Shown: piece after piece, positions 1 through 64,000 of the stretch
How the letters are laid out: each line of letters opens with the position of its first letter
Numbering within the stretch: the first letter of the stretch is position 1
Source: Squalus acanthias
Lineage: Eukaryota
NCBI GenBank assembly: GCA_030390025.1
Contig: CM059434.1
Coordinates: forward strand, 107,322,001-107,386,000
Reading direction: 5' to 3'
Length of the DNA: 64,000 nt
Notes under the pieces: generated by a model
Database searches by the model: none
Seen by the model: only the letters and a program-made list of their open reading frames with translations
Told to the model about the DNA's origin: nothing
Translations under genes and position numbers: made by a program

Positions 1-1419
1 ATGGAGAAAGCTACGAAACATAGCATTTTAAGTGTCCCTTTGATGAGGTGCCAGAGGTAGAGGGCTGCCGTGGTTATATTGCAGACTGAGGAAAAAGCTG
101 GTTTCTTGAAGAGAGCTGTGCTCTTCTGTGATTTCATTTTGAAAGCACAGCAACCTGAATGAATTATGGAACCACCAAGGTCAGATTAGATCATATGGTT
201 GAAATGAAATCACTGTCTGAGTGAAAATAAAAATGTGTTCTTTTTAATGTTAGTGTTACACTGTGGCTTCCAGGAAATGCATGGGTTATGCGCCATGGAG
301 TTTTTATTTTTGAATCCATAATGATTTAAGGAATTTAATTCTGTACATGTATTTTTTCACCAATTAGTTAAGCTAGCAATAATTGTAATCCAAAAATAGG
401 TCTTTAAAAATAGCTGAATTATTAGAAATTAAAAATGTTTTCTTAAATTCAAAAACTCCAAAGGGAAAAGTATACAATTGCTGTTACTGTTGACATTGGG
501 ACTGCCTTTATTTTGAGTGATAGACTGTTCAGTGGGGTGTCACAGTCTATAACACTAGAATCTGAACATATTAGTGTTAATTTTCTCCGAGGTCCTGTAT
601 ACATCTGTATACAGTGCTAATGTATCCTGGCCAATCCTTCCTCATATTCAGTGTAAACTCAATTTTATTTAAAGGAGCAACAAACAGTCCAAATACCTGT
701 CTGGACCCTTGATCTCACTCTCCACCCCCACCCCTATGGGAATGTGTCTCTTAGTAGTCCTTTTTCAAAAGTGTTTTGGTGGCGTTATGCTTTCACAGTG
801 CCACCTCCTAGGTACTTTTAGTAGAGTTGTTTGTGCAATAACAATTTAAGAACAAAATGTTATTTATCTTTCTTGAACCACAAACATGTTCGCTATAATT
901 TCCCTGCCACCTGCCATGGCAGAGTACTAAATTCCATTGTTGCTGTATAACAAGTGGACTATATAATGTAGGTAACCACATATGGTATGTATGAACATCC
1001 AACTTTGATTACATTGGTACTTCTCAAATATGAATTCAGGAATGGAGAGCTCTTTATAAACCCAATGTTTTAAGAAGCCTCCAGGTTACTTTGAAATATT
1101 GTAATAAACTTGAGACTTTATACCCCAGAGGCGAGAGAGGGAAAGAGAAGCTTAACTGAACTATTGAACTTGATGGGGAACTTGTAGTGTCTTGCAATGT
1201 TGTGATGCTGAGCTGCAAAGCCTTCCAAATAAGTCACAATGCAAATTCTGTGTACGTCTAATTCAAGTGCACTGCTGAGCTCCTCAGAGAGAATGTATTC
1301 TGAACTTACCTAGTGCACCATCAGTTTAAAGTCTATTCCACCTAGCAACTCAGTGAGACTGCTGATATAAAATGTGGACATAACTGCGAGAAAGCGAACT
1401 GTAAAAAACGCCTTAGAAA

Positions 1420-2030
1420 GACTGAACTTGCACTTATATACAACATAGTGCTTTATTACATCCTCAGGACATTCCAATGTGTTTTACAATCAGTGGATTA
1501 CTTTTGAAATGCAGTCACTGTTGTTCTATAGGCACTTGTGGCAGCCAGTTTGCACACAGCATGATCCTACAAACAGCGACTGAATGACCAGCTAATCTAT
1601 TTTTGGTGGTGTGGGTTGAGGAAGGAAAGCTCTTTTTTTTAAATTCAATCTTGGGATGTGGGCGTCGCTGGCAAGGCCAGCATTTATTGCCCATCCCTAA
1701 TTGCCCTTGAGAAGGTAGTGGTGAGCCACCTTCTTGAACCGCTGCAGTCCTTGTGGTGAAGGTACTCCCACAGTGCTGTTCGGTAAGGAATTCCAAGATT
1801 TTGACCCAGCGACGATGATAGAACGGCGATATATGTCCAAGTCGGTATGGTGTGTGACTTGGATGGTCTTTGAATACTGCTACAGGATCATTTAGCTGGC
1901 CGTACCTTCAGCACTGCAGCAGTCCCCTCAGTACAGTACTACATTGAAGTGTCAGTTCAGATTGAGTTTAAGTCTGTAGTGGAGTTTCTGACTCAGATGA
2001 GAGTGCTAACAACTGAGCCAATCTAACATC
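1420..2030 (-). mobile_element. Deu-domain-type SINE (SacSINE1-like), interrupted by a LINE 3' end
   Basis: Recurrent motif cttgca.ttatat..gc.ttt...gcagcca.tttgc.cacagca; related copies near 21290, 26400, 26960, 40755 and 53255. Confidence 0.6.
1633..1862 (-). mobile_element. 3' end of a CR1-group LINE (same family as 7993-8917)
   Basis: Reverse complement of the 3' UTR seen at 8700-8917 (gggcaataaatgctggccttgccagcga...cacatcc), with a poly-T at 1633. Confidence 0.8.
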
Positions 2031-2477
2031 TTAGCAGTGCCAGTAACAGCAGCTGTGGAGTTTAAAAAATAGACAATTTACACAAAACTGTCAATTAATG
2101 CTCTCTACTAGAGTTTTTGGCCAGGGTTCCCACTTCTGCACTTGTTAGCTAATGATTTATCTCCCATTCACTCGGTGGAAAATCAGGGTCAGCAAGTGCA
2201 GTAGTAGAAAATAACAACCTTTGAAATTGCTGAAGTCTGGATATGTTCATCCTGTCCAGCAAAGAATGATCTTTTTGCTTTATAGCAATTCAGATGTATT
2301 GCAGTATCGTAATTCACATTTTACATTCAATCAAACTAGTTTGAGATGCTTGTTAATTTTTAGATTTCCTCCCAATCCCTGCTGTCCTTTGCCCTAGTGT
2401 CCTAAAATAATAGCATATAGGTAGAAAGAGACTAGAACAAGAATATACTAATACAACTAAAGAGAAAGGATGGAAAC

Positions 2478-2636
2478 AGATTCAATAGTAGCTTTCAAAA
2501 CGGAATTGGAGAAAAAATTGCAGGGCTATGGGGAAAGAGCGGGGGAGTGGGACTAACTGGATTGCTCTTCGAAAGATTCGGCGCAGACTCGATGGGCCGA
2601 ATGGCCTCCTTCTGGGCTGTACTATTCGATGATTCT
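2478..2636 (+). mobile_element. CR1 LINE 3' fragment
   Basis: gctttcaaaa.ggaattgga ... gatgggccgaatggcctccttctg tail typical of CR1 3' ends. Confidence 0.7.
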
Positions 2637-4214
2637 AGCCACAAGCACCTAGTTTGTCTTCCTCATAATAATTTTCTTTATCCTACTGCTGTTCATGAGC
2701 TATTGTACATGCATCAAAGCAACTAAAGGGGTTTTGAAAGATTTTTTGTTCTAAACTAATTTGGAAAGTGCTCTAAAACAGCATAACTCCATATTTTTTT
2801 CTCTGTGATACTAAAATGCATTGCAAAATAATCCTAATTTTGGGTGAAAAATCAGCCTCCAATTCCCATTCATTATAAACCTGTATCTACTGTGCGTTTT
2901 TTTTATCATGGTTTATACTTAGAGCTAAATGTGAGCCTTGTGAACATGGCGAGAAACAAGTCTGCGCTCTCAAGCTTATAGTTCTACTGGTGTCCTCGTG
3001 ACTCAGGGCTGTACAGGTGAACAAACACACCAACCTTACATTAGCGTAACTACTAGCGAAGCAGAAATGGTTTGTGAAAATAATTTATGATTAAATCAGG
3101 ACTTTGAGGAATTGTGGACAAATTTGAACAAGTTGCTAATCTTTGTACCATAACCAATTCCACAATGCAATAAAACGATCACAGGAAAGACTAAACAAAA
3201 GCAGATGTCTCATACAGAAGTGATCAAGCTAATAAAATATGCTGCTTTCTTGGGTCAAATTTAGCAGTGGGTTGATATTTAGCCTGATGCATAGTCAGAA
3301 ATCCTTGTCACAAATTCAATTCCAAACTGGACAACAATTATACAATCTACCCCACAAGTCATATTCCCACAAATCACAAATAACTCTTTCGTGAGTGTCT
3401 TATGAGCTCAGTAATGACTCAGAATGAGAATCCCTCTTCAAACTATTACAACTAAAAAGGAAGGATGGAGACAAACAGAAGAGGCTGTCTAGCCAGTTAG
3501 ACACAATTTTTTGTGTGTGTCTAGTGTGATTGGTTCCCCATACCGTTTTTTTAACCTCACTTTGTGTAACCTGAATATTTTGGCACCTTTTACAAAGTTA
3601 GCCACAAAAGGTCGCCTCAATGAGAACATGTTCTCCATTAAATAAAGACTGAAGCATGGCAACAAACTAATCACAAATCCTTTGGGCTCGATTTTGCCAG
3701 GCCCGAGGAGGCGGGATTGGAGGCGTGTGAGGTGTTAAAATCGCGAAAAATGGCGGGCGGGCCCGATCCCGTCTCCATCCCTGCCTCCGAGCAATTTTCC
3801 CAAATGCGAGTTTTCTGACCCCGTCTCCATCCTGCCTCCAAGAGGCGGGATAGGCCCTTAAGGCCCTTAACAACCAGTTAAGTGCCTCTATAATCCCATT
3901 TTGAGAGGCCTTTCTGATTTTAACACTTTTCCCACGTGGTTCACGTCTCCTCTGAAACACGCCAGTGAAACCTGGCGGCAGCACAAGTGGAATGCTTACT
4001 AACAGCTGCAGCTCCACCATTAAAAAGGAGTTTTCAGCAATCATCATTTGCAGGTGGCAGAACTTTGTTGTCTCAGGTCTGGGGGAACTTTTAGCAGGCA
4101 TACCCATTGTTGTGGAAGTTTGGAGCCTGACACCCATCTCCAGTGTGACCTCCTGGGAAACCCCTCTCGCCACCTTGACTGAGCGCTTCTTCAACTGAGG
4201 CATATACCAGAAGC

Positions 4215-4557
4215 ATGGGAACCATTTATTTCCTTTCCTCCTGGACATCAGATTCGGACGAAGACCAGCTGTGGCAGCAACAGATCCATGAACAACAGCA
4301 CCACCACCAGCAGCAGCAACAACAGGAGCACCAAGCTGCTGCTCACCCACCTGAAGCTGCACAGGCCAGAAGGCGCCAGCGCGCGACCACATTGCTGCCC
4401 GGGATGCAAGGGTCGCACTCCTCTTGGCCATATTTGCTTAGCCTGCACAATCAAACACTTTTGCCTCGCACCTTTTTATCAGACCATCGACAATGGCCAA
4501 GAACCTGCGGATTCCTATCACTCTGACCACCTTACTGACAATTGCAGGTCATCCTAA
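4215..4557 (+). pseudogene. possible N-terminal remnant of the Harbinger transposase gene
   Basis: ATG ORF with an acidic SDSDED, Q/H-rich, then Arg-rich segment, convergent with the Myb gene. No DDE catalytic domain visible. Confidence 0.4.
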
Positions 4558-4699
4558 GCCCTCAGTGTGGAAGTCCCATTAGCGATATGACAGACGCCAC
4601 AACTGCAACAGTTGCCATCAGAATTTTTTATTTACAATAACCAACTGATGGCTTTTCAACATTAAACATGACATTTCACCCAAGTGACTACCCTTGTGA

Positions 4700-6715
4700 C
4701 TACTTGTGCATTATCTTCTTCTTACGCGTGCTCCTACGTGGTGCTTCCCCTGTGGCTTCAGCAGATGTGGAGGCCCCTTGCTCACTTTCTTGCTGCTCCT
4801 GTCTCGACACCTTTGGCGGGCGTCCTCTGGGGTTGCGAGCCTGCGAGGGCTCAGCAACAGTCTGCTGCTCCTGCAGCTGTGCAGGGGTTGAGACGCCGAT
4901 CTCAGTTGGGTGGGGACTCTGGTGGGGCTCTGACCGAGGACTTTGCAGTGGCATATTCGTGTGAGCGCTTGGAGAGGAGCCCCCACTTCCTTGTTGTCTA
5001 CCACCAACATCCCTCTCATGGGTCAGCCCCACTTCAGAGCTAGCAAGTGGCTTGACAGCACCTTGCTGCACTTCAGGGGGGGCCATGAGGACCCGTTTCT
5101 GTACTGGAAGTCCTACTCCCGAGGACTTGCCTGAAGGTCTGGTTTGTTTGCTCAATAGCTAACCATCGCTCCTCAAGAGATGTCAGTCTATTCTGAACAA
5201 TGACCATGTTTTCCATACCCTGGCAACAGCTCCTCGATGTACATAGCCATCCTCTCCTCTGCCGTAGCCATCCTCTCCTCTACCATAGCCATCCTCTCCT
5301 CTACCATAGCCAGCCTTACCATGGAGGTAGCCATCCTTTCCACGGAGGTTGTCATCCTTTCCGTGGTGATGCGTTCATGCGCCAACACCTCCACAAAGGC
5401 TCTGCTCATGTTAGCGATGGACTCCTCCATTCGCTCCACACTCGCAGCGACCCTGGAGACAAAACCTGCCAGAGACTCCTGCACCTCTTCCTGGAGTTCC
5501 AGCACCGCTCCTCTTCTGGATGGACCCGGAGGCAGAGGGTCGACATGCAGCTGAGCCAAGCTGGCAGAGTCCTGCGCCCTCTGACTAGGACTCTCCACTG
5601 CTGTCCCTGTCTCCACCATCTGCTGATGCTCACTTGTGAGCTGTGATACACCAGGTGACAACACTACACTATCTCGCGAAGGTACCACCGAGGTGTGAGT
5701 GTCTGCGCTGGTGCTGGGTGTGCTGAATTCTGCTGACGCTGTGCCCTCAGAGGTTGTAGCTTCCTCTGAGGTGTCTGGAAGCTCAGACTGATCCTCCTGG
5801 ATAGTGGGGACGGTCCTATGGGGGAGTAAAGGAAAGAGTCAGAGATGTGAGGCCAAGGTTACATGCACATTGAATATTGCAGATGATCATAAGTCAATCT
5901 GTTAGAGCATCAGAATAATTATCAGTGACTCATGCAATGTCAATGAGAGAGATGAAAAACTATTCTGTCACCAGCTTGCTCTGATGCGCCCGTCTGTCCG
6001 TCCCCCACTTGTGCATCGTCCTCCACTCCCACGATCTCCAGGGCCGCCTCCTCCCAGGGGGTGAACTGGGCTACTGAGTGTGGCCCTCCTCCTGTCCTCA
6101 CTCTTTCCCTCTTATTGTGAGCTCTCTTTTCCTGCAATGAGGGAGACAAGTGGAGTTTGAGTGCGAATGAAGGAGTGAGTGTAGAGAATCCATAGCATAG
6201 ATGCCTAGAAGGAGACAAAAAAGATTGTGAGGTGGCAAGACCAAGGGCCCTCCCTGTGTGTTATAAGTTGTTTTCATAGCATCACAGCGATAGGGAGTGT
6301 GAGGGCTGCATAGTTGAATAGTTAAGTGAATGTGAACATACAGAGAAAGGGAATGGGTAAGGGTGCAGGGATGTCAGTGTCAAGTGGGATGTGGAGGAAG
6401 AGGTTGTCAAAGCTGAGTGCTGGTGAGGAGAGGCAATGGAGATCAGATTGAGGGTGATGGGAAAGTCATACTTACTTTTCCAGTGCGCAGAAGGTCATGA
6501 AACCTCTTCCTGCACTGCAGCCAGGTTCTGCGGCACATAGATAAGGAATTGACCTCCTGGGCCACTTGCATCCACATAGCCTTCGTCTGCTGGGGAGGCT
6601 TCTTCCTCCCTGAAGAAGGGAAGAGCACCTCCTTATTCCCTCTTGCTCCCTCCACCAGAGCTTGCAGGGCGGCGTCATCAAACCTCGGTGCAGAATTTGG
6701 CCTGTTGCTGGACAT
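4700..6715 (-). pseudogene. Harbinger Myb/SANT-like DNA-binding protein gene (NAIF1/MSANTD-type), 3 exons: 6715-6476, 6131-5972, about 5815-4700; frameshifted in exon 3
   Basis: APRFDDAALQALVEG...WMQVAQEVNS...RRTWLQCRKRFHDL, gtaagt donor, cag|EKRAHNKRERVRTGGG, coiled-coil heptads, C-terminal RGRPPK and PRRSTRKKK. ORFs 5188..5688 and 4700..5155 are in different frames. Confidence 0.85.
5243..5350. repeat. 21-bp coding tandem repeat (tagccatcctctcctctacca)
   Basis: About 5 degenerate units encoding MAMVEER-type heptads on the minus strand. Confidence 0.8.
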
Positions 6716-7992
6716 CGTTGCTGAAATAAGGGCTTACAGCAATGGGCATGAAGTTTGTAGCCTGCAGAAGAAGCAAGGCTGCTTGCAGGCCTTAAATCCA
6801 GCAGCATTGATGACGTCATCGGAGGCGAGTTTCAGAATGGAAAGACTAATTGGGCCAGGGGTTCCCACATGCTGGAACTCAATTGCCCAATTAGGGGAAA
6901 ATCGCATATTTTTCCCACATCAAATTGGAGTCGGGTGGCTAACACGAAAAGCGGATGACACGCCCCCAGCCCGCCCCAATGACAAAATCGAGCCCTTTGT
7001 GTTGAACCATTCTTAAGAGATTTTGGGTCCGCACTAAAAATATTCTCTCGGGTTCATTGTCACCAGCATCTCCTGATCCCATATCCCTCACAATCAGGAA
7101 TTTACTTTTGCTACCTAATATTTACTCATACGATAGCATGTCTCGGGTTGTAACAATGAAACCGCTTGTTATGTGAACTGGACACGCTAATATCTCTCGT
7201 GCTGTATGGTGACTCTTCTGGCCATGTAATTTGTGGCCTCCGAGATAGACTTGTTTGAGGTTGAATTAATGGCAAGGATTTCTGCTTTTTCCTATCTTCT
7301 GGAAGGTGGGCTGATGAACACTAAACCAACAAGCTGATTTAATTTACATAGAATATGTCAGTGAATGGAACAACTTTTGAATAATTGTTCCTCATAAAAA
7401 ATTAACAACGTATACCAAGTTATGCTTGTTAGCAGGGTTAACTCCACTTTCTGACTGGAAATTTCTCTGAAACTAGCCAAGACTAAACTTAAGCTGGGAG
7501 CTCTCGCTCTCTGACCTCCATACAAAACCTCTGCAGACTATCTCCTTTCTTATGTGGAAAGGAAGCCAAAGGCTTGCCCTCTGACTTTGCCCCCAGTTAT
7601 CCATGCTCAGGAACTGGCTAGTCGAGCTACCAATTAAACCTACTACTGCCCTCTTAGGTTTCAGCTCCAGACAGCTAAGCCTCACTGAGTTCACATGAAT
7701 GAAGCCTTTCCAACACATCATGCATGACTATTCACTGGAATGTCTTTAATAAAAAACGTCCATTACCTGAAGTCGATATGGTGTGCAGGAAGCACCATTC
7801 TGGACAGGCATTTCAGCTGAATTCTATTCCACATTCCCTTGAAAAGAGAAGACTGAGAGGGGATATGACAGAAGTGTTTAAAATTATGAAAGGATTGCAC
7901 AAATTGGGTCAAAGTAAGCTTCTCTGCTGCATACAGAATTTAAGCATTTACAAATTAAGGACAATAAAAGAAAATAGGACATAGAGGAGGGC

Positions 7993-8917
7993 CTTCCCTC
8001 CATCATAAGGTCAGAAGTGGGAATGTTCGCTGATGATTGCACAGTGTTCAGTTCCATTCACAACTCCTCAGATAATGAAGCAGTCCATTCCCGCATCAGC
8101 AAGACCTGGACAACATTCACGTTTGGGCTGAGAAGTGGCAAGTAATATTCGTGCCACACAATGACTATCTCCAACAAGCGAGAGTCTAACTACTGCTCCT
8201 TGACATTCAACGGCATTACCATCGCCAAATCCCCCAACATCAACATCTTGGGGGTCACCATTGACCAGAAACTTAAGTGGACAAGCCACATAAATACAGT
8301 GGCTACAAGAGCAGGTCACAGGCTGGGTATACTGCGGTGAGTGTCTCACCTCCTGACTCCCCAAAGCCTTTCCACCATCTACAAGGCACAAGTAAGGAGT
8401 GTGATGGAATACTCTCCACTTGCCTGGATGAGTGCAGCTCCAACAACACACAAGAAGCTCGACAGCATCCAGGACAAAGCAGCCTGATTGATCACCACCC
8501 CATCCACCACCTTAAACATTCACTCCCTCCACCACCGGCGCACCGTGGCTGCAGTGTGTACCATCTACAAGATGCATTGCAGCAACTCACCGAGGCTTCT
8601 TTGACAGCACCTCCTAAACCTACGATCTCTGCCACCTAGAAGGACAAGGGCAGCAGGCGCATGGGAAAACCATCACCTGCAAGTTCCCATCCAAGTTACA
8701 CACCATCCTGACTGGGAAATACATCGCTGTTCCTTCATCGTCGCTGGGTCAAAATCCTGGAACTCCCTCCCTAACAGCACTATGGGAGTACCTTCACCCC
8801 ACGGACTGCAGCGGTTCAAGAAGGCGGTTCACCACCACCTTCTCGGGGGCAACTAGCGATGGGCAATAAATGCTGGCCTTGCCAGCGATGCTCACATCCT
8901 AGGAACAACTAAAAAAA
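7993..8917 (+). mobile_element. 5'-truncated CR1-group LINE (RT C-terminus + 3' UTR + A tail), nested in an older CR1 fragment (about 7830-9015)
   Basis: LPSIIRSEVGMFADDCTVF motif and YKAQVRSVMEYSPLAW. The flanks read SLEKRRLRGDMTEVFKIMKG and NFFT...WNRLP of an older CR1. Confidence 0.85.
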
Positions 8918-10317
8918 GGAACTTTTTTACTAAAAAGGTGGTATGTGGAACAGATTACCAGCACGGGTGGTGGAACAAGAAACCTTAATGGGTTTCAAGA
9001 AGGTAATGGACAGGTTCGTGCCAACAAAAGCTTACGTTTTTGAAACAGACCCTCATCCAACCAAACACAGGGAGCTCAAGAATGGAGACAATATATATAT
9101 ATTTTTTAAACTCAATAAATCAATGTTCAATTTCAAAATAAGAGATTTTGTTAAGTTAATACAACATTGTCTCTATGATCTATATATTAGAGTTACCAAG
9201 TAACCCTACTACTTGACATAGGAAAGCAATCCTGCCTGAGTTTTATGCTTAAAGTGATCTAGTACATTAGATTTGAATATTATGATTATGGAATAATAGT
9301 GTATCCTGTGATTAATATATAACTATACCCATTTATAAATAAATATTTAGATCACATTATTCCTTCCTTCTGGGAGATGTAAAGTTTTTTTGATTACACA
9401 GTTCGACATAACCAAGTACAAGTTTGGTTGACATGATTGATGTTCAGGATATCATTATTTTACGCAGTGATTCAGTTGCAGCATTGGTCTCTTTATCATT
9501 GCTTTTTTTCATAATTTCACTCGTTAGAGCTATTCTTGATCCAGCTTGGAAAATGGGTGATAAAACCTTGGACTTCTCCAGACATTCAGGCTATGCAGGC
9601 AGCACCAATGAGGTATTATGTCAGTGCACTGGCCTGCTAGAACATAGCGTGGTAGAGCAAGAGTTCTTGCCCATTGTTCTCCACATAGCACAGTCCTAAT
9701 CTCAGCCATAGCCGATTGAGGATGGCCACAACATGGAGGCAAATTGCTTCTTGTAAAGAAGGAAGGGAAAATAGTCAATCCGCAGCTCTTGTGTGTTCCT
9801 TCAACAGGCCAATTTAGAACGAGAATGTCAGAGTTCAGGTTGACCAGTTGTGCTCTTTGTTCAAGTGTGGTCTGGGAGGTGAGAAAAAAACTACAGAACT
9901 GGGAGAAAATAACTTGGAAAATATTAGCAAAGAAAGAAATGTATAAAATACAAATTTAGAGCTTATGACAATCATGGCCAGAGTTGAGCATTCCAGCTCC
10001 TGCCAAAATGTTTGAGTTCTTGAGATGACATAGCTGCTGGCTGGTATTGTGATGAAGAGGATTGAGAGCGCAGAGGAATGGATGTTGGAGTAGATTGCTA
10101 ATCATCATATGGGAAAGAGTTCAGGGCAATGACTATGGAAGATCCGGCAGAGAGGGTGGCTGCCATTCCCATGAGCTGACTTTTATAGAGCCTGTAATGA
10201 CGAGTATTGTAGGGGAAGCAGCAGTTACTGTGTTTGTGTGATACTGTTCGAGTACTTGGCCTCTCCTATTACAGGCTGCGCATTTGTCTTCTGACTGCTC
10301 TTTCATTCTTTTTCTAG

Positions 10318-10402
10318 GCAAAACTGATCTGATCAATAACCTGTTGCTTGATGCCGGATTTACAAGTGAACTTGTCACAAACTATTGGACTAAACAAAAG
10401 CC
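10318..10402 (+). CDS. CACNA2D1: alpha2delta-1 internal exon (C)[27 protein letters not shown](P)
   Basis: Pyrimidine tract + tag acceptor, gtaagt donor. Matches recalled mammalian [25 protein letters not shown]. Phase 1 in, phase 2 out. Upstream exons not found in the window. Confidence 0.95.
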
Positions 10403-11468
10403 GTAAGTTCTGACTTCCCATTAGTATGAGCTGTACTAAGTTTTAAAAAGTAAACTTTTGCTTCATTTCTTACTGCACAATGAATTTATATTTACACCAT
10501 AAGCACACATGTGCACATAGAAAGATGCATCTCAGGGAGCAGTGGTTTATAAAAAATCAGCCATTGTGTTGTGCAGGCTGCATAACCTGGTACTAGCGCT
10601 GGTGTGAGTGAGGTATGTTGAGTAAATCACTGGTCCCCAGTGCGAATTGTATTTTAATTACATAAACAATTTGTTTAAAAAATGAATTCTGGTTTTCAAG
10701 AGTTGAACTGTTTAAGTACAGAGGACACAGATTGTGTCTGTTTTAAAGAAAAATGAATCAGACTTGTCTTGTCAATTCAAGTAGCTTGGTACAGCATACT
10801 CCATTTATATGTTATGTGGAGTGGAATAAATATTAAGCACATGTTGGATTTTTTTTTAAATTGTATACTACACTTCATTTAAAATAAAATACTCATTGGT
10901 TATCATTGTGGAATTTGTGTTACTGGGAATGAAGCATATATTTACTGGTCTGCTCCCAGCCCATTCAGAATATACGATGGCACCAAGTCACCAAGCTGGC
11001 ATGAGGTGATCCTAAATCTCTCACATGAATACATCGGGTGGCTGGAACCAGAATGACAAAGGAATACTGTTTTCTGTTTTTTATTGCTTTTAATTAAATT
11101 GTTTTGATTATAACTTAAACCTAGTATTATGCTGGGGCAGCAACTGGTTTCGAATTGCATTTGGAACAAAAGTTAATTTTGCAAAAACTGCATTAAAAAA
11201 AATTGTGGGCCAACTGATAAACTGTTGCCAGCGGGGCAATTGGCAGGCAGGCAGCAGGTTAGTTTTCAGAGAAGCCTGTTCTTGGCTATTGCAGGGATTG
11301 AATCTGACTACCCACAAACTCAAGACACTGAATGAAAATGTCGAGAGATTCCATTCAATAAAGAATATTTGAATGATCTTTGGCTGCCTTTGTGGAAACT
11401 GTCTCACTGCGGATGAAAGATAAATTGACGGGGCTGATGGGATGAAAGTTTGCTTTTTTAAAGATATT

Positions 11469-12361
11469 GGGGGAAAAATTCAGTTGGTTGCGCCTCCCGT
11501 TAGCGCCTTAAGAGGGCGCTAATGGGGCGCAAAGCATCCAGCGCCCAGGCGCGGCGAAGTTTGCGCCGCTCGCGAAATTAACTAGACATTTTGCGGCGGC
11601 GCTAAACACTACCGCCACAATCTCCTGTGCCGGCAGATCATGACGTCAGTCGAGTGTGCAACGCCCCGGTATCGCCCCGGAGCGGATATTGAGTGGCGCC
11701 CCCTGCCTTACCGCCTGACGCTAGCAACGACAGGTTGAGGGGAGCGTTCTGCAGTCATGAAGGGAAAGGGGGAGCGCTATTTAAAGGTGACCGCTTCCTG
11801 CCTTTTATTGTTGGTGCCATTTTTGAACTACGCATTCTGAGAGAGAGAGGGAGAGACTTCTGGAGAGATTCAACGTTGTTTGAAGGAGTTTTGGGTACTG
11901 AGCAGCACTTTGCAGGTTCATTTTGATTTGCCATTCCTTGTATCGATTTAGCAGAGACTGTGGGGGCTGCACTCTGAGCTCTTTGCCTGGTACTCTCCAT
12001 TGTTCTTTCCAGCACATTTGATGTGCAAGTCTCTCCAGGCCGAGATTCAAGGCTGCAATGAACAGGATGTGGATGGAAAGCAAGATTAACCATCCCCTTT
12101 AAGAACTGGCCCGTGCCATTGTGTGTGTGTTCCATTGCTGACTGACATTACATGAGCTTCGCCAGCGCTCTGAGTTAGCGCCTCACTCCTCAGCCTTTGC
12201 GCCTTAAGACAGATGTGCAGCGCCTGATTTAGCGCTCCAATCACCTCCCGGGGCGTTAAAAGTGAAGTTTCCAGTCAGTGGCGATAATTAGCGCCAGGCG
12301 CTAATTTTTGCGCCCGGACAATATTTGCGCCCCAAATGGGGCGCGACTGAATTTTTCCCCC
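11469..12361. mobile_element. Harbinger-type MITE
   Basis: 16-bp TIRs GGGGGAAAAATTCAGT / ACTGAATTTTTCCCCC, att TSD at 11466-11468 and 12362-12364, GC-rich subterminal agcgcc repeats. Confidence 0.88.
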
Positions 12362-14097
12362 ATTGCCTTAAGGTGTCCTGTTTGTTGAGATTTAAAACTA
12401 TATTGAATTAGGGACAAATAAGTTCATATTTTATTAAGTTTAATGGATTTCAACTCTCATAACTTTCTACATTTGTCCACTCAACAGCTGCACACTCATT
12501 TTTACTGGCAACAGCTTCAGATCAGTTTCAGAAAACCAAAACGAGCCAAGCACTACACACAGTAGTTTTTTTTACTTTCACCATGTCAGGCTGACATTAC
12601 TCCTTACAATTCAGAAATAAATGTAAATAAAAAGGACATATAAAACAGAGAGATAATGAACTGTAGATCCAATTAAAAGCTATGTTTCTGTTTTGGACTT
12701 TCTTCCAGTCCAACCCTGTGTTTTTTCATTCACTGTTGTGGCCCGTAAATAACTAGATTGCTGTAATTAAAAAGAAGTCAAAAGTGCAGAAATGTGTTGG
12801 GCTAGCTTTCTCAAGTCCGTCAACATAATGGGAATGAGTGTCATCAATATTATCAAAAGTTGTGTGTTTGTAATATTGTAGACTGGACTTTCCACTAATG
12901 CAAAATCCATGTGCATCTTCAATGACGAGAGTTCCGTCACAAGAATGTGCTCCCGGTCCTGGATGATTGTCCTCGGTCAAGGATAATGTGCATTTTTTTA
13001 GATGGGCTCTCTGGTCTCCGCTGGGGAGCCTGCCTGGAGAAGGAGACATCGATTGGCTGCAGCAGTATGATGTCATTGACAGCTTCTGTGTTGCCTGCCA
13101 AACTTCTGGAAAAGAACATTTTTAATTTTTTTTTAAGGTGCCTAAACATATGCAATCAATCATGCTGTGGTACTGTGGTTAGAATGGACCATTGTAGGGA
13201 TCTGACTGTTTTTTGGTCTGCACTAACCACACCACACAACACTACTCCATTACCAACATTAGTTCATCTTAATCATGTAACATCACAGATCAAAAAATAA
13301 GTTCAACCTGCCATGATAGTTCCCCATCTCCCCCCTCCATTAAACCTCAACCACAGGCATTTTTACCCACTCTGTCTAGCCTCTGCTCTACATTTGGTTG
13401 AAGGCCTATCCTCTATCTCTGCTCTGTTCCTTCCAGGTCACAGTCCTCCTCCACCTTGCTCCCTCCCAGACCGAACCCTGAGCCTCAATCTCTCTTAACT
13501 GGGCGTGATCTGAAATCGCCCAGAAACCCATTCTTCCCTCCCACTCTGCCAGACAGCCCCCGGTATCTCCCCGCCCAATCTCAGTGCCCAGCTTCGGCAT
13601 GTTGCCTTCCATTTTGACAGAGAATGTGTAAGAACCTCATAGAGAAACAAAAAGTAGCAGACATATAAAACAAGAGAGAGGAACAATCAAAAATAATTGG
13701 ATAATTGGAAAAAGATGCACAGACCCAATGTTAGTCATAAATTCTGTCGTTACTTTTATAGTGCCATTATAAATTCCTACTTTCACATTTATTGTGAACA
13801 CTGCCTGTGTCAACTTGCCCCATTGTAACTACATCAGTGCAGTGTCTGCACTGGGGAGGGGGAGGTATAATCACAGTATGACAAGTATATACAAAAAGGT
13901 TCCATTATAAGTGAGGATATAAGAATTTATAATAGAAAATGTTGACAGCAAATGTGCTTTGACATAGCATATTTAATAAATACATATTACAATATTCAAA
14001 CTAACTATTATAAGCACTCTTTCTTCCAGGGTGTTTGCTATTTATCTTTGCCTTTCTAGTAATGTAACAACATCATGACTGTGCCAAAAACAGATCT

Positions 14098-14103
<6 letters not shown>

Positions 14104-14130
<27 letters not shown>
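14104..14130. repeat. (TA)n microsatellite
   Basis: About 13 TA units. Confidence 0.95.
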
Positions 14131-14134
<4 letters not shown>

Positions 14135-15130
14135 CTAACACAACTGCTGCCTTTCTCCTTACAGACTCATATTTAACATTATTCTTTGTAGTACACTTCT
14201 CATCATTGGAAAATTCTTTAGGTGAAGACATCTAATACTAAACTTACGGATGCACCAGTCACCACATGAATATTTTAATTTGCCCTGTGTGCACTCCAAG
14301 TAACAGACTCTGAAAAGTGTAATTATTCAAAATCTGAGAGTGTTTCACAAGGCCAAATGAAACCTCTCACTGACACTTTTGGCCCAAATTTCGACAGCAA
14401 ACCATTGTAACCATTCCTCTGACTGCCTCTCCACCACCCCCACCGCCCCCCCCCCCACCCCAATCTCACAGTTCCACTATTTTCCGTCATGACGTCAGAT
14501 GATTAATCCAACCAGCCAAATATGAGTGGGCGTATTAAAATATGACACATTTCCCATCATTTATGCCTCAGTAACACTGTATGGAAAGGACGCAGGACGC
14601 CTGCATGTCCCTGGTATCCAGTGTTGTTAAGGGTTAACTTTTAGAAGTTAGCTTCCCTAATGCACTCCATCTCAGAGTGATCGACCGCATTCGGGAAACC
14701 GCTGCGATAATTAACCAGCCACCATTTATTTTATTAACTGTTCCTCAGGGCCCCAGGCCCACGCAGCAAGGTGCCTCAGTGACTTGCCTGCGCCCCTACC
14801 CTCCACAGGAGGCAGGCTGGAACCATTAAGGGCCTCAGTGCCTGCCAAAATATTTTAAAGTCTCTCACTGCCAGAAATGGGCAGGGATCAGGGGCACCCG
14901 TGAGAGGTGTGTGGAAGTCCCGCTTTAACGACAATCCGTTGCTATAGCAACAGACAGGAAATTCGGCCCCCAGCTCTAAAACCCAGTAATGGAGCAGGAA
15001 ATGCATTCCACATAGTGGGAAAAGAATTGCACTGTCCCATCAAAAAATCACAGTACCAGTATATGTAGGAAAGTTCCGTGATGATTTATATATTGCCACT
15101 CTAATAATCTAACTTTTCTTTGTAAAATAG

Positions 15131-15193
15131 GGCTGGAGTTCTTGCCAGATTCGTAGCAACTGATGGTGGGATTACAAGAATTTACCCCAAAAG
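15131..15193 (+). CDS. CACNA2D1: alpha2delta-1 exon AGVLARFVATDGGITRIYPK
   Basis: aatag/gtagg boundaries, 63 nt, phase 2/2. Matches GVKARFVVTDGGITRVYPK. Confidence 0.95.
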
Positions 15194-15250
15194 GTAGGAT
15201 TTTTTACAACCAGTGGTGCATGTCTTGGGAACAGTTGTGTGTTCAGTTTT

Positions 15251-15797
15251 ACAACACCAGGTTATAGTCCAACAGTTTTATTTGAAATCACGAGCTTTCG
15301 GAGCGCTGCTCCTTCGTCGGGTGAAGTAGAGAGATACAGAATCGACAAAGCATATATAGATGGAGAACAATGCATGTGTACCTTACAATGGTAGACGACT
15401 AAATTTAATCATCCTGACTGTTTATCTGCCGAGGTGTGACAAAAGGCAATCAGGTCAGCCAGGAAGGTATCACATCAAAGACATAGCAAGATACAACTGA
15501 GACAATGAGTGTGGCTCCACCTCATTGTCTCAGTTGTATCTTGCTATGTCTTTGATGTGATACCTTCCTGGCTGACCTGATTGCCTTTTGTCACACCTCG
15601 GCAGATAAACAGTCAGGATGATTAAATTTAGTCGTCTACCATTGTAAGGTACACATGCATTGTTCTCTATCTATATATGCTTTGTCGATTCTGTATTTCT
15701 TTACTTCACCTGAGGAAGGGGCCACGTAAGCTCCGAAAGCTTGTGATTTCAAATAAAACTGTTGGACTATAACCTGGTGTTGTGCGACTTCTCATTT
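15251..15797. mobile_element. fold-back Penelope-like element (inverted arms 15251-15509 / 15521-15783)
   Basis: About 260-bp inverted arms around an 11-nt loop. Terminus ctgagga...ccgaaagcttgtgatttcaaataaaactgttggactataacctggtgttgt is shared with 40041-40276. Confidence 0.8.
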
Positions 15798-16201
15798 CAA
15801 TTTGTCAGGAATAGACTGTATACATTTTGTAAACTTCTCATTGTCTTTCTTGAAGGAAAGCAGTGGCTTGCATGATGAGGGAAGTGATAGTCACCTGAGG
15901 TTATATAACTTTCCAAAAATGCAAAGAGTGAAGTATAATAATTATCAAAACAACTGCTACAAAACAAAGTAACAGAACACGATGTTCCTACCATGAGTGA
16001 TTTCTTCAAATTTTAGTCTATGTGGACAGGACAACCTCAATTCACAGATCATTCAAATAGAGTTGTTTACATTGATACTTGTATTTGCTTTTTGAGAGGT
16101 CTCCTTCCTGCCCATTATTTGGGTTATCCAGGAAATGGACACTGCTCTAATCTCTAAGTGTTGTCTTTGTGCTGCCCGATTTTCTCTAAAGCAAACATCA
16201 T

Positions 16202-18665
16202 GGGCTGGATTTTACTTACCGAGATGTCTGCGTCCTGCGGGCTTGCCGGTCAATTAAGGGAACGCCAGTGTCAGATGGCTTCATCTACCGGTTTTCTTAA
16301 AGGCATATGTCGAACACTTGTTTGACAGATGATTTGACAGTGTTTGACAGCAATGAGGTGCTGTCAAACATTGACAATTACTGTCCAAAGGTGATCCCTT
16401 GCACGCAGGCTCTCCAATTACTCTCTCCTTAGGATAAAACAGATGGCAGCTGCAGCTGAGATTGCAGAAGCCATCTGCCACTTCTCCCGATGAGATGAGG
16501 CTACACAAATACTTCACAGCTTGTCACCTGCAGAAACATCTAAACACATTAAACATTACTTTCATAACATTTCCTTACCTCTAATACTAACCATTGTCAC
16601 TTTGCATCCCTCACACCACTTCTGCAGCTGTCATCCAAACACCAACATAACAACAGACTCACAGCACGCTTCACTTACCCTGGCGGGGTTCCCCGACATC
16701 GGGAAGCCTGCAGCAGAAGTCGCAAAATGGGAAAAAGCCTCTTAACAAAAGTGTCTTCACAAAGGAGGACACAAATAACCTCCCAGAGAGGTCGGGGAAC
16801 ATAGGGTCTAATGAGAGGGAGGAACTGAATGAAATCAGTATTTGTAGGGAAATGGTGTTAGGGAAATTGACGGGATTGAAGGCCGATAAATCCCCAGGGC
16901 CTGATAATCTACATCCTAGGGTACTTAAGGAAGTGGCCCGAGAAATAGTAGATGCATTGCTGGTCATCTTCCAAAATTCTATAGACTCTGGAACAGTTCC
17001 CATGGATTGGAGGATAGCTAATGTAACCCCACTATTTAAAAAGGTGGTAGAGAGAAAACGGGGAATTATAGACCGGTTAGCCTGACATCGGTCGTGGGGA
17101 AAATGCTAGAGTCCATTATAAAAGATGTAATAGCAGAGCACTTGGAAAACAGTGACAGGATCGGACAAAGTCAACATGGATTTACAAAAGGTAAATCATG
17201 CTTGACAAATCTACTGGAATTTTTTGAGGATGTAACCGGTAGAATTGATAAGGGAGAACCAGTGGACGTGGTGTATTTGGACTTTCAGAAGGCTTTCGAC
17301 AAGGTCGCACATAAGAGATTAGCATGCAAAGTTAAAGCACATGGGATTGGGGGTAAGGTACTGACTTGGTTGGCAGACAGGAAGCAAAGATTTGGAATGA
17401 ACGGGTCTTTTTCCGAGTGGCAGGCAGTGACTAGTGGGGTACCGCAGGGATCGGTGCTAGGACCTCAGCTATTCACAATATATATTAATGATTTGGACGA
17501 GGGAACTAGATGTAATATCTCCAAGTTTGCAGACGACACAAAGCTGGGTGGGCGAGTGTGCTGTGAGGAGGATGCAGAGAAACTCCAGTATGATTTGGAC
17601 AGGTTGGGTGAGTGGGCAAATGCATGGCAGATGCAGTATAATGTGGATAAATGTGAGGTTATCCACTTTGGTGGCAAAAACAGGAAGGCAGATTATTATC
17701 TGAACGGCAATAGATTGGGAAAAGGGGAGGTGCAACGAGACCTGGGTGTCCTTGTGCACCAGTCGCTGAAGGTAAGCATGCAGGTGCAGCAGGCAGTTAA
17801 GAAGGCAAATGGTATGTTGGCCTTCATAGTGAGAGGATTCGAGTACAGGAGCAGGGATGTCTTGCTGCAGTTGTACAGGGCCTTGGTGAGACCACACCTT
17901 GAGTATTGTGTGCAGTTTTGGTCGCCTTATCTGAGGAAGGATGTTCTTGCCATGGAGGGAGTGCAGCGAAGATTCACCAGACTGATACCTGGATTGGCAG
18001 GGATGACGTATGAAGAGAGATTGGGTCGATTAGGCTTATACTCGCTAGAGTTTAGAAGAATGAGAGGGGATCTCATTGAAACTTATAAAATTCTAACAGG
18101 ACTAGACAGACTAGAAGCAGGAAGGATGTTCCCGATGGCGGGTGAGTCCAGAACCAGGGGTCACAGTCTAAGGATAAGGGGTAAGCCATTTAGGACTGAG
18201 ATGAGGAGGAATTTCTTCACCCAGAGAGTGGTGAACCTGTGGAATTCTTGACCACAGAAGGCAGTTGAGGCCAAATCATTAAATATATTCAAGAAGGAGT
18301 TAGATATAGTTCTTAAGGCTAAAGGGATCAAGGGATATGGGGAGAAAGCAGAGACAGGGTACTGAATTTGGATGATCAGCCATGATCTCATTAAATGGCG
18401 GAGCAGGCTTGAAGGGCCGAATGGCCTACTCCTGCTCCTATCTTCTATGTTTCTATGTTAACTGCCTGTTAACGGGCAGTTAAGTGACTATAATCCTTTT
18501 CCCGCCGCTAGGAGTCGGGCCCCTGCGCAAATCGGGTACCCGACTCCCGGGAAGATTGTTTGGAGGCGGGTTGGGAGCGGTTTCGGGACCCGCTCCCATT
18601 CGTTTTGAATTTCCCAGCAGTCCCGCCTTCAAACCCGCCTCCTCAGGGCTGGTAAAATCGCGCCC
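16202..18665. mobile_element. Harbinger-type non-autonomous element hosting a CR1 insertion
   Basis: TIRs gggctggattttac / gtaaaatcgcgccc (12/14 match), flanks cat/tat. Subterminal sequence resembles the reverse complement of the 3684 element's left end. Confidence 0.7.
16750..18458 (+). mobile_element. CR1 LINE, 5'-truncated, reverse transcriptase region
   Basis: ORFs 16852..17085 and 17094..18251 (KSPGPD, QHGF, YLDFQKAFDKV, GVPQGSVLGP, FADDTK), with a frameshift near 17045 and a stop at 18249. (ttctatgt)n tail. Confidence 0.97.
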
Positions 18666-20196
18666 TATATTTCAAATGCTCATCCCTAGTATGGGGTCCA
18701 CTATAGGCTGACTTACATGAACAACAAAATCAGCAGTGTGTTCTGGTCAGTACTATAAGTGGGCTATGAAACAAGCGATGATTAGGTGGTCCTGTTACAG
18801 CATATAGAACCAACGTACCAACCTCACCTTGTATTCTAAAGTGTTCAAATGAATCTGATGAAGAAATGGGCTGCACAAAATTGGATGTAGTGGTGTAGAT
18901 TTGCTGCTTAGTGGATTGGTTCTAGAACAGCTGGAGGCAGTGTGAGTGCCAGCTAGTTAAAACTGGAATACGATATGAAGAAATCATCTGTCCAAAATTT
19001 AAATAAATGGGGCTGACAGCATGTGCATGGTATTAACTGTAAACTATTCAATTCATTTCTAGATTCCCTAGCATTGCATACTCAATGTTGTCAGGCATCC
19101 ATCACCTCACAACTACTGAAGGTTGACATTGCACGATTCAGTATTAAAAACAAACACATTAACCTTTATGCCAGTTATTTAATGTATTTGTTACTAATAC
19201 CATATAATCCGATTTTGACCCATTGATGTCTTTCACTGTTGACTACACTTCACTTTCATGTGGTTCTGTTCCTTTCACTTGTTTACAATCAAACCCTGTT
19301 AAAATCACAGGTAGAAGAGGAATTCCAAACATGTTCGAATTCCTCATTCTTCTCGGGCTTGCATATGTACCCTTCTAATCGCACCAGTTGGTCACTTTGG
19401 TGGAGCACCAGTACAAAGACAAATGCCTGCCCGTATTCAATCAAAGTCTACCTATTCTATATGTAGAGACATATTACGCCCAAAATTCAAATAGGGGTGA
19501 AGTGCAACAGAGTAGCTCCAAAGTGAGGAGGCCCAGACCCTGTCCCAAGTTACAGGGACATGGTTATTTGCATACTCGGGTTGGGCAGCCTGCACCTATA
19601 ACAGTGCATCAATGACACCTACCCTGATCCACCAGTAGGAAGCACGGAGTGACGCCCTGTCGCTCCATGGGAAGAAGAAAGGCCTTGGGAATGACCATTT
19701 AAAAAAATAAGCTCTTTTCATCCGCTCTTCATGAAGCAAGCAGGCCTCTATTTAAGGGTAATCGATCTCCTCTGGGATGATTCGCCTTCATTCCCTCCAC
19801 CCTTCAGAATATCACTGGGTTCCTCACACAGGGCGGAATCCTGGCAGAAGTGAGTTGTGCCCCATTTTCCAGCCCCCTCCAGCAGTTCCACCAGAGAAGC
19901 ACCAGGGTCTGATCGGAATCTTCGGCCTTTTGTCTTGAAAATAGACTTTTTGCTGATTGATCAATTTGATGGTTATAGCAGATGTTCGTAGTAGATTTTG
20001 TTTAACCCGGTGATGAGAATTCCAGGGCTTTTAACCTGCAATTTAATTGAGAAGCATTCAGTATTTGCAAGTTTCTCCTTCCCTTTCATAGATCTATAGA
20101 AAAGATCATGGGTTTAGGACACTTTCAAGATTTTGTTTAAGAGCAGCTTAAAGTATGATTCCCGTTATTTCTCAAATAATATTATTTCCTTTTTAG

Positions 20197-20300
20197 TGCT
20201 GGAGAAGAATGGACAGAAAATCCAGAGACATATGAAGCGAGCTACTACAAAAGGAGCCTAAACAACAATATTTACATCTTCACTGCACCTTACATCAACA
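20197..20300 (+). CDS. CACNA2D1: alpha2delta-1 exon (S)[34 protein letters not shown]
   Basis: ttttag/gtaag, 104 nt, phase 2/1. Matches [34 protein letters not shown]. Confidence 0.95.
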
Positions 20301-20326
20301 GTAAGATTACTGTGCTTTATCCAATT

Positions 20327-20967
20327 GGGAACCTTTACCAGTGACGGTTGGAAATTGGGCTCACCATTGCGCGAACCTGTTGATTTTAACGCCAGGCCTC
20401 ATTTAAATTTTTTAAATCTGCCTCCCACCCGAAGTCAGCGGGAATTACGTCAGGGCCGCGGGCAGGAGCGGGAATTGGTGTGGGAGCCAGGGTCCGAAGA
20501 GAACGGATCCCCGGTATAAGGTAATTGCTCGGAGTGGTGGGTTGCAGAGCTGATGCTAGTCGGGGAAGGGAGAGACAAGGCTGGGGCTACGGAGACTGAA
20601 GATTGAGCAGCCCCCGCTCCTCCTGGCCCACAAGGATTCCGCATAAAAAGAATATTTTTTCACTTACATTGGCCCCTTCTGGCTACTCCGCAGATTCCTG
20701 TCCTGGTAGAGCGGTCGGGGTTGGCACTGTGCGGGCCTCCCGAATCCAAGCGTTGAAATGGGGACGCGGTGCTGATGACATCATCAGGCCGCGACTTTTA
20801 GATTTAAATTTAGGTCCCTGTCTGCCTGTAGTTGGAGCTTCGGATGACTTCAAATTTAGTAAAGATAGAATGTCGTCAGGCTGTTTAGTAGACTCGGATG
20901 ATTTTAACCCCCCACTCACTGTCCCTCCGAGCGAGAGCAGGGTGGGGAGGTGGTTAAAATCAGCCCC
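20327..20967. mobile_element. Harbinger-type MITE with degenerate left TIR
   Basis: Right end tggttaaaatcagcccc, left end gggaacctttacca, att on both flanks, GC-rich interior. Confidence 0.6.
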
Positions 20968-21289
20968 ATTATTTTCATAAAAGCTGCTGATAATGTTTTC
21001 CTTGTATCTGGTACGTATAATCCCTGATTCCCATTGTAATGAATGGAATTGGTTGTGAGGCTATAGAATACACTACAAGAGTTAGTGATTGAAGCAGAGA
21101 CCAAGTCTAGAAATAAACGGATATGGGAATAGAGCAGGCACATGGGATTAGGAATACATGGATTGGTTGGGCTGAACGAACTGTTCCATGTTGTAATTTC
21201 TATGTAATTCTATAAGTCACTTTGACAGTTTCCAAATACTAGAAGCATATAATGGTGTTCCTGAAATACAACAGGCTTGTTTTTGAAAG

Positions 21290-21722
21290 ATAGAATGAGC
21301 ATGCATTTATGTCGTACTTTTCACATTCTCAAGTCATCCCAAAGTGCTGCACAGCCAATTATTTACTCTTGAAGTGTGTTCACTGTTGTTCTGTAGGAAA
21401 ATGTGGCAGCCAATTTGCGCACAGCAAGGTTCCACAAAAAAGGATTGAGATTAATGACCAGATGATCTGTTTTGGAGGCATTGGTTGAAGGATGAATGTT
21501 GGTCAGGACATCCTTCTTTCAAAAAGTGCCATTGGATCTTTTCCATCCACCTGAAAAGTGAGACAGGGCCTCCGTTTCACATTCCAGCCAAAAGGCAGAA
21601 GCTCTGACAATGCATCAGCCCCTCGGTAATACACTGAACGATCAGCTTAGATCATATGCTCAAGTCAAGCAGTGGGCTTTGAACCCACAACCTTCTCAAT
21701 CCGTAATCCACTGAGCTAAACT
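21290..21722 (-). mobile_element. Deu-domain-type SINE
   Basis: Same motif series as 1420-2030, ending in ttgaacccacaaccttct...cactgagcta (reverse of a tRNA-like head). Confidence 0.65.
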
Positions 21723-23371
21723 CTTATCAAGACTCTCGTGGATTAGTGAAGCTGTCAATTTAAATCTTGCATCTGCCTGCAGCCCTGCATTGTTGGTGCG
21801 CGCCGACTCTTTGACCGGCACCATTACTTCCTGATCGTAAAGCTTCTCACACTACCATTATACAATATAGCTGTGACAAGCCAGTAAATCAGTCCGATCA
21901 ATTCAAACATTAAGCTTGATCCTTAACCTGTACTGAGTTAACTAAGCTCAGTCATAGAAGAAATTCAGATGCTTTAATTAATCTTAGCCCTCCAATAGGG
22001 TACAAACCAGGCAAATAAATGCCAGCCTCATGGGCAATAAATGCAGGCCTTGCTAGCGATGGCCACATCCGAGAATGAATAAGAAGAAAGATTGCCGTCC
22101 TTAATCACTGTCCACTAGCCCTGGATATAAAGTACACGTGTGAGCATTCGGTGAGCACAAGATGAGGCTCAGTTGTGATGCACTTTATGGTTAAATAACC
22201 GACTGATATTCATTGTCCAGGCTCACATATGTAGAATGGCCACTTGGCATTGGCACTGGAAGGCTCCTGACACCCACAGACCTGTACGCCAACAAAAGAG
22301 AGCGCTTGCAGGAGTGGGGGCAACAAATTTGGGGAAAGAAAATAGAGTCGATTGTCCTCTGGGGGCCCCCTGCACTGCGCCCATGAGGAAAAAAGTGTCC
22401 TTGAATTTGCTGGCCTTGGCCATTCGCTTGGCCCAGGCACATTCCTGGCGTACTCCTGCCCCTGGCAGAGCCTTGCAGGAAAGAGCAGGAAATAGGAGTA
22501 CAGATGCGCTAGCCTGAGGCCTGCAGAATCTTCAGTCTGCAGGTGCAAGCCCCGGTGCATGGCGTATCCCTCTGCGTGGTCCAACAACGAGGAAAATAAA
22601 GTGGGAGACTGGGTGTTGCCCCTACTGCCTCATTTAACTGGGCCTGTGTTTACTACAGGCGCAGGTCTGGTACTGCCCACCTGGGAAACCCCAGGGAATC
22701 CCGACAGCGCAGTGGCGGCGGAGCCTCGGCATGACGGGTCATCACCTCTTTTTTCCTCTTGCGCGCCTGGGAGCTAAACTTTCCCCAGGCTCAGCAAAGA
22801 GGAAAATACACCCAAATAAAACCTGCAGGAGTCACGCTCAGAAGGTTGTCTCATGTCAATTTTAGTCATGGGTCCATGTGCCCGCAGTGGCTAGTGTATA
22901 AATCTGCTGACCACATGCTTGATGAGGTGAGTGATACTTGGTGGGGTGTTTGGAGACAGCGACACAAAGTCTACCAGTCAGGGGAACGACTGCTGTTCTT
23001 ACTTTTGTTCTCCACCGAGCAAGCCTATTAAGTGAGCACAGCAATGACGTAATTCCAGGTAAGATCCGAGAGTTCCTCGTCTGCCTGTCGTCTCATCCCG
23101 ACATGGATTTAAATGCCAGATCTGAGCGTGTTAATGATTTTCTGTAGCTCTGATATTTTCCCAACAGCTGTTTTTGTTTTCTTACAGCTTTGCAAAAATA
23201 TACTAGCCTGCCCCGCGATAGCTGCTGTTCAGTTTGCTTCTGGGAACTGAAATGTTATTTTATACTTGATGAAACACAGCGCTCGAAGAATAAAAATCCT
23301 GCTGTGCCACCACATGGCAGTGTGTCGTTATTGACAGAAGAATAGTCACTGTTTTTCCATTCTTATTGCAG

Positions 23372-23467
23372 AAACCTGGGATGGAATACAAAGTAGTGCA
23401 GAGTCTGGCATTATGGTGAGCAGGGCCGTCGAAATTAGAATCGACGGCAAACTTCTGAAGCCTGCAG
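23372..23467 (+). CDS. CACNA2D1: alpha2delta-1 exon (K)TWDGIQSSAESGIMVSRAVEIRIDGKLLKPA
   Basis: ttgcag/gtggg, 96 nt, phase 1/1. Matches [22 protein letters not shown]; overlaps ORF 23413..23628. Confidence 0.95.
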
Positions 23468-23627
23468 GTGGGTTGATCATTTCAATATTTGCTTTACATT
23501 TTTCAATGTACGCTATCCCATTGTTTATATGTCAGTTGAAGTTTTCACAAGGGCCTGGGGGAAAGTATGGTCACAGGTTTTGGAGGTCAAAACCACATGT
23601 GCTTAACTTTGTTCCTCTTTTACCTTA

Positions 23628-24067
23628 ATAAGAAATAGGAGCAGGAGTTGGCCATTTGGCCCCTCGAGCCTGCTCCGCATGGCTGATCTTCTACCTCATC
23701 TCCACTTTCCCCATATCCCTTGATTCCCTTAATATCCAAAAATCTATCGATCCCTGTCTTGAATATACTCAACGACTGAGCCTCCACAGCCCTCTGGGGT
23801 AGCGAATTCCAAAGATTCACCACCCTCTGAGTGAAGAAATTTCTCCTCATCTCAGTCCTAAATGGCCGACCCCTTATGTGACCCCCGGTTCTGGACTCCC
23901 CAGCCAGTGGAAACATCCTCTCTGCATCTACCCTGTCAAGCCCTGTAAGATTTTTGTATGTTTCAATGCGATCACCTCTCATTCTTCCAAACTCCAGAGA
24001 ATATAGGCCTAGTCTCCTCAATCTCTCCTCAATACTCCCGGTGTGGTCTCACCAGGGCCCCATATAA
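23628..24067 (-). mobile_element. CR1 LINE 3' fragment
   Basis: ORF 23620..24021 LGLYSLEF.RMRGD...NFFTQRVVNLWNSLP. Confidence 0.93.
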
Positions 24068-25026
24068 CGTTGCCTGGAACAGCCAGTTGGTCATCAGAGG
24101 CATTGCACAATGTAAACCGCACAGTGGCAGCAAATGTTTACGGCAGCAAAAAGCTGTTGTACTCGGTTTTTCACTTGTCCCCTTGTGTCTGCTCGATAAG
24201 CTGTGCTCCCTGCAGCAATACACCACTGACAGATACAGATACGTTCTAATGGCTAGCAGCGTGTTCCAAGTGCTCGTCTGATTGGAGGACAGGTGTAAGC
24301 CCAACTAAGTAAAGCAGCTAAAACTAATGTGCCAGCCTTCTGTTTGTAGAAAGATCAACCATTGTATTAAACTATTGAAGGGAGAATGCTGAAGTGTTGT
24401 ATCCCTCCTGTGTCAACACGTTTCCCTCTGCAGTGTAAACTCATCACACTGGCAACAGCAAATTGCCCTTCTGCATCAACTACATTGCCCACTCTTCCCT
24501 GCTCTTGTGTGGCCTAGCAATCCCTACGACTACTCTGCATGCGACAGATTCAGTTGGGGAAATTGATAGCACGTTGAAAGTATTATTTTGTTTTTAAATG
24601 ATTGGTCTGAAGGATTGGCTGTTTGCGACGTCATGATGTACTGGATCCTTAGACTGTGTTTTCTTGCACAAATGCACTAAACTCTGCCACAACAGGAACA
24701 GATTTCCAGGTGCTACAAGTTTACTGTGTAGCGTAAAGAAACAGGCACAGGAAGCTGCTCTTGTATGACAATTTTACGAGCACTTAGGAGCCCTCCTGTG
24801 CCTCAAGAGATACAGTATTAATGTGAAATTTGTAATGCAGTAGATTAGAATTCTGTGCACTGATGAGTGGAAAGTGGTTTTGGAAATGGGTGGTCATTTG
24901 ATTCATTGGAATTGCGTACAATGGAGGAAACGAGAGATGTTCTGGGACACTGGAAATCTATACAGTGGGATTGAAAGGGAAATAGATTGGTATACTAGAA
25001 TTCCTGACCCGAGCCGTTCATTTCTT

Positions 25027-25147
25027 TTTCTCCTTATGTGGCTCGGTGTCAAATTTTTTATCTTGTAATGCTCCTGTGCAGTGCCTTGGGACATTTTACT
25101 ACATTAAAGGCGCTATATAAATACAAGTTGTTGTTGTTATTGTTGTT
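25027..25147 (+). mobile_element. L2 LINE/SINE 3' tail
   Basis: Near-identical to 28430-28542, with a (gtt)n tail. Confidence 0.8.
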
Positions 25148-25480
25148 CTAAGGCGTTATATTGGAATCTTGTGTTTGGATTAGGGTCAGGGATGCGCTTA
25201 TCTGGAGTTTCCTGTACTATTCATTACCAGTTAATCATTAATAACTTTTACTAGCATTTAATTAAAATTATAGCCGATCTTTCCTTTATAGCGCCAGAAT
25301 AATTAATGAACTATAAATGATGTCTGCAGCTATTGTCACAAACTTTTAATTCATCCCCTTGTGTCTGCTCAATAAGTTCTGCTCCTGGCAGCAGAACATC
25401 ACTTACAGATACATTCAAATGGATGGACAGCACCCAAATGAAGGCCTCAGCAGAGTGTTCATCTGACTGTAGGCAGGGTG

Positions 25481-26089
25481 GTGGTACCTCTCCAGTGGCA
25501 CCTCAAAGCACTGGAGAGGTACCACCAACGCTGCCTCCGCAAGATCCTGCAAATCCATTGGCAGGATAGGCGCACCAACGTCAGTGTTCTCGCTCAGGCC
25601 AACATCCCCAGCATCGAAGCTTTGACCACGCTCGATCAGCTCCGATGGACGGGTCACATTGTCCGCATGCCCGATACGAGACTCCCAAAACAAGCGCTCT
25701 ACTCGGAGCTCCGACACGGCAAGAGAGCCCCAGGTGGGCAGAGGAAATGCTTCAAGAACATCCTCAAAGCCTCCTTGAAAAAGTGTAACATCCCCACTGA
25801 CACCTGGGAATCCCTGGCCCAAGACCGCACAAAGTGGAGGAGAAGCATCCGGGAAGGCGCTGAACACCTCGAGTCTCTTCGTCGGGAGCAAGCGGAAGCC
25901 AAGCGCAGGCAGTGCAAGGAGCGCACGTCAACCCAAGCACCCCACCCCCCCGCCCCTTCAACCACCGTCTGCCCCACCTGAGACAGAGACTGTAGGTCCC
26001 GCATCGGACTCATCAGTCACCTGAGAACTCATTTTTAATGTGGAAGCAAGTCATCCTCGGTTCCGAGGGACTGCCTAAGAAGAGAAGAG
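25481..26089 (+). mobile_element. RTE-clade LINE, 5'-truncated
   Basis: ORF 25478..25981 YHQRCLRKILQIHWQD...LRWTGHIVRMPDTRLPKQ, C-terminal C-x2-(stop)...GLISHLRTH, (aagag)n tail. 10-bp TSD aggcagggtg at 25471-25480 and 26090-26099. Confidence 0.93.
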
Positions 26090-27880
26090 AGGCAGGGTGC
26101 AGATGAAACTTGGGAAAACAGGAATGAATTCAACGGCCTTCCCCTTTCTTGTAGAAGGATCAGCTATTGTATTGTACTATTCAAAGGAGAATTGCAGTGA
26201 ATTATGGAAGCAGTCTAGGGATAGAATGGATTGCGAGCACCTGCCACATCACAAGTCGTGACATTTATCGTATTTTATCTTATTCTTTTCCTGAGAGAGC
26301 AAATCATGCTGCGGTATAGTTCCACAGGCAGTGGCAGGAGTTCTTTATCTCAGTCAAGTGGCCATTCTTTATAAGCTTGGGGACTGAGTGCCATTTGGTC
26401 ATTCATCTTATTGCTGTTTGTGGGATCTTGCTGTGTGCAAAGTGGCTATCATGTTTGCTTACAAAACAAGACTCACTGAACTTCAAAGTAAATTCAGGAC
26501 ACATTTTGAGTTGCTGTAACAAAGCAAGCCTTTTTCCTTCACGGTGATCATCACAGCCAAGCTGAGCGTTGTCTTCGGTAACCATCCTTATGCAAAACAT
26601 CCAGCAGGGTGCTACTGGATAATGATGAGGAACAAGAGCCCGGGCTGCCTTTCCCTTCCATGCTAAGGACATTAAGGCCAATTACAGAACCCCCACCATC
26701 ACAGCAACTGAAATCAGTGCAGTAGAGACTTAGGATAGAACCCAAGACCATCCTGAGCACTCGGAACACACCACAACTATTGAAGATGGGGCAGTATGAT
26801 TTTTTTTTTAAGATTTACATTAGAACAGGAGAAAGCAATTTTCCCCATTGAAACTGTTGTGCCCTTTTGCTAGTCATGGCACATCTATCTGTTCAATCTT
26901 AGATTCCTGCCTTCTCTCCATTTCCCCTAATTGCCATTATCATTGAATGTCCTGGCCAATATTTATCCCTCAACCAACATCACTAAAACAGATTATCTGG
27001 TCATTTATCTCATTGCTGTTTGTGGGATCTTGCTGTACATAAATTGGCTGCCAGGTTTTCATTGTTGGTCTATAGATTCACATGCGAACATTGTATCCCA
27101 CCCTATTATAGTCACATACTCTCTCAAACCTTGACAAATTATCCTTTTTGCATCAGAAACCTTTGCTTGTGACCTTTTATTTCTCCCCTTCTAACCTCAT
27201 TATGACCCACACATTGTGTGTGCATTACTGCTGTACTGTCAGAATGGATTTACGATATTTAAAAAAAACTCTTAATGGATGTCACTTGAACCTGAGATAA
27301 ATATAGACAAGAAAATTAAGCTTGAAAATTATGCAATGTTGCCAAGCTGATTTTATTCATTTATAGCAAGAGGTGAAACCCATCACTATCTTGCAGTTTG
27401 TTTACAGAAGGAGTCTGAAAACATGCACATTCCAAACTCTTTTTGCTTCTGTGCGCAACTTGAACAGTTTGCATGCAGATTGGCATCTAGCTCAGTGATG
27501 GCCTCTTCAAAACTACGAGGACTAGTTACCCCCAGCTTATTGTGAGCTGCTAATTCTTGTGGTAACTTCAGAAAATCTATCCCAGATAAAGAATACAGAC
27601 CGCATTCTTGTGGTTGTGGTTTGACACCGATGAAACACTATTCAATAAATTTCCAATTTCAGCTAGTTAGGCACACAAGAAGGGAAGAACACTGGAAGGA
27701 CTGTTTCCACCTCACTTTGAATAGACAGTAACAGAGTGATGTTGACAGATTGATGGTTCCGTGCCTTATCTGAAGAACGATACATGCATAATGGGGAGTG
27801 CGGAAAAAATAAATTAAATAGAGAGAGATAAAAAGCAAAACACAAATACGCTGATGGGTGTATTTCTGTTTGGGTTGCAG

Positions 27881-27948
27881 TTGTTGGAATAAAGCTTGAT
27901 GTAAATGCCTGGATGGAAAACTTCACAAAAGTAGCAAGTAAGAGCAAG
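27881..27948 (+). CDS. CACNA2D1: alpha2delta-1 exon (V)VGIKLDVNAWMENFTKVASKSK
   Basis: ttgcag/gtaag, 68 nt, phase 1/0. Matches VVGIKIDVNSWIENFTK. Confidence 0.93.
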
Positions 27949-27972
27949 GTAAGAGCATGAAACTATCGATGT

Positions 27973-28542
27973 GACTATTCCAACACAATCCTGGCTGGCC
28001 TCCCACGTTCTACCCTACGTAAACTTGAGGTCATCCAAAACTCTGCTGCCTGTGTCCTAACTCGCACCAAGTCCCGTTCATCCATCACCCCTGTGCTCGC
28101 TGACCTACATTGACTCCCGGTTAAGCAGCGCCTTGATTTTAAAATTCTCAGCTTTGTTTTCAAATCCCTCCATGGCCTCGCCCCTCCCTATCTCTGTAAT
28201 CTCCTTCGGCCCCACAACCCCCCGAGATATCTGTGCTCCTCTAATTCTGCCCTCTTGAGCATCCCTGATTTTAATCACTCAACCATTGGTGGCTGTGCCT
28301 TCAGCTGCCTAGGCCCTAAGCTCTGGGATTCCCTCCTTAAACCTCTCTGCCTCTCTACCTCTCTTTCCTCCTTTAAGACGCTCTTTAAAACCTACCTCTT
28401 TGACCAAGCTTTTGGTCACCTGCCCTAATTTCTCCTTGTGTGGCTCGGTGTCAAATTTTTTGTCTTATAATACTCCTGTGAAGCACCTAGGGACATTTTA
28501 CTATGTTAAAGGCGCTATATAAATACAAGTTGTTGTTGTTGT
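27973..28542 (+). mobile_element. L2 LINE 3' fragment
   Basis: DYSNTILAGLP...LEVIQNSAA..LTRT...ITPVLADLH*LPVKQRLDFKIL; 3' UTR ending aaatacaagttgttgttg. Confidence 0.9.
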
Positions 28543-29504
28543 TAACTTGCAGAGGTAGTTTGTAGATTGTGGGTGCCGGTAGTTCATGGTTATCTTAATT
28601 TTAAAGTTTTTCAGAAGCAATAAACATAAATATTATTACAATCGAACATATTTTGGACAATCTGTTGACTCACACATACTGACATTTTTTTAGAACAGTT
28701 CTAATTGTCATACTCTTGACTTCAGTTCCAATTTCACCTTACCATTTCCCAAATCATATATTTAAGCCGTGAAATTCCTCAGGCTGGAGAGGGTTGAATG
28801 GTCAATTTCCACTCGGGGAAGTTGGAATGTGGGATAGAACCCGGTTAGACTGGGATTCCACACCATTTGTAACAGCATTTTAAATTCTAGCAGGGGGGCT
28901 GTTCTGCCTATGTTTAGGGGCAAGTCTGGGGGAGTTTCCAGGCTTCTCTGGGAAATTCTGCCCTTTATGTATTTAAAAGGCCTCAGCAGAACTTACATCA
29001 GCTGAGGGCTGGTGTGAGTCTCTTTGAGGCCTTCTGAAAGCCCCTAGCCTTCTCTAGAATAAGGGTAGTTCACCCTTGCATTAGGATTTTGGACAGAGTC
29101 TCTGGTTTGGGGCGAGGGCGAGCAGGGGTTTTCTTCCACTGCACATGCGCTGACTGAATGAACCCCTAGAAATTTCAGGGCCTTACTTTACTGTGGTCTT
29201 GCAATCGAGATGAAACTTCTCCAACTCACTCAAGCTGCAGCACTTAACTCATTCTCCTTCCTCCTTTCTCCAAAAAATACTCCCTTTTTCAAATACCCTG
29301 CTCAATCCCTTTATCTTTCTCTCTCCCTGCCCCCAACAAAACAATGCTATTCCCCCCTCCCACTCCCCGCCTACTGAAGTGCTGGTCTCTGTCCACCTTC
29401 ATTGAAACCCGACTCACTCTATCCCCACTGAAACCCCCTGCATCATCTCCCAAAGGTCCAAATATCAAATTAACAGCAGTTGGCAAATATGGCTTATGTG
29501 TCTT

Positions 29505-29820
29505 CACAGAATCCACAGAATCCCCACAGTGCAGATGGAGGCCATTTCGGCCCATCGAGCCTGCACCGACACATATCCCACCCTATCCCCGTAACCCCAC
29601 GTATTTAATCCCCCTAACACTAAGGGTCAATTTATGATAGCCAAATCAACCTAACCCGCACATCTTTGGACTGTGGGAGGAAACCGGAGCACCCGGAGGA
29701 AACCCACGCAGACACAGGGAGAATGTGCAAACTCCACACAGACAGTCACCCGAGGCCGGATTCGAACCCGGGTCTCTGGCGCTGTGAGGCAACAGTGCTA
29801 ACCACTATGCCACCGTGTTG
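29505..29820 (-). mobile_element. tRNA-derived V-SINE (HE1-like)
   Basis: Reverse strand reads cacggtggcatagtggttagcact...gggttcgaatcc (A/B boxes), V-domain tgtgtggagtttgcacattctcc...gggtttcctccgggtgctccggtttcctccca, and a CR1-like tail. Confidence 0.9.
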
Positions 29821-29877
29821 TCTTAATTTTAAATTGCAAAGACTTTTCTAATGTACTAATCACATGTTTTGTTGTAG

Positions 29878-29916
29878 TGTTACGGAGGGATCTGTGACTG
29901 CACAAAGAATAGCAAG
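29878..29916 (+). CDS. CACNA2D1: alpha2delta-1 small exon CYGGICDCTKNSK
   Basis: ttgtag/gtaag, 39 nt, phase 0/0. Matches CAGPVCDCKRNSD. Confidence 0.92.
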
Positions 29917-29997
29917 GTAAGACCGAGCTCACCTTTAGCGCACCTGTGTTGTTAGATCAAAAGTAGACAAATTTAACTTTTCTTTGTCAACATGAGA

Positions 29998-30926
29998 GTT
30001 CTCCAGTGGAGGGTTTAGTTTTCCCGTGAAGTGTTTAGTTTTCCAGTGGAGGGTTTAGTTCTCCAGTGGAGGTTTTAGTTAGTTTTCCAGAGAAGGGTAC
30101 AGTTCTCCAGTGGGATAGTTTCGTTTTCCAGTGGAGGGTTTAGTTTTCCAGTGGAGGGTTTAGTTGGTTCTCCAGTGGAGGGTTCAGTTGGTTCTCCAGG
30201 GAGGGTTCAGTTCCCCAGTGGATGGTTCAGTTCTCCAGTGGATGGTTTAGTTCTCCAGTGGATGGTTCAGTTGGTTCTCCAGTGGAGGGTTTAGTTGGTT
30301 CTCCAGTGGAGGGTTTAGTTGGTTCTCCAGTGGAGGGTTTAGTTGGTTCTCCAGTGGAGGGTTTAGTTGGTTCTCCAGTGGAGGGTTTAGTTGGTTCTCC
30401 AGTGGAGGGTTTAGTTGGTTCTCCAGTGAGGTTTCAGTTGGTTCTCCAGTGGAGGGTTTAGTTGGTTCTCCAGTGGAGGGTTTAGTTGGTTCTCCAGTGG
30501 AGGGTTTAGTTGGTTCTCCAGTGGAGGGTTTCGTTGGTTCTCCAGTGGTGGGTTCAGTTCTCCAGTGGAGGGTTTAGTTGGTTCTCCAGTGGTGGGTTCA
30601 GTTCTCCAGTGGAGGGTTTAGTTGGTTCTCCAGTGGTGGGTTCAGTTCTCCAGTGGATGGTTCAGTTGGTTCTCCAGTGGAGGGTTTAGTTGGTTCTCCA
30701 GTGGTGGGTTCAGTTCTCCAGTGGAGGGTTTAGTTGGTTCTCCAGTGGAGGGTTTAGTTGGTTCTCCAGTGGAGGGTTTAGTTGGTTCTCCAGTGGTGGG
30801 TTCAGTTCTCCAGTGGAGGGTTTAGTTGGTTCTCCAGTGGAGGGTTTAGTTGGTTCTCCAGTGAGGTTTCAGTTGGTTCTCCAGTGGAGGGTTCAGTTCT
30901 CCAGTGGAGGGTTCAGGTCTCCAGGG
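29998..30926. repeat. minisatellite, 24-bp unit gttctccagtggagggtttagttg with 20-bp variants
   Basis: About 40 units, most homogeneous at 30270-30900. Source of the spurious VGSPVEGL and FSSGGFSW ORFs. Confidence 0.97.
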
Positions 30927-31999
30927 TTTGAGAGCAGGTTGTTCCCTGGCAAATCTGTGGAGTAAATTTGCCTTTCCCTCTTGCGAGCTAAATTTTAATA
31001 TGTACAAGTTTCAATCCTAGTTTCAGAAAGTAAAATAAATTAATCCCAGCTGTTGTTTTCCTGGAGAAGTTAAAGAATTACTGTCAGTGGTAGTCAGGCA
31101 TTTAGCATTTGTAAAGTAAGTAGTGCTGACAGACTGTTAATGGTGGCATGCCCAACCTAGTGGTAAAGCATAGAGCAGAATCATTTTAATAAAGTCAGGA
31201 ATAGCTTTGATTTGACAAGCATGCACGGGCAATAAAAGTTCCAGGAGCTGTGCCAAAGGCAGCTTTGAGTTAATCCAAAATCCATTTCGGCCTGATTGGA
31301 AAACCAGAAATGGAGGCTATTTCGCACCTGACTTACATATGAGTAAATTTTGTGAGCTTCATTCAAGAGGAGCATGGATCAGGGTTCTGACCCCGATGTC
31401 AGTGCGCCTGATTTGTGGCGTTCATTTTCCGATTAATTTTAATAACTGGAAAATTGTGAACGTCGTGAATTGGATGCACTGAAGCTCATGCCCAATTCTC
31501 GCAGAATTTACCTGACAATAATGCCTATTAATATTCCTGTCAGCACATCAGAAATTGTTTCGCTATGTACATTTTGAATATGAAACTCGTAAACTTCATT
31601 TGAGTTTTGTAGTTTCATTGTTATATATGTCAGCACATGAACTTTGGTAAGCATAAACTTGTAATAGAATTTGTTGATTAATTATAATTATGAAAGAGAA
31701 AAAAATCTTTCCTCATTTGGATTAGACTTTTTACTGAGCTGGATAACGGATAAAATATTCGCTTGAGATTAATGCCAAATGAAACCATTTGGACAATCTC
31801 AGCCTAGTGAGTGTGAGTCCACAGTGCAAATTTCATTCAAGCTACTGACTCCGACTGTTGTGCAGTAACTGGGAGGGCCATAAGTGAAGTACAGAAATTA
31901 GCCTTAAAAAAAACTGTATCCGAGTCCAAAAAGTTGCATAAGTGCATGTTTGTGCAGTTCAGATTGTATTAGTCACTTTTGCTGATGTTTTCTCTGCAG

Positions 32000-32071
32000 C
32001 ACTTTGACTGTGTTATATTGGATGATGGTGGGTTCCTGCTCATGTCAAACCAGGATGATTATATTGGAAAG
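32000..32071 (+). CDS. CACNA2D1: alpha2delta-1 exon HFDCVILDDGGFLLMSNQDDYIGK
   Basis: ctgcag/gtaaa, 72 nt, phase 0/0. Matches DCVILDDGGFLLMANHDDY. Confidence 0.95.
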
Positions 32072-32629
32072 GTAAATTCCCTTCTGTCCCTCGGCCTTGA
32101 TCGATTTTAATCCTTCGAGTTATTCCATCTCTGCATTATGTTAAAGATGATGAACATGTTTTCTCCACACATTTACAGGCATGTTTTCTGAAGTAATAAT
32201 ATTGATTTTGTTCAGGACAAACATTGGCAATAATCTTAAAGTCAGGGAAGAATAGGCGACCCAGTGGGTTTGCACATTGTCCTTACACCTCTGGGATCTG
32301 GGTTTGAATTCATCCCAGACGATAGTCTACAGCACAAAACCGGTCCTTGTTCAACACTAATTGGCACTAAATTAGCAATATTATGAGAGACTACAGGTAT
32401 GGTTAGTGTGGAAAATGGATATCTCTCTCTGGTATAGTAGGGGCTGCTCGCCTGAGATTCAGGAGAGATAGGAACCATTGCATCGATCCAATGTAATAGC
32501 TGACCGAGTAGTGCTGGATGCTGAGACTGGATGCAATCAGTAGAAAAGTGGTCAATTCCTCAACACTGATAGCTCCTGCCTTACACACAATTAACAAAAA
32601 AGGAAAAAGTAACAAAGTTTCTTTGGTCA

Positions 32630-33835
32630 AAACAGGCTTCCTGATCGGTTGATCAGGCGCTCAGTGTCTGGCCTGCCTGTCACTCGGGTGCGAAAATCCA
32701 GGTTAATTTTGGCAGCTTACAAGATTGAGGGAAGGAAAACCTTCTTTAAAAAAAAATACTCCTTCTGTCAGTTGATCACGGAGAAGCTGATAACATGTGG
32801 AGACGTCTGCGAATGCCGTGCCCAGCCCTGCAGCATGAGTGCGCAGAAGTTAGATGTCCCTCCTCCCAGATTAAATTTTTTGCCAACCCCTCCTCCTGAA
32901 AAAATGTTGGGGACGATTTTCACGTCGAGCGTGCATCGAGCAGGGGGTGTGCGCAGCAATCGTACCGCCAGCCTGAGGTAAATGACAGGGAGGGACGATC
33001 GCTTTTGATGATCCGAGCCACATTTAAATCAAACCGGAGAACTGCCAGTGCTGAATGACTGTTGCTGACAGGCAGCTCACCAATCGGGGGCGGTAAATCT
33101 GGCAGGTCCACCTCAGAACTGCGCTGGCAAAGGCTATAAGAAGGGGGGGGGGACATGTGATAGTAGGAGGGTGGGGGGATAGTGCCACAGAGGGACCGGC
33201 AGCTGGTAGGTCGATTTTTGTGGAGCCAGGAAGAATATTCCTGCTCTTCCTGGCCCAACAGAAACTGGTAAAAAGAAACCTAACCATCACATTTTCCGAG
33301 CAGCCTCCAGCCATCCCTTTAAGGGCGGGCCGCTGGTTTGGCTGCTCTACATTCAGCTCCACTGGGTGGGGCACTCACTGCGGAAGGTCAAAATTTAATT
33401 GGGGTCCTAAATCCAGAGTAGGAATTAAACCCTACTCACCTGGCGAAGACCGGGTGGGTGGGCAGTTATAATTGCCCAGGTTACTCACTTGCTCGTAAGC
33501 CGCCAGGATCCCAGTGTCCGGGATATTAACCCGCTGTCCAGGGCAGGCAGCAAGGATACCCGCACACAGTCAACGGGGTCCTCCGCTACTATGCATATCA
33601 GGTCCCGATGACGACATTTTAACTGAGGCACCACAGGTTTCCCACCAAATGAAGGCCAGTCAGGACTTGCCAGGAAGATGAAGCGGCCAGCATGCTCTTC
33701 TGGGCCCCACAAGTCAAGCTTAGACCCTCCTCTTCTCAAATACCAGAATCCCACAAGATGCCCCCGGAACCCGATCCCGCTGCCTACATTGTGTTCACCT
33801 GCCCAAAACTTGTCCCGAGTTAAAATTGGGACCCT
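32630..33835. mobile_element. GC-rich Harbinger-type non-autonomous element(s), boundaries uncertain
   Basis: Ends with gttaaaattgggaccc, similar to other right TIRs; shares interior motifs with 20327-20967 (ctcctggccca, atttaaat). Confidence 0.45.
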
Positions 33836-34272
33836 GGTCTGATTGACCCTCTGAAGTGCTCGATTCGAGGTAGAGTTGGTCGGCGGGGTTACTTTTAAAG
33901 TGCAGTCACTGTGACCTTGTAGGCAAACACAGCACCCAGTTTGTGCTGTTATTAATTTTTTATGGAGTTTCCTTGGAAGCCATTTCAAAGCAATATTTTG
34001 TAGTGTTTATGGTGGGTGTGTTGATCTGTATCTATCAATTACATCGATCATTTGTGTAAAATAATTGATGTCTGACTTGCATGTCAGGACTTTCCTCGAG
34101 GCTTCTCCCGACCGGTCGCCACAACTTTGGAAAACCCACTTAGGCGGTTTATCCGGGGTTTCCGACACATTTATGGCAGCCGATCAGGAGAACTCCTGAG
34201 GAAATTCCTGGCGGTAGACTCTGGCATGAGCTGTAGGTCGAACTGTTATGCCAATTCCCATTGCCATTTCAG

Positions 34273-34425
34273 ATTGGCAAGTTCTTCGGTGAGATTGACC
34301 CAAGTCTGATGAGACGCCTTCTGAACACCTCGCTATACGCCTTTAACAAATCCTATGATTTCCAGTCTGTGTGTGATCCAGAAAGTGAGACAAAAGCAGC
34401 AGCTGGGCTTCGCTCGGTCTACGTT
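34273..34425 (+). CDS. CACNA2D1: alpha2delta-1 exon [51 protein letters not shown]
   Basis: tttcag/gtaagt, 153 nt, phase 0/0; ORF 34261..34464. Matches [34 protein letters not shown], and fits CACNA2D1 better than the CACNA2D2 paralog. Confidence 0.97.
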
Positions 34426-34811
34426 GTAAGTGAATTAAAGTTATTGATATCAATTACAATGTAACCTCACTTCTAAGACGATGCCTGCATATGGTCGGAG
34501 AATTGCAAACTGGAACAGATTTAATTTCACATCACTGGAGGCACAGACATACATGTTTTCTTTAGCTTACAGAATTTTACGTACAAGGAGATTGTTCTCA
34601 AATTTGCATTTCATTTAAGAAACTCAATATGTGTTATTGACATTGTAATGAGAAATAGTTGAAGACTGCAGACTTTCTTACTATATGTCACTAAGCACAG
34701 CGTGCCCCATCAAAATGTAATTGTGGTCTTCCATATGGTGCAGTGTTGCCTTCTGTCAGGAGCTTTCCAAACCCCACCAGTCCCAGCTCCTAGATTTGCA
34801 TGTTCTGACAC

Positions 34812-35160
34812 CAGAGGTGAATTCCAGAGGTGAGATGAGAGTGACTGCCCTTGACATTAAAGCGGTATTCGAGCGAGTGTGGCACCAAGGAGTCCTCGTC
34901 AAACTGAAGTCAATGGTGATCGGGGGGAAGCTCTCCAGTGGCTGGATTCATACCTGCGACAAAGGAAGGTGGTTGTGGTTGTTGGAGGCCAATCATCTCT
35001 GCCCCAGGACGTCGCTGCACAAGTTCCTCAGGGGAGTGCCCTAGGCCCTATAACTACCTTCAGCTGCTTCATCAATGACCTTCCCTCCATCATAAGGTCA
35101 GAAGTGGGGCTGTTCTCTGATGATTGCACAGTGTTCAGCTCCATTTGCAATTTCTCAGAT
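34812..35160 (+). mobile_element. CR1-group LINE RT fragment (family of 7993-8917)
   Basis: ALDIKAVFERVWHQG, VPQGSALGP, INDLPSIIRSEVGLFSDDCTVF. Confidence 0.9.
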
Positions 35161-35861
35161 AGGACAAAGCAGTCCACTTGATCAGCACTCCCGCTGTAGA
35201 TAGTCCCTCCCCTCAGCTCCAACCCCTCCCAACATTGAGGGGGAAACTATGTTTGAACGAACAGAGGTTCAGCCCTAGACAAAGTTACGTGTTATTTTCA
35301 TTACAATATCATATGCGTGATTGCAGTGTCATATGTGAGTGATGCAGCAATGCTTTTGTGAAGCAGTAATGCTTTTTAGTGAACTTTAAAAAAAAGTAAC
35401 AGGAGTTGCTTCAATCTCTGGGTGTGAACACACTTCCATGTAATTTTTAAGTGTGGGGGATCTTGAATTGATTTCAATTGCCTTGTTCATCCCTAAACAT
35501 TACAGACTGAATGAGAATGCCCTGTAAATACCTGCGAACAAAAAAGAAACTAAATGACAGAGGGAGCATTGTTGTCCTGCCAAGTATTATCCCCATTCAC
35601 CCAGAATCATAGTTATCAGTTAATATATATTCATTCACTAGTTCTATCTGAAGAGAGTGTTCTCAGCCAGCTCATCACCACCCTCCCCCCGCCCCCATTT
35701 TACAAATCTTGAACTGCATTGGAAAACTTGGCAATTTGAATGATGTATTCCTGAATTATCTTATATGAATATAAACATTTAAAATCATGGTTAGTTAGAA
35801 ACTGCTTACTGAATTCAATAATCTCCTCAATTAATAATGCTGTTTCTTAAATCATTTTTAG

Positions 35862-35914
35862 CCCAGCATAGTCGATATTTTGAATATAGGTTGGTGGGCG
35901 TCAGCTGTGGCATG
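35862..35914 (+). CDS. CACNA2D1: alpha2delta-1 exon PSIVDILNIGWWASAVA(W)
   Basis: ttttag/gtaagt, 53 nt, phase 0/2. Matches PSVADILQIGWWATAAAW. Confidence 0.95.
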
Positions 35915-37475
35915 GTAAGTGAAAATGGTTTACTTCCTCTTCCATTATCAGCCTTAACTTCACTTAGTTAAGCAAGTGACAAAAATACACCAGTTTTGAA
36001 GGCAGCAGGGGGTCGAACACATCGATAGAGCAGCCATTAGACTGGATTAAATATGTAAAGCTTTCGGCTTTGGGCATGCGGTCTGACCATAGAATAAATT
36101 CAGATAGACATTCAGGGATAACTTTGCCCAACTTTAATCTTGTACGTAGAGCATTTAACTTTGTTAATGGTGCTCCGACATTCTTACAGCACCTGTATCC
36201 TCCACCTACACATGCTTGGGAGAGGAGCAGCTGGAAGTCCAGCTACTCGCCCAGTGTTCATTTTGAGAGTGCGTTACTCCCCCAACCTGGGTAGCAGTGA
36301 TTCATCAGATGGGTTCAGTGCCTGTTTGAATTTGTCGCTCTGCTTCTGTTCCTGTGTATTTTTTACTGTGTGGCTTGGTTTCAGCTGCTTAAATTTGGTG
36401 TGGCCAGTGGTTTGGAAAGGCCTGTTCTCAGCGCTGCTTCCTCATTGCTTGAGTTTGGATTTATGGACTAACGAGTGAGCAGCTCTTATAAAAGAGTTTT
36501 CCGAATTCAAACAGGCCCGCCCAGCAGCACGTAAATATTACTGGAAGTACAGAGTGACCGTCAAGAGAGTGAGTGAGTCCCCCTCCCTCTGCTGACCTTC
36601 ATACACTGGATGCTGGAGCCGGACCGGTGGCCTTGCATCCAGCGTTTGAAGAGTGCAAATGGCAGGGTGCACAGCTGAGGCCGTGGATCCTTCATTTGCA
36701 TGAGGTTCACCTACACCCGCCGATATGTGGGCGGGCTTGTTGTTTCCTGGAAAACAGCGGGGAGAAGGGGACGCAACCGAACTGCAGCTTTCCACCTCAA
36801 GCTGCGCCAGACCAGTGAAGAAGTAGGAGGCAGAAAGCCTCGGCCAGAATGCCAGCCTGGGTCGGGCAGTGGAGTTGTAAACCTTACACAGACGACGTTC
36901 TTGTTTTTCTATACTCCGCGCGGATGAGCCAAATGGCCTTCCTCATCCGTGTCGATCTTGTAGCTGTTATACCAGCTACTACCTTCCTCTATGGTCAGAC
37001 AGCTGGGGAGAGGCAGGTCATTGGGATCAGGACGTGCGGGTGGGCAGAGTTTTTTTATGACGGCTCCAGCTGTGAGGCAGTTTCGATATAAAGCTTATAT
37101 ATTAGTGGAAAATGTCACAGTAGCACAAATTAGCTTGCTCACAGGAATGAGCAATATGAATAAATTGTTTCACAAGAGAGTTTAAATTCAATCAAATCTA
37201 ATTGTTGAAAGAAAAATAAATGGTTTAATATAGCTGCCATTAATCATTCTTTTAAAATGTAGTTTGTTTTCAGTATTCTTATTTAGGAACTGCTTAAATA
37301 TTTCATTATTTACTAAGTTCTGCATTCAACTTTCAACCAACAGGGCTAGATATTCACCTTCACCACCTGGCCGGGAATTTGGCGACACAGGCCACAGGCC
37401 CTTTAGAGCCCCGGCCTGATTTTCATTCCACGGTGGAATGAGCATCTGGCGGGTTCTATAAAGGACAGGTCTTAT

Positions 37476-37929
37476 GAGGGTTGTCTTATGAGGAAAGGTT
37501 GGACAGGCTAGGCTTGTATCTGCTGGAGTTTAGAAGAGTACGAGGTGACTTGATTGAAACATATAAGATCCTGAGGGGTCTGGACAGGGTGGATGTGGAG
37601 AGGATGTTTCCTCTTGTGGGAGAATCTAGAACTAGGGGTCACTGTTTAAAAATAAGGGGTTGCCCATTTAAGACAGATGAGGAGAAATTTTTTCTCACAG
37701 AGGGTCGTGAGTCTTTGGAACTCTCTTCCTTGGAGGGCGGTGGAAGCAGAGTCTTTGAATATTTTTGAGACAGAGGTAGATAGATTCTTGATAAGCAAGG
37801 GGGTGAAAGGTTATCGGGGGTAGGCGGGAATGTGGAGTAATCAGATCAGCCATGATCTTATTGAATGGCGGAGCAGGCTCGAGGGGCCGAGTGGCCTACT
37901 CCTGCTCCTAATTCGTATGTTCGTATGTG
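37476..37929 (+). mobile_element. CR1 LINE 3' fragment
   Basis: ORF 37481..37768 SYEERLDRLGLY.LEFRRVRGDLIETYKIL; (ttcgtatg)n tail. Confidence 0.93.
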
Positions 37930-38033
37930 ATTCACCAAGCCAATTCCCACCCAGACAGTGAAGGGGAAAATCTACCGTAGTTCTTGTCCCCAGTGTTCGA
38001 ACATTCACTCTTTATCTCTTCATTGATGTCCAG

Positions 38034-38089
38034 GTCCTTACTGCAGCAGGTGTTCCTCAGCCTTACCTTCCCACATTTTCTTGAAGCAG
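38034..38089 (+). CDS. CACNA2D1: alpha2delta-1 exon SLLQQVFLSLTFPHFLEA (end of alpha2 moiety)
   Basis: tccag/gtaca, 56 nt, phase 2/1. Matches SILQQFLLSLTFPRLLEA. Confidence 0.94.
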
Positions 38090-38255
38090 GTACATGAAGA
38101 TTTGTTTGGTGAAAGCTGTTGTTTCTAACATGCCTTTACGTAGATTCTATTGTAAATGAAAAAACATCAGAGGAGAAATGAATTACGGTGCATTCGCACG
38201 ACGGCCACGATTTTCCACTTCGATAGAACCACTGCACATTTTGGTCAGGTGAGAG

Positions 38256-38619
38256 TAGGGTTGCCAACTCTAGTTGGGCGTAGTCCTGGAGGTTTCATCA
38301 CATGACCTACTGCCTCCAACCGCCCCGCCCCCCCACTCTCCCGCTATTGGTCGCTTGACACGTCCATCCTCACCGCGATCCGTCTCCTTTCGCCAGTTGG
38401 TAAATTAACAGGCTTTTTCCCCACCATCTCCAATATTTTTACGACTTCATTTTATAACTAATTTTTATAAATAAGTGAAAATGTTCAACAAAAAAAAGTA
38501 AAAAAAAAACACAATTCTTTTTAACAATGATTTTTCTCCCGGTTTGCCCGCAGCATTCCTGGAGATTAATCTTCAATTTCTGGAGACTCCAGGCCAATCC
38601 TGGAGGGTCGGCAACCCTC
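38256..38619. mobile_element. hAT-family MITE
   Basis: TIRs tagggttgccaac / gtcggcaaccctc; 8-bp TSD ggtgagag at 38248-38255 and 38620-38627. Confidence 0.88.
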
Positions 38620-39329
38620 GGTGAGAGTCGACCCACCCCTGACCATGGACAGTTTTCCCGGGTTAGGGTTATTTGCGAGTTTTTTGGTGGGCCTCTTTTG
38701 TGGATCCCACCTGAGGGGGGCAGGAAATTGGCTGTGGAAGGCCTCAGACCTGCTGCATTATAATGTGGCTGGCAGCATTGGTACTGTCCAAAAGAATTTT
38801 TACATAATCTGTTTAAAGAATAAGCCTATTCAGTCGATCACCCTGCGATTGACTGTACAGGCTAGCGTAGTCCTTTAATTTTTAAATGTCCCCATTGCCA
38901 TGGCAACTCTGGACACCAGGAATGTCCAGGTGATTCTCGAGCCCGGCATTGCTAAGGCGCAAGTGATGGGTAATGTGTTGAGTGATGTAATCCCTTCATT
39001 TACTTGCCATTACATTAAGCCCACCTATATTTGGGTGGAAAATTCCAGGCGGGACAGGGGAGAGCAGGAAGCCGGTGGAACAACTCCCCAAGAGATTTCC
39101 AATTCCCGTCTATTGGAATGATAGTGGAGAGCCGGGTAACTCCAACAGAAAATGCTGGCCCCCAAGTTTAGCAGCTGTGATGAGCGGTTTTGGCTTTGCA
39201 CTGCCTTTAAACTTGTGCAGTGTAGCTCGGTGTGTCGATGCCTGAGCTGACTCTAAAGTGAGACACGGTAAGACTACTGCTTCCAGGGTGTCTGGTCTTC
39301 CAAGCTAAATTTCTTGGCACTGACTCACG

Positions 39330-39985
39330 AAACATACAAAAAAGGATCGGAAAAGATCAGCACGTCCATCAAGGCTGTCCCATCTTGGTATGGTACAACT
39401 TCCGCTCTTCATCGCCCCCACCTTCCCCGCGCACCTCCTCGCCGACGCTCCTCCTACCCCATGCAGCCATGCAATCTCCTGGGTTAGGCAAAAAGAACCT
39501 TAGGCCAATTTAGAAAAACTCTGGAAATTCCTCTCCGACACCCAAAGGTGATCAAGAAAATTTCAGGAGACAATAGTAACTGGGTAACGGATCCCTCAAT
39601 AACCCACCTACCTTCTACAGGTGGATATATTTGCCACGCTCAGGAACTCATCCATCTCCCTTTTGAATCCTTGCAGTGAATCCACACTCACTGCATGTGC
39701 CAGCAACTTATTCCAGAGGTCAAGGACTCGCTGCATCTAACCTAGATCTATGTTTTTGTAACTTCTGCTTATCTCCCCTGATCCTCCCTAACCTAGCTAG
39801 CTCCAGTAGCCTATTCACTTGGACTGAGTCTAACCCTTTCATTATTTTAAAGACCTCAATCCTATTTTCTCAACGTCTATGTTTTTTCAAAGTAAAACGC
39901 CCTGGCTCTCTCAGCCTGTCCTGGTAACTATGGGCCTTTAAACTAAGTATCAGTCTAGTGGCCCTCCTCCAAACCTTATTGAGGG
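39330..39985 (-). mobile_element. old CR1 LINE 3' fragment (family of 61870-63560)
   Basis: Shares gaatccacactcactgcatg and gaaaaga.cagc..gtcc with 61880-62500. Confidence 0.65.
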
Positions 39986-40040
39986 TTAACATCTAAGAAG
40001 TTAACGCCTGCACATATCTTCATGTTGCTGCACCTGCAGT

Positions 40041-40276
40041 AAAAATGAGAAGTCGCACAACACCAGGTTATAGTCCAACAGATTTATTTAATTTTACAAG
40101 CTTTCGGAGCAGTTCGCTCCTTCGTCAGGTAAGTTTAGCTTACCTGACGAAGGAGCGAACTGCTCCGAACTGCTCCGAAAGCTTGTAAAATTAAATAAAT
40201 CTGTTGGACTATAACCTGGTGTTGTGCGACTTCTCATTTTTGTCCACCCCAGTCCAACGCCGGCATCTCCACATCA
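40041..40276. mobile_element. short fold-back Penelope-like element with TSD
   Basis: Inverted arms 40041-40133 / 40139-40241. TSD gcacctgcagt at 40030-40040 and 40277-40287. CTGACGA...GAAA core in both arms. Confidence 0.85.
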
Positions 40277-40451
40277 GCACCTGCAGTAGGCACTGTTAAG
40301 GGGATTTATTATGAAGATTTATTCTACAAATGCAACTATCTTTATTCTGACAGTACATTTATATTATACCGACTGCAAGCATGATAAACTGTCCTTGTGA
40401 AGAATAATATTGCAGCTCAACCTTTACTCACCTTTCATTTTTGGTTTGCAG

Positions 40452-40581
40452 TTGATGCAGACTCTGAGGATTTCTCCGAACTTTTATCGAAGTCCAGCTG
40501 TATCACTGAACAGACTCAGTATTACTTTTATGACAATGAATCCTCCTTCTATGGGCTCGTGGACTGTGGTAACTGTTCGAG
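40452..40581 (+). CDS. CACNA2D1: alpha2delta-1 exon (V)[42 protein letters not shown](R) (start of delta moiety)
   Basis: ttgcag/gtagg, 130 nt, phase 1/2; ORF 40397..40585. Matches [29 protein letters not shown]. Confidence 0.96.
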
Positions 40582-42216
40582 GTAGGATTACAACAAAGCA
40601 CTCTTAGACTCTATTTGTGCAGTGGCTTAGATCAGTGTTTTTCAGACTGTTCGATGTTTGAAAATACTGACAATTTCCAAAAGCCACCGGTCTACATTTC
40701 CAATAGGTATCATTAAAAGAAATCTACCCAAAAGAAAAATTCCATTAAAGAAAGAAAGAACTTGCATTCATGTAGCGCCTTTCACGACCTCAGGATGATC
40801 CCAAAGGGCTTTATAGCCAATGAAATACTTTTGAAGCGTAGTCACTATTGTGATGTAGGAAGGACGGCCACCAATTTGCACCCAGGAAGCTCCCCTTGTG
40901 GTCACCCTTCCTAATATCTCCTATTTTGGCTTGCCGTCCATTTTTGTCTGATTATGCCTCTAAAACAGCTTGGGACGTTTTTCTACATTAAAGGTGTTCA
41001 CATAAATGCCAGTTGTTGTTGCTGTTGCAAGGTGTGAATGGCCCCAATGCACAGAAGTCCTTAGCTTGGATAGATAACAGTGCTAACAGGTTACAGAAAT
41101 AAAGGAAGAGAACTACAACAGCGACTCACATTTATGTAGCTGCTGCTATGTAATGAAACATGCCAAGGCGCTTTCACAGCAATAATTGACACTGAGCAGG
41201 AAAGAGGGGAGGCGACTGCGGCATGCCCAAAGAGGTGGAGTCGAGGACATTTTTGAAGGTGGGGAGAGAAGATGCAGACTTTTTTGAGGAGAATTCCCAA
41301 GTGCAGAGTCTCTGCCACTAATGGGGGAGTGGCTGGCGGGGCCGGGTGACAGTGTACAAGTCACAAGAGCAGACTTTCTCCCCGAGTTGGAAAAAAATCC
41401 CCAAGTCAGTGAAGATGGCAGTTTCAGGTTCTCAATTGCGACATTGGTTTCTGCACATCACCTGGCATGTGGTTCGTGACATCTCCATCTTATTCCTGCT
41501 GAAGCTGCTCCCATGATGAGCATGCCTGGCAAATGGAACATTAGCATTGTATTTGTTGAGGGAGAGCTACGTGCTCATTTTTACTGCGGTGATACAATTA
41601 GCAAGAAATTCAATTCAACAGAAGTTGTTTCATTGTGTTGCAGCATTTGACAATCCGAGGGAAGAGGTTTGCGAGACACTTTTCATGAAAGATGGTGCCT
41701 CGGTATTAATGTCACAATGCTGATGTGTGCCGTGTGGGATTCGACTGCAGGCGATGTAAAAAAGATAAGGGGTTAGGTAAAATGTTTGTGGCATTTTTTT
41801 TGTTAATATTAAAAATAAGAGGGTGAAATTAGTCTTTGCCAGTGGTACGAAATGAGCTCATAGCGAATCAGTAGCCCGTTTCACACCACCCTTTGAAGTC
41901 AATGGAAAGGAAAGTTGGGCGTGGTGTAGAAGAGGCTGCCGATTCGCTGAGAATCCATTTCACGCTACTGGTGAAGATCAATTTCATTCCCATGAAATCG
42001 AACCAAAAGAAATGACAGTTTTTTCCAAATGAGACTAAAATGGCTGCATAATGGACTATCCTTTGATCAGAATCTTTGCTCATTCAGCCCAGAAATGATG
42101 CACATCCATTCCCCTTGGTTAATATTTTTCACAAAATCATTTTTGATCAAAAGTTATTTCCCTTTCTTGTGTTCACTCTGCTGAATATTAATTTGATGTC
42201 AATGTTTATTTTTTAG

Positions 42217-42329
42217 GCTTTACCATGCGGAGAAGCTCTCCAAGACAAACCTGGTGTTTATACTGGTGGAGAGTAAGCCCACATGTCAGTCCTGTGACTC
42301 AAAGCCTCTTATGCAAGCAGAACAAAAAT
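42217..42329 (+). CDS. CACNA2D1: alpha2delta-1 exon [37 protein letters not shown]
   Basis: ttttag acceptor, U12-type donor gtatcct, 113 nt, phase 2/1. Matches [34 protein letters not shown]. Confidence 0.94.
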
Positions 42330-45228
42330 GTATCCTCTACTGGGCCAATGTTGTACTAAAGGGCTACTTTCCATCACTGAGCACAGTAGTTTGATGGGTG
42401 ATTAGGAATGGTAGTTACAAATGGGACACTAATGCGATTGCAATAGTGATTCTATCACTGCTCAATCTTGTAGAGTCAACTCAGAACAGGAACATGTATG
42501 GTACGTGTTGCACAGTAATAAAAGAGGCGTTGTTAATCACAAATGATAAAAATATTACTTGGTACTCTTGATTTGCTATTGGGATGTCATGGGCTGCAAC
42601 ATCCTCCCCCAGATCAGTTGACACAGTGCATGGGCAATGGACTGGAGATTACAAAGCTAGACTGGAGTTCTATCTTAATACTCTCAGGAAGCACAAGCTG
42701 GGATGTGCTGCCAATCCCATGAGATGCAGGCTCAAAACGATTACTGGAAGTCCTTTTATTAGGTCCATTTTTGTGAAGAGGCAAGACAGTTGGAATATTA
42801 AACTATGGGATTAATAGTAGTAACTGATAATTTTAGTAGTGTGTTTAAAGAAGGCGGAGGCCAAAAATCTGCAACCCTTGTGGTGCACTCCCACAATAAC
42901 TTTGGTGGGGCACAGTTTAAACCAGGCCCTAGATAGGCCACATTCTTGCATGGAAATTCATCTGGGTCTTGTTGGGAGCCTCTGCCCACCTCAAACAAAG
43001 CTAACGGCATAAGGTGGGGTGGAGACTCCCTTCATTAGGAGCTCCCACATCTCCGACCCTCAGAGGGATCTGGTGTAGGGTTGGTTGGATTGTGCCATTA
43101 CTATCAAAAGACGAAAGTGGGGCTCATTTGGGGGTCTAGACTGAGATCGTGCTAGAAGATCTTGACCCTCTTCTGTGGATCAAACCTGATAAATGTGGAG
43201 TCCAGCGACTGTATTTGACATGGCTTTATCCCCAGCATGGCAGACTTTGTGTCTGCAATTTTATGGCCTATTCCCTATCAATCTTGCATTTCTTGAGAGT
43301 TTTTTCCCCACACAAATGGGGAGATGTGACATCTTTATATTCCATTTAGTGTTACATGAGTGGTTTGAGTTCGGGATAACGGCTTCTCATACTAGTAAGG
43401 AATGTCTGTAGTATAAACACAGCACCTTCTAGAGTACTTAACTTAGAGGCTTTAATTAGTTTATGGCTTTTCAATGGCTTTAACTAGCTGAGAGCTTGTT
43501 TTAGCTAACAGTCTTTTCCCAGCATTATGTTCAACAGCTAAATTCCATTTTGTGTGGCCAGCTTTCAAGCTAAAACTCCATTTTAGCCACATTTCAGGCA
43601 ATTCCTCTATGAAGCTTGAAGGCATCTTTTGGGCATTTTATGGAGCACCGTTCCTACAACCCCTTCATCTATTTCAACTTCACTCTTCAAGTTCCATCCT
43701 ACCTGTCAAGTACACATGCCTCCTATTTGTACTTCCAGTATACAATACTTTTACATTTGTCCGTATTGAATTTCACTTGCTATTGAATGGCCCAGGCTGC
43801 CTCGTCTGAGTCATAGCTTGATGTGATCTTCAATAACTACATTTATTAAGGTTACAATTCCAGGGAATCTATGTAGACCAGGAACAGAAGGAGTCCCAGG
43901 TTAGACCCCCTGGGGAGGCAAATCAATACTCGCACCGCTTCCCCACCCCCCCACCCCTACATTGTGATCTAGCTCTTGACTACTCTCTGCTTCCTCTCCT
44001 CTAGTCAGTTACTAATCCATGACTTCCCCTCAATGTCCACCGAGCTCACACTGTTGAGGAGTCTTCCATGCAGTACTTAACAAAGGTCTTATGGAAGTCT
44101 GAGTGTACCGTCTGATGGTTTCCTTATCAATTTGGGATGTCACTTCCTCAAAAGTCTGTGTTTCAGGCAGTATTTACTCTTTTTAGGCTGTCATTTATTA
44201 GGTTATCTTCATACAGGTCATTTTTTTCCTGATTATTGATTCCATTTTCCTATTGTTGAGCAACTACAGATGACCCTTCAGCTTCTAGGTATGGCTCTGT
44301 GGTTGCCAGTAGGGCTTGTGTCACTGTTCTTGGATATTGGAAATACTTTTGCCTCTTTCCAGTTTGTTGGAACTTCCCCAGTATTCACCGATTCCCAGAA
44401 AGTAACAGTCAGTGCTTCAGAAATCTCATCTCTTGTCCTGGTGGTTCAGCCCTTTTGTTTTATTTCGAACCTCTGCTTCACTTATAGTGAAGTCCTGGGT
44501 AACATTTGAGGTGTGTTTCATTTGGACGGAATATATGTCCACGCTGGTAAAAGAAAAAATCCTCCAAGTATTAGTTTGATGACCTGCTCATTCTCCTGTT
44601 CAGCTCCATATGGGTCCCTTCGGGTCTTAAGTTCCTCCTTGACTGCCCTATTGCTGTTATTAGATCCGAAGATTTCGGTTTTTTAGAATTATGTTTTGCA
44701 TTTAGTTCTGTGACCCTCTACAGTTCTTTTCTTGGCACCTCAACCATTTTTTGTAATCTGCTTCTGTAAAGGCCTTTAACTTGGCCCACTGAGCATGCGC
44801 TCCCTTCTTGACACATTCTATAAATCTTATTTTATTCCCAATCTCCTGAATTTTAGCTATAATATGGTGCACAAAGTTGATTACTGGTGATATGCCGGGA
44901 GACTTGGAGAGGCCCCAGGCTACATAAAATAAGTAATAAGTTACAGTTGATCATTCCTGAATGCATTCATTTTGAAACAGAAAGTCTCTGTGGGAATTGC
45001 AGGCAACCCTGCTGCCTTGACCAATTTCCCTTTAACTATAGACCATATAAATCCTCACTAATTGAATTTAAATGTGAAAGAGCGTGCAAAAATACCAACT
45101 CAATTGATTCTCAGTTGACAAAATGATGAATAGCTGGAGAATAATGTAGTGATGTTTTAAAAGTGAACGTTTATGGAATGCATTTTGTTTTCTTTCATAG
45201 TCTGTTTTTCCTTAATTACACTGTGCAG
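42330..45228 (+). other. U12-type (minor spliceosome) GT-AG intron
   Basis: 5' splice site GTATCCTC (consensus RTATCCTT). Branch site TTCCTTAAT at 45208-45216, about 13 nt from the cag acceptor, with no polypyrimidine tract in between. Confidence 0.88.
43700..44830 (-). mobile_element. highly decayed CR1 LINE RT region
   Basis: Reverse strand gives remnants such as YLDF.K.F.KV.H.RLL and WKEAKVFPI.K. Confidence 0.5.
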
Positions 45229-45311
45229 CTGATGGACCTGATCCTTGTCTTTTAGCTCAGAACCCTAGACACAGGAAAGGTCCCGATGTATGCTTTGATT
45301 CTGATGAGCGT
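45229..45311 (+). CDS. CACNA2D1: alpha2delta-1 penultimate exon (S)[27 protein letters not shown]
   Basis: gtgcag/gtaagt, 83 nt, phase 1/0. Matches [24 protein letters not shown]. Confidence 0.96.
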
Positions 45312-45819
45312 GTAAGTATGCAAGGTTTGGACTCAGGAAGAAAATTGAGCAGTAAATGAATATCTTGGAGTTTTGCTGTAGTATGTAGCATCTGGCGAGG
45401 TTGTGTCCAGATAGCAACTTTGTACAAATGTGATACTGCTCTGGGCCATAGTTTCTTTATTTTGATAACATATCATAACTCTTTTGGAATGTTAACATAA
45501 AATTAACTGCAGCTTTCGATATCCTTTCTTCGAATACTCTACTTTCACGCATGAAATCTGGTTAATTGTGACTGAAGTTTGTCCCCAGTGCGTGGAGCCT
45601 TGCTTCTCCTATACACACTCTTTCTATAATACCATAAGGTTGTTCAATATCAGAATGTTCTTCAAGACAGTTTCTCCATAATGGATGGATATATATCTCT
45701 CTGCTGATCTCAAATTTCATGCAATAAGTCTGAGTTAAAAAAATCAGTAGTTGTGTAACCTGGAGCACACTGAAGGCTCTATTGGTAACAACAGGATCTC
45801 AGCTTCTCCTGTATACTAT

Positions 45820-46790
45820 AGAATATTACAGCAAAGAACGTCTGCATGGTCTTTCTTCATATGAACCATCCATTCCAATCCGTCTTCTCTACTATTTCTA
45901 ACACCCTTAATATTTCTCGTTTTCAAGCAACAATCTAATTCCCTTTTAAAGGAGTTAATGGGCTCTGCTCCAATAAGCATTCATGGCTTAGTATAGAGAA
46001 TTCTATATTCTAGCCGTCCTTAGTGTAAAGAATCTTTCTTCTAACCTTCAACAACCCATCACTATTCACCTTCATGATCCTGACGACTTCTGTCATGTCA
46101 CCTTGAACATTCTCAGCTCTAGCAATAAAGTCCCTTCTACTCAGCCTTGCTTCATAACAATAACTCACCATCCTTGCTAACATTTTAGTAAATCTACATT
46201 GCACCTTTTCCATTGCTTTTATGTCCTTCCTTATACAGGAAACTCTCTTTTAACCGGCACCCAAATAACCGGAAATCTCTCTTAACCGGCAAAATTCTTG
46301 AGTAGGTAACCGGGGTTTTCCTTCATCTCTCCTTTAAAAATAACTTTAAAAAAAACCCTGAGGCGTTTGCCTTGTATCGGAGCATGTAGATTGGGAGGGG
46401 ACTGTGCAGCCCGGGTAGGCAGCGGACACGACAGATGGTCAGTTCGTGGTCCCCGGGGAGACGGAGCTCCGAATGCAGGCGCATGTCAGTGTGTACGGGG
46501 CTCTCGTACGTTGGGAGAAAAAACTCTCCATTATCCGGACTTTTTGATTAACCGGCACCACGCCAGTCCCGTCGGTGCCGGTTAATAAAGAGTTTCCTGT
46601 ATAATGGGGTGGCCAAAACTTTATACAATATCCAACTGCAGCTTAACTAAGGTCTTGTACAAGTTCAACATTAACTCCATACATGCCTTGAGGTACAAAA
46701 CCAAGGATTCTGCTTAACCTTTTGTATGGCCTTATCTACTTGAATTACCATCATTAATGACTTGTGTATCTGCACATCAAAGCCTATTTT
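45820..46790 (-). mobile_element. old CR1 3' fragment interrupted by a MITE
   Basis: ORF 46010..46213 MEKVQCRFTKML...YEARL; continues after 46601 as YKTLVKLQLDIV.FWPP. Confidence 0.7.
46236..46599. mobile_element. Tc1/mariner-superfamily (pogo/Tigger-like) MITE
   Basis: 25-bp TIRs caggaaactctcttttaaccggcac / gtgccggttaataaagagtttcctg (23/25 match), TA flanks. Confidence 0.88.
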
Positions 46791-48440
46791 TCCCTTTCTC
46801 CAGTACTTCCAAAGAATATTCTGTTACATGTTATTGGGTAGCATAGCTCCTTAAGACATTCATCTATGGATGTGTTTTTTGGAAAAAATAACATAACGAA
46901 TGATCTGCAAGAGGTGTGTTTAAAAAAAAAAACAAGGCTGTATTCCCCATTTCTAAACTTGAGTTTACTACTCTTGTACTATATTGCACACCATTCTTGG
47001 CTGAAAAGATGATTTAGTAATCGGGTCCCATGACTAAACTGGTGTCGTTTTTACTTAGTGTGAGTTGCCTGACCCTGATCAAAGATGTTTTGCCCTCTGA
47101 TTTCTCCTCTTCCTCGAGCTGGGGAACCACCTTGCTCCCATTCTATGCCTCCACCAATAATGAGGCTGAGATCAGAAGTAACAGTTGTGAACTCTGAACC
47201 TGGCACTCTGCAGCACTGCAGACACATTTATAACTTTCACTGCCAGACTATCAGCAGCTGAATGTTTACCGTTACAGTCCCCTTTAAAGCTGAAGTGGGA
47301 ACACTTTCTGTTCTGTATCTATCTCAAAAAATATAATTAAAAATACATGCTGTACCATTATTGAAATTTTCTTGAATCTTTAGTTTTCACAGAGACCTGG
47401 CACTTTGGGTCTCCTTCCCACCAGAGCAATTCCATGACATCACTAACGAGGGCAATGTATGGGCTCCATTCCTTATAATGAGGTCTGCAGCTAAGAACAG
47501 GCTTATGAACTGATCCAGAAGGTCATGCCTGATGAGAACATATGGTATCAGCTGGGTATGTTACAAACTTTGCCAGTCTCCTTTCTCTCTCTTGACTTCC
47601 CCAATTCCCTGGCATTTGAATTTTTAATTACAATGAACAATTAGCCCTGATCAACTTTGGTAATTCATAATCTTGGAAACTTCTATCAGGTCATCCCGAA
47701 ACCTCCTTCATAAACAGTTTTTTTTAATCCTGCGGGTGGTATGAGGAGTAACAAATGTAGTAACTTTAGGCAATAATTAATTTTCCGAGTTTAGTGATTA
47801 TCCTAAATGGCTTGAGTTTTGTTCTGACTTTTCTGCATTTTACAACACTTGTACGGTGGCTTCCACTCTTATAATTTAAGAATTGCTTGATTGAGTTGCT
47901 GCCTTAAGATAATAGCAACTTTCCTATGTATACTGAGTGGGAATGTCATTGCTAAAGATCCTAAACTAGGTGCATTAAAAGATGGAGTCCATTAATCCAA
48001 TTTGGCCTCATGCTGCCTACATAAACTTTCATCATAACTGCTTGGGGACCTAGTCACAAAAAAATCTTGCATATTATGCATTTGAGATGGTTACACATAC
48101 CATGCCTGCAACTAGCTGAAGATCTGCATATTCCTGATCTCTCATGATGCCAAAAATATCATGTGGTCTCCCCACAAGTCCTTTGCGTGAAAGTACAGTA
48201 GCACTGTTGCTCACAAGCTTGACGTCTTTGCTGATGGATGTGTTATTGTGTGTGTTTTTAATTTGTTAATAGTGGGGTATTTTCTGTTTTGTGATTTACA
48301 CTGTGACTTTCTGCTCTAGGTGGACGCTCACATTAACTCTGCCAGCAGCCAGCCAAATGCATGAACTCATCTTGTTTGTCTCTTTTTTTTTTTGTGTTCC
48401 CTTTCTTTTTTCTTCTTGCTACTTTGCCCGTTGTTAATAG

Positions 48441-48590
48441 GATGAGCCTATATGCACAACAAGTCGTGCCTCTGCCGTGGAGTCAGCTCCTCTCTTCATT
48501 TTACTGCAAGTTTTGATGTGGTGCGGAGGGTCAGTTACTTTCACTGGATTTTGTTCTTTAGTTTCCTTCTTAGGTGTGATATTAACATGA
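48441..48590 (+). CDS. CACNA2D1: candidate alternative terminal exon DEPICTTSRASAVESAPLFILLQVLMWCGGSVTFTGFCSLVSFLGVILT*
   Basis: About 70-nt pyrimidine-rich tract then aatag acceptor. Phase 0 matches the preceding donor. 49 open codons with an acidic start, Cys at position 5 and a hydrophobic tail. No transcript evidence available. Confidence 0.55.
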   Translation, partial: DEPICTTSRASAVESAPLFILLQVLMWCGGSVTFTGFCSLVSFLGVILT

Positions 48591-49859
48591 AATTAACATC
48601 CTACAAATGATTGTGGTCCAGAGCGAACTTATTGTGGTTTGATAATTGCAAAGCAAGTTTTTTTCCAACTACGTTTGTGTTTCCTTTTTGAATTAGATTT
48701 TTTTTTCTTAGAGCTATTAATTTTGAGTTCTTTCCAGAACGCGAGTGTTCGCACATCGTGTATGTATTATTTAATAGTGCATTTGAATTTATTTTCATAG
48801 ACAAAAATCATGCTTAATAGTCTGTCAGTTTGGTAGATAAAATTGAAACATAATTATAGCACATGGAGAGCCATATTAACTACATTTCAGTAAAGGGAAA
48901 TTTAAAAAAAAAATAGATTGACTTAAAAAAATAGTTTTGCAACACTAAGATATACATTTTAATTTCCTGAAATACAAAAATTACAAAATAGATTAAGACA
49001 ATACAAATTTTTGATGGAACTTAACTTTTGACCAGGCTGAGATTTTATAAAGATAAAATTATGTATTTTTTTTAGTTTTATAAGTTTGATATAATGTAGA
49101 TGTTAATCTCTGTATTTCCCCTTCCAAATATTGCCCTTTCCTTCTAAAGCTCTTCTAGTTCCCCATTGGCTGGGTGAGTGTGATGGGCAAGTGGGACTAT
49201 GGACCTGTCTACAGCCCTGCTCCAAACACTTACAGATCCTGTGGTTCAGTCCTGAGTCGATGCTGGTGAGCCAAGCTCATCACCCATGGCAAGTGATCGT
49301 GTAGCTATTTTTTCCATCTGGAATAAAAATCTCCTCACTGTTGCTATATCCTTCTCTTGGGGCCTTCTGGATGTAGAACAGCAAAATCCAGCAAGCATCC
49401 AATTCGTTCCGTGCACACCTGAACTGAAAAGTTACTTTGGGGTTTAGAATTCTGATACACGTGCATATCGCAAAATTGCGCAATTCTGTGTTATGTGCCT
49501 TGGGCATGCACCAGATGCAGGTGCATTGGAACTTTTTACCCCTTAGTTATGTAGTTTAAAACTAAAGTCACAAATTTGAATAAGAACTTAATGCACAATT
49601 ATAAGAGTTGACAAAAGAAATCTGTAGCATTTGAATTTCCAGCATTATATTTTTCTTTTTAAAGTCTTTTGATTTTGCTTATAACAATCTTTTTATCTTA
49701 TGGAGTCCACTGTTTTAAATTGTTGGACACTGTTGAGAGCAAATAGAATGAATGATTTTTTTTTTTAAGATTAGGCAGCACTTCATCACATTTTGTTTAA
49801 CTGTGAAGTGAAACACAATCCCGTGTAACTACCGTTCAGACATCAAGATAGTTTCCATC

Positions 49860-50240
49860 TTACAAATGGGGAAAGTCATTTAGCCCATCTTAATTCATCC
49901 ATCCAGATTGGTGCATCTAATTGTTTCTTAAATGATTCCATGGTTTTTGGCTTCATTATTCTATCTGCAACCGTTCATCATCCTTTGAGTGAAGAACTTC
50001 CTGATATCAGTTCTAAATTTACCTTTTACTTGAATGACTCTGTTGTTTCTTGGCGACCAGAGCTCAAAACAGTATTCAAGCTGTGGTCTGACCAACGCAC
50101 TGTACAGTTTGATCACAATTTCCTATGGCTTATATTCTACTGTTTTTGCTACGTAGCTCAACCATCTGTTGGCTTTGTTGATTGCTGCTCTGCAGTGGTT
50201 GGACATGTTTAGCATTGAGTCTACGGGTCTCTTTCCACTT
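49860..50240 (-). mobile_element. old CR1 3' fragment
   Basis: Reverse strand VRPQLEYCFELWSP-like segment and CR1-type 3' UTR. Confidence 0.6.
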
Positions 50241-53200
50241 CTGAAGTCTGCGTCTTTTCACTTCCTAGCCTAGAGGCCCCAGGACTAAAATTTATTTCAA
50301 TTGTCATACTATTGCTGGATTAAGCGCAACCTACGTTCCCACACTGAATTGCACATTCCAATTTGCCAAGTTCCATGGCCAAACATTCAATTCTGACTGA
50401 CCTTAGACTCTGGTTTACTTACTAATTAGACTTCATGGCCTTAATAGGACCTCATTACCAGCAGAATAATACACTGTGCAATAACACTCCTGTCCTTATA
50501 AAACAACTTACCATCAACTTCCCGGATGGACTTCCATGGAAAGTAAAATCAGGCGGAGTGTAAATCGCGTGGTCAGTCCGATCCCATCAGTTTCCTGCCG
50601 GGGCGGGTTTGGTTAAAATTATCTCCACTATCTTTATTGAAGTATTTAAAACCACAAAGTCTAATTGTTAAGTGAATGGAGCCTGAGGTAAGTCAGAGTT
50701 TAATTGTTCTCTGGCCAGGGGATTTTCCAGATGGGAAGAACTGAAAGTCTGATCATGGCGTTTGGCAGGATTGTTAATGCGGGGATGGGATGCTTGTGAA
50801 GCACTAGGGTGATGAGTTGGTCACGAACAGCTTTTGCTGCTGTTGTTCTGTTGGGTTTGCCTTCTCTCCTCTTCATCTGAAAATAACAGGTCTTGCTGCT
50901 CCTCAGTCTCAAGTGGATGACCACGCTGCAAGCCTAAATTATTGGCTGTAATGGACGGATCCCCCAGACCTGTCCGGGCATCTGAAGTGTTGTTTAAATA
51001 TGCCGACCAGTCCATTCTACGATGGCTCTTGTGCTGCTACGGCTCTGCTTATATCTTATTTCAGTGGGCGAGTGAGGGTGTCATTGGCCAGGTGGTGAGA
51101 GGGTATCCTGTATGCACTGGGTCCTCCTGGCCGAAGTGTGCTGGAATCGACACCTACCACAGTATGGAAGCATCAAGGCACCTCTCGGGAAACCGCGCAA
51201 ACACCTGCATTTACTTACTTGCCAGCTGCACGTTAGGGAATGAAACCTTTTTCAGATGAGGTATGCTGCCCAACTCATGATTACCTGATGGCTACTTAGC
51301 AGTCTATTACTGCCTAGGCTTGGGAAAGCTTGCTGTGGTTGCAAATCCAACCACCCATTCATGGTGGATCCTGCTGCCCATGAGGAAGGAGATCAATGTG
51401 CTGAAGCCTGCAAAAAAGGGTTTTGTGACCTGTTTTATACAGGAGTGCATGGCAGACTGGCTGTGGAAAAATGTAGAGCCACAGTCACCTTCATGGCCAG
51501 CAGCAAGGCATGTCCACCTCTCATTGTTGGCTTCATGTCAAGTTACACAGGACAGTTACAGCCCCTTGGCTGAAATGCAGCCTCAGACATTGCTCCTCAA
51601 TGAATTTTGGTTCTGTACTCTTTGTGTGGTAGTCTTGCCTTTGTGCTGTCCCCATTGACCCCTGCAGCTGCTACTGCTCTTCCTCCTCCCATACAACCAT
51701 GTAGGTGTTGCTAGGAGCATTGCTGTCCTCCAGAATATTCATAGATTGTACGAGACTCCAGAAGTCATCGAATTTGAGAAAATCTCTCTCTCTTCCCCAA
51801 ACCAACACTGTATAAAAGGCCAGGCCTCTTTTCACCTGGACCCACTGATCCAACAAGTTTCAGGTAAGTTCCCCCTTTAAATTATGCACCAAAGGGCCTG
51901 TCTGCTGCCTGTACCGGCCACTTTACTGGCCTGGTCCTGCACTCAGCGATAGTCCTGCTATTTGCCATGAAAATCACATTAGCGTGCTATCTACATTATA
52001 GGACCCCAATTTAGATAATGAACTGCGGCTGCCTGATCAGGACCCGATCCAAAATGGCATATGCAGCATCGCCAATCTAAACAGCGTGGTAAGTGTACCG
52101 ATACCATTTTAAGACTGCTACTGTGCTGTTTATGCCAGATGGGCCAAGTTGAAATCGGCCCCACTGAGTTGCTTTGAGAGAGGAGAAGAAATCAAAAGAA
52201 ATCGTCCTTTCTGATGCCAGTGGACCTTCTGTGTATTTCCCGCATTTTCTCTTTCTACTCTAGATTTCAGATTTCCAACATTCACAGTTTTTCACTTTAT
52301 CTCAAAAAAGTTTTTTTAAATTGTGAAATCAGGGTCAAGGGCTGAGGCCGATCGTGCAGGATGTCATCAAGGCTAGAAATGATAAAAGAGTGCTGTTTAA
52401 TGCATAGGTCAACCCCCGTCTGGAGAAGTGTGTATAATTCTGAACACCAGTTCAAAGGAAGTTACTATTGCTGTTGAGAGGTAGAAAGGTGAGCAGTAAA
52501 GTGTGACTGAAATGGTAATTTCTCCTAGTCTGAGTGTCACAGAAATGGTGATCTGCTCTCTTTCAGAATCTCTTTATTGTAACTGTAGCAAGGCCAGGGT
52601 ACTGCCATTGTTAAAATGGGGGCCAAGGTTGCTGTTTTTAAGTCTTGTATCCTTTAGGTTCAAGAGTCTATAAATGCAGCAAATACACAGACAATTTCTG
52701 GAGCATGGGTACTCGTTTTATAGGGAGTGGCTCACCTCTGTTTATATTATTGCTTGCGGGACAAAATAGTTTGATTCATTCCTCAATGTACGCACTTCTG
52801 CCACTGTGGGAAAGAGGGGGAGCTGTTAGCTGTGAGGGATGTCTCGATGTTGATCACTGATGACATGATGGGCTTCTTCTGGCATAAAGACATTGAGATT
52901 GCTGGTCTTCTCTAGCTTGTATGCTTCAACTAGTTAGCTCCATGTCACTGAAGTGAGAAGTTCCAGGTACCGTATCCCCCAGAAACATGTTGTAATGAAG
53001 CAAGCTTGCCTTGTGGTGGTGGTGGTGGGCTGGCGTGTAGATAAGAGAAATTTGGAATTTCTTGGTGCATGGTCGGAAGGCAAAAAGTGAACATTTTCAG
53101 AGTATTCATGTATATGTTTCAAACAAAGTTAGATTTTAATGGCGTTTCTATCTTCCCAAGCTTAAGTTGTATACCTTTTGAATTAAAGAAAACTGGCCTT

Positions 53201-53790
53201 TCCTTTCATGGCCTTTGTAAAATACGTAGTAAATAGTTAAAAGAAAAAGAAAAAAACTTGCATTTATGCTGCAGCTTTAACTTCTTGGGATGTCACAAAG
53301 CACCTAACAACCAATGAATGAATTTTGAAATGGAGCCACACTGTTCTGCAGGCAATCTTGGCAGCCAGTATGTTCAAACTCTTCTGTCGTTTCTGGCACC
53401 TCGAGTTGCTTCAACCTTGACATAAAGATCCACTCTTGTAAAGCTATTGGGGATCTAGGATTTGAACTTATTGGTTCAAATCTGGGACTGTGATTCCAAG
53501 AGGATTTAAGGTAAATTCAGAGGGGGAAGAAGGTAATGTTATATTCATGCAATGAAAAGCTGCACAGTGCATAATGTGTGCAATAATTCACAGAAATGCT
53601 GGATGTCACCAGTTCCAGAGTGGCACTCCCAAGTGTTTTAAAAACGCATAATGATAAAACCAACACATACATTATCAAAATTGGAAAAGGAAATGTGGTT
53701 AAATGCTGCCTGAGCTTAAGAGGTCAATGGCATCTGCTTGTGCAGAATGTAGCATGGTGACTAACTTTGTTTTTTTTCCCTTGACAACAG

Positions 53791-53907
53791 GAAGATGATT
53801 CTGAGTGTGGCGGTGGCTCTGGTCTGAGCCCATCCTTATGGTCAATGATAGGGATTCAGCTTGTTCTGCTCTGGCTGCTAAGTAGTGCCAGACCTTTTCC
53901 ATCATGA
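53791..53907 (+). CDS. CACNA2D1: alpha2delta-1 canonical terminal coding exon EDDSECGGGSGLSPSLWSMIGIQLVLLWLLSSARPFPS* (GPI-anchor signal)
   Basis: ctaac branch, poly-T tract, aacag acceptor, phase 0. Matches EDYTDCGGVSGLNPSLWYIIGIQFLLLWLVS. TGA at 53905-53907. Confidence 0.96.
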   Translation, partial: EDDSECGGGSGLSPSLWSMIGIQLVLLWLLSSARPFPS

Positions 53908-56900
53908 CCGCAGAGAACGGACACCCATCTCCGCTTTCTAGACCCACCACACTGTAGCCCTGGATTAAACTAGGGAAACTTTTGTCCCCAGGCAGTAGAA
54001 GACTGACCATGTCCATATCCTGGTGTATCACTGTGTGAAAGCTTCATTGTTGACTCTCCATATGAAGAATGGTTAAGGTGCTCCATTGACGAGTTTAAAA
54101 AAAAATGTAACAGTCATACAATGGTAGCAAATTGGATTGTCAGTACTGAAACCTGCCAGGCAACCTATGGGAACGCTAATGCATTTATACAAAGAAACAA
54201 TTCATAAAAAATATCCTAGATTTGCTTATCATCAGGTTCATATTTTGTTTTGCTTTCTTGAATTAAGATGAAGGGTATTCTTTGTTCATGGCTTACATTG
54301 GCTGACTGTGGCTTATTTTAACACCATTTAATTGAGCTAGTAACATACAGGCACGACCAACTGTCCTATTGGTATAAGACACCAGAAAGCTTAAACATTA
54401 CCATGTTGGATACCAACCAGTAGTTGCAACCATTTTAAGAGTTTGAGACACCAAAGCCCACTGCTTATTCTGTGGCTTATGCTATTACATTATCGTTAGC
54501 TATTCTGTTACCAAAGGATGCCTGTTCCCCTCTTCTTCCACCTCATTAAGCCATAACTCTATGCCTGATGCCCTTCATGTTTGCTGAAGCAAATGCATAA
54601 TGATTGTTGTACCCCACACAAGAAATAGTGCTAAGGCTTGTGAATGAAAAAGCTGTCATTGTGGCGATTGAGTTTTGGACACTGATGCTTTTTTTGCATG
54701 AAGATGCTGCTACTGTTTTCTCTTTTTGTTTTAATGTAGGAGTATAGTTAATGTGCAAGGGCGACTGAGTGAACCAAATGTTGTTGATGTGGAATTTAGA
54801 TAATATGATGTAATATAACTGTTTCACTTATAACAACTAAATATTGTCAAACATACCTCTCTCAAAGTGCAGTGAACAGGTTGAAAGGATGGGAATTATA
54901 CTCAAATGCCATTTCAAGATTTAGATTTTATATTTTAAATGGATGGGCTTGAGCCAAGAGCTCCACGTTACTACCATAGCACAATCTACTTCTGTGCAAT
55001 GTCTGTAATATATGAGAAATAGGAGTTGTACAAGTCATTTAATTGAGTTACAGGAAAGTTCCCAAAGTATTTGAAATGCAACAAAGGAAATTTGAATTTA
55101 ATACCAAACAGTTAAAGCTGATGTTTGGTAGACAATTGATTCTACAGCAAAATTATATAACGTAATGCCTGATAATTGATTGATTAAAGGCATGCAATTT
55201 AGGATTTCATATCACAGCTAAGTAGTAAATGTATTTACTAACAAATTGTGATGTGATATTAGGCAACCCAAGGCATTATATGACGACAAAACACAAAAAG
55301 GTGTGCATTATAGTTGAATAGTGCTTTGAGGTAACCACCTTCACTTTATATTTCAGCCTGTCTTAGTGCGCAGCATTTATTGGTTGTGCATAAGTCTTTT
55401 ATTTATTTTTAAGAGAATCATCCTCTGGTCTTGATCATAAATGGATGTAACTCCAAGTATTTAAAATAAATTGGAATGATTGTTCTGTCAACATCAGCCC
55501 TCTGGGGCTAAAGAGAGGGTGGAAATTTTCCTAAAAAACAATTAAAATGACTAAAGAATTTAAACTGCATCAGTAAAAAAAACAAATCAAGATGGCAGCA
55601 GATCATTGCAACTTTTTGGTTGTTTCGGCCATCTAACGGAAGTGCACCATAATGAGTTTGCAAGATCAGTTCAGTATTTCAAAATATGTAAGTAATCAGA
55701 TGTTAATGTGTATGGAAACAGTATTTAAAATGTTTTGGATAAGATGAGGATAGTTTTGCTGTATGGCTGACTGTAATCTTTTTGGGTAAGAGTTTCAATT
55801 GAGAGTCTGTCAGTCATGGTACCAAATTCAGTGGATTCTACAGCTTTTGTATCAGTGACCCTTTTGCCAGCAGGATTTAAATTGTTAGCTTTCATTGATG
55901 CAGTGTCAGATTAGCAGAAGAGTTCATTCATCTCGATTTCTTTCAAAAAAAAGGCCAGAAAAATTGTCCAATGCACTACTGAATATGTAGTGCCCCGTGC
56001 TTGTGACTTAGAGATATGCCATGCAAAAGCACACATCTGATTTGGGGCTTGCCAAAGTGTTGCGGAGGCATGTGACCAATCCATTACCTCACAATCAGGG
56101 TGCCATTCTGCCCTCGTGAGAGTGAGTCCACATTCATGAATTTTTCAGGAATTGAAACACATGGCGAATGCTATCAGTGTTTGGCAGCATCATCACAATG
56201 CAAATATAACACTACAGGTTCATCAGTGGACTACAGATACTATTCTACTTGCGACCTGACCTAGACATCCCAAAGGCCCAGATCACTTGTGGATTAGCAT
56301 GCATAGCTCATGTCTGTCCAGGCAGTATTATCCTTTGTGCGCATATTCAGTTGGTGCTTTTACTTACAGTGTGACACTGATGCAGAATTCACCAGCAAGC
56401 CACCAGTATATCACAAACAGCAGGTACAAATTAAAAAAAACATCCCCACTTTAATATTTGTCTCTCCTCTTTTCAGTCTCCTTGTAACATATACCATTCC
56501 CTGATTGATGGGGCAGACAGGCAGACAGCCTCCTTGCGCTGGTGATACCTCTTTGTAACCACCATTAACAGGCACACATACGCAATCTCAGTTAACTCGC
56601 CCTCCCATTTCCTTTCTACCCCAGTGGAGTTGCGTCTTGCCTCCACATGGGGCTCTCCCTAAGTGTGTACTCTATAAATGTTTAATGCAAGTCTACTCTG
56701 CTGAAATGATTGATGCTAGTGTAAGATCATAGGTGGCATACTCCGATTTAAATGCTGTCATAACATGGCTAACTATCTGTATTCTGGCCAACTTACTGCT
56801 GATAGGGTTTGCAAATGAGATATAAGAGAGAGCATGTGAGAGAAGCTATGTTGTGGCAGTAACTTCACAGCGTACAGCTATGAGCAGCCATGAAATTTAA

Positions 56901-58100
56901 GACCATGCATTTTGCGTTGAAAATTTTGTTCATCAATGAGCTTCTAGTCTGTTTGTTAATCTTGGTGTCACATTTCTGTGATGATGTCATTAATATTTTA
57001 AGAATTTAAAAATAATGCATATTTCACTTGTTATTTTGGAATTTCTCCATATTACCATGTCATTTTAAGGTTGGTTTGTATTTAAATATTGATGAGGAAA
57101 CTTCACCCAAAATGTTAAAACCTGTGGAGAAAAATTCAGACTTCTGTGCTTTTTCCGTTCAATAACTTGCATTGTGTTACTGTAAATCATGTATATTATA
57201 TCGTCCTGAACACTGAGCCAATTTGGTTTGAAGATTCTGGGAAACCAATGTTGCCCACAAGCTTCAAGAATTGAACTGAGCACATTTTTGCAAAAGTATT
57301 TTGCTGCCATCCAGTACGAACATCCTCGGCTCACAAATTCTTATGCACATGTTCATTGCCAAATGGAAATTAACAAAAGATAAAGGAAACAATTAACACT
57401 GTTCATCGCCAACCTAAAGATGTATGGATTTTCCAAAGGAATTGACCCACTTTAGGTTTAGGTTTTACTCATCTTTTGTAGGAAACTTAATAGGGTATAT
57501 TCTGCTAAGTTTCAAAAAGGAGTGGAAATTATAAATCAAGGCTGCTTATCACCCTCCGCCGCACGCAGTTAGTCAATTGGGTAGAATTCTACAGCTTGTT
57601 GGCTGGGGTTGGCCTGTTGATTTAATATAAGGAAATATTAGATTACAGATATATCTGCAAAAAATTACAAGGAGTGGTTTGATTTTTGCTTTTGTCTTAT
57701 TACGTGTTTGAAATGAGTTTGAAGCAATGGGTTGATATGTAAATGTTTTACAAATCTTATTTTTGATAGCTGTGATCCTGCAAAGTTAATTGAATCCAGC
57801 CGAGAGCCTGATGTTAAGGGTCTGAACCAATATGTGCTAAAGATATTGCTTCAGAGCAATTGTAGTGGCTATCACGATTGATGTAATCCTCTGAACTCCG
57901 ATCAGAATGAATGTATAGGTCATTTCAGATATTGTGTAGTCAATCTGTGATGACAAAAGGGTCACTCAATACAGATGTTAAATGAGTTGGGTGCAATGAT
58001 TCTGATTGGTTGTTAATGGTTCAAATTCAGTAAAATAATTATTTTCTTATTCACAGTGTGACCCTTAGTACTGAGAATATATGTTATTCATGTTGTGAGT
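53908..58100 (+). other. putative long 3' UTR of CACNA2D1 (end uncertain)
   Basis: AT-rich, with no repeats I can recognise, unlike the introns. AATAAA at 55465-55470 and another at 59084-59089. Confidence 0.5.
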
Positions 58101-59699
58101 CTTCGTCCTCTTAGTCATCATTTTTGGATGTTTTTCACTGGTGTCATGTTGGAGGAACCGTTTTAACACCTGTAGCATTTTTAGCGCCGTGATCGGGGAC
58201 AGCTTTGAGTTACACTGCCTTCACACACAACACTCTCAACAAGGTGAAACAAAACTCCGCACATAATTAAACACTGCACGGTACTCCGCTCTTCGGATCA
58301 GAGTGCCAGTGACATTTCTAATAATAGAAAACAGCTGATGGGGCAGCCGATTCTTTTCTAACCTTGGAAGCTTAAAGGTGGGCCATTGGGCCACCTGGGC
58401 ACATCTTAAACTGCAATTAAATTGCAACTAGTGCAAAGCCAAGCTAATGTAAGACAACCTCCTCAAGGTGGTCTCATACCCAATGGCAAACATTAAATTG
58501 ACACTGGTCCGCTTGCAGTTATATTGTAGTTCTTGCGACGTATTTTCAGTGATGCAGATTGTGCCACCTGCTTCACTTTGTGAGAACTACAAGCAGGAAG
58601 TGGGCAAACTGAATGATAAACTCCTTCATCATAATTCTGCTTCCTGCTGCTCCACAAATCAACATGATGGATATTTAGAGAAAGCTGATATTCATCAGTC
58701 CAGTTCCAGAGACCCCAACAATATGCCTGGGGTAAAAGTAGGCTGGTTGCCACCTTTTGCCCAATCCAAAACCAGACTGGGTTAATTCATGTTTATTTTC
58801 ACTTTGTCTCTTCAGATTTCTCTGCGAGACTCTTGTCAACCTACCCTGCGATCAGGCTGCAGTACTGAAGCTTATTGGCTCGTTCATGTTTAATGGTTAA
58901 TTGTGGTCAGTTTTGTTAGTAGGCACCTTGGTAACTTTAACAATAAGATAGTGTCCCCAAGAAAACCATTGGTTACCTATGTAATTATAATATTAGCTCA
59001 TTAACTAAACAAAAACTTAATTTTACAAAAGAAATACTGTCCTTGTCACATTCTTTCAGATCCATTTTTGACAAATTACTTGGAATAAATCCTCCAACAA
59101 TTTGCAAGTCACTAGTAAAATACTTTAAAGTATCTATAAGGAAGTGAATCCGTTTTTGCTGAGCCTGCTTCTGTATATCACTTGCTGGGGACATACTTAT
59201 TTAAAAAATAATACCATTTTAAATTAAATAACATTCACTTGTTTCAATATGTAATAATATCTTTAAATGATCAAACATTACGATATATCTGTTTCCACAA
59301 TGGTGATTCCAGGGAACCATTTTTGTTCAAAGACAAATTGGAATCATTTACTATCGAGACAAACATTAAGCTTGCACAACTTAATGCAATGAATAGATAT
59401 ACAGATCTCACAGAGAGTCAGCTTCTAGAAAAATATTTCTGAAAGAAAGTGCATATGCGTACAAGTTATAAACAAAGGAGGGTGCTTGGAGTGATTAGGA
59501 TTGTGCCACTAAGTAATTCCTGCTAATATTGAAGTTCATCCTCATGTTGACGAGGAGACCACCTGGGTTACCACAGTCATGGGTTTCACAGGTACTTACA
59601 GCTGGCCCTAACAGAATGCACAAGACTCAGGGCAGGTGAGGAGAGCATACAAAGGACAATGAACAGATACTGAAAAAATACACAAGATATGGGGGGAAG

Positions 59700-61700
59700 C
59701 CTCCTATAACCTCACTGGATGATAAGATCTGCCAGTACACTTCACAAATTCTTGGGCTGTAAGCTGAGGATCCTTGTCTTAAATTAGTTTCTCTGGTAGA
59801 CCAGAGGTGAAAAACAACTCGTAACGCATTAGTAGTGGTAGTACTGTCAGTTATAAATGGCATAGGAATGATGCCAGCCCACTTAGATCGAACATCCACC
59901 AATATAAGAAAATTCTCATTCATAATAAAGCCAGCAAAACCAATGTGATCTTATTGTCATTGTTTTGAGGATCAAATCCAGGGATTAGCTGGGCTTGTAA
60001 TATGCAGCACCTCATCTTTCGATTGGACTCAACATTGAGTTCAACAATTTCAGGCTATAACCCCCCCATTTTTTCAGGCGGCAGTTGTTAATGATTCTGC
60101 CATCCCCATTTGCAACATTTTATCTCTCCTGAGTTCAATCCCTTCCTCCCCTCCCCCCCCTCCTTCCCCTGCCTCTGCATCTGCTTAAAACCTGTTACAT
60201 CTCCAACTTTTACCAGTTCTGACGAAGGGTCACAGACCTGAAACGTTAACTCTGTTTCTCTCTCCACGGATGCTGCCTGGCCTGCAGAGTGTTTCCAGCA
60301 TTTTCTGTTGTTATTTGTAATATACTTAGTTTGATGGTGATAGCAAGATAATCGATTTCATATACCTGATCAGCATGTTGTAAACTTGCCCACCAAACAT
60401 GTGACCTTGCCAAGGTTTTCATGTCTACAATACCAAGTGGTTTTATAATCACCAAGTTCTAATATTTCTATCTGGTTTTAGTACCGGAACAATGGGTGTT
60501 GTCTATTTGACTACTCCATCTTTATGGTTACTCTTTGTCTTTTCAATCTATTCAGCTCATCATAAAGTTTGCTTTTTAAAGCTTATGGTAGAGATCTTGA
60601 TTTAATGAATATTGGCGTGAGTTTTTTTTTTACTCTTGTAGTCTGCACTACATACAGCTCTCAGTATGTCATCAAAACACTGCACCCTTCTGCAGTAACT
60701 ATTTGCCTGTGGTGGATCTTTTCTGATCTTAATTTTCTGCCAGTATAGCTGTATAGAAGTTGATTGTTTCTTCCAAATATAGCCAGACCCTTTTCTTGAA
60801 CAAGAAACAAAGTTAAACAAAGACCATTTGGTCTTCATATGTCACAGATCGGTCAATCTTACCAATGTCAGATTTATCTATCTCAGATCTGACTTTAAAA
60901 TGGCTGTTATATCTTGGCGTGTTACATTCTTTTACAAAAGGTTCCTCCTGTAAAATGGATAATGAAGCACCAATACATAATTCCACTGCCAAAGTTTTAT
61001 TCCCTTGTTTGTAGTAGAATAATAATTTCACAGTTTGATTCTGATTTCCCTGGTTTGAGAGTACAAATTGGTTACTAACTTTTAGATGATGTAGTCAGAT
61101 TCTGCCCCTTCCCCTCTTCTAATGGTAAGAATGTTTGTTTTACTGGGACTGATTCTCTATTTAGTTTATAAGGTTTTGCTTTTGTCTTTTCTTTGAATCC
61201 TCCTTTCTCAGAGTGTCCTGTAAGTTTTGACATTCTCAGTTATACTGGAACATTTTCCACTGATATGTCCAATCTCATTACATAGATGACACCAGTAACA
61301 ACAAGAATCTGCATTCTGATTTAATTTCCGACAATGAACAAGTTCCCTTTGGGGTTCCATAATTCTAATGTTTGCTGCAACCTGTTGTAGGAACACACTT
61401 GCGTGTCTATTTACACTCTCTCCACACTTGAGGCATTTTTTACTTTTAAATTAGCTTCCTCTGAAAGTTTCTTTTCAGAATTGAATTTAAGTCCAATCTG
61501 TCCAAGAGCTGCTTCTAAAGTGCAATAAATTAGCAGTTTTTGGGTAGTCCTCTCAATTCTGTCAGAAACTAATGCTCCTTCGGTTTTTCTAGTATGATGT
61601 ACAATGTTCAGAAATTAGCCCTTTGAAATAAAGTGTTCCTTCATCAGATTGCCAATTTATTTTTCACATTTACTTTAATCAGGGCATCTAAATATCTCCT
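59700..61700 (-). mobile_element. decayed Gypsy/Ty3 LTR retrotransposon internal region
   Basis: Minus-strand order: gag knuckle CHLCNEIGHISGKC (61208..61396), protease-like VELCIGASLSIL, RT start TTPIVPVL (about 60490), integrase Zn region LGIVDMKTLARSHVWW, integrase core FLILVDVRSKW. LTRs not identified. Confidence 0.8.
60110..60315 (+). mobile_element. Penelope-like terminal fragment with hammerhead-like core, inserted in the Gypsy remnant
   Basis: agtt-CTGACGA-agggtcacagacct-GAAA-cgtt-aact followed by ctgtttctctctccac.gatgctgcctg.cctg. Confidence 0.7.
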
Positions 61701-61869
61701 AAACTTTTAATTTGACTCCTACAAATAAGAAAGTAGTGTGTTTCCTCAATGGCCTTTCATGTTGACCTGTTTCAACTGCTGATCACTATCTCTGTAAAGA
61801 AATATTTCCTGACATCTGTCCTAAGTTTGATTTTCACAACCCTGCACCTTGTCCTGTGGCCCTAGCAAA

Positions 61870-63560
61870 ATAAAAACTAACAGGAAAAGACCAGCTGGTC
61901 CGTCGAGTCTGTCCAGTACAGTCATGTTGTAGCTGAGCATCATCGTCCCCAAAGCTCCCACTCACCAGAAGCCAAGTAATCACCTGGGAACGACAAAAAA
62001 CAGATTTAAAAAATAACCAAGACCAATTCATGGAAAAAAATCACAAAGGTGATCAGGGTGAGTTCCAAGAGACCACAGTGACCACGAGGCATATCACCAA
62101 CATCCCACTTACCTTTTGTATGCAGTGATATCAGCTACAGTCAGGAACACCTCCAGCTCTCTTTTGAACACTTGCACTGAATCCACACTCACTGCATGAG
62201 TCGGTACTTTGTTTCAAAGGCTGATGACCTCTGCGAAAAGAAGAACCTTCTAACATCCAAGCTAGTTCTATGCTTATGTAACTTAGACACATGTCCCCTG
62301 GTTCTCCCTAACCTATCTAATTCATATCGTCTATCCACATGGACACAGCCTAGTTCTTCCTTATTTTAAATATCTCAATCAAATCTCCCTGAAGTACTAT
62401 GTTTTCTAGAGTAAGAACAGCCTGCTCTCTAAGCCTATTGTGCTAAGTAAGGGCTTTTAAGCTAGGTATTACGCTAGTGGCTCTTCTCTGAACCTTTACC
62501 AGCACTTCCATATCATCCACCAAGTGAGTCGACCAAAACTGGACACAGTATTCTAGATGACCAAGATCTTGTACAAGGACGCTATAATGCTTTTTGTTTT
62601 ATATTGGATTATCCTAGTGATACGTTCAAAAACATTTGTTTTACTTTCATTACAGCCTCATAGCACTGGTAGAGAACTTTTTTTAGAGAATTGTACTATG
62701 ACACCTAGGTCTCTTTCTCATTCAACAGACTTTAGTTCAGGACCCTGCATGGCATACACATGCATGGCATTAGCCCTCCCCATGTTTATCTACATTTAGT
62801 GTCATCTTCCAGATGCATGACCATCTCCCCATCACATCTAGATCTAATTGTAGTAATTTTTTAGCCAAGGTTCTAACAGTTGCACAAATCTTTGTGCCAT
62901 CCACGAACGCGTGAACAGTTCTCCCAATGCCTTCATCCAGATCTTTAATATAGATTATGAAAAGCAGCAGTCCTAACACAGATCCTATGGGACTCCACTA
63001 GTAACCGGTTTCCATCGAGAAGCACTATAATTAATAACAACCCTCTGCCTATGAAAAAAGCAGCCGGTTTCCTATCCAACCCAGTATCTGTCCTCCAATC
63101 CCACAAACCTCTATCTTATAAAGCAACCTATTGTGTGGCACCTTGTCAAAACCAAGTTTACAATGTCGACATTCACCAACCTAGTGTCCTGCTCAGAAAA
63201 TTCAACCAGGTTAGTGAGATATGACTTCTTTTTCCAGAAGTCATGTTGAGAGTATCTAATAACCTCTTTTTTGTTCAGGTGGTCATACAGTGTATCTCTA
63301 ATGTTCCCTTCTAGTAACTTGCCTATAACTTTCTAGTTGTGACAGGTTGCCCTTTTTGAACATTGCCATGACATGAGCCTCCCTCCAGTCCATGGGAACA
63401 ATCCCCGACTCTTGAGCTGTTAAATACATAAGCAAGGGCATTTTTAGCACATCCTAAAGTATTGTTAAGATTTATGTTCTCTGTCCTGATAAGCATCGTA
63501 TAAAATACTATGAGGTTCTCCTCTGAGATATCTTTCTTCAAAGCTGAAATATGCTACTTT
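61870..63560 (-). mobile_element. old CR1 LINE (RT + 3' UTR)
   Basis: ORF 62770..62979 LGLLLFIIYIKDLDEGI...FVDGTKI; FDKVPH.RLL.KI remnant near 63130. Confidence 0.8.
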
Positions 63561-64000
63561 ATGAAGTTATTCTGCTTAGTTCATCCCTCTAACATTGGGG
63601 ATCAATCTGGTTGACTTTGTCAACCATTACCTCAAGGGATTGGATGAGTCCCTTGTACCTTGGCAACCAGAACTGTATTGTACACTCCAAGCGATGCCTG
63701 AATTGAGCACTGTACAACTACAGCATGAGTTCTCGGGATTTGAACTTAACTGACATGGCAATAGAACCCGATATCCTGTTTGTTTTGTTTACTTCCCCAT
63801 CACATGGTGAACAATGGATGAACTAACATCCCATAAAGCATAATTAATAAAGTATTAATGTCCTTTAATAAGATTACAAAGATAGAACTGTGAATAGGAA
63901 AATAAATAGACAGTGATCATTTTACTGATTATTCATTCAAAAGTCATGACTTAAGAATAAAATTGGAATTCAAAAAAACAGAATTGTTGCATCCACAACA

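Follow-up and report, generated by a model that had tools for sequence, protein, structure and literature searches.

An ancient alternative C-terminal exon, conserved in CACNA2D1 from sharks to human and likely encoding a second GPI-attachment signal

Introduction

In acetylcholinesterase, with its H, T and R ends, and in NCAM (NCAM-120/140/180), splicing or read-through at the 3' end picks anchored or soluble forms of the protein. Both genes are unrelated to CACNA2D1, and we know of no dual-frame last exon for either. The closest worked-out analogue of the event described here is AS5 (exon 24) of neurexin-3, which was shown to confer a GPI anchor; there, as at our locus, a conserved optional exon with several splice sites precedes the last exon and changes anchoring (PMC9275415). 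Neurexin-3 is an unrelated gene whose default form is transmembrane and whose stop codon lies within the exon (PMC9275415). CACNA2D1, in contrast, has a GPI signal by default, and the stop of its alternative form comes from a shifted frame or from read-through.

CACNA2D1 encodes the calcium-channel subunit alpha2delta-1, to which the drugs gabapentin and pregabalin are directed. Alpha2 and delta are linked by four disulfides (PMC6249638), and the canonical C-terminus is both the GPI signal and a reported NMDA-receptor site (PMC6249638, PMC12303104, PMC5873963); the attachment site is the Cys of a CGG tripeptide (PMC3460456), and a canonical 30-residue C-terminal peptide has been used to disrupt NMDA-receptor binding (PMC5873963). 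The role of this C-terminus is disputed, as a GPI signal that is cut off stands against NMDA-receptor binding or synapse induction (PMC6249638, PMC12303104, PMC12992490, PMC5873963, PMC6168259), and reviews report transmembrane-tail results that conflict with GPI anchoring (PMC7351808, PMC6249638, PMC12992490, PMC12303104).

Splice variation in this gene has been described in regions A, B and C (exons 18a, 19 and 23), which likewise comprise cassettes and alternative acceptors; these lie in alpha2 and keep the frame (PMC3988960), whereas the exon studied here replaces the anchor signal of delta. In human heart, long reads distinguished 10 CACNA2D1 isoforms by end coordinates (PMC12905364). The accessible parts of PMC7351808, PMC6249638, PMC12992490, PMC12303104 and PMC11677996 name no C-terminal variant. 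A literature search that included the peptide string and accession, with subscription papers, bioRxiv supplements and splicing databases outside its scope, found no description of the exon, which is auto-annotated yet apparently unstudied.

Results

The window analysed is a stretch of 64,000 nucleotides of Squalus acanthias DNA, in which 14 exon matches to shark alpha2delta-1 follow in order on the + strand, and CACNA2D1 is thus the host of the candidate exon. The penultimate exon (45229..45311, +) carries the phase-0 donor common to all endings, with RNA joints 42329>45229 in runs X1, X2 and X3 and 45311>53791 in X1 and X2. The coding part of the canonical last exon (53791..53907, +), seen in RNA contigs of X1 and X2, encodes 38 residues with the CGG attachment site and leads into a long 3' UTR (53908..58000, +), which reaches at least 58000, a single X1 contig spanning 53791-58000.

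In the last intron, the initial annotation had described a frame of 49 codons (48441-48590) behind a pyrimidine tract and an AG acceptor, in phase 0 from 45311, and had read it as a candidate alternative last exon providing a second membrane-anchor C-terminus with an early Cys. The frame and its acceptor are exactly as described, and the second, hydrophobic C-terminus belongs to a real exon, the Cys of which is conserved. The tract and main acceptor AG (48370..48440, +) include TAG at 48438-48440; positions -35 to -6 are 83% pyrimidines, and no further AG lies within 87 nt. Two features had been missed, namely a donor at 48529/48530 and a second acceptor at 48320. The acceptor TAG/GAT at 48441 and the donor AGG/GTCAGT (GTCAGT at 48530..48535, +) match the consensus for a cassette exon, and this donor is the sole one scoring at least 7/9 within 48301-48900. 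If it is used, the exon is a frameshifting cassette, and the tails of annotated isoforms fit the junction. The conserved exon core (48441..48529, +) is 89 nt long (29 codons plus 2 nt) and contains Cys5, a predicted GPI attachment site near Ser8 (48462-48464) and a hydrophobic core at residues 18-28; past the donor, the read-through tail of the last-exon form (48530..48590, +) adds 20 codons, the split one included, and then TGA.

The genome search found the region of this exon to be single-copy, with no second copy, and 49100-49600 as a query matched itself alone. High-copy repeats lie elsewhere in the intron, at 45740-46800 and 49480-50570, with RNA-type contig depths of hundreds to thousands. 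A filter for a strong acceptor, an early Cys and a hydrophobic frame gave 1 match in the intron, 1 on the + strand of the window and 1 on its - strand; being fixed after the fact, it is a weak test, and the canonical last exon itself falls below its pyrimidine cut-off. Origin as a tandem duplicate of the canonical last exon was considered and rejected, as the similarity is not significant (BLOSUM shuffles, p = 0.27; block shuffles, p = 0.31; hhalign, 0.8%, with 25/100 shuffles equally good). The Cys-to-Trp spacing is 22 in both exons.

The 49-residue peptide matches six shark and ray CACNA2D1 isoforms (E = 6e-9 to 4e-5, coverage 71-84%), which agree with it as far as the CGG and then diverge from the tail of the 49-codon frame; the sole match in a search of 50% representatives was an unrelated repeat protein. 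Tail-only searches, with their six shark and ray representatives, had suggested an elasmobranch-only exon, an idea dropped once cluster members were read. We therefore give the spread from 296 alpha2delta-1 proteins drawn from the cluster members listed (at most 15 per cluster, so that species counts are minimum values), in which exon inclusion is taken from automatic gene models, not genomes. The exon core is present in 44 of them, 35 as a cassette, 8 as read-through and 1 ending inside the exon (Xenopus laevis X4, with a stop at residue 28); 235 others have canonical ends, and 17 are partial or end otherwise. The taxa number at least 24 and comprise sharks, rays, bowfin, amphibians, reptiles, birds, opossum, bat and human. 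Cassette records come from sharks, rays and skates (24 records from 10 of them), bowfin, two newts, turtle, tegu and opossum, and the eight read-through records are human isoform X2 (XP_011514872.1), one from bat, four from birds and two from toads. No exon-bearing record occurs in the annotations of the 5 Callorhinchus, 6 Latimeria, 5 polypterid and 12 monotreme records or of the rodent representatives (teleosts were unsampled).

The exon core of the window is identical to the human one at 20/29 residues, a higher share than in the constitutive exons on either side (penultimate exon, 16/27; canonical tail, compared with primate, 22/38); for bowfin the figures are 24/29, 17/27 and 28/38. The same exon is present in predicted RefSeq isoforms of human (X2), Scyliorhinus (X8, XP_038667407.1; 27/29 identical) and Amia (X1, XP_066561314.1; 24/29), which differ in that the human model reads through the donor, whereas those of sharks and bowfin splice on in the shifted frame; none of the three has the 48320 form. 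Among 15 distinct cores (the Hemitrygon core, with a one-codon deletion, is omitted), D1, C5, R9, A10, S15, I20, L22, Q23 and W27 are invariant, and position 8 is S in 14 and G in 1. The initial annotation had left open whether such an isoform is annotated, and had proposed a search for the peptide in other vertebrates; the answer is that automatic annotations do contain it, with matches from sharks to human. We conclude that 48441-48529 is a real, ancient alternative C-terminal exon of CACNA2D1, conserved over that range.

The exon has two annotated endings, both of which place the stop in the last exon. In cartilaginous fish, 24/24 exon-bearing records splice the 89-nt cassette on to the canonical last exon, which the exit at 48529 shifts by one base; the shifted frame (53792..53827, +) yields 11 residues and then TGA. 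The shifted-frame tail of the window is identical to that of a catshark isoform at 10/11 residues. Fourteen species had both forms at hand (9 shark, ray or bowfin and 5 tetrapods); in 14/14 of them the cassette form has a final stretch of 11 residues and a stop that agree with the canonical +1 frame, against 0/2000 shuffled tails, and cross-species pairs also fit in 47/90 cases, as expected of close relatives. The shifted-frame stop (53825-53827 in the window) lies at the same place in 15/15 species pairs, where the canonical frame has a Leu codon and then a Ser or Asn codon.

Read-through, by contrast, gives tails that open with SVTF in human, bat and 3/4 bird records. Beyond codon 29 the two endings have unrelated tails, whose length varies between zero (Xenopus laevis X4) and 68 residues; counted after the hydrophobic core, there are no residues in Xenopus, 9-10 in human, 13 (one of them basic) in the cassette forms and 68 in the toad model. 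The proposal of an alternative last exon is matched by annotated read-through in human, bat, birds and toad, but the cartilaginous-fish records are cassettes throughout, and the 20-residue tail past codon 29 is absent from all of them. An internal CGG to which the initial annotation had drawn attention is present at 48522-48530 but is not kept, being replaced by CKG, CSG, CGW or CLG, and is absent outside cartilaginous fish.

Two gene models show related arrangements. Callorhinchus isoform X5 (P0155) leaves out the two exons ahead of the last (window 42215-45311), and its last exon is then translated in the shifted frame known from the cassette forms (53792-53827). The tegu UniRef model P0251 has an unrelated stretch followed by the last two core residues and the shifted-frame tail; it has the look of a faulty assembly of this exon event.

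The RNA-type runs are assembled contigs flagged as probably RNA; such contigs drop rare forms and cannot show RNA ends. Runs X1 and X2, in which the exon sequences do not differ from those of the window, show skipping, their contigs joining 45311 to 53791 with the exon uncovered; in X10, the CACNA2D1 exons are uncovered. Neither 45311>48441 nor 48529>53791 is among the joints listed for the four RNA-type runs, from whose contigs rare forms may drop out. The only contig covering the exon comes from X3, another species: it is 1656 nt long, passes from the penultimate exon's donor to 48320, 121 nt upstream of the 48441 acceptor, continues unspliced through 48441, the donor and the read-through tail, and ends near 48870. 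With the acceptor TAG/GTG used in this contig, the element at 48320..48364 (+) consists of 14 codons and TGA, so that the stop precedes the reading of the exon; its AG and stop are unchanged among the differences listed in X3, X4, X5 and X7. The product is predicted to be unanchored, because the element has no Cys and no hydrophobic stretch. It resembles the engineered anchorless alpha2delta-1 deltaC-term, which likewise lacks the hydrophobic tail and was about 76% secreted and still raised calcium currents (PMC3460456). That construct retains Cys1059 (PMC3460456), whereas the 48320 form would be without that Cys and is known from one RNA contig only.

In the 48320 frame, 48338-48352 of the window reads SASSQ, and Narcine isoform X6 (P0167) ends with CASS and a stop right after the penultimate exon; xASS words occur 3 times in the three + frames of the 8.5-kb intron. 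The resemblance is no more than suggestive; a short unanchored end may arise in Narcine, a ray, through another acceptor close by in this block.

An AATAAA at 49322..49327 (+) had been put forward as the end of the last-exon transcript. It is located there and is the sole AATAAA/ATTAAA in 48200-49500, a candidate poly(A) signal, but nothing in the data supports a 3'-end role. Low-depth X1 and X2 contigs near 49030-49560 mark no 3' end; they are patchy intronic cover of a kind present elsewhere in the intron.

Constraint on the DNA was compared in X3, X4 (X5 is identical to it) and X7; 20/24 of the X3 differences are listed, so the counts of substituted sites are lower bounds. Among the differences listed, 48320-48440 has at least 2 substituted sites, the exon has 5, of which 2 are synonymous and 3 fall in two codons that change, and 48530-48590 has 1, while the 70 nt of the flank 48591-48660 have 0 and the following 199 nt have 28 (Fisher p = 0.0002). 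The exon and the read-through tail are free of indels, the 49-codon frame is intact in X3, X4, X5 and X7, and the tail has one synonymous change in these runs. This is no proof that the tail is coding, because the conserved non-coding flank after it (48591..48660, +) is under equal constraint, the tail being no better conserved than the 70 nt past its stop (p = 0.47). Since both non-coding flanks are constrained, part of the conservation acts at the RNA level. Splicing control elements give a conserved block around an optional exon. A TGCATG at 48358..48363 (+), 78 nt upstream of the exon and unchanged among the differences listed in the four runs, is a candidate splicing motif, which we take to be of the Rbfox type.

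Discussion

We consider it fairly probable that 48441-48529 swaps the canonical C-terminus of alpha2delta-1 for another that is a second GPI-attachment signal. We propose the following: Cys5 would take over the disulfide to alpha2; the chain would be cut and lipid-anchored near Ser8 (Ser-Arg-Ala), with residues 11-17 as spacer and 18-28 as hydrophobic core; and everything downstream would be discarded with the pro-peptide, leaving the tail free to vary. The change to the mature protein would then be confined to some eight residues close to the membrane, and the functional change would lie in the pro-peptide, which would be without the canonical 30-mer, in anchoring efficiency and in the 3' UTR, the last-exon form losing the long one; the nearby 48320 acceptor would add an unanchored form.

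The first 28 residues are common to all forms, with their acidic start, Cys5, Ser8-Arg-Ala, spacer and hydrophobic core at 18-28, and such a constant beginning with a variable far end is likely the pattern of a GPI-attachment signal, to judge from the sequences. A rule scan with a hand-made rule set, which called for small residues at the site and two after it, 17-34 residues from the end, and for a spacer of about 7 residues ahead of a hydrophobic core, placed the attachment site at Ser8/Gly8-Arg-Ala in 8/8 cassette tails, ten residues ahead of the hydrophobic core; this core begins at residue 18 (12 in two rays), with an 11-residue hydropathy of 2.3-2.6, as in the canonical signal. Cys5 is invariant and is likely to stand in for the last-exon Cys; that Cys we take, from the CaV1.1 structure, to be one alpha2-delta disulfide partner. 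Several points count against this reading. Neither inclusion joint is among those listed for the RNA-type runs, the one contig over the exon enters at 48320, and constraint reaches into both non-coding flanks. The cassette forms have a basic residue and 10 more after the hydrophobic core, which is not the simplest GPI signal, and a peptide that would be cut off is strongly conserved, though the canonical signal is conserved too.

The alternative end is without the canonical 30-residue peptide. The conserved second C-terminus is thus a natural variant in which the whole ectodomain is kept and the reported binding peptide is absent; events of this type have precedents in other genes, and finding one in alpha2delta-1 makes the disputed point directly testable.

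The main rival is that the hydrophobic segment is a true type I transmembrane anchor, which would supply the membrane-spanning alpha2delta-1 called for by some studies and in which Cys28 might be acylated; we regard this as rather unlikely. In most cassette forms, 19-21 residues within 10-30 follow one another without a charge, with K or R at 31 in all, Trp27 is invariant and Cys28 nearly so. A GPI anchor in place of the canonical tail abolished synapse induction (PMC6168259), and a type I topology has been argued (PMC3112168). However, the run is cut to 13-16 residues by Glu14 in the Squalus window and by Arg17 in four other shark species, and the K/R at 31 follows of necessity from the codons with which the canonical exon opens. 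Moreover, the Xenopus form ends at residue 28, the human form ends 9 residues past the hydrophobic core with no basic residue, and the 19-residue hydropathy of 1.5-2.0 (2.65 in toad) is near the 1.6-1.7 of the canonical signal. A broader proposal, that jawed vertebrates including humans have an anchor switch in which a single conserved block gives a transmembrane form (48441) and a secreted form (48320) beside the GPI-anchored default, seems to us improbable as well; if true, it would bring the GPI and transmembrane camps together and determine which form is able to bind glutamate receptors.

The locus might also be mainly an RNA-level switch, acting through regulated unproductive splicing, 3' UTR removal or the unanchored form, with the hydrophobic peptide secondary, and to this we give a slim chance. 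The substituted sites in 48320-48440, 48530-48590 and 48591-48660 (2, 1 and 0 among the differences listed) are fewer than the 5 of the exon, and the sole RNA over the exon enters at 48320 and meets a stop after 14 codons. Combined with the 48530 donor, that acceptor would put the stop 165 nt before the last junction, which by the usual rule is a decay target. Yet the frame is open for 28 codons in 44/44 records, in which most changes are conservative, the Cys never varies and the sole deletion is in frame, and both annotated endings have their stop in the last exon.

It is quite unlikely that Squalus acanthias uses the exon mainly as a last exon of 49 codons, with the internal CGG as anchor site and the AATAAA at 49322 as its end, a reading that overlaps with that of a second GPI signal and is not exclusive of it. 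The intact frame with its one synonymous tail change in X3, X4, X5 and X7, the X3 RNA left unspliced through the donor, and the read-through forms annotated in amniotes and toad speak for it, as does the CGG, which passed the rule scan and is followed by a hydrophobic stretch, at a distance of 21 residues from the end. Against this, the form is found in 0/24 exon-bearing cartilaginous-fish records, where the CGG of the cassette form is only 13 residues from the end; the CGG is kept in 0/8 read-through records; the tail is conserved no better than the 70 nt past its stop; and the X3 contig stops near 48870. Finally, a chance open frame within the intron, for which it could be said that two gene-expressing RNA-type runs show skipping alone, is already refuted by conservation, the orthologous exon being present in at least 24 taxa from sharks to human.

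Whichever way the second C-terminus, in our preferred reading a GPI-attachment signal, is held at the membrane, a conserved coding stretch lies in the last intron of the canonical model, and patient variants there would count as intronic.

A further segment of the same intron, 50891-50950 of the window, matches the alternative C-terminus of Pristiophorus isoform X2 (P0052) at 11/14 residues. An AG lies just before it (50889-50890), but the matching frame is not in phase 0 here. Its bin has multi-contig cover in 4/4 RNA-type runs, and the segment is therefore likely an exonised repeat.
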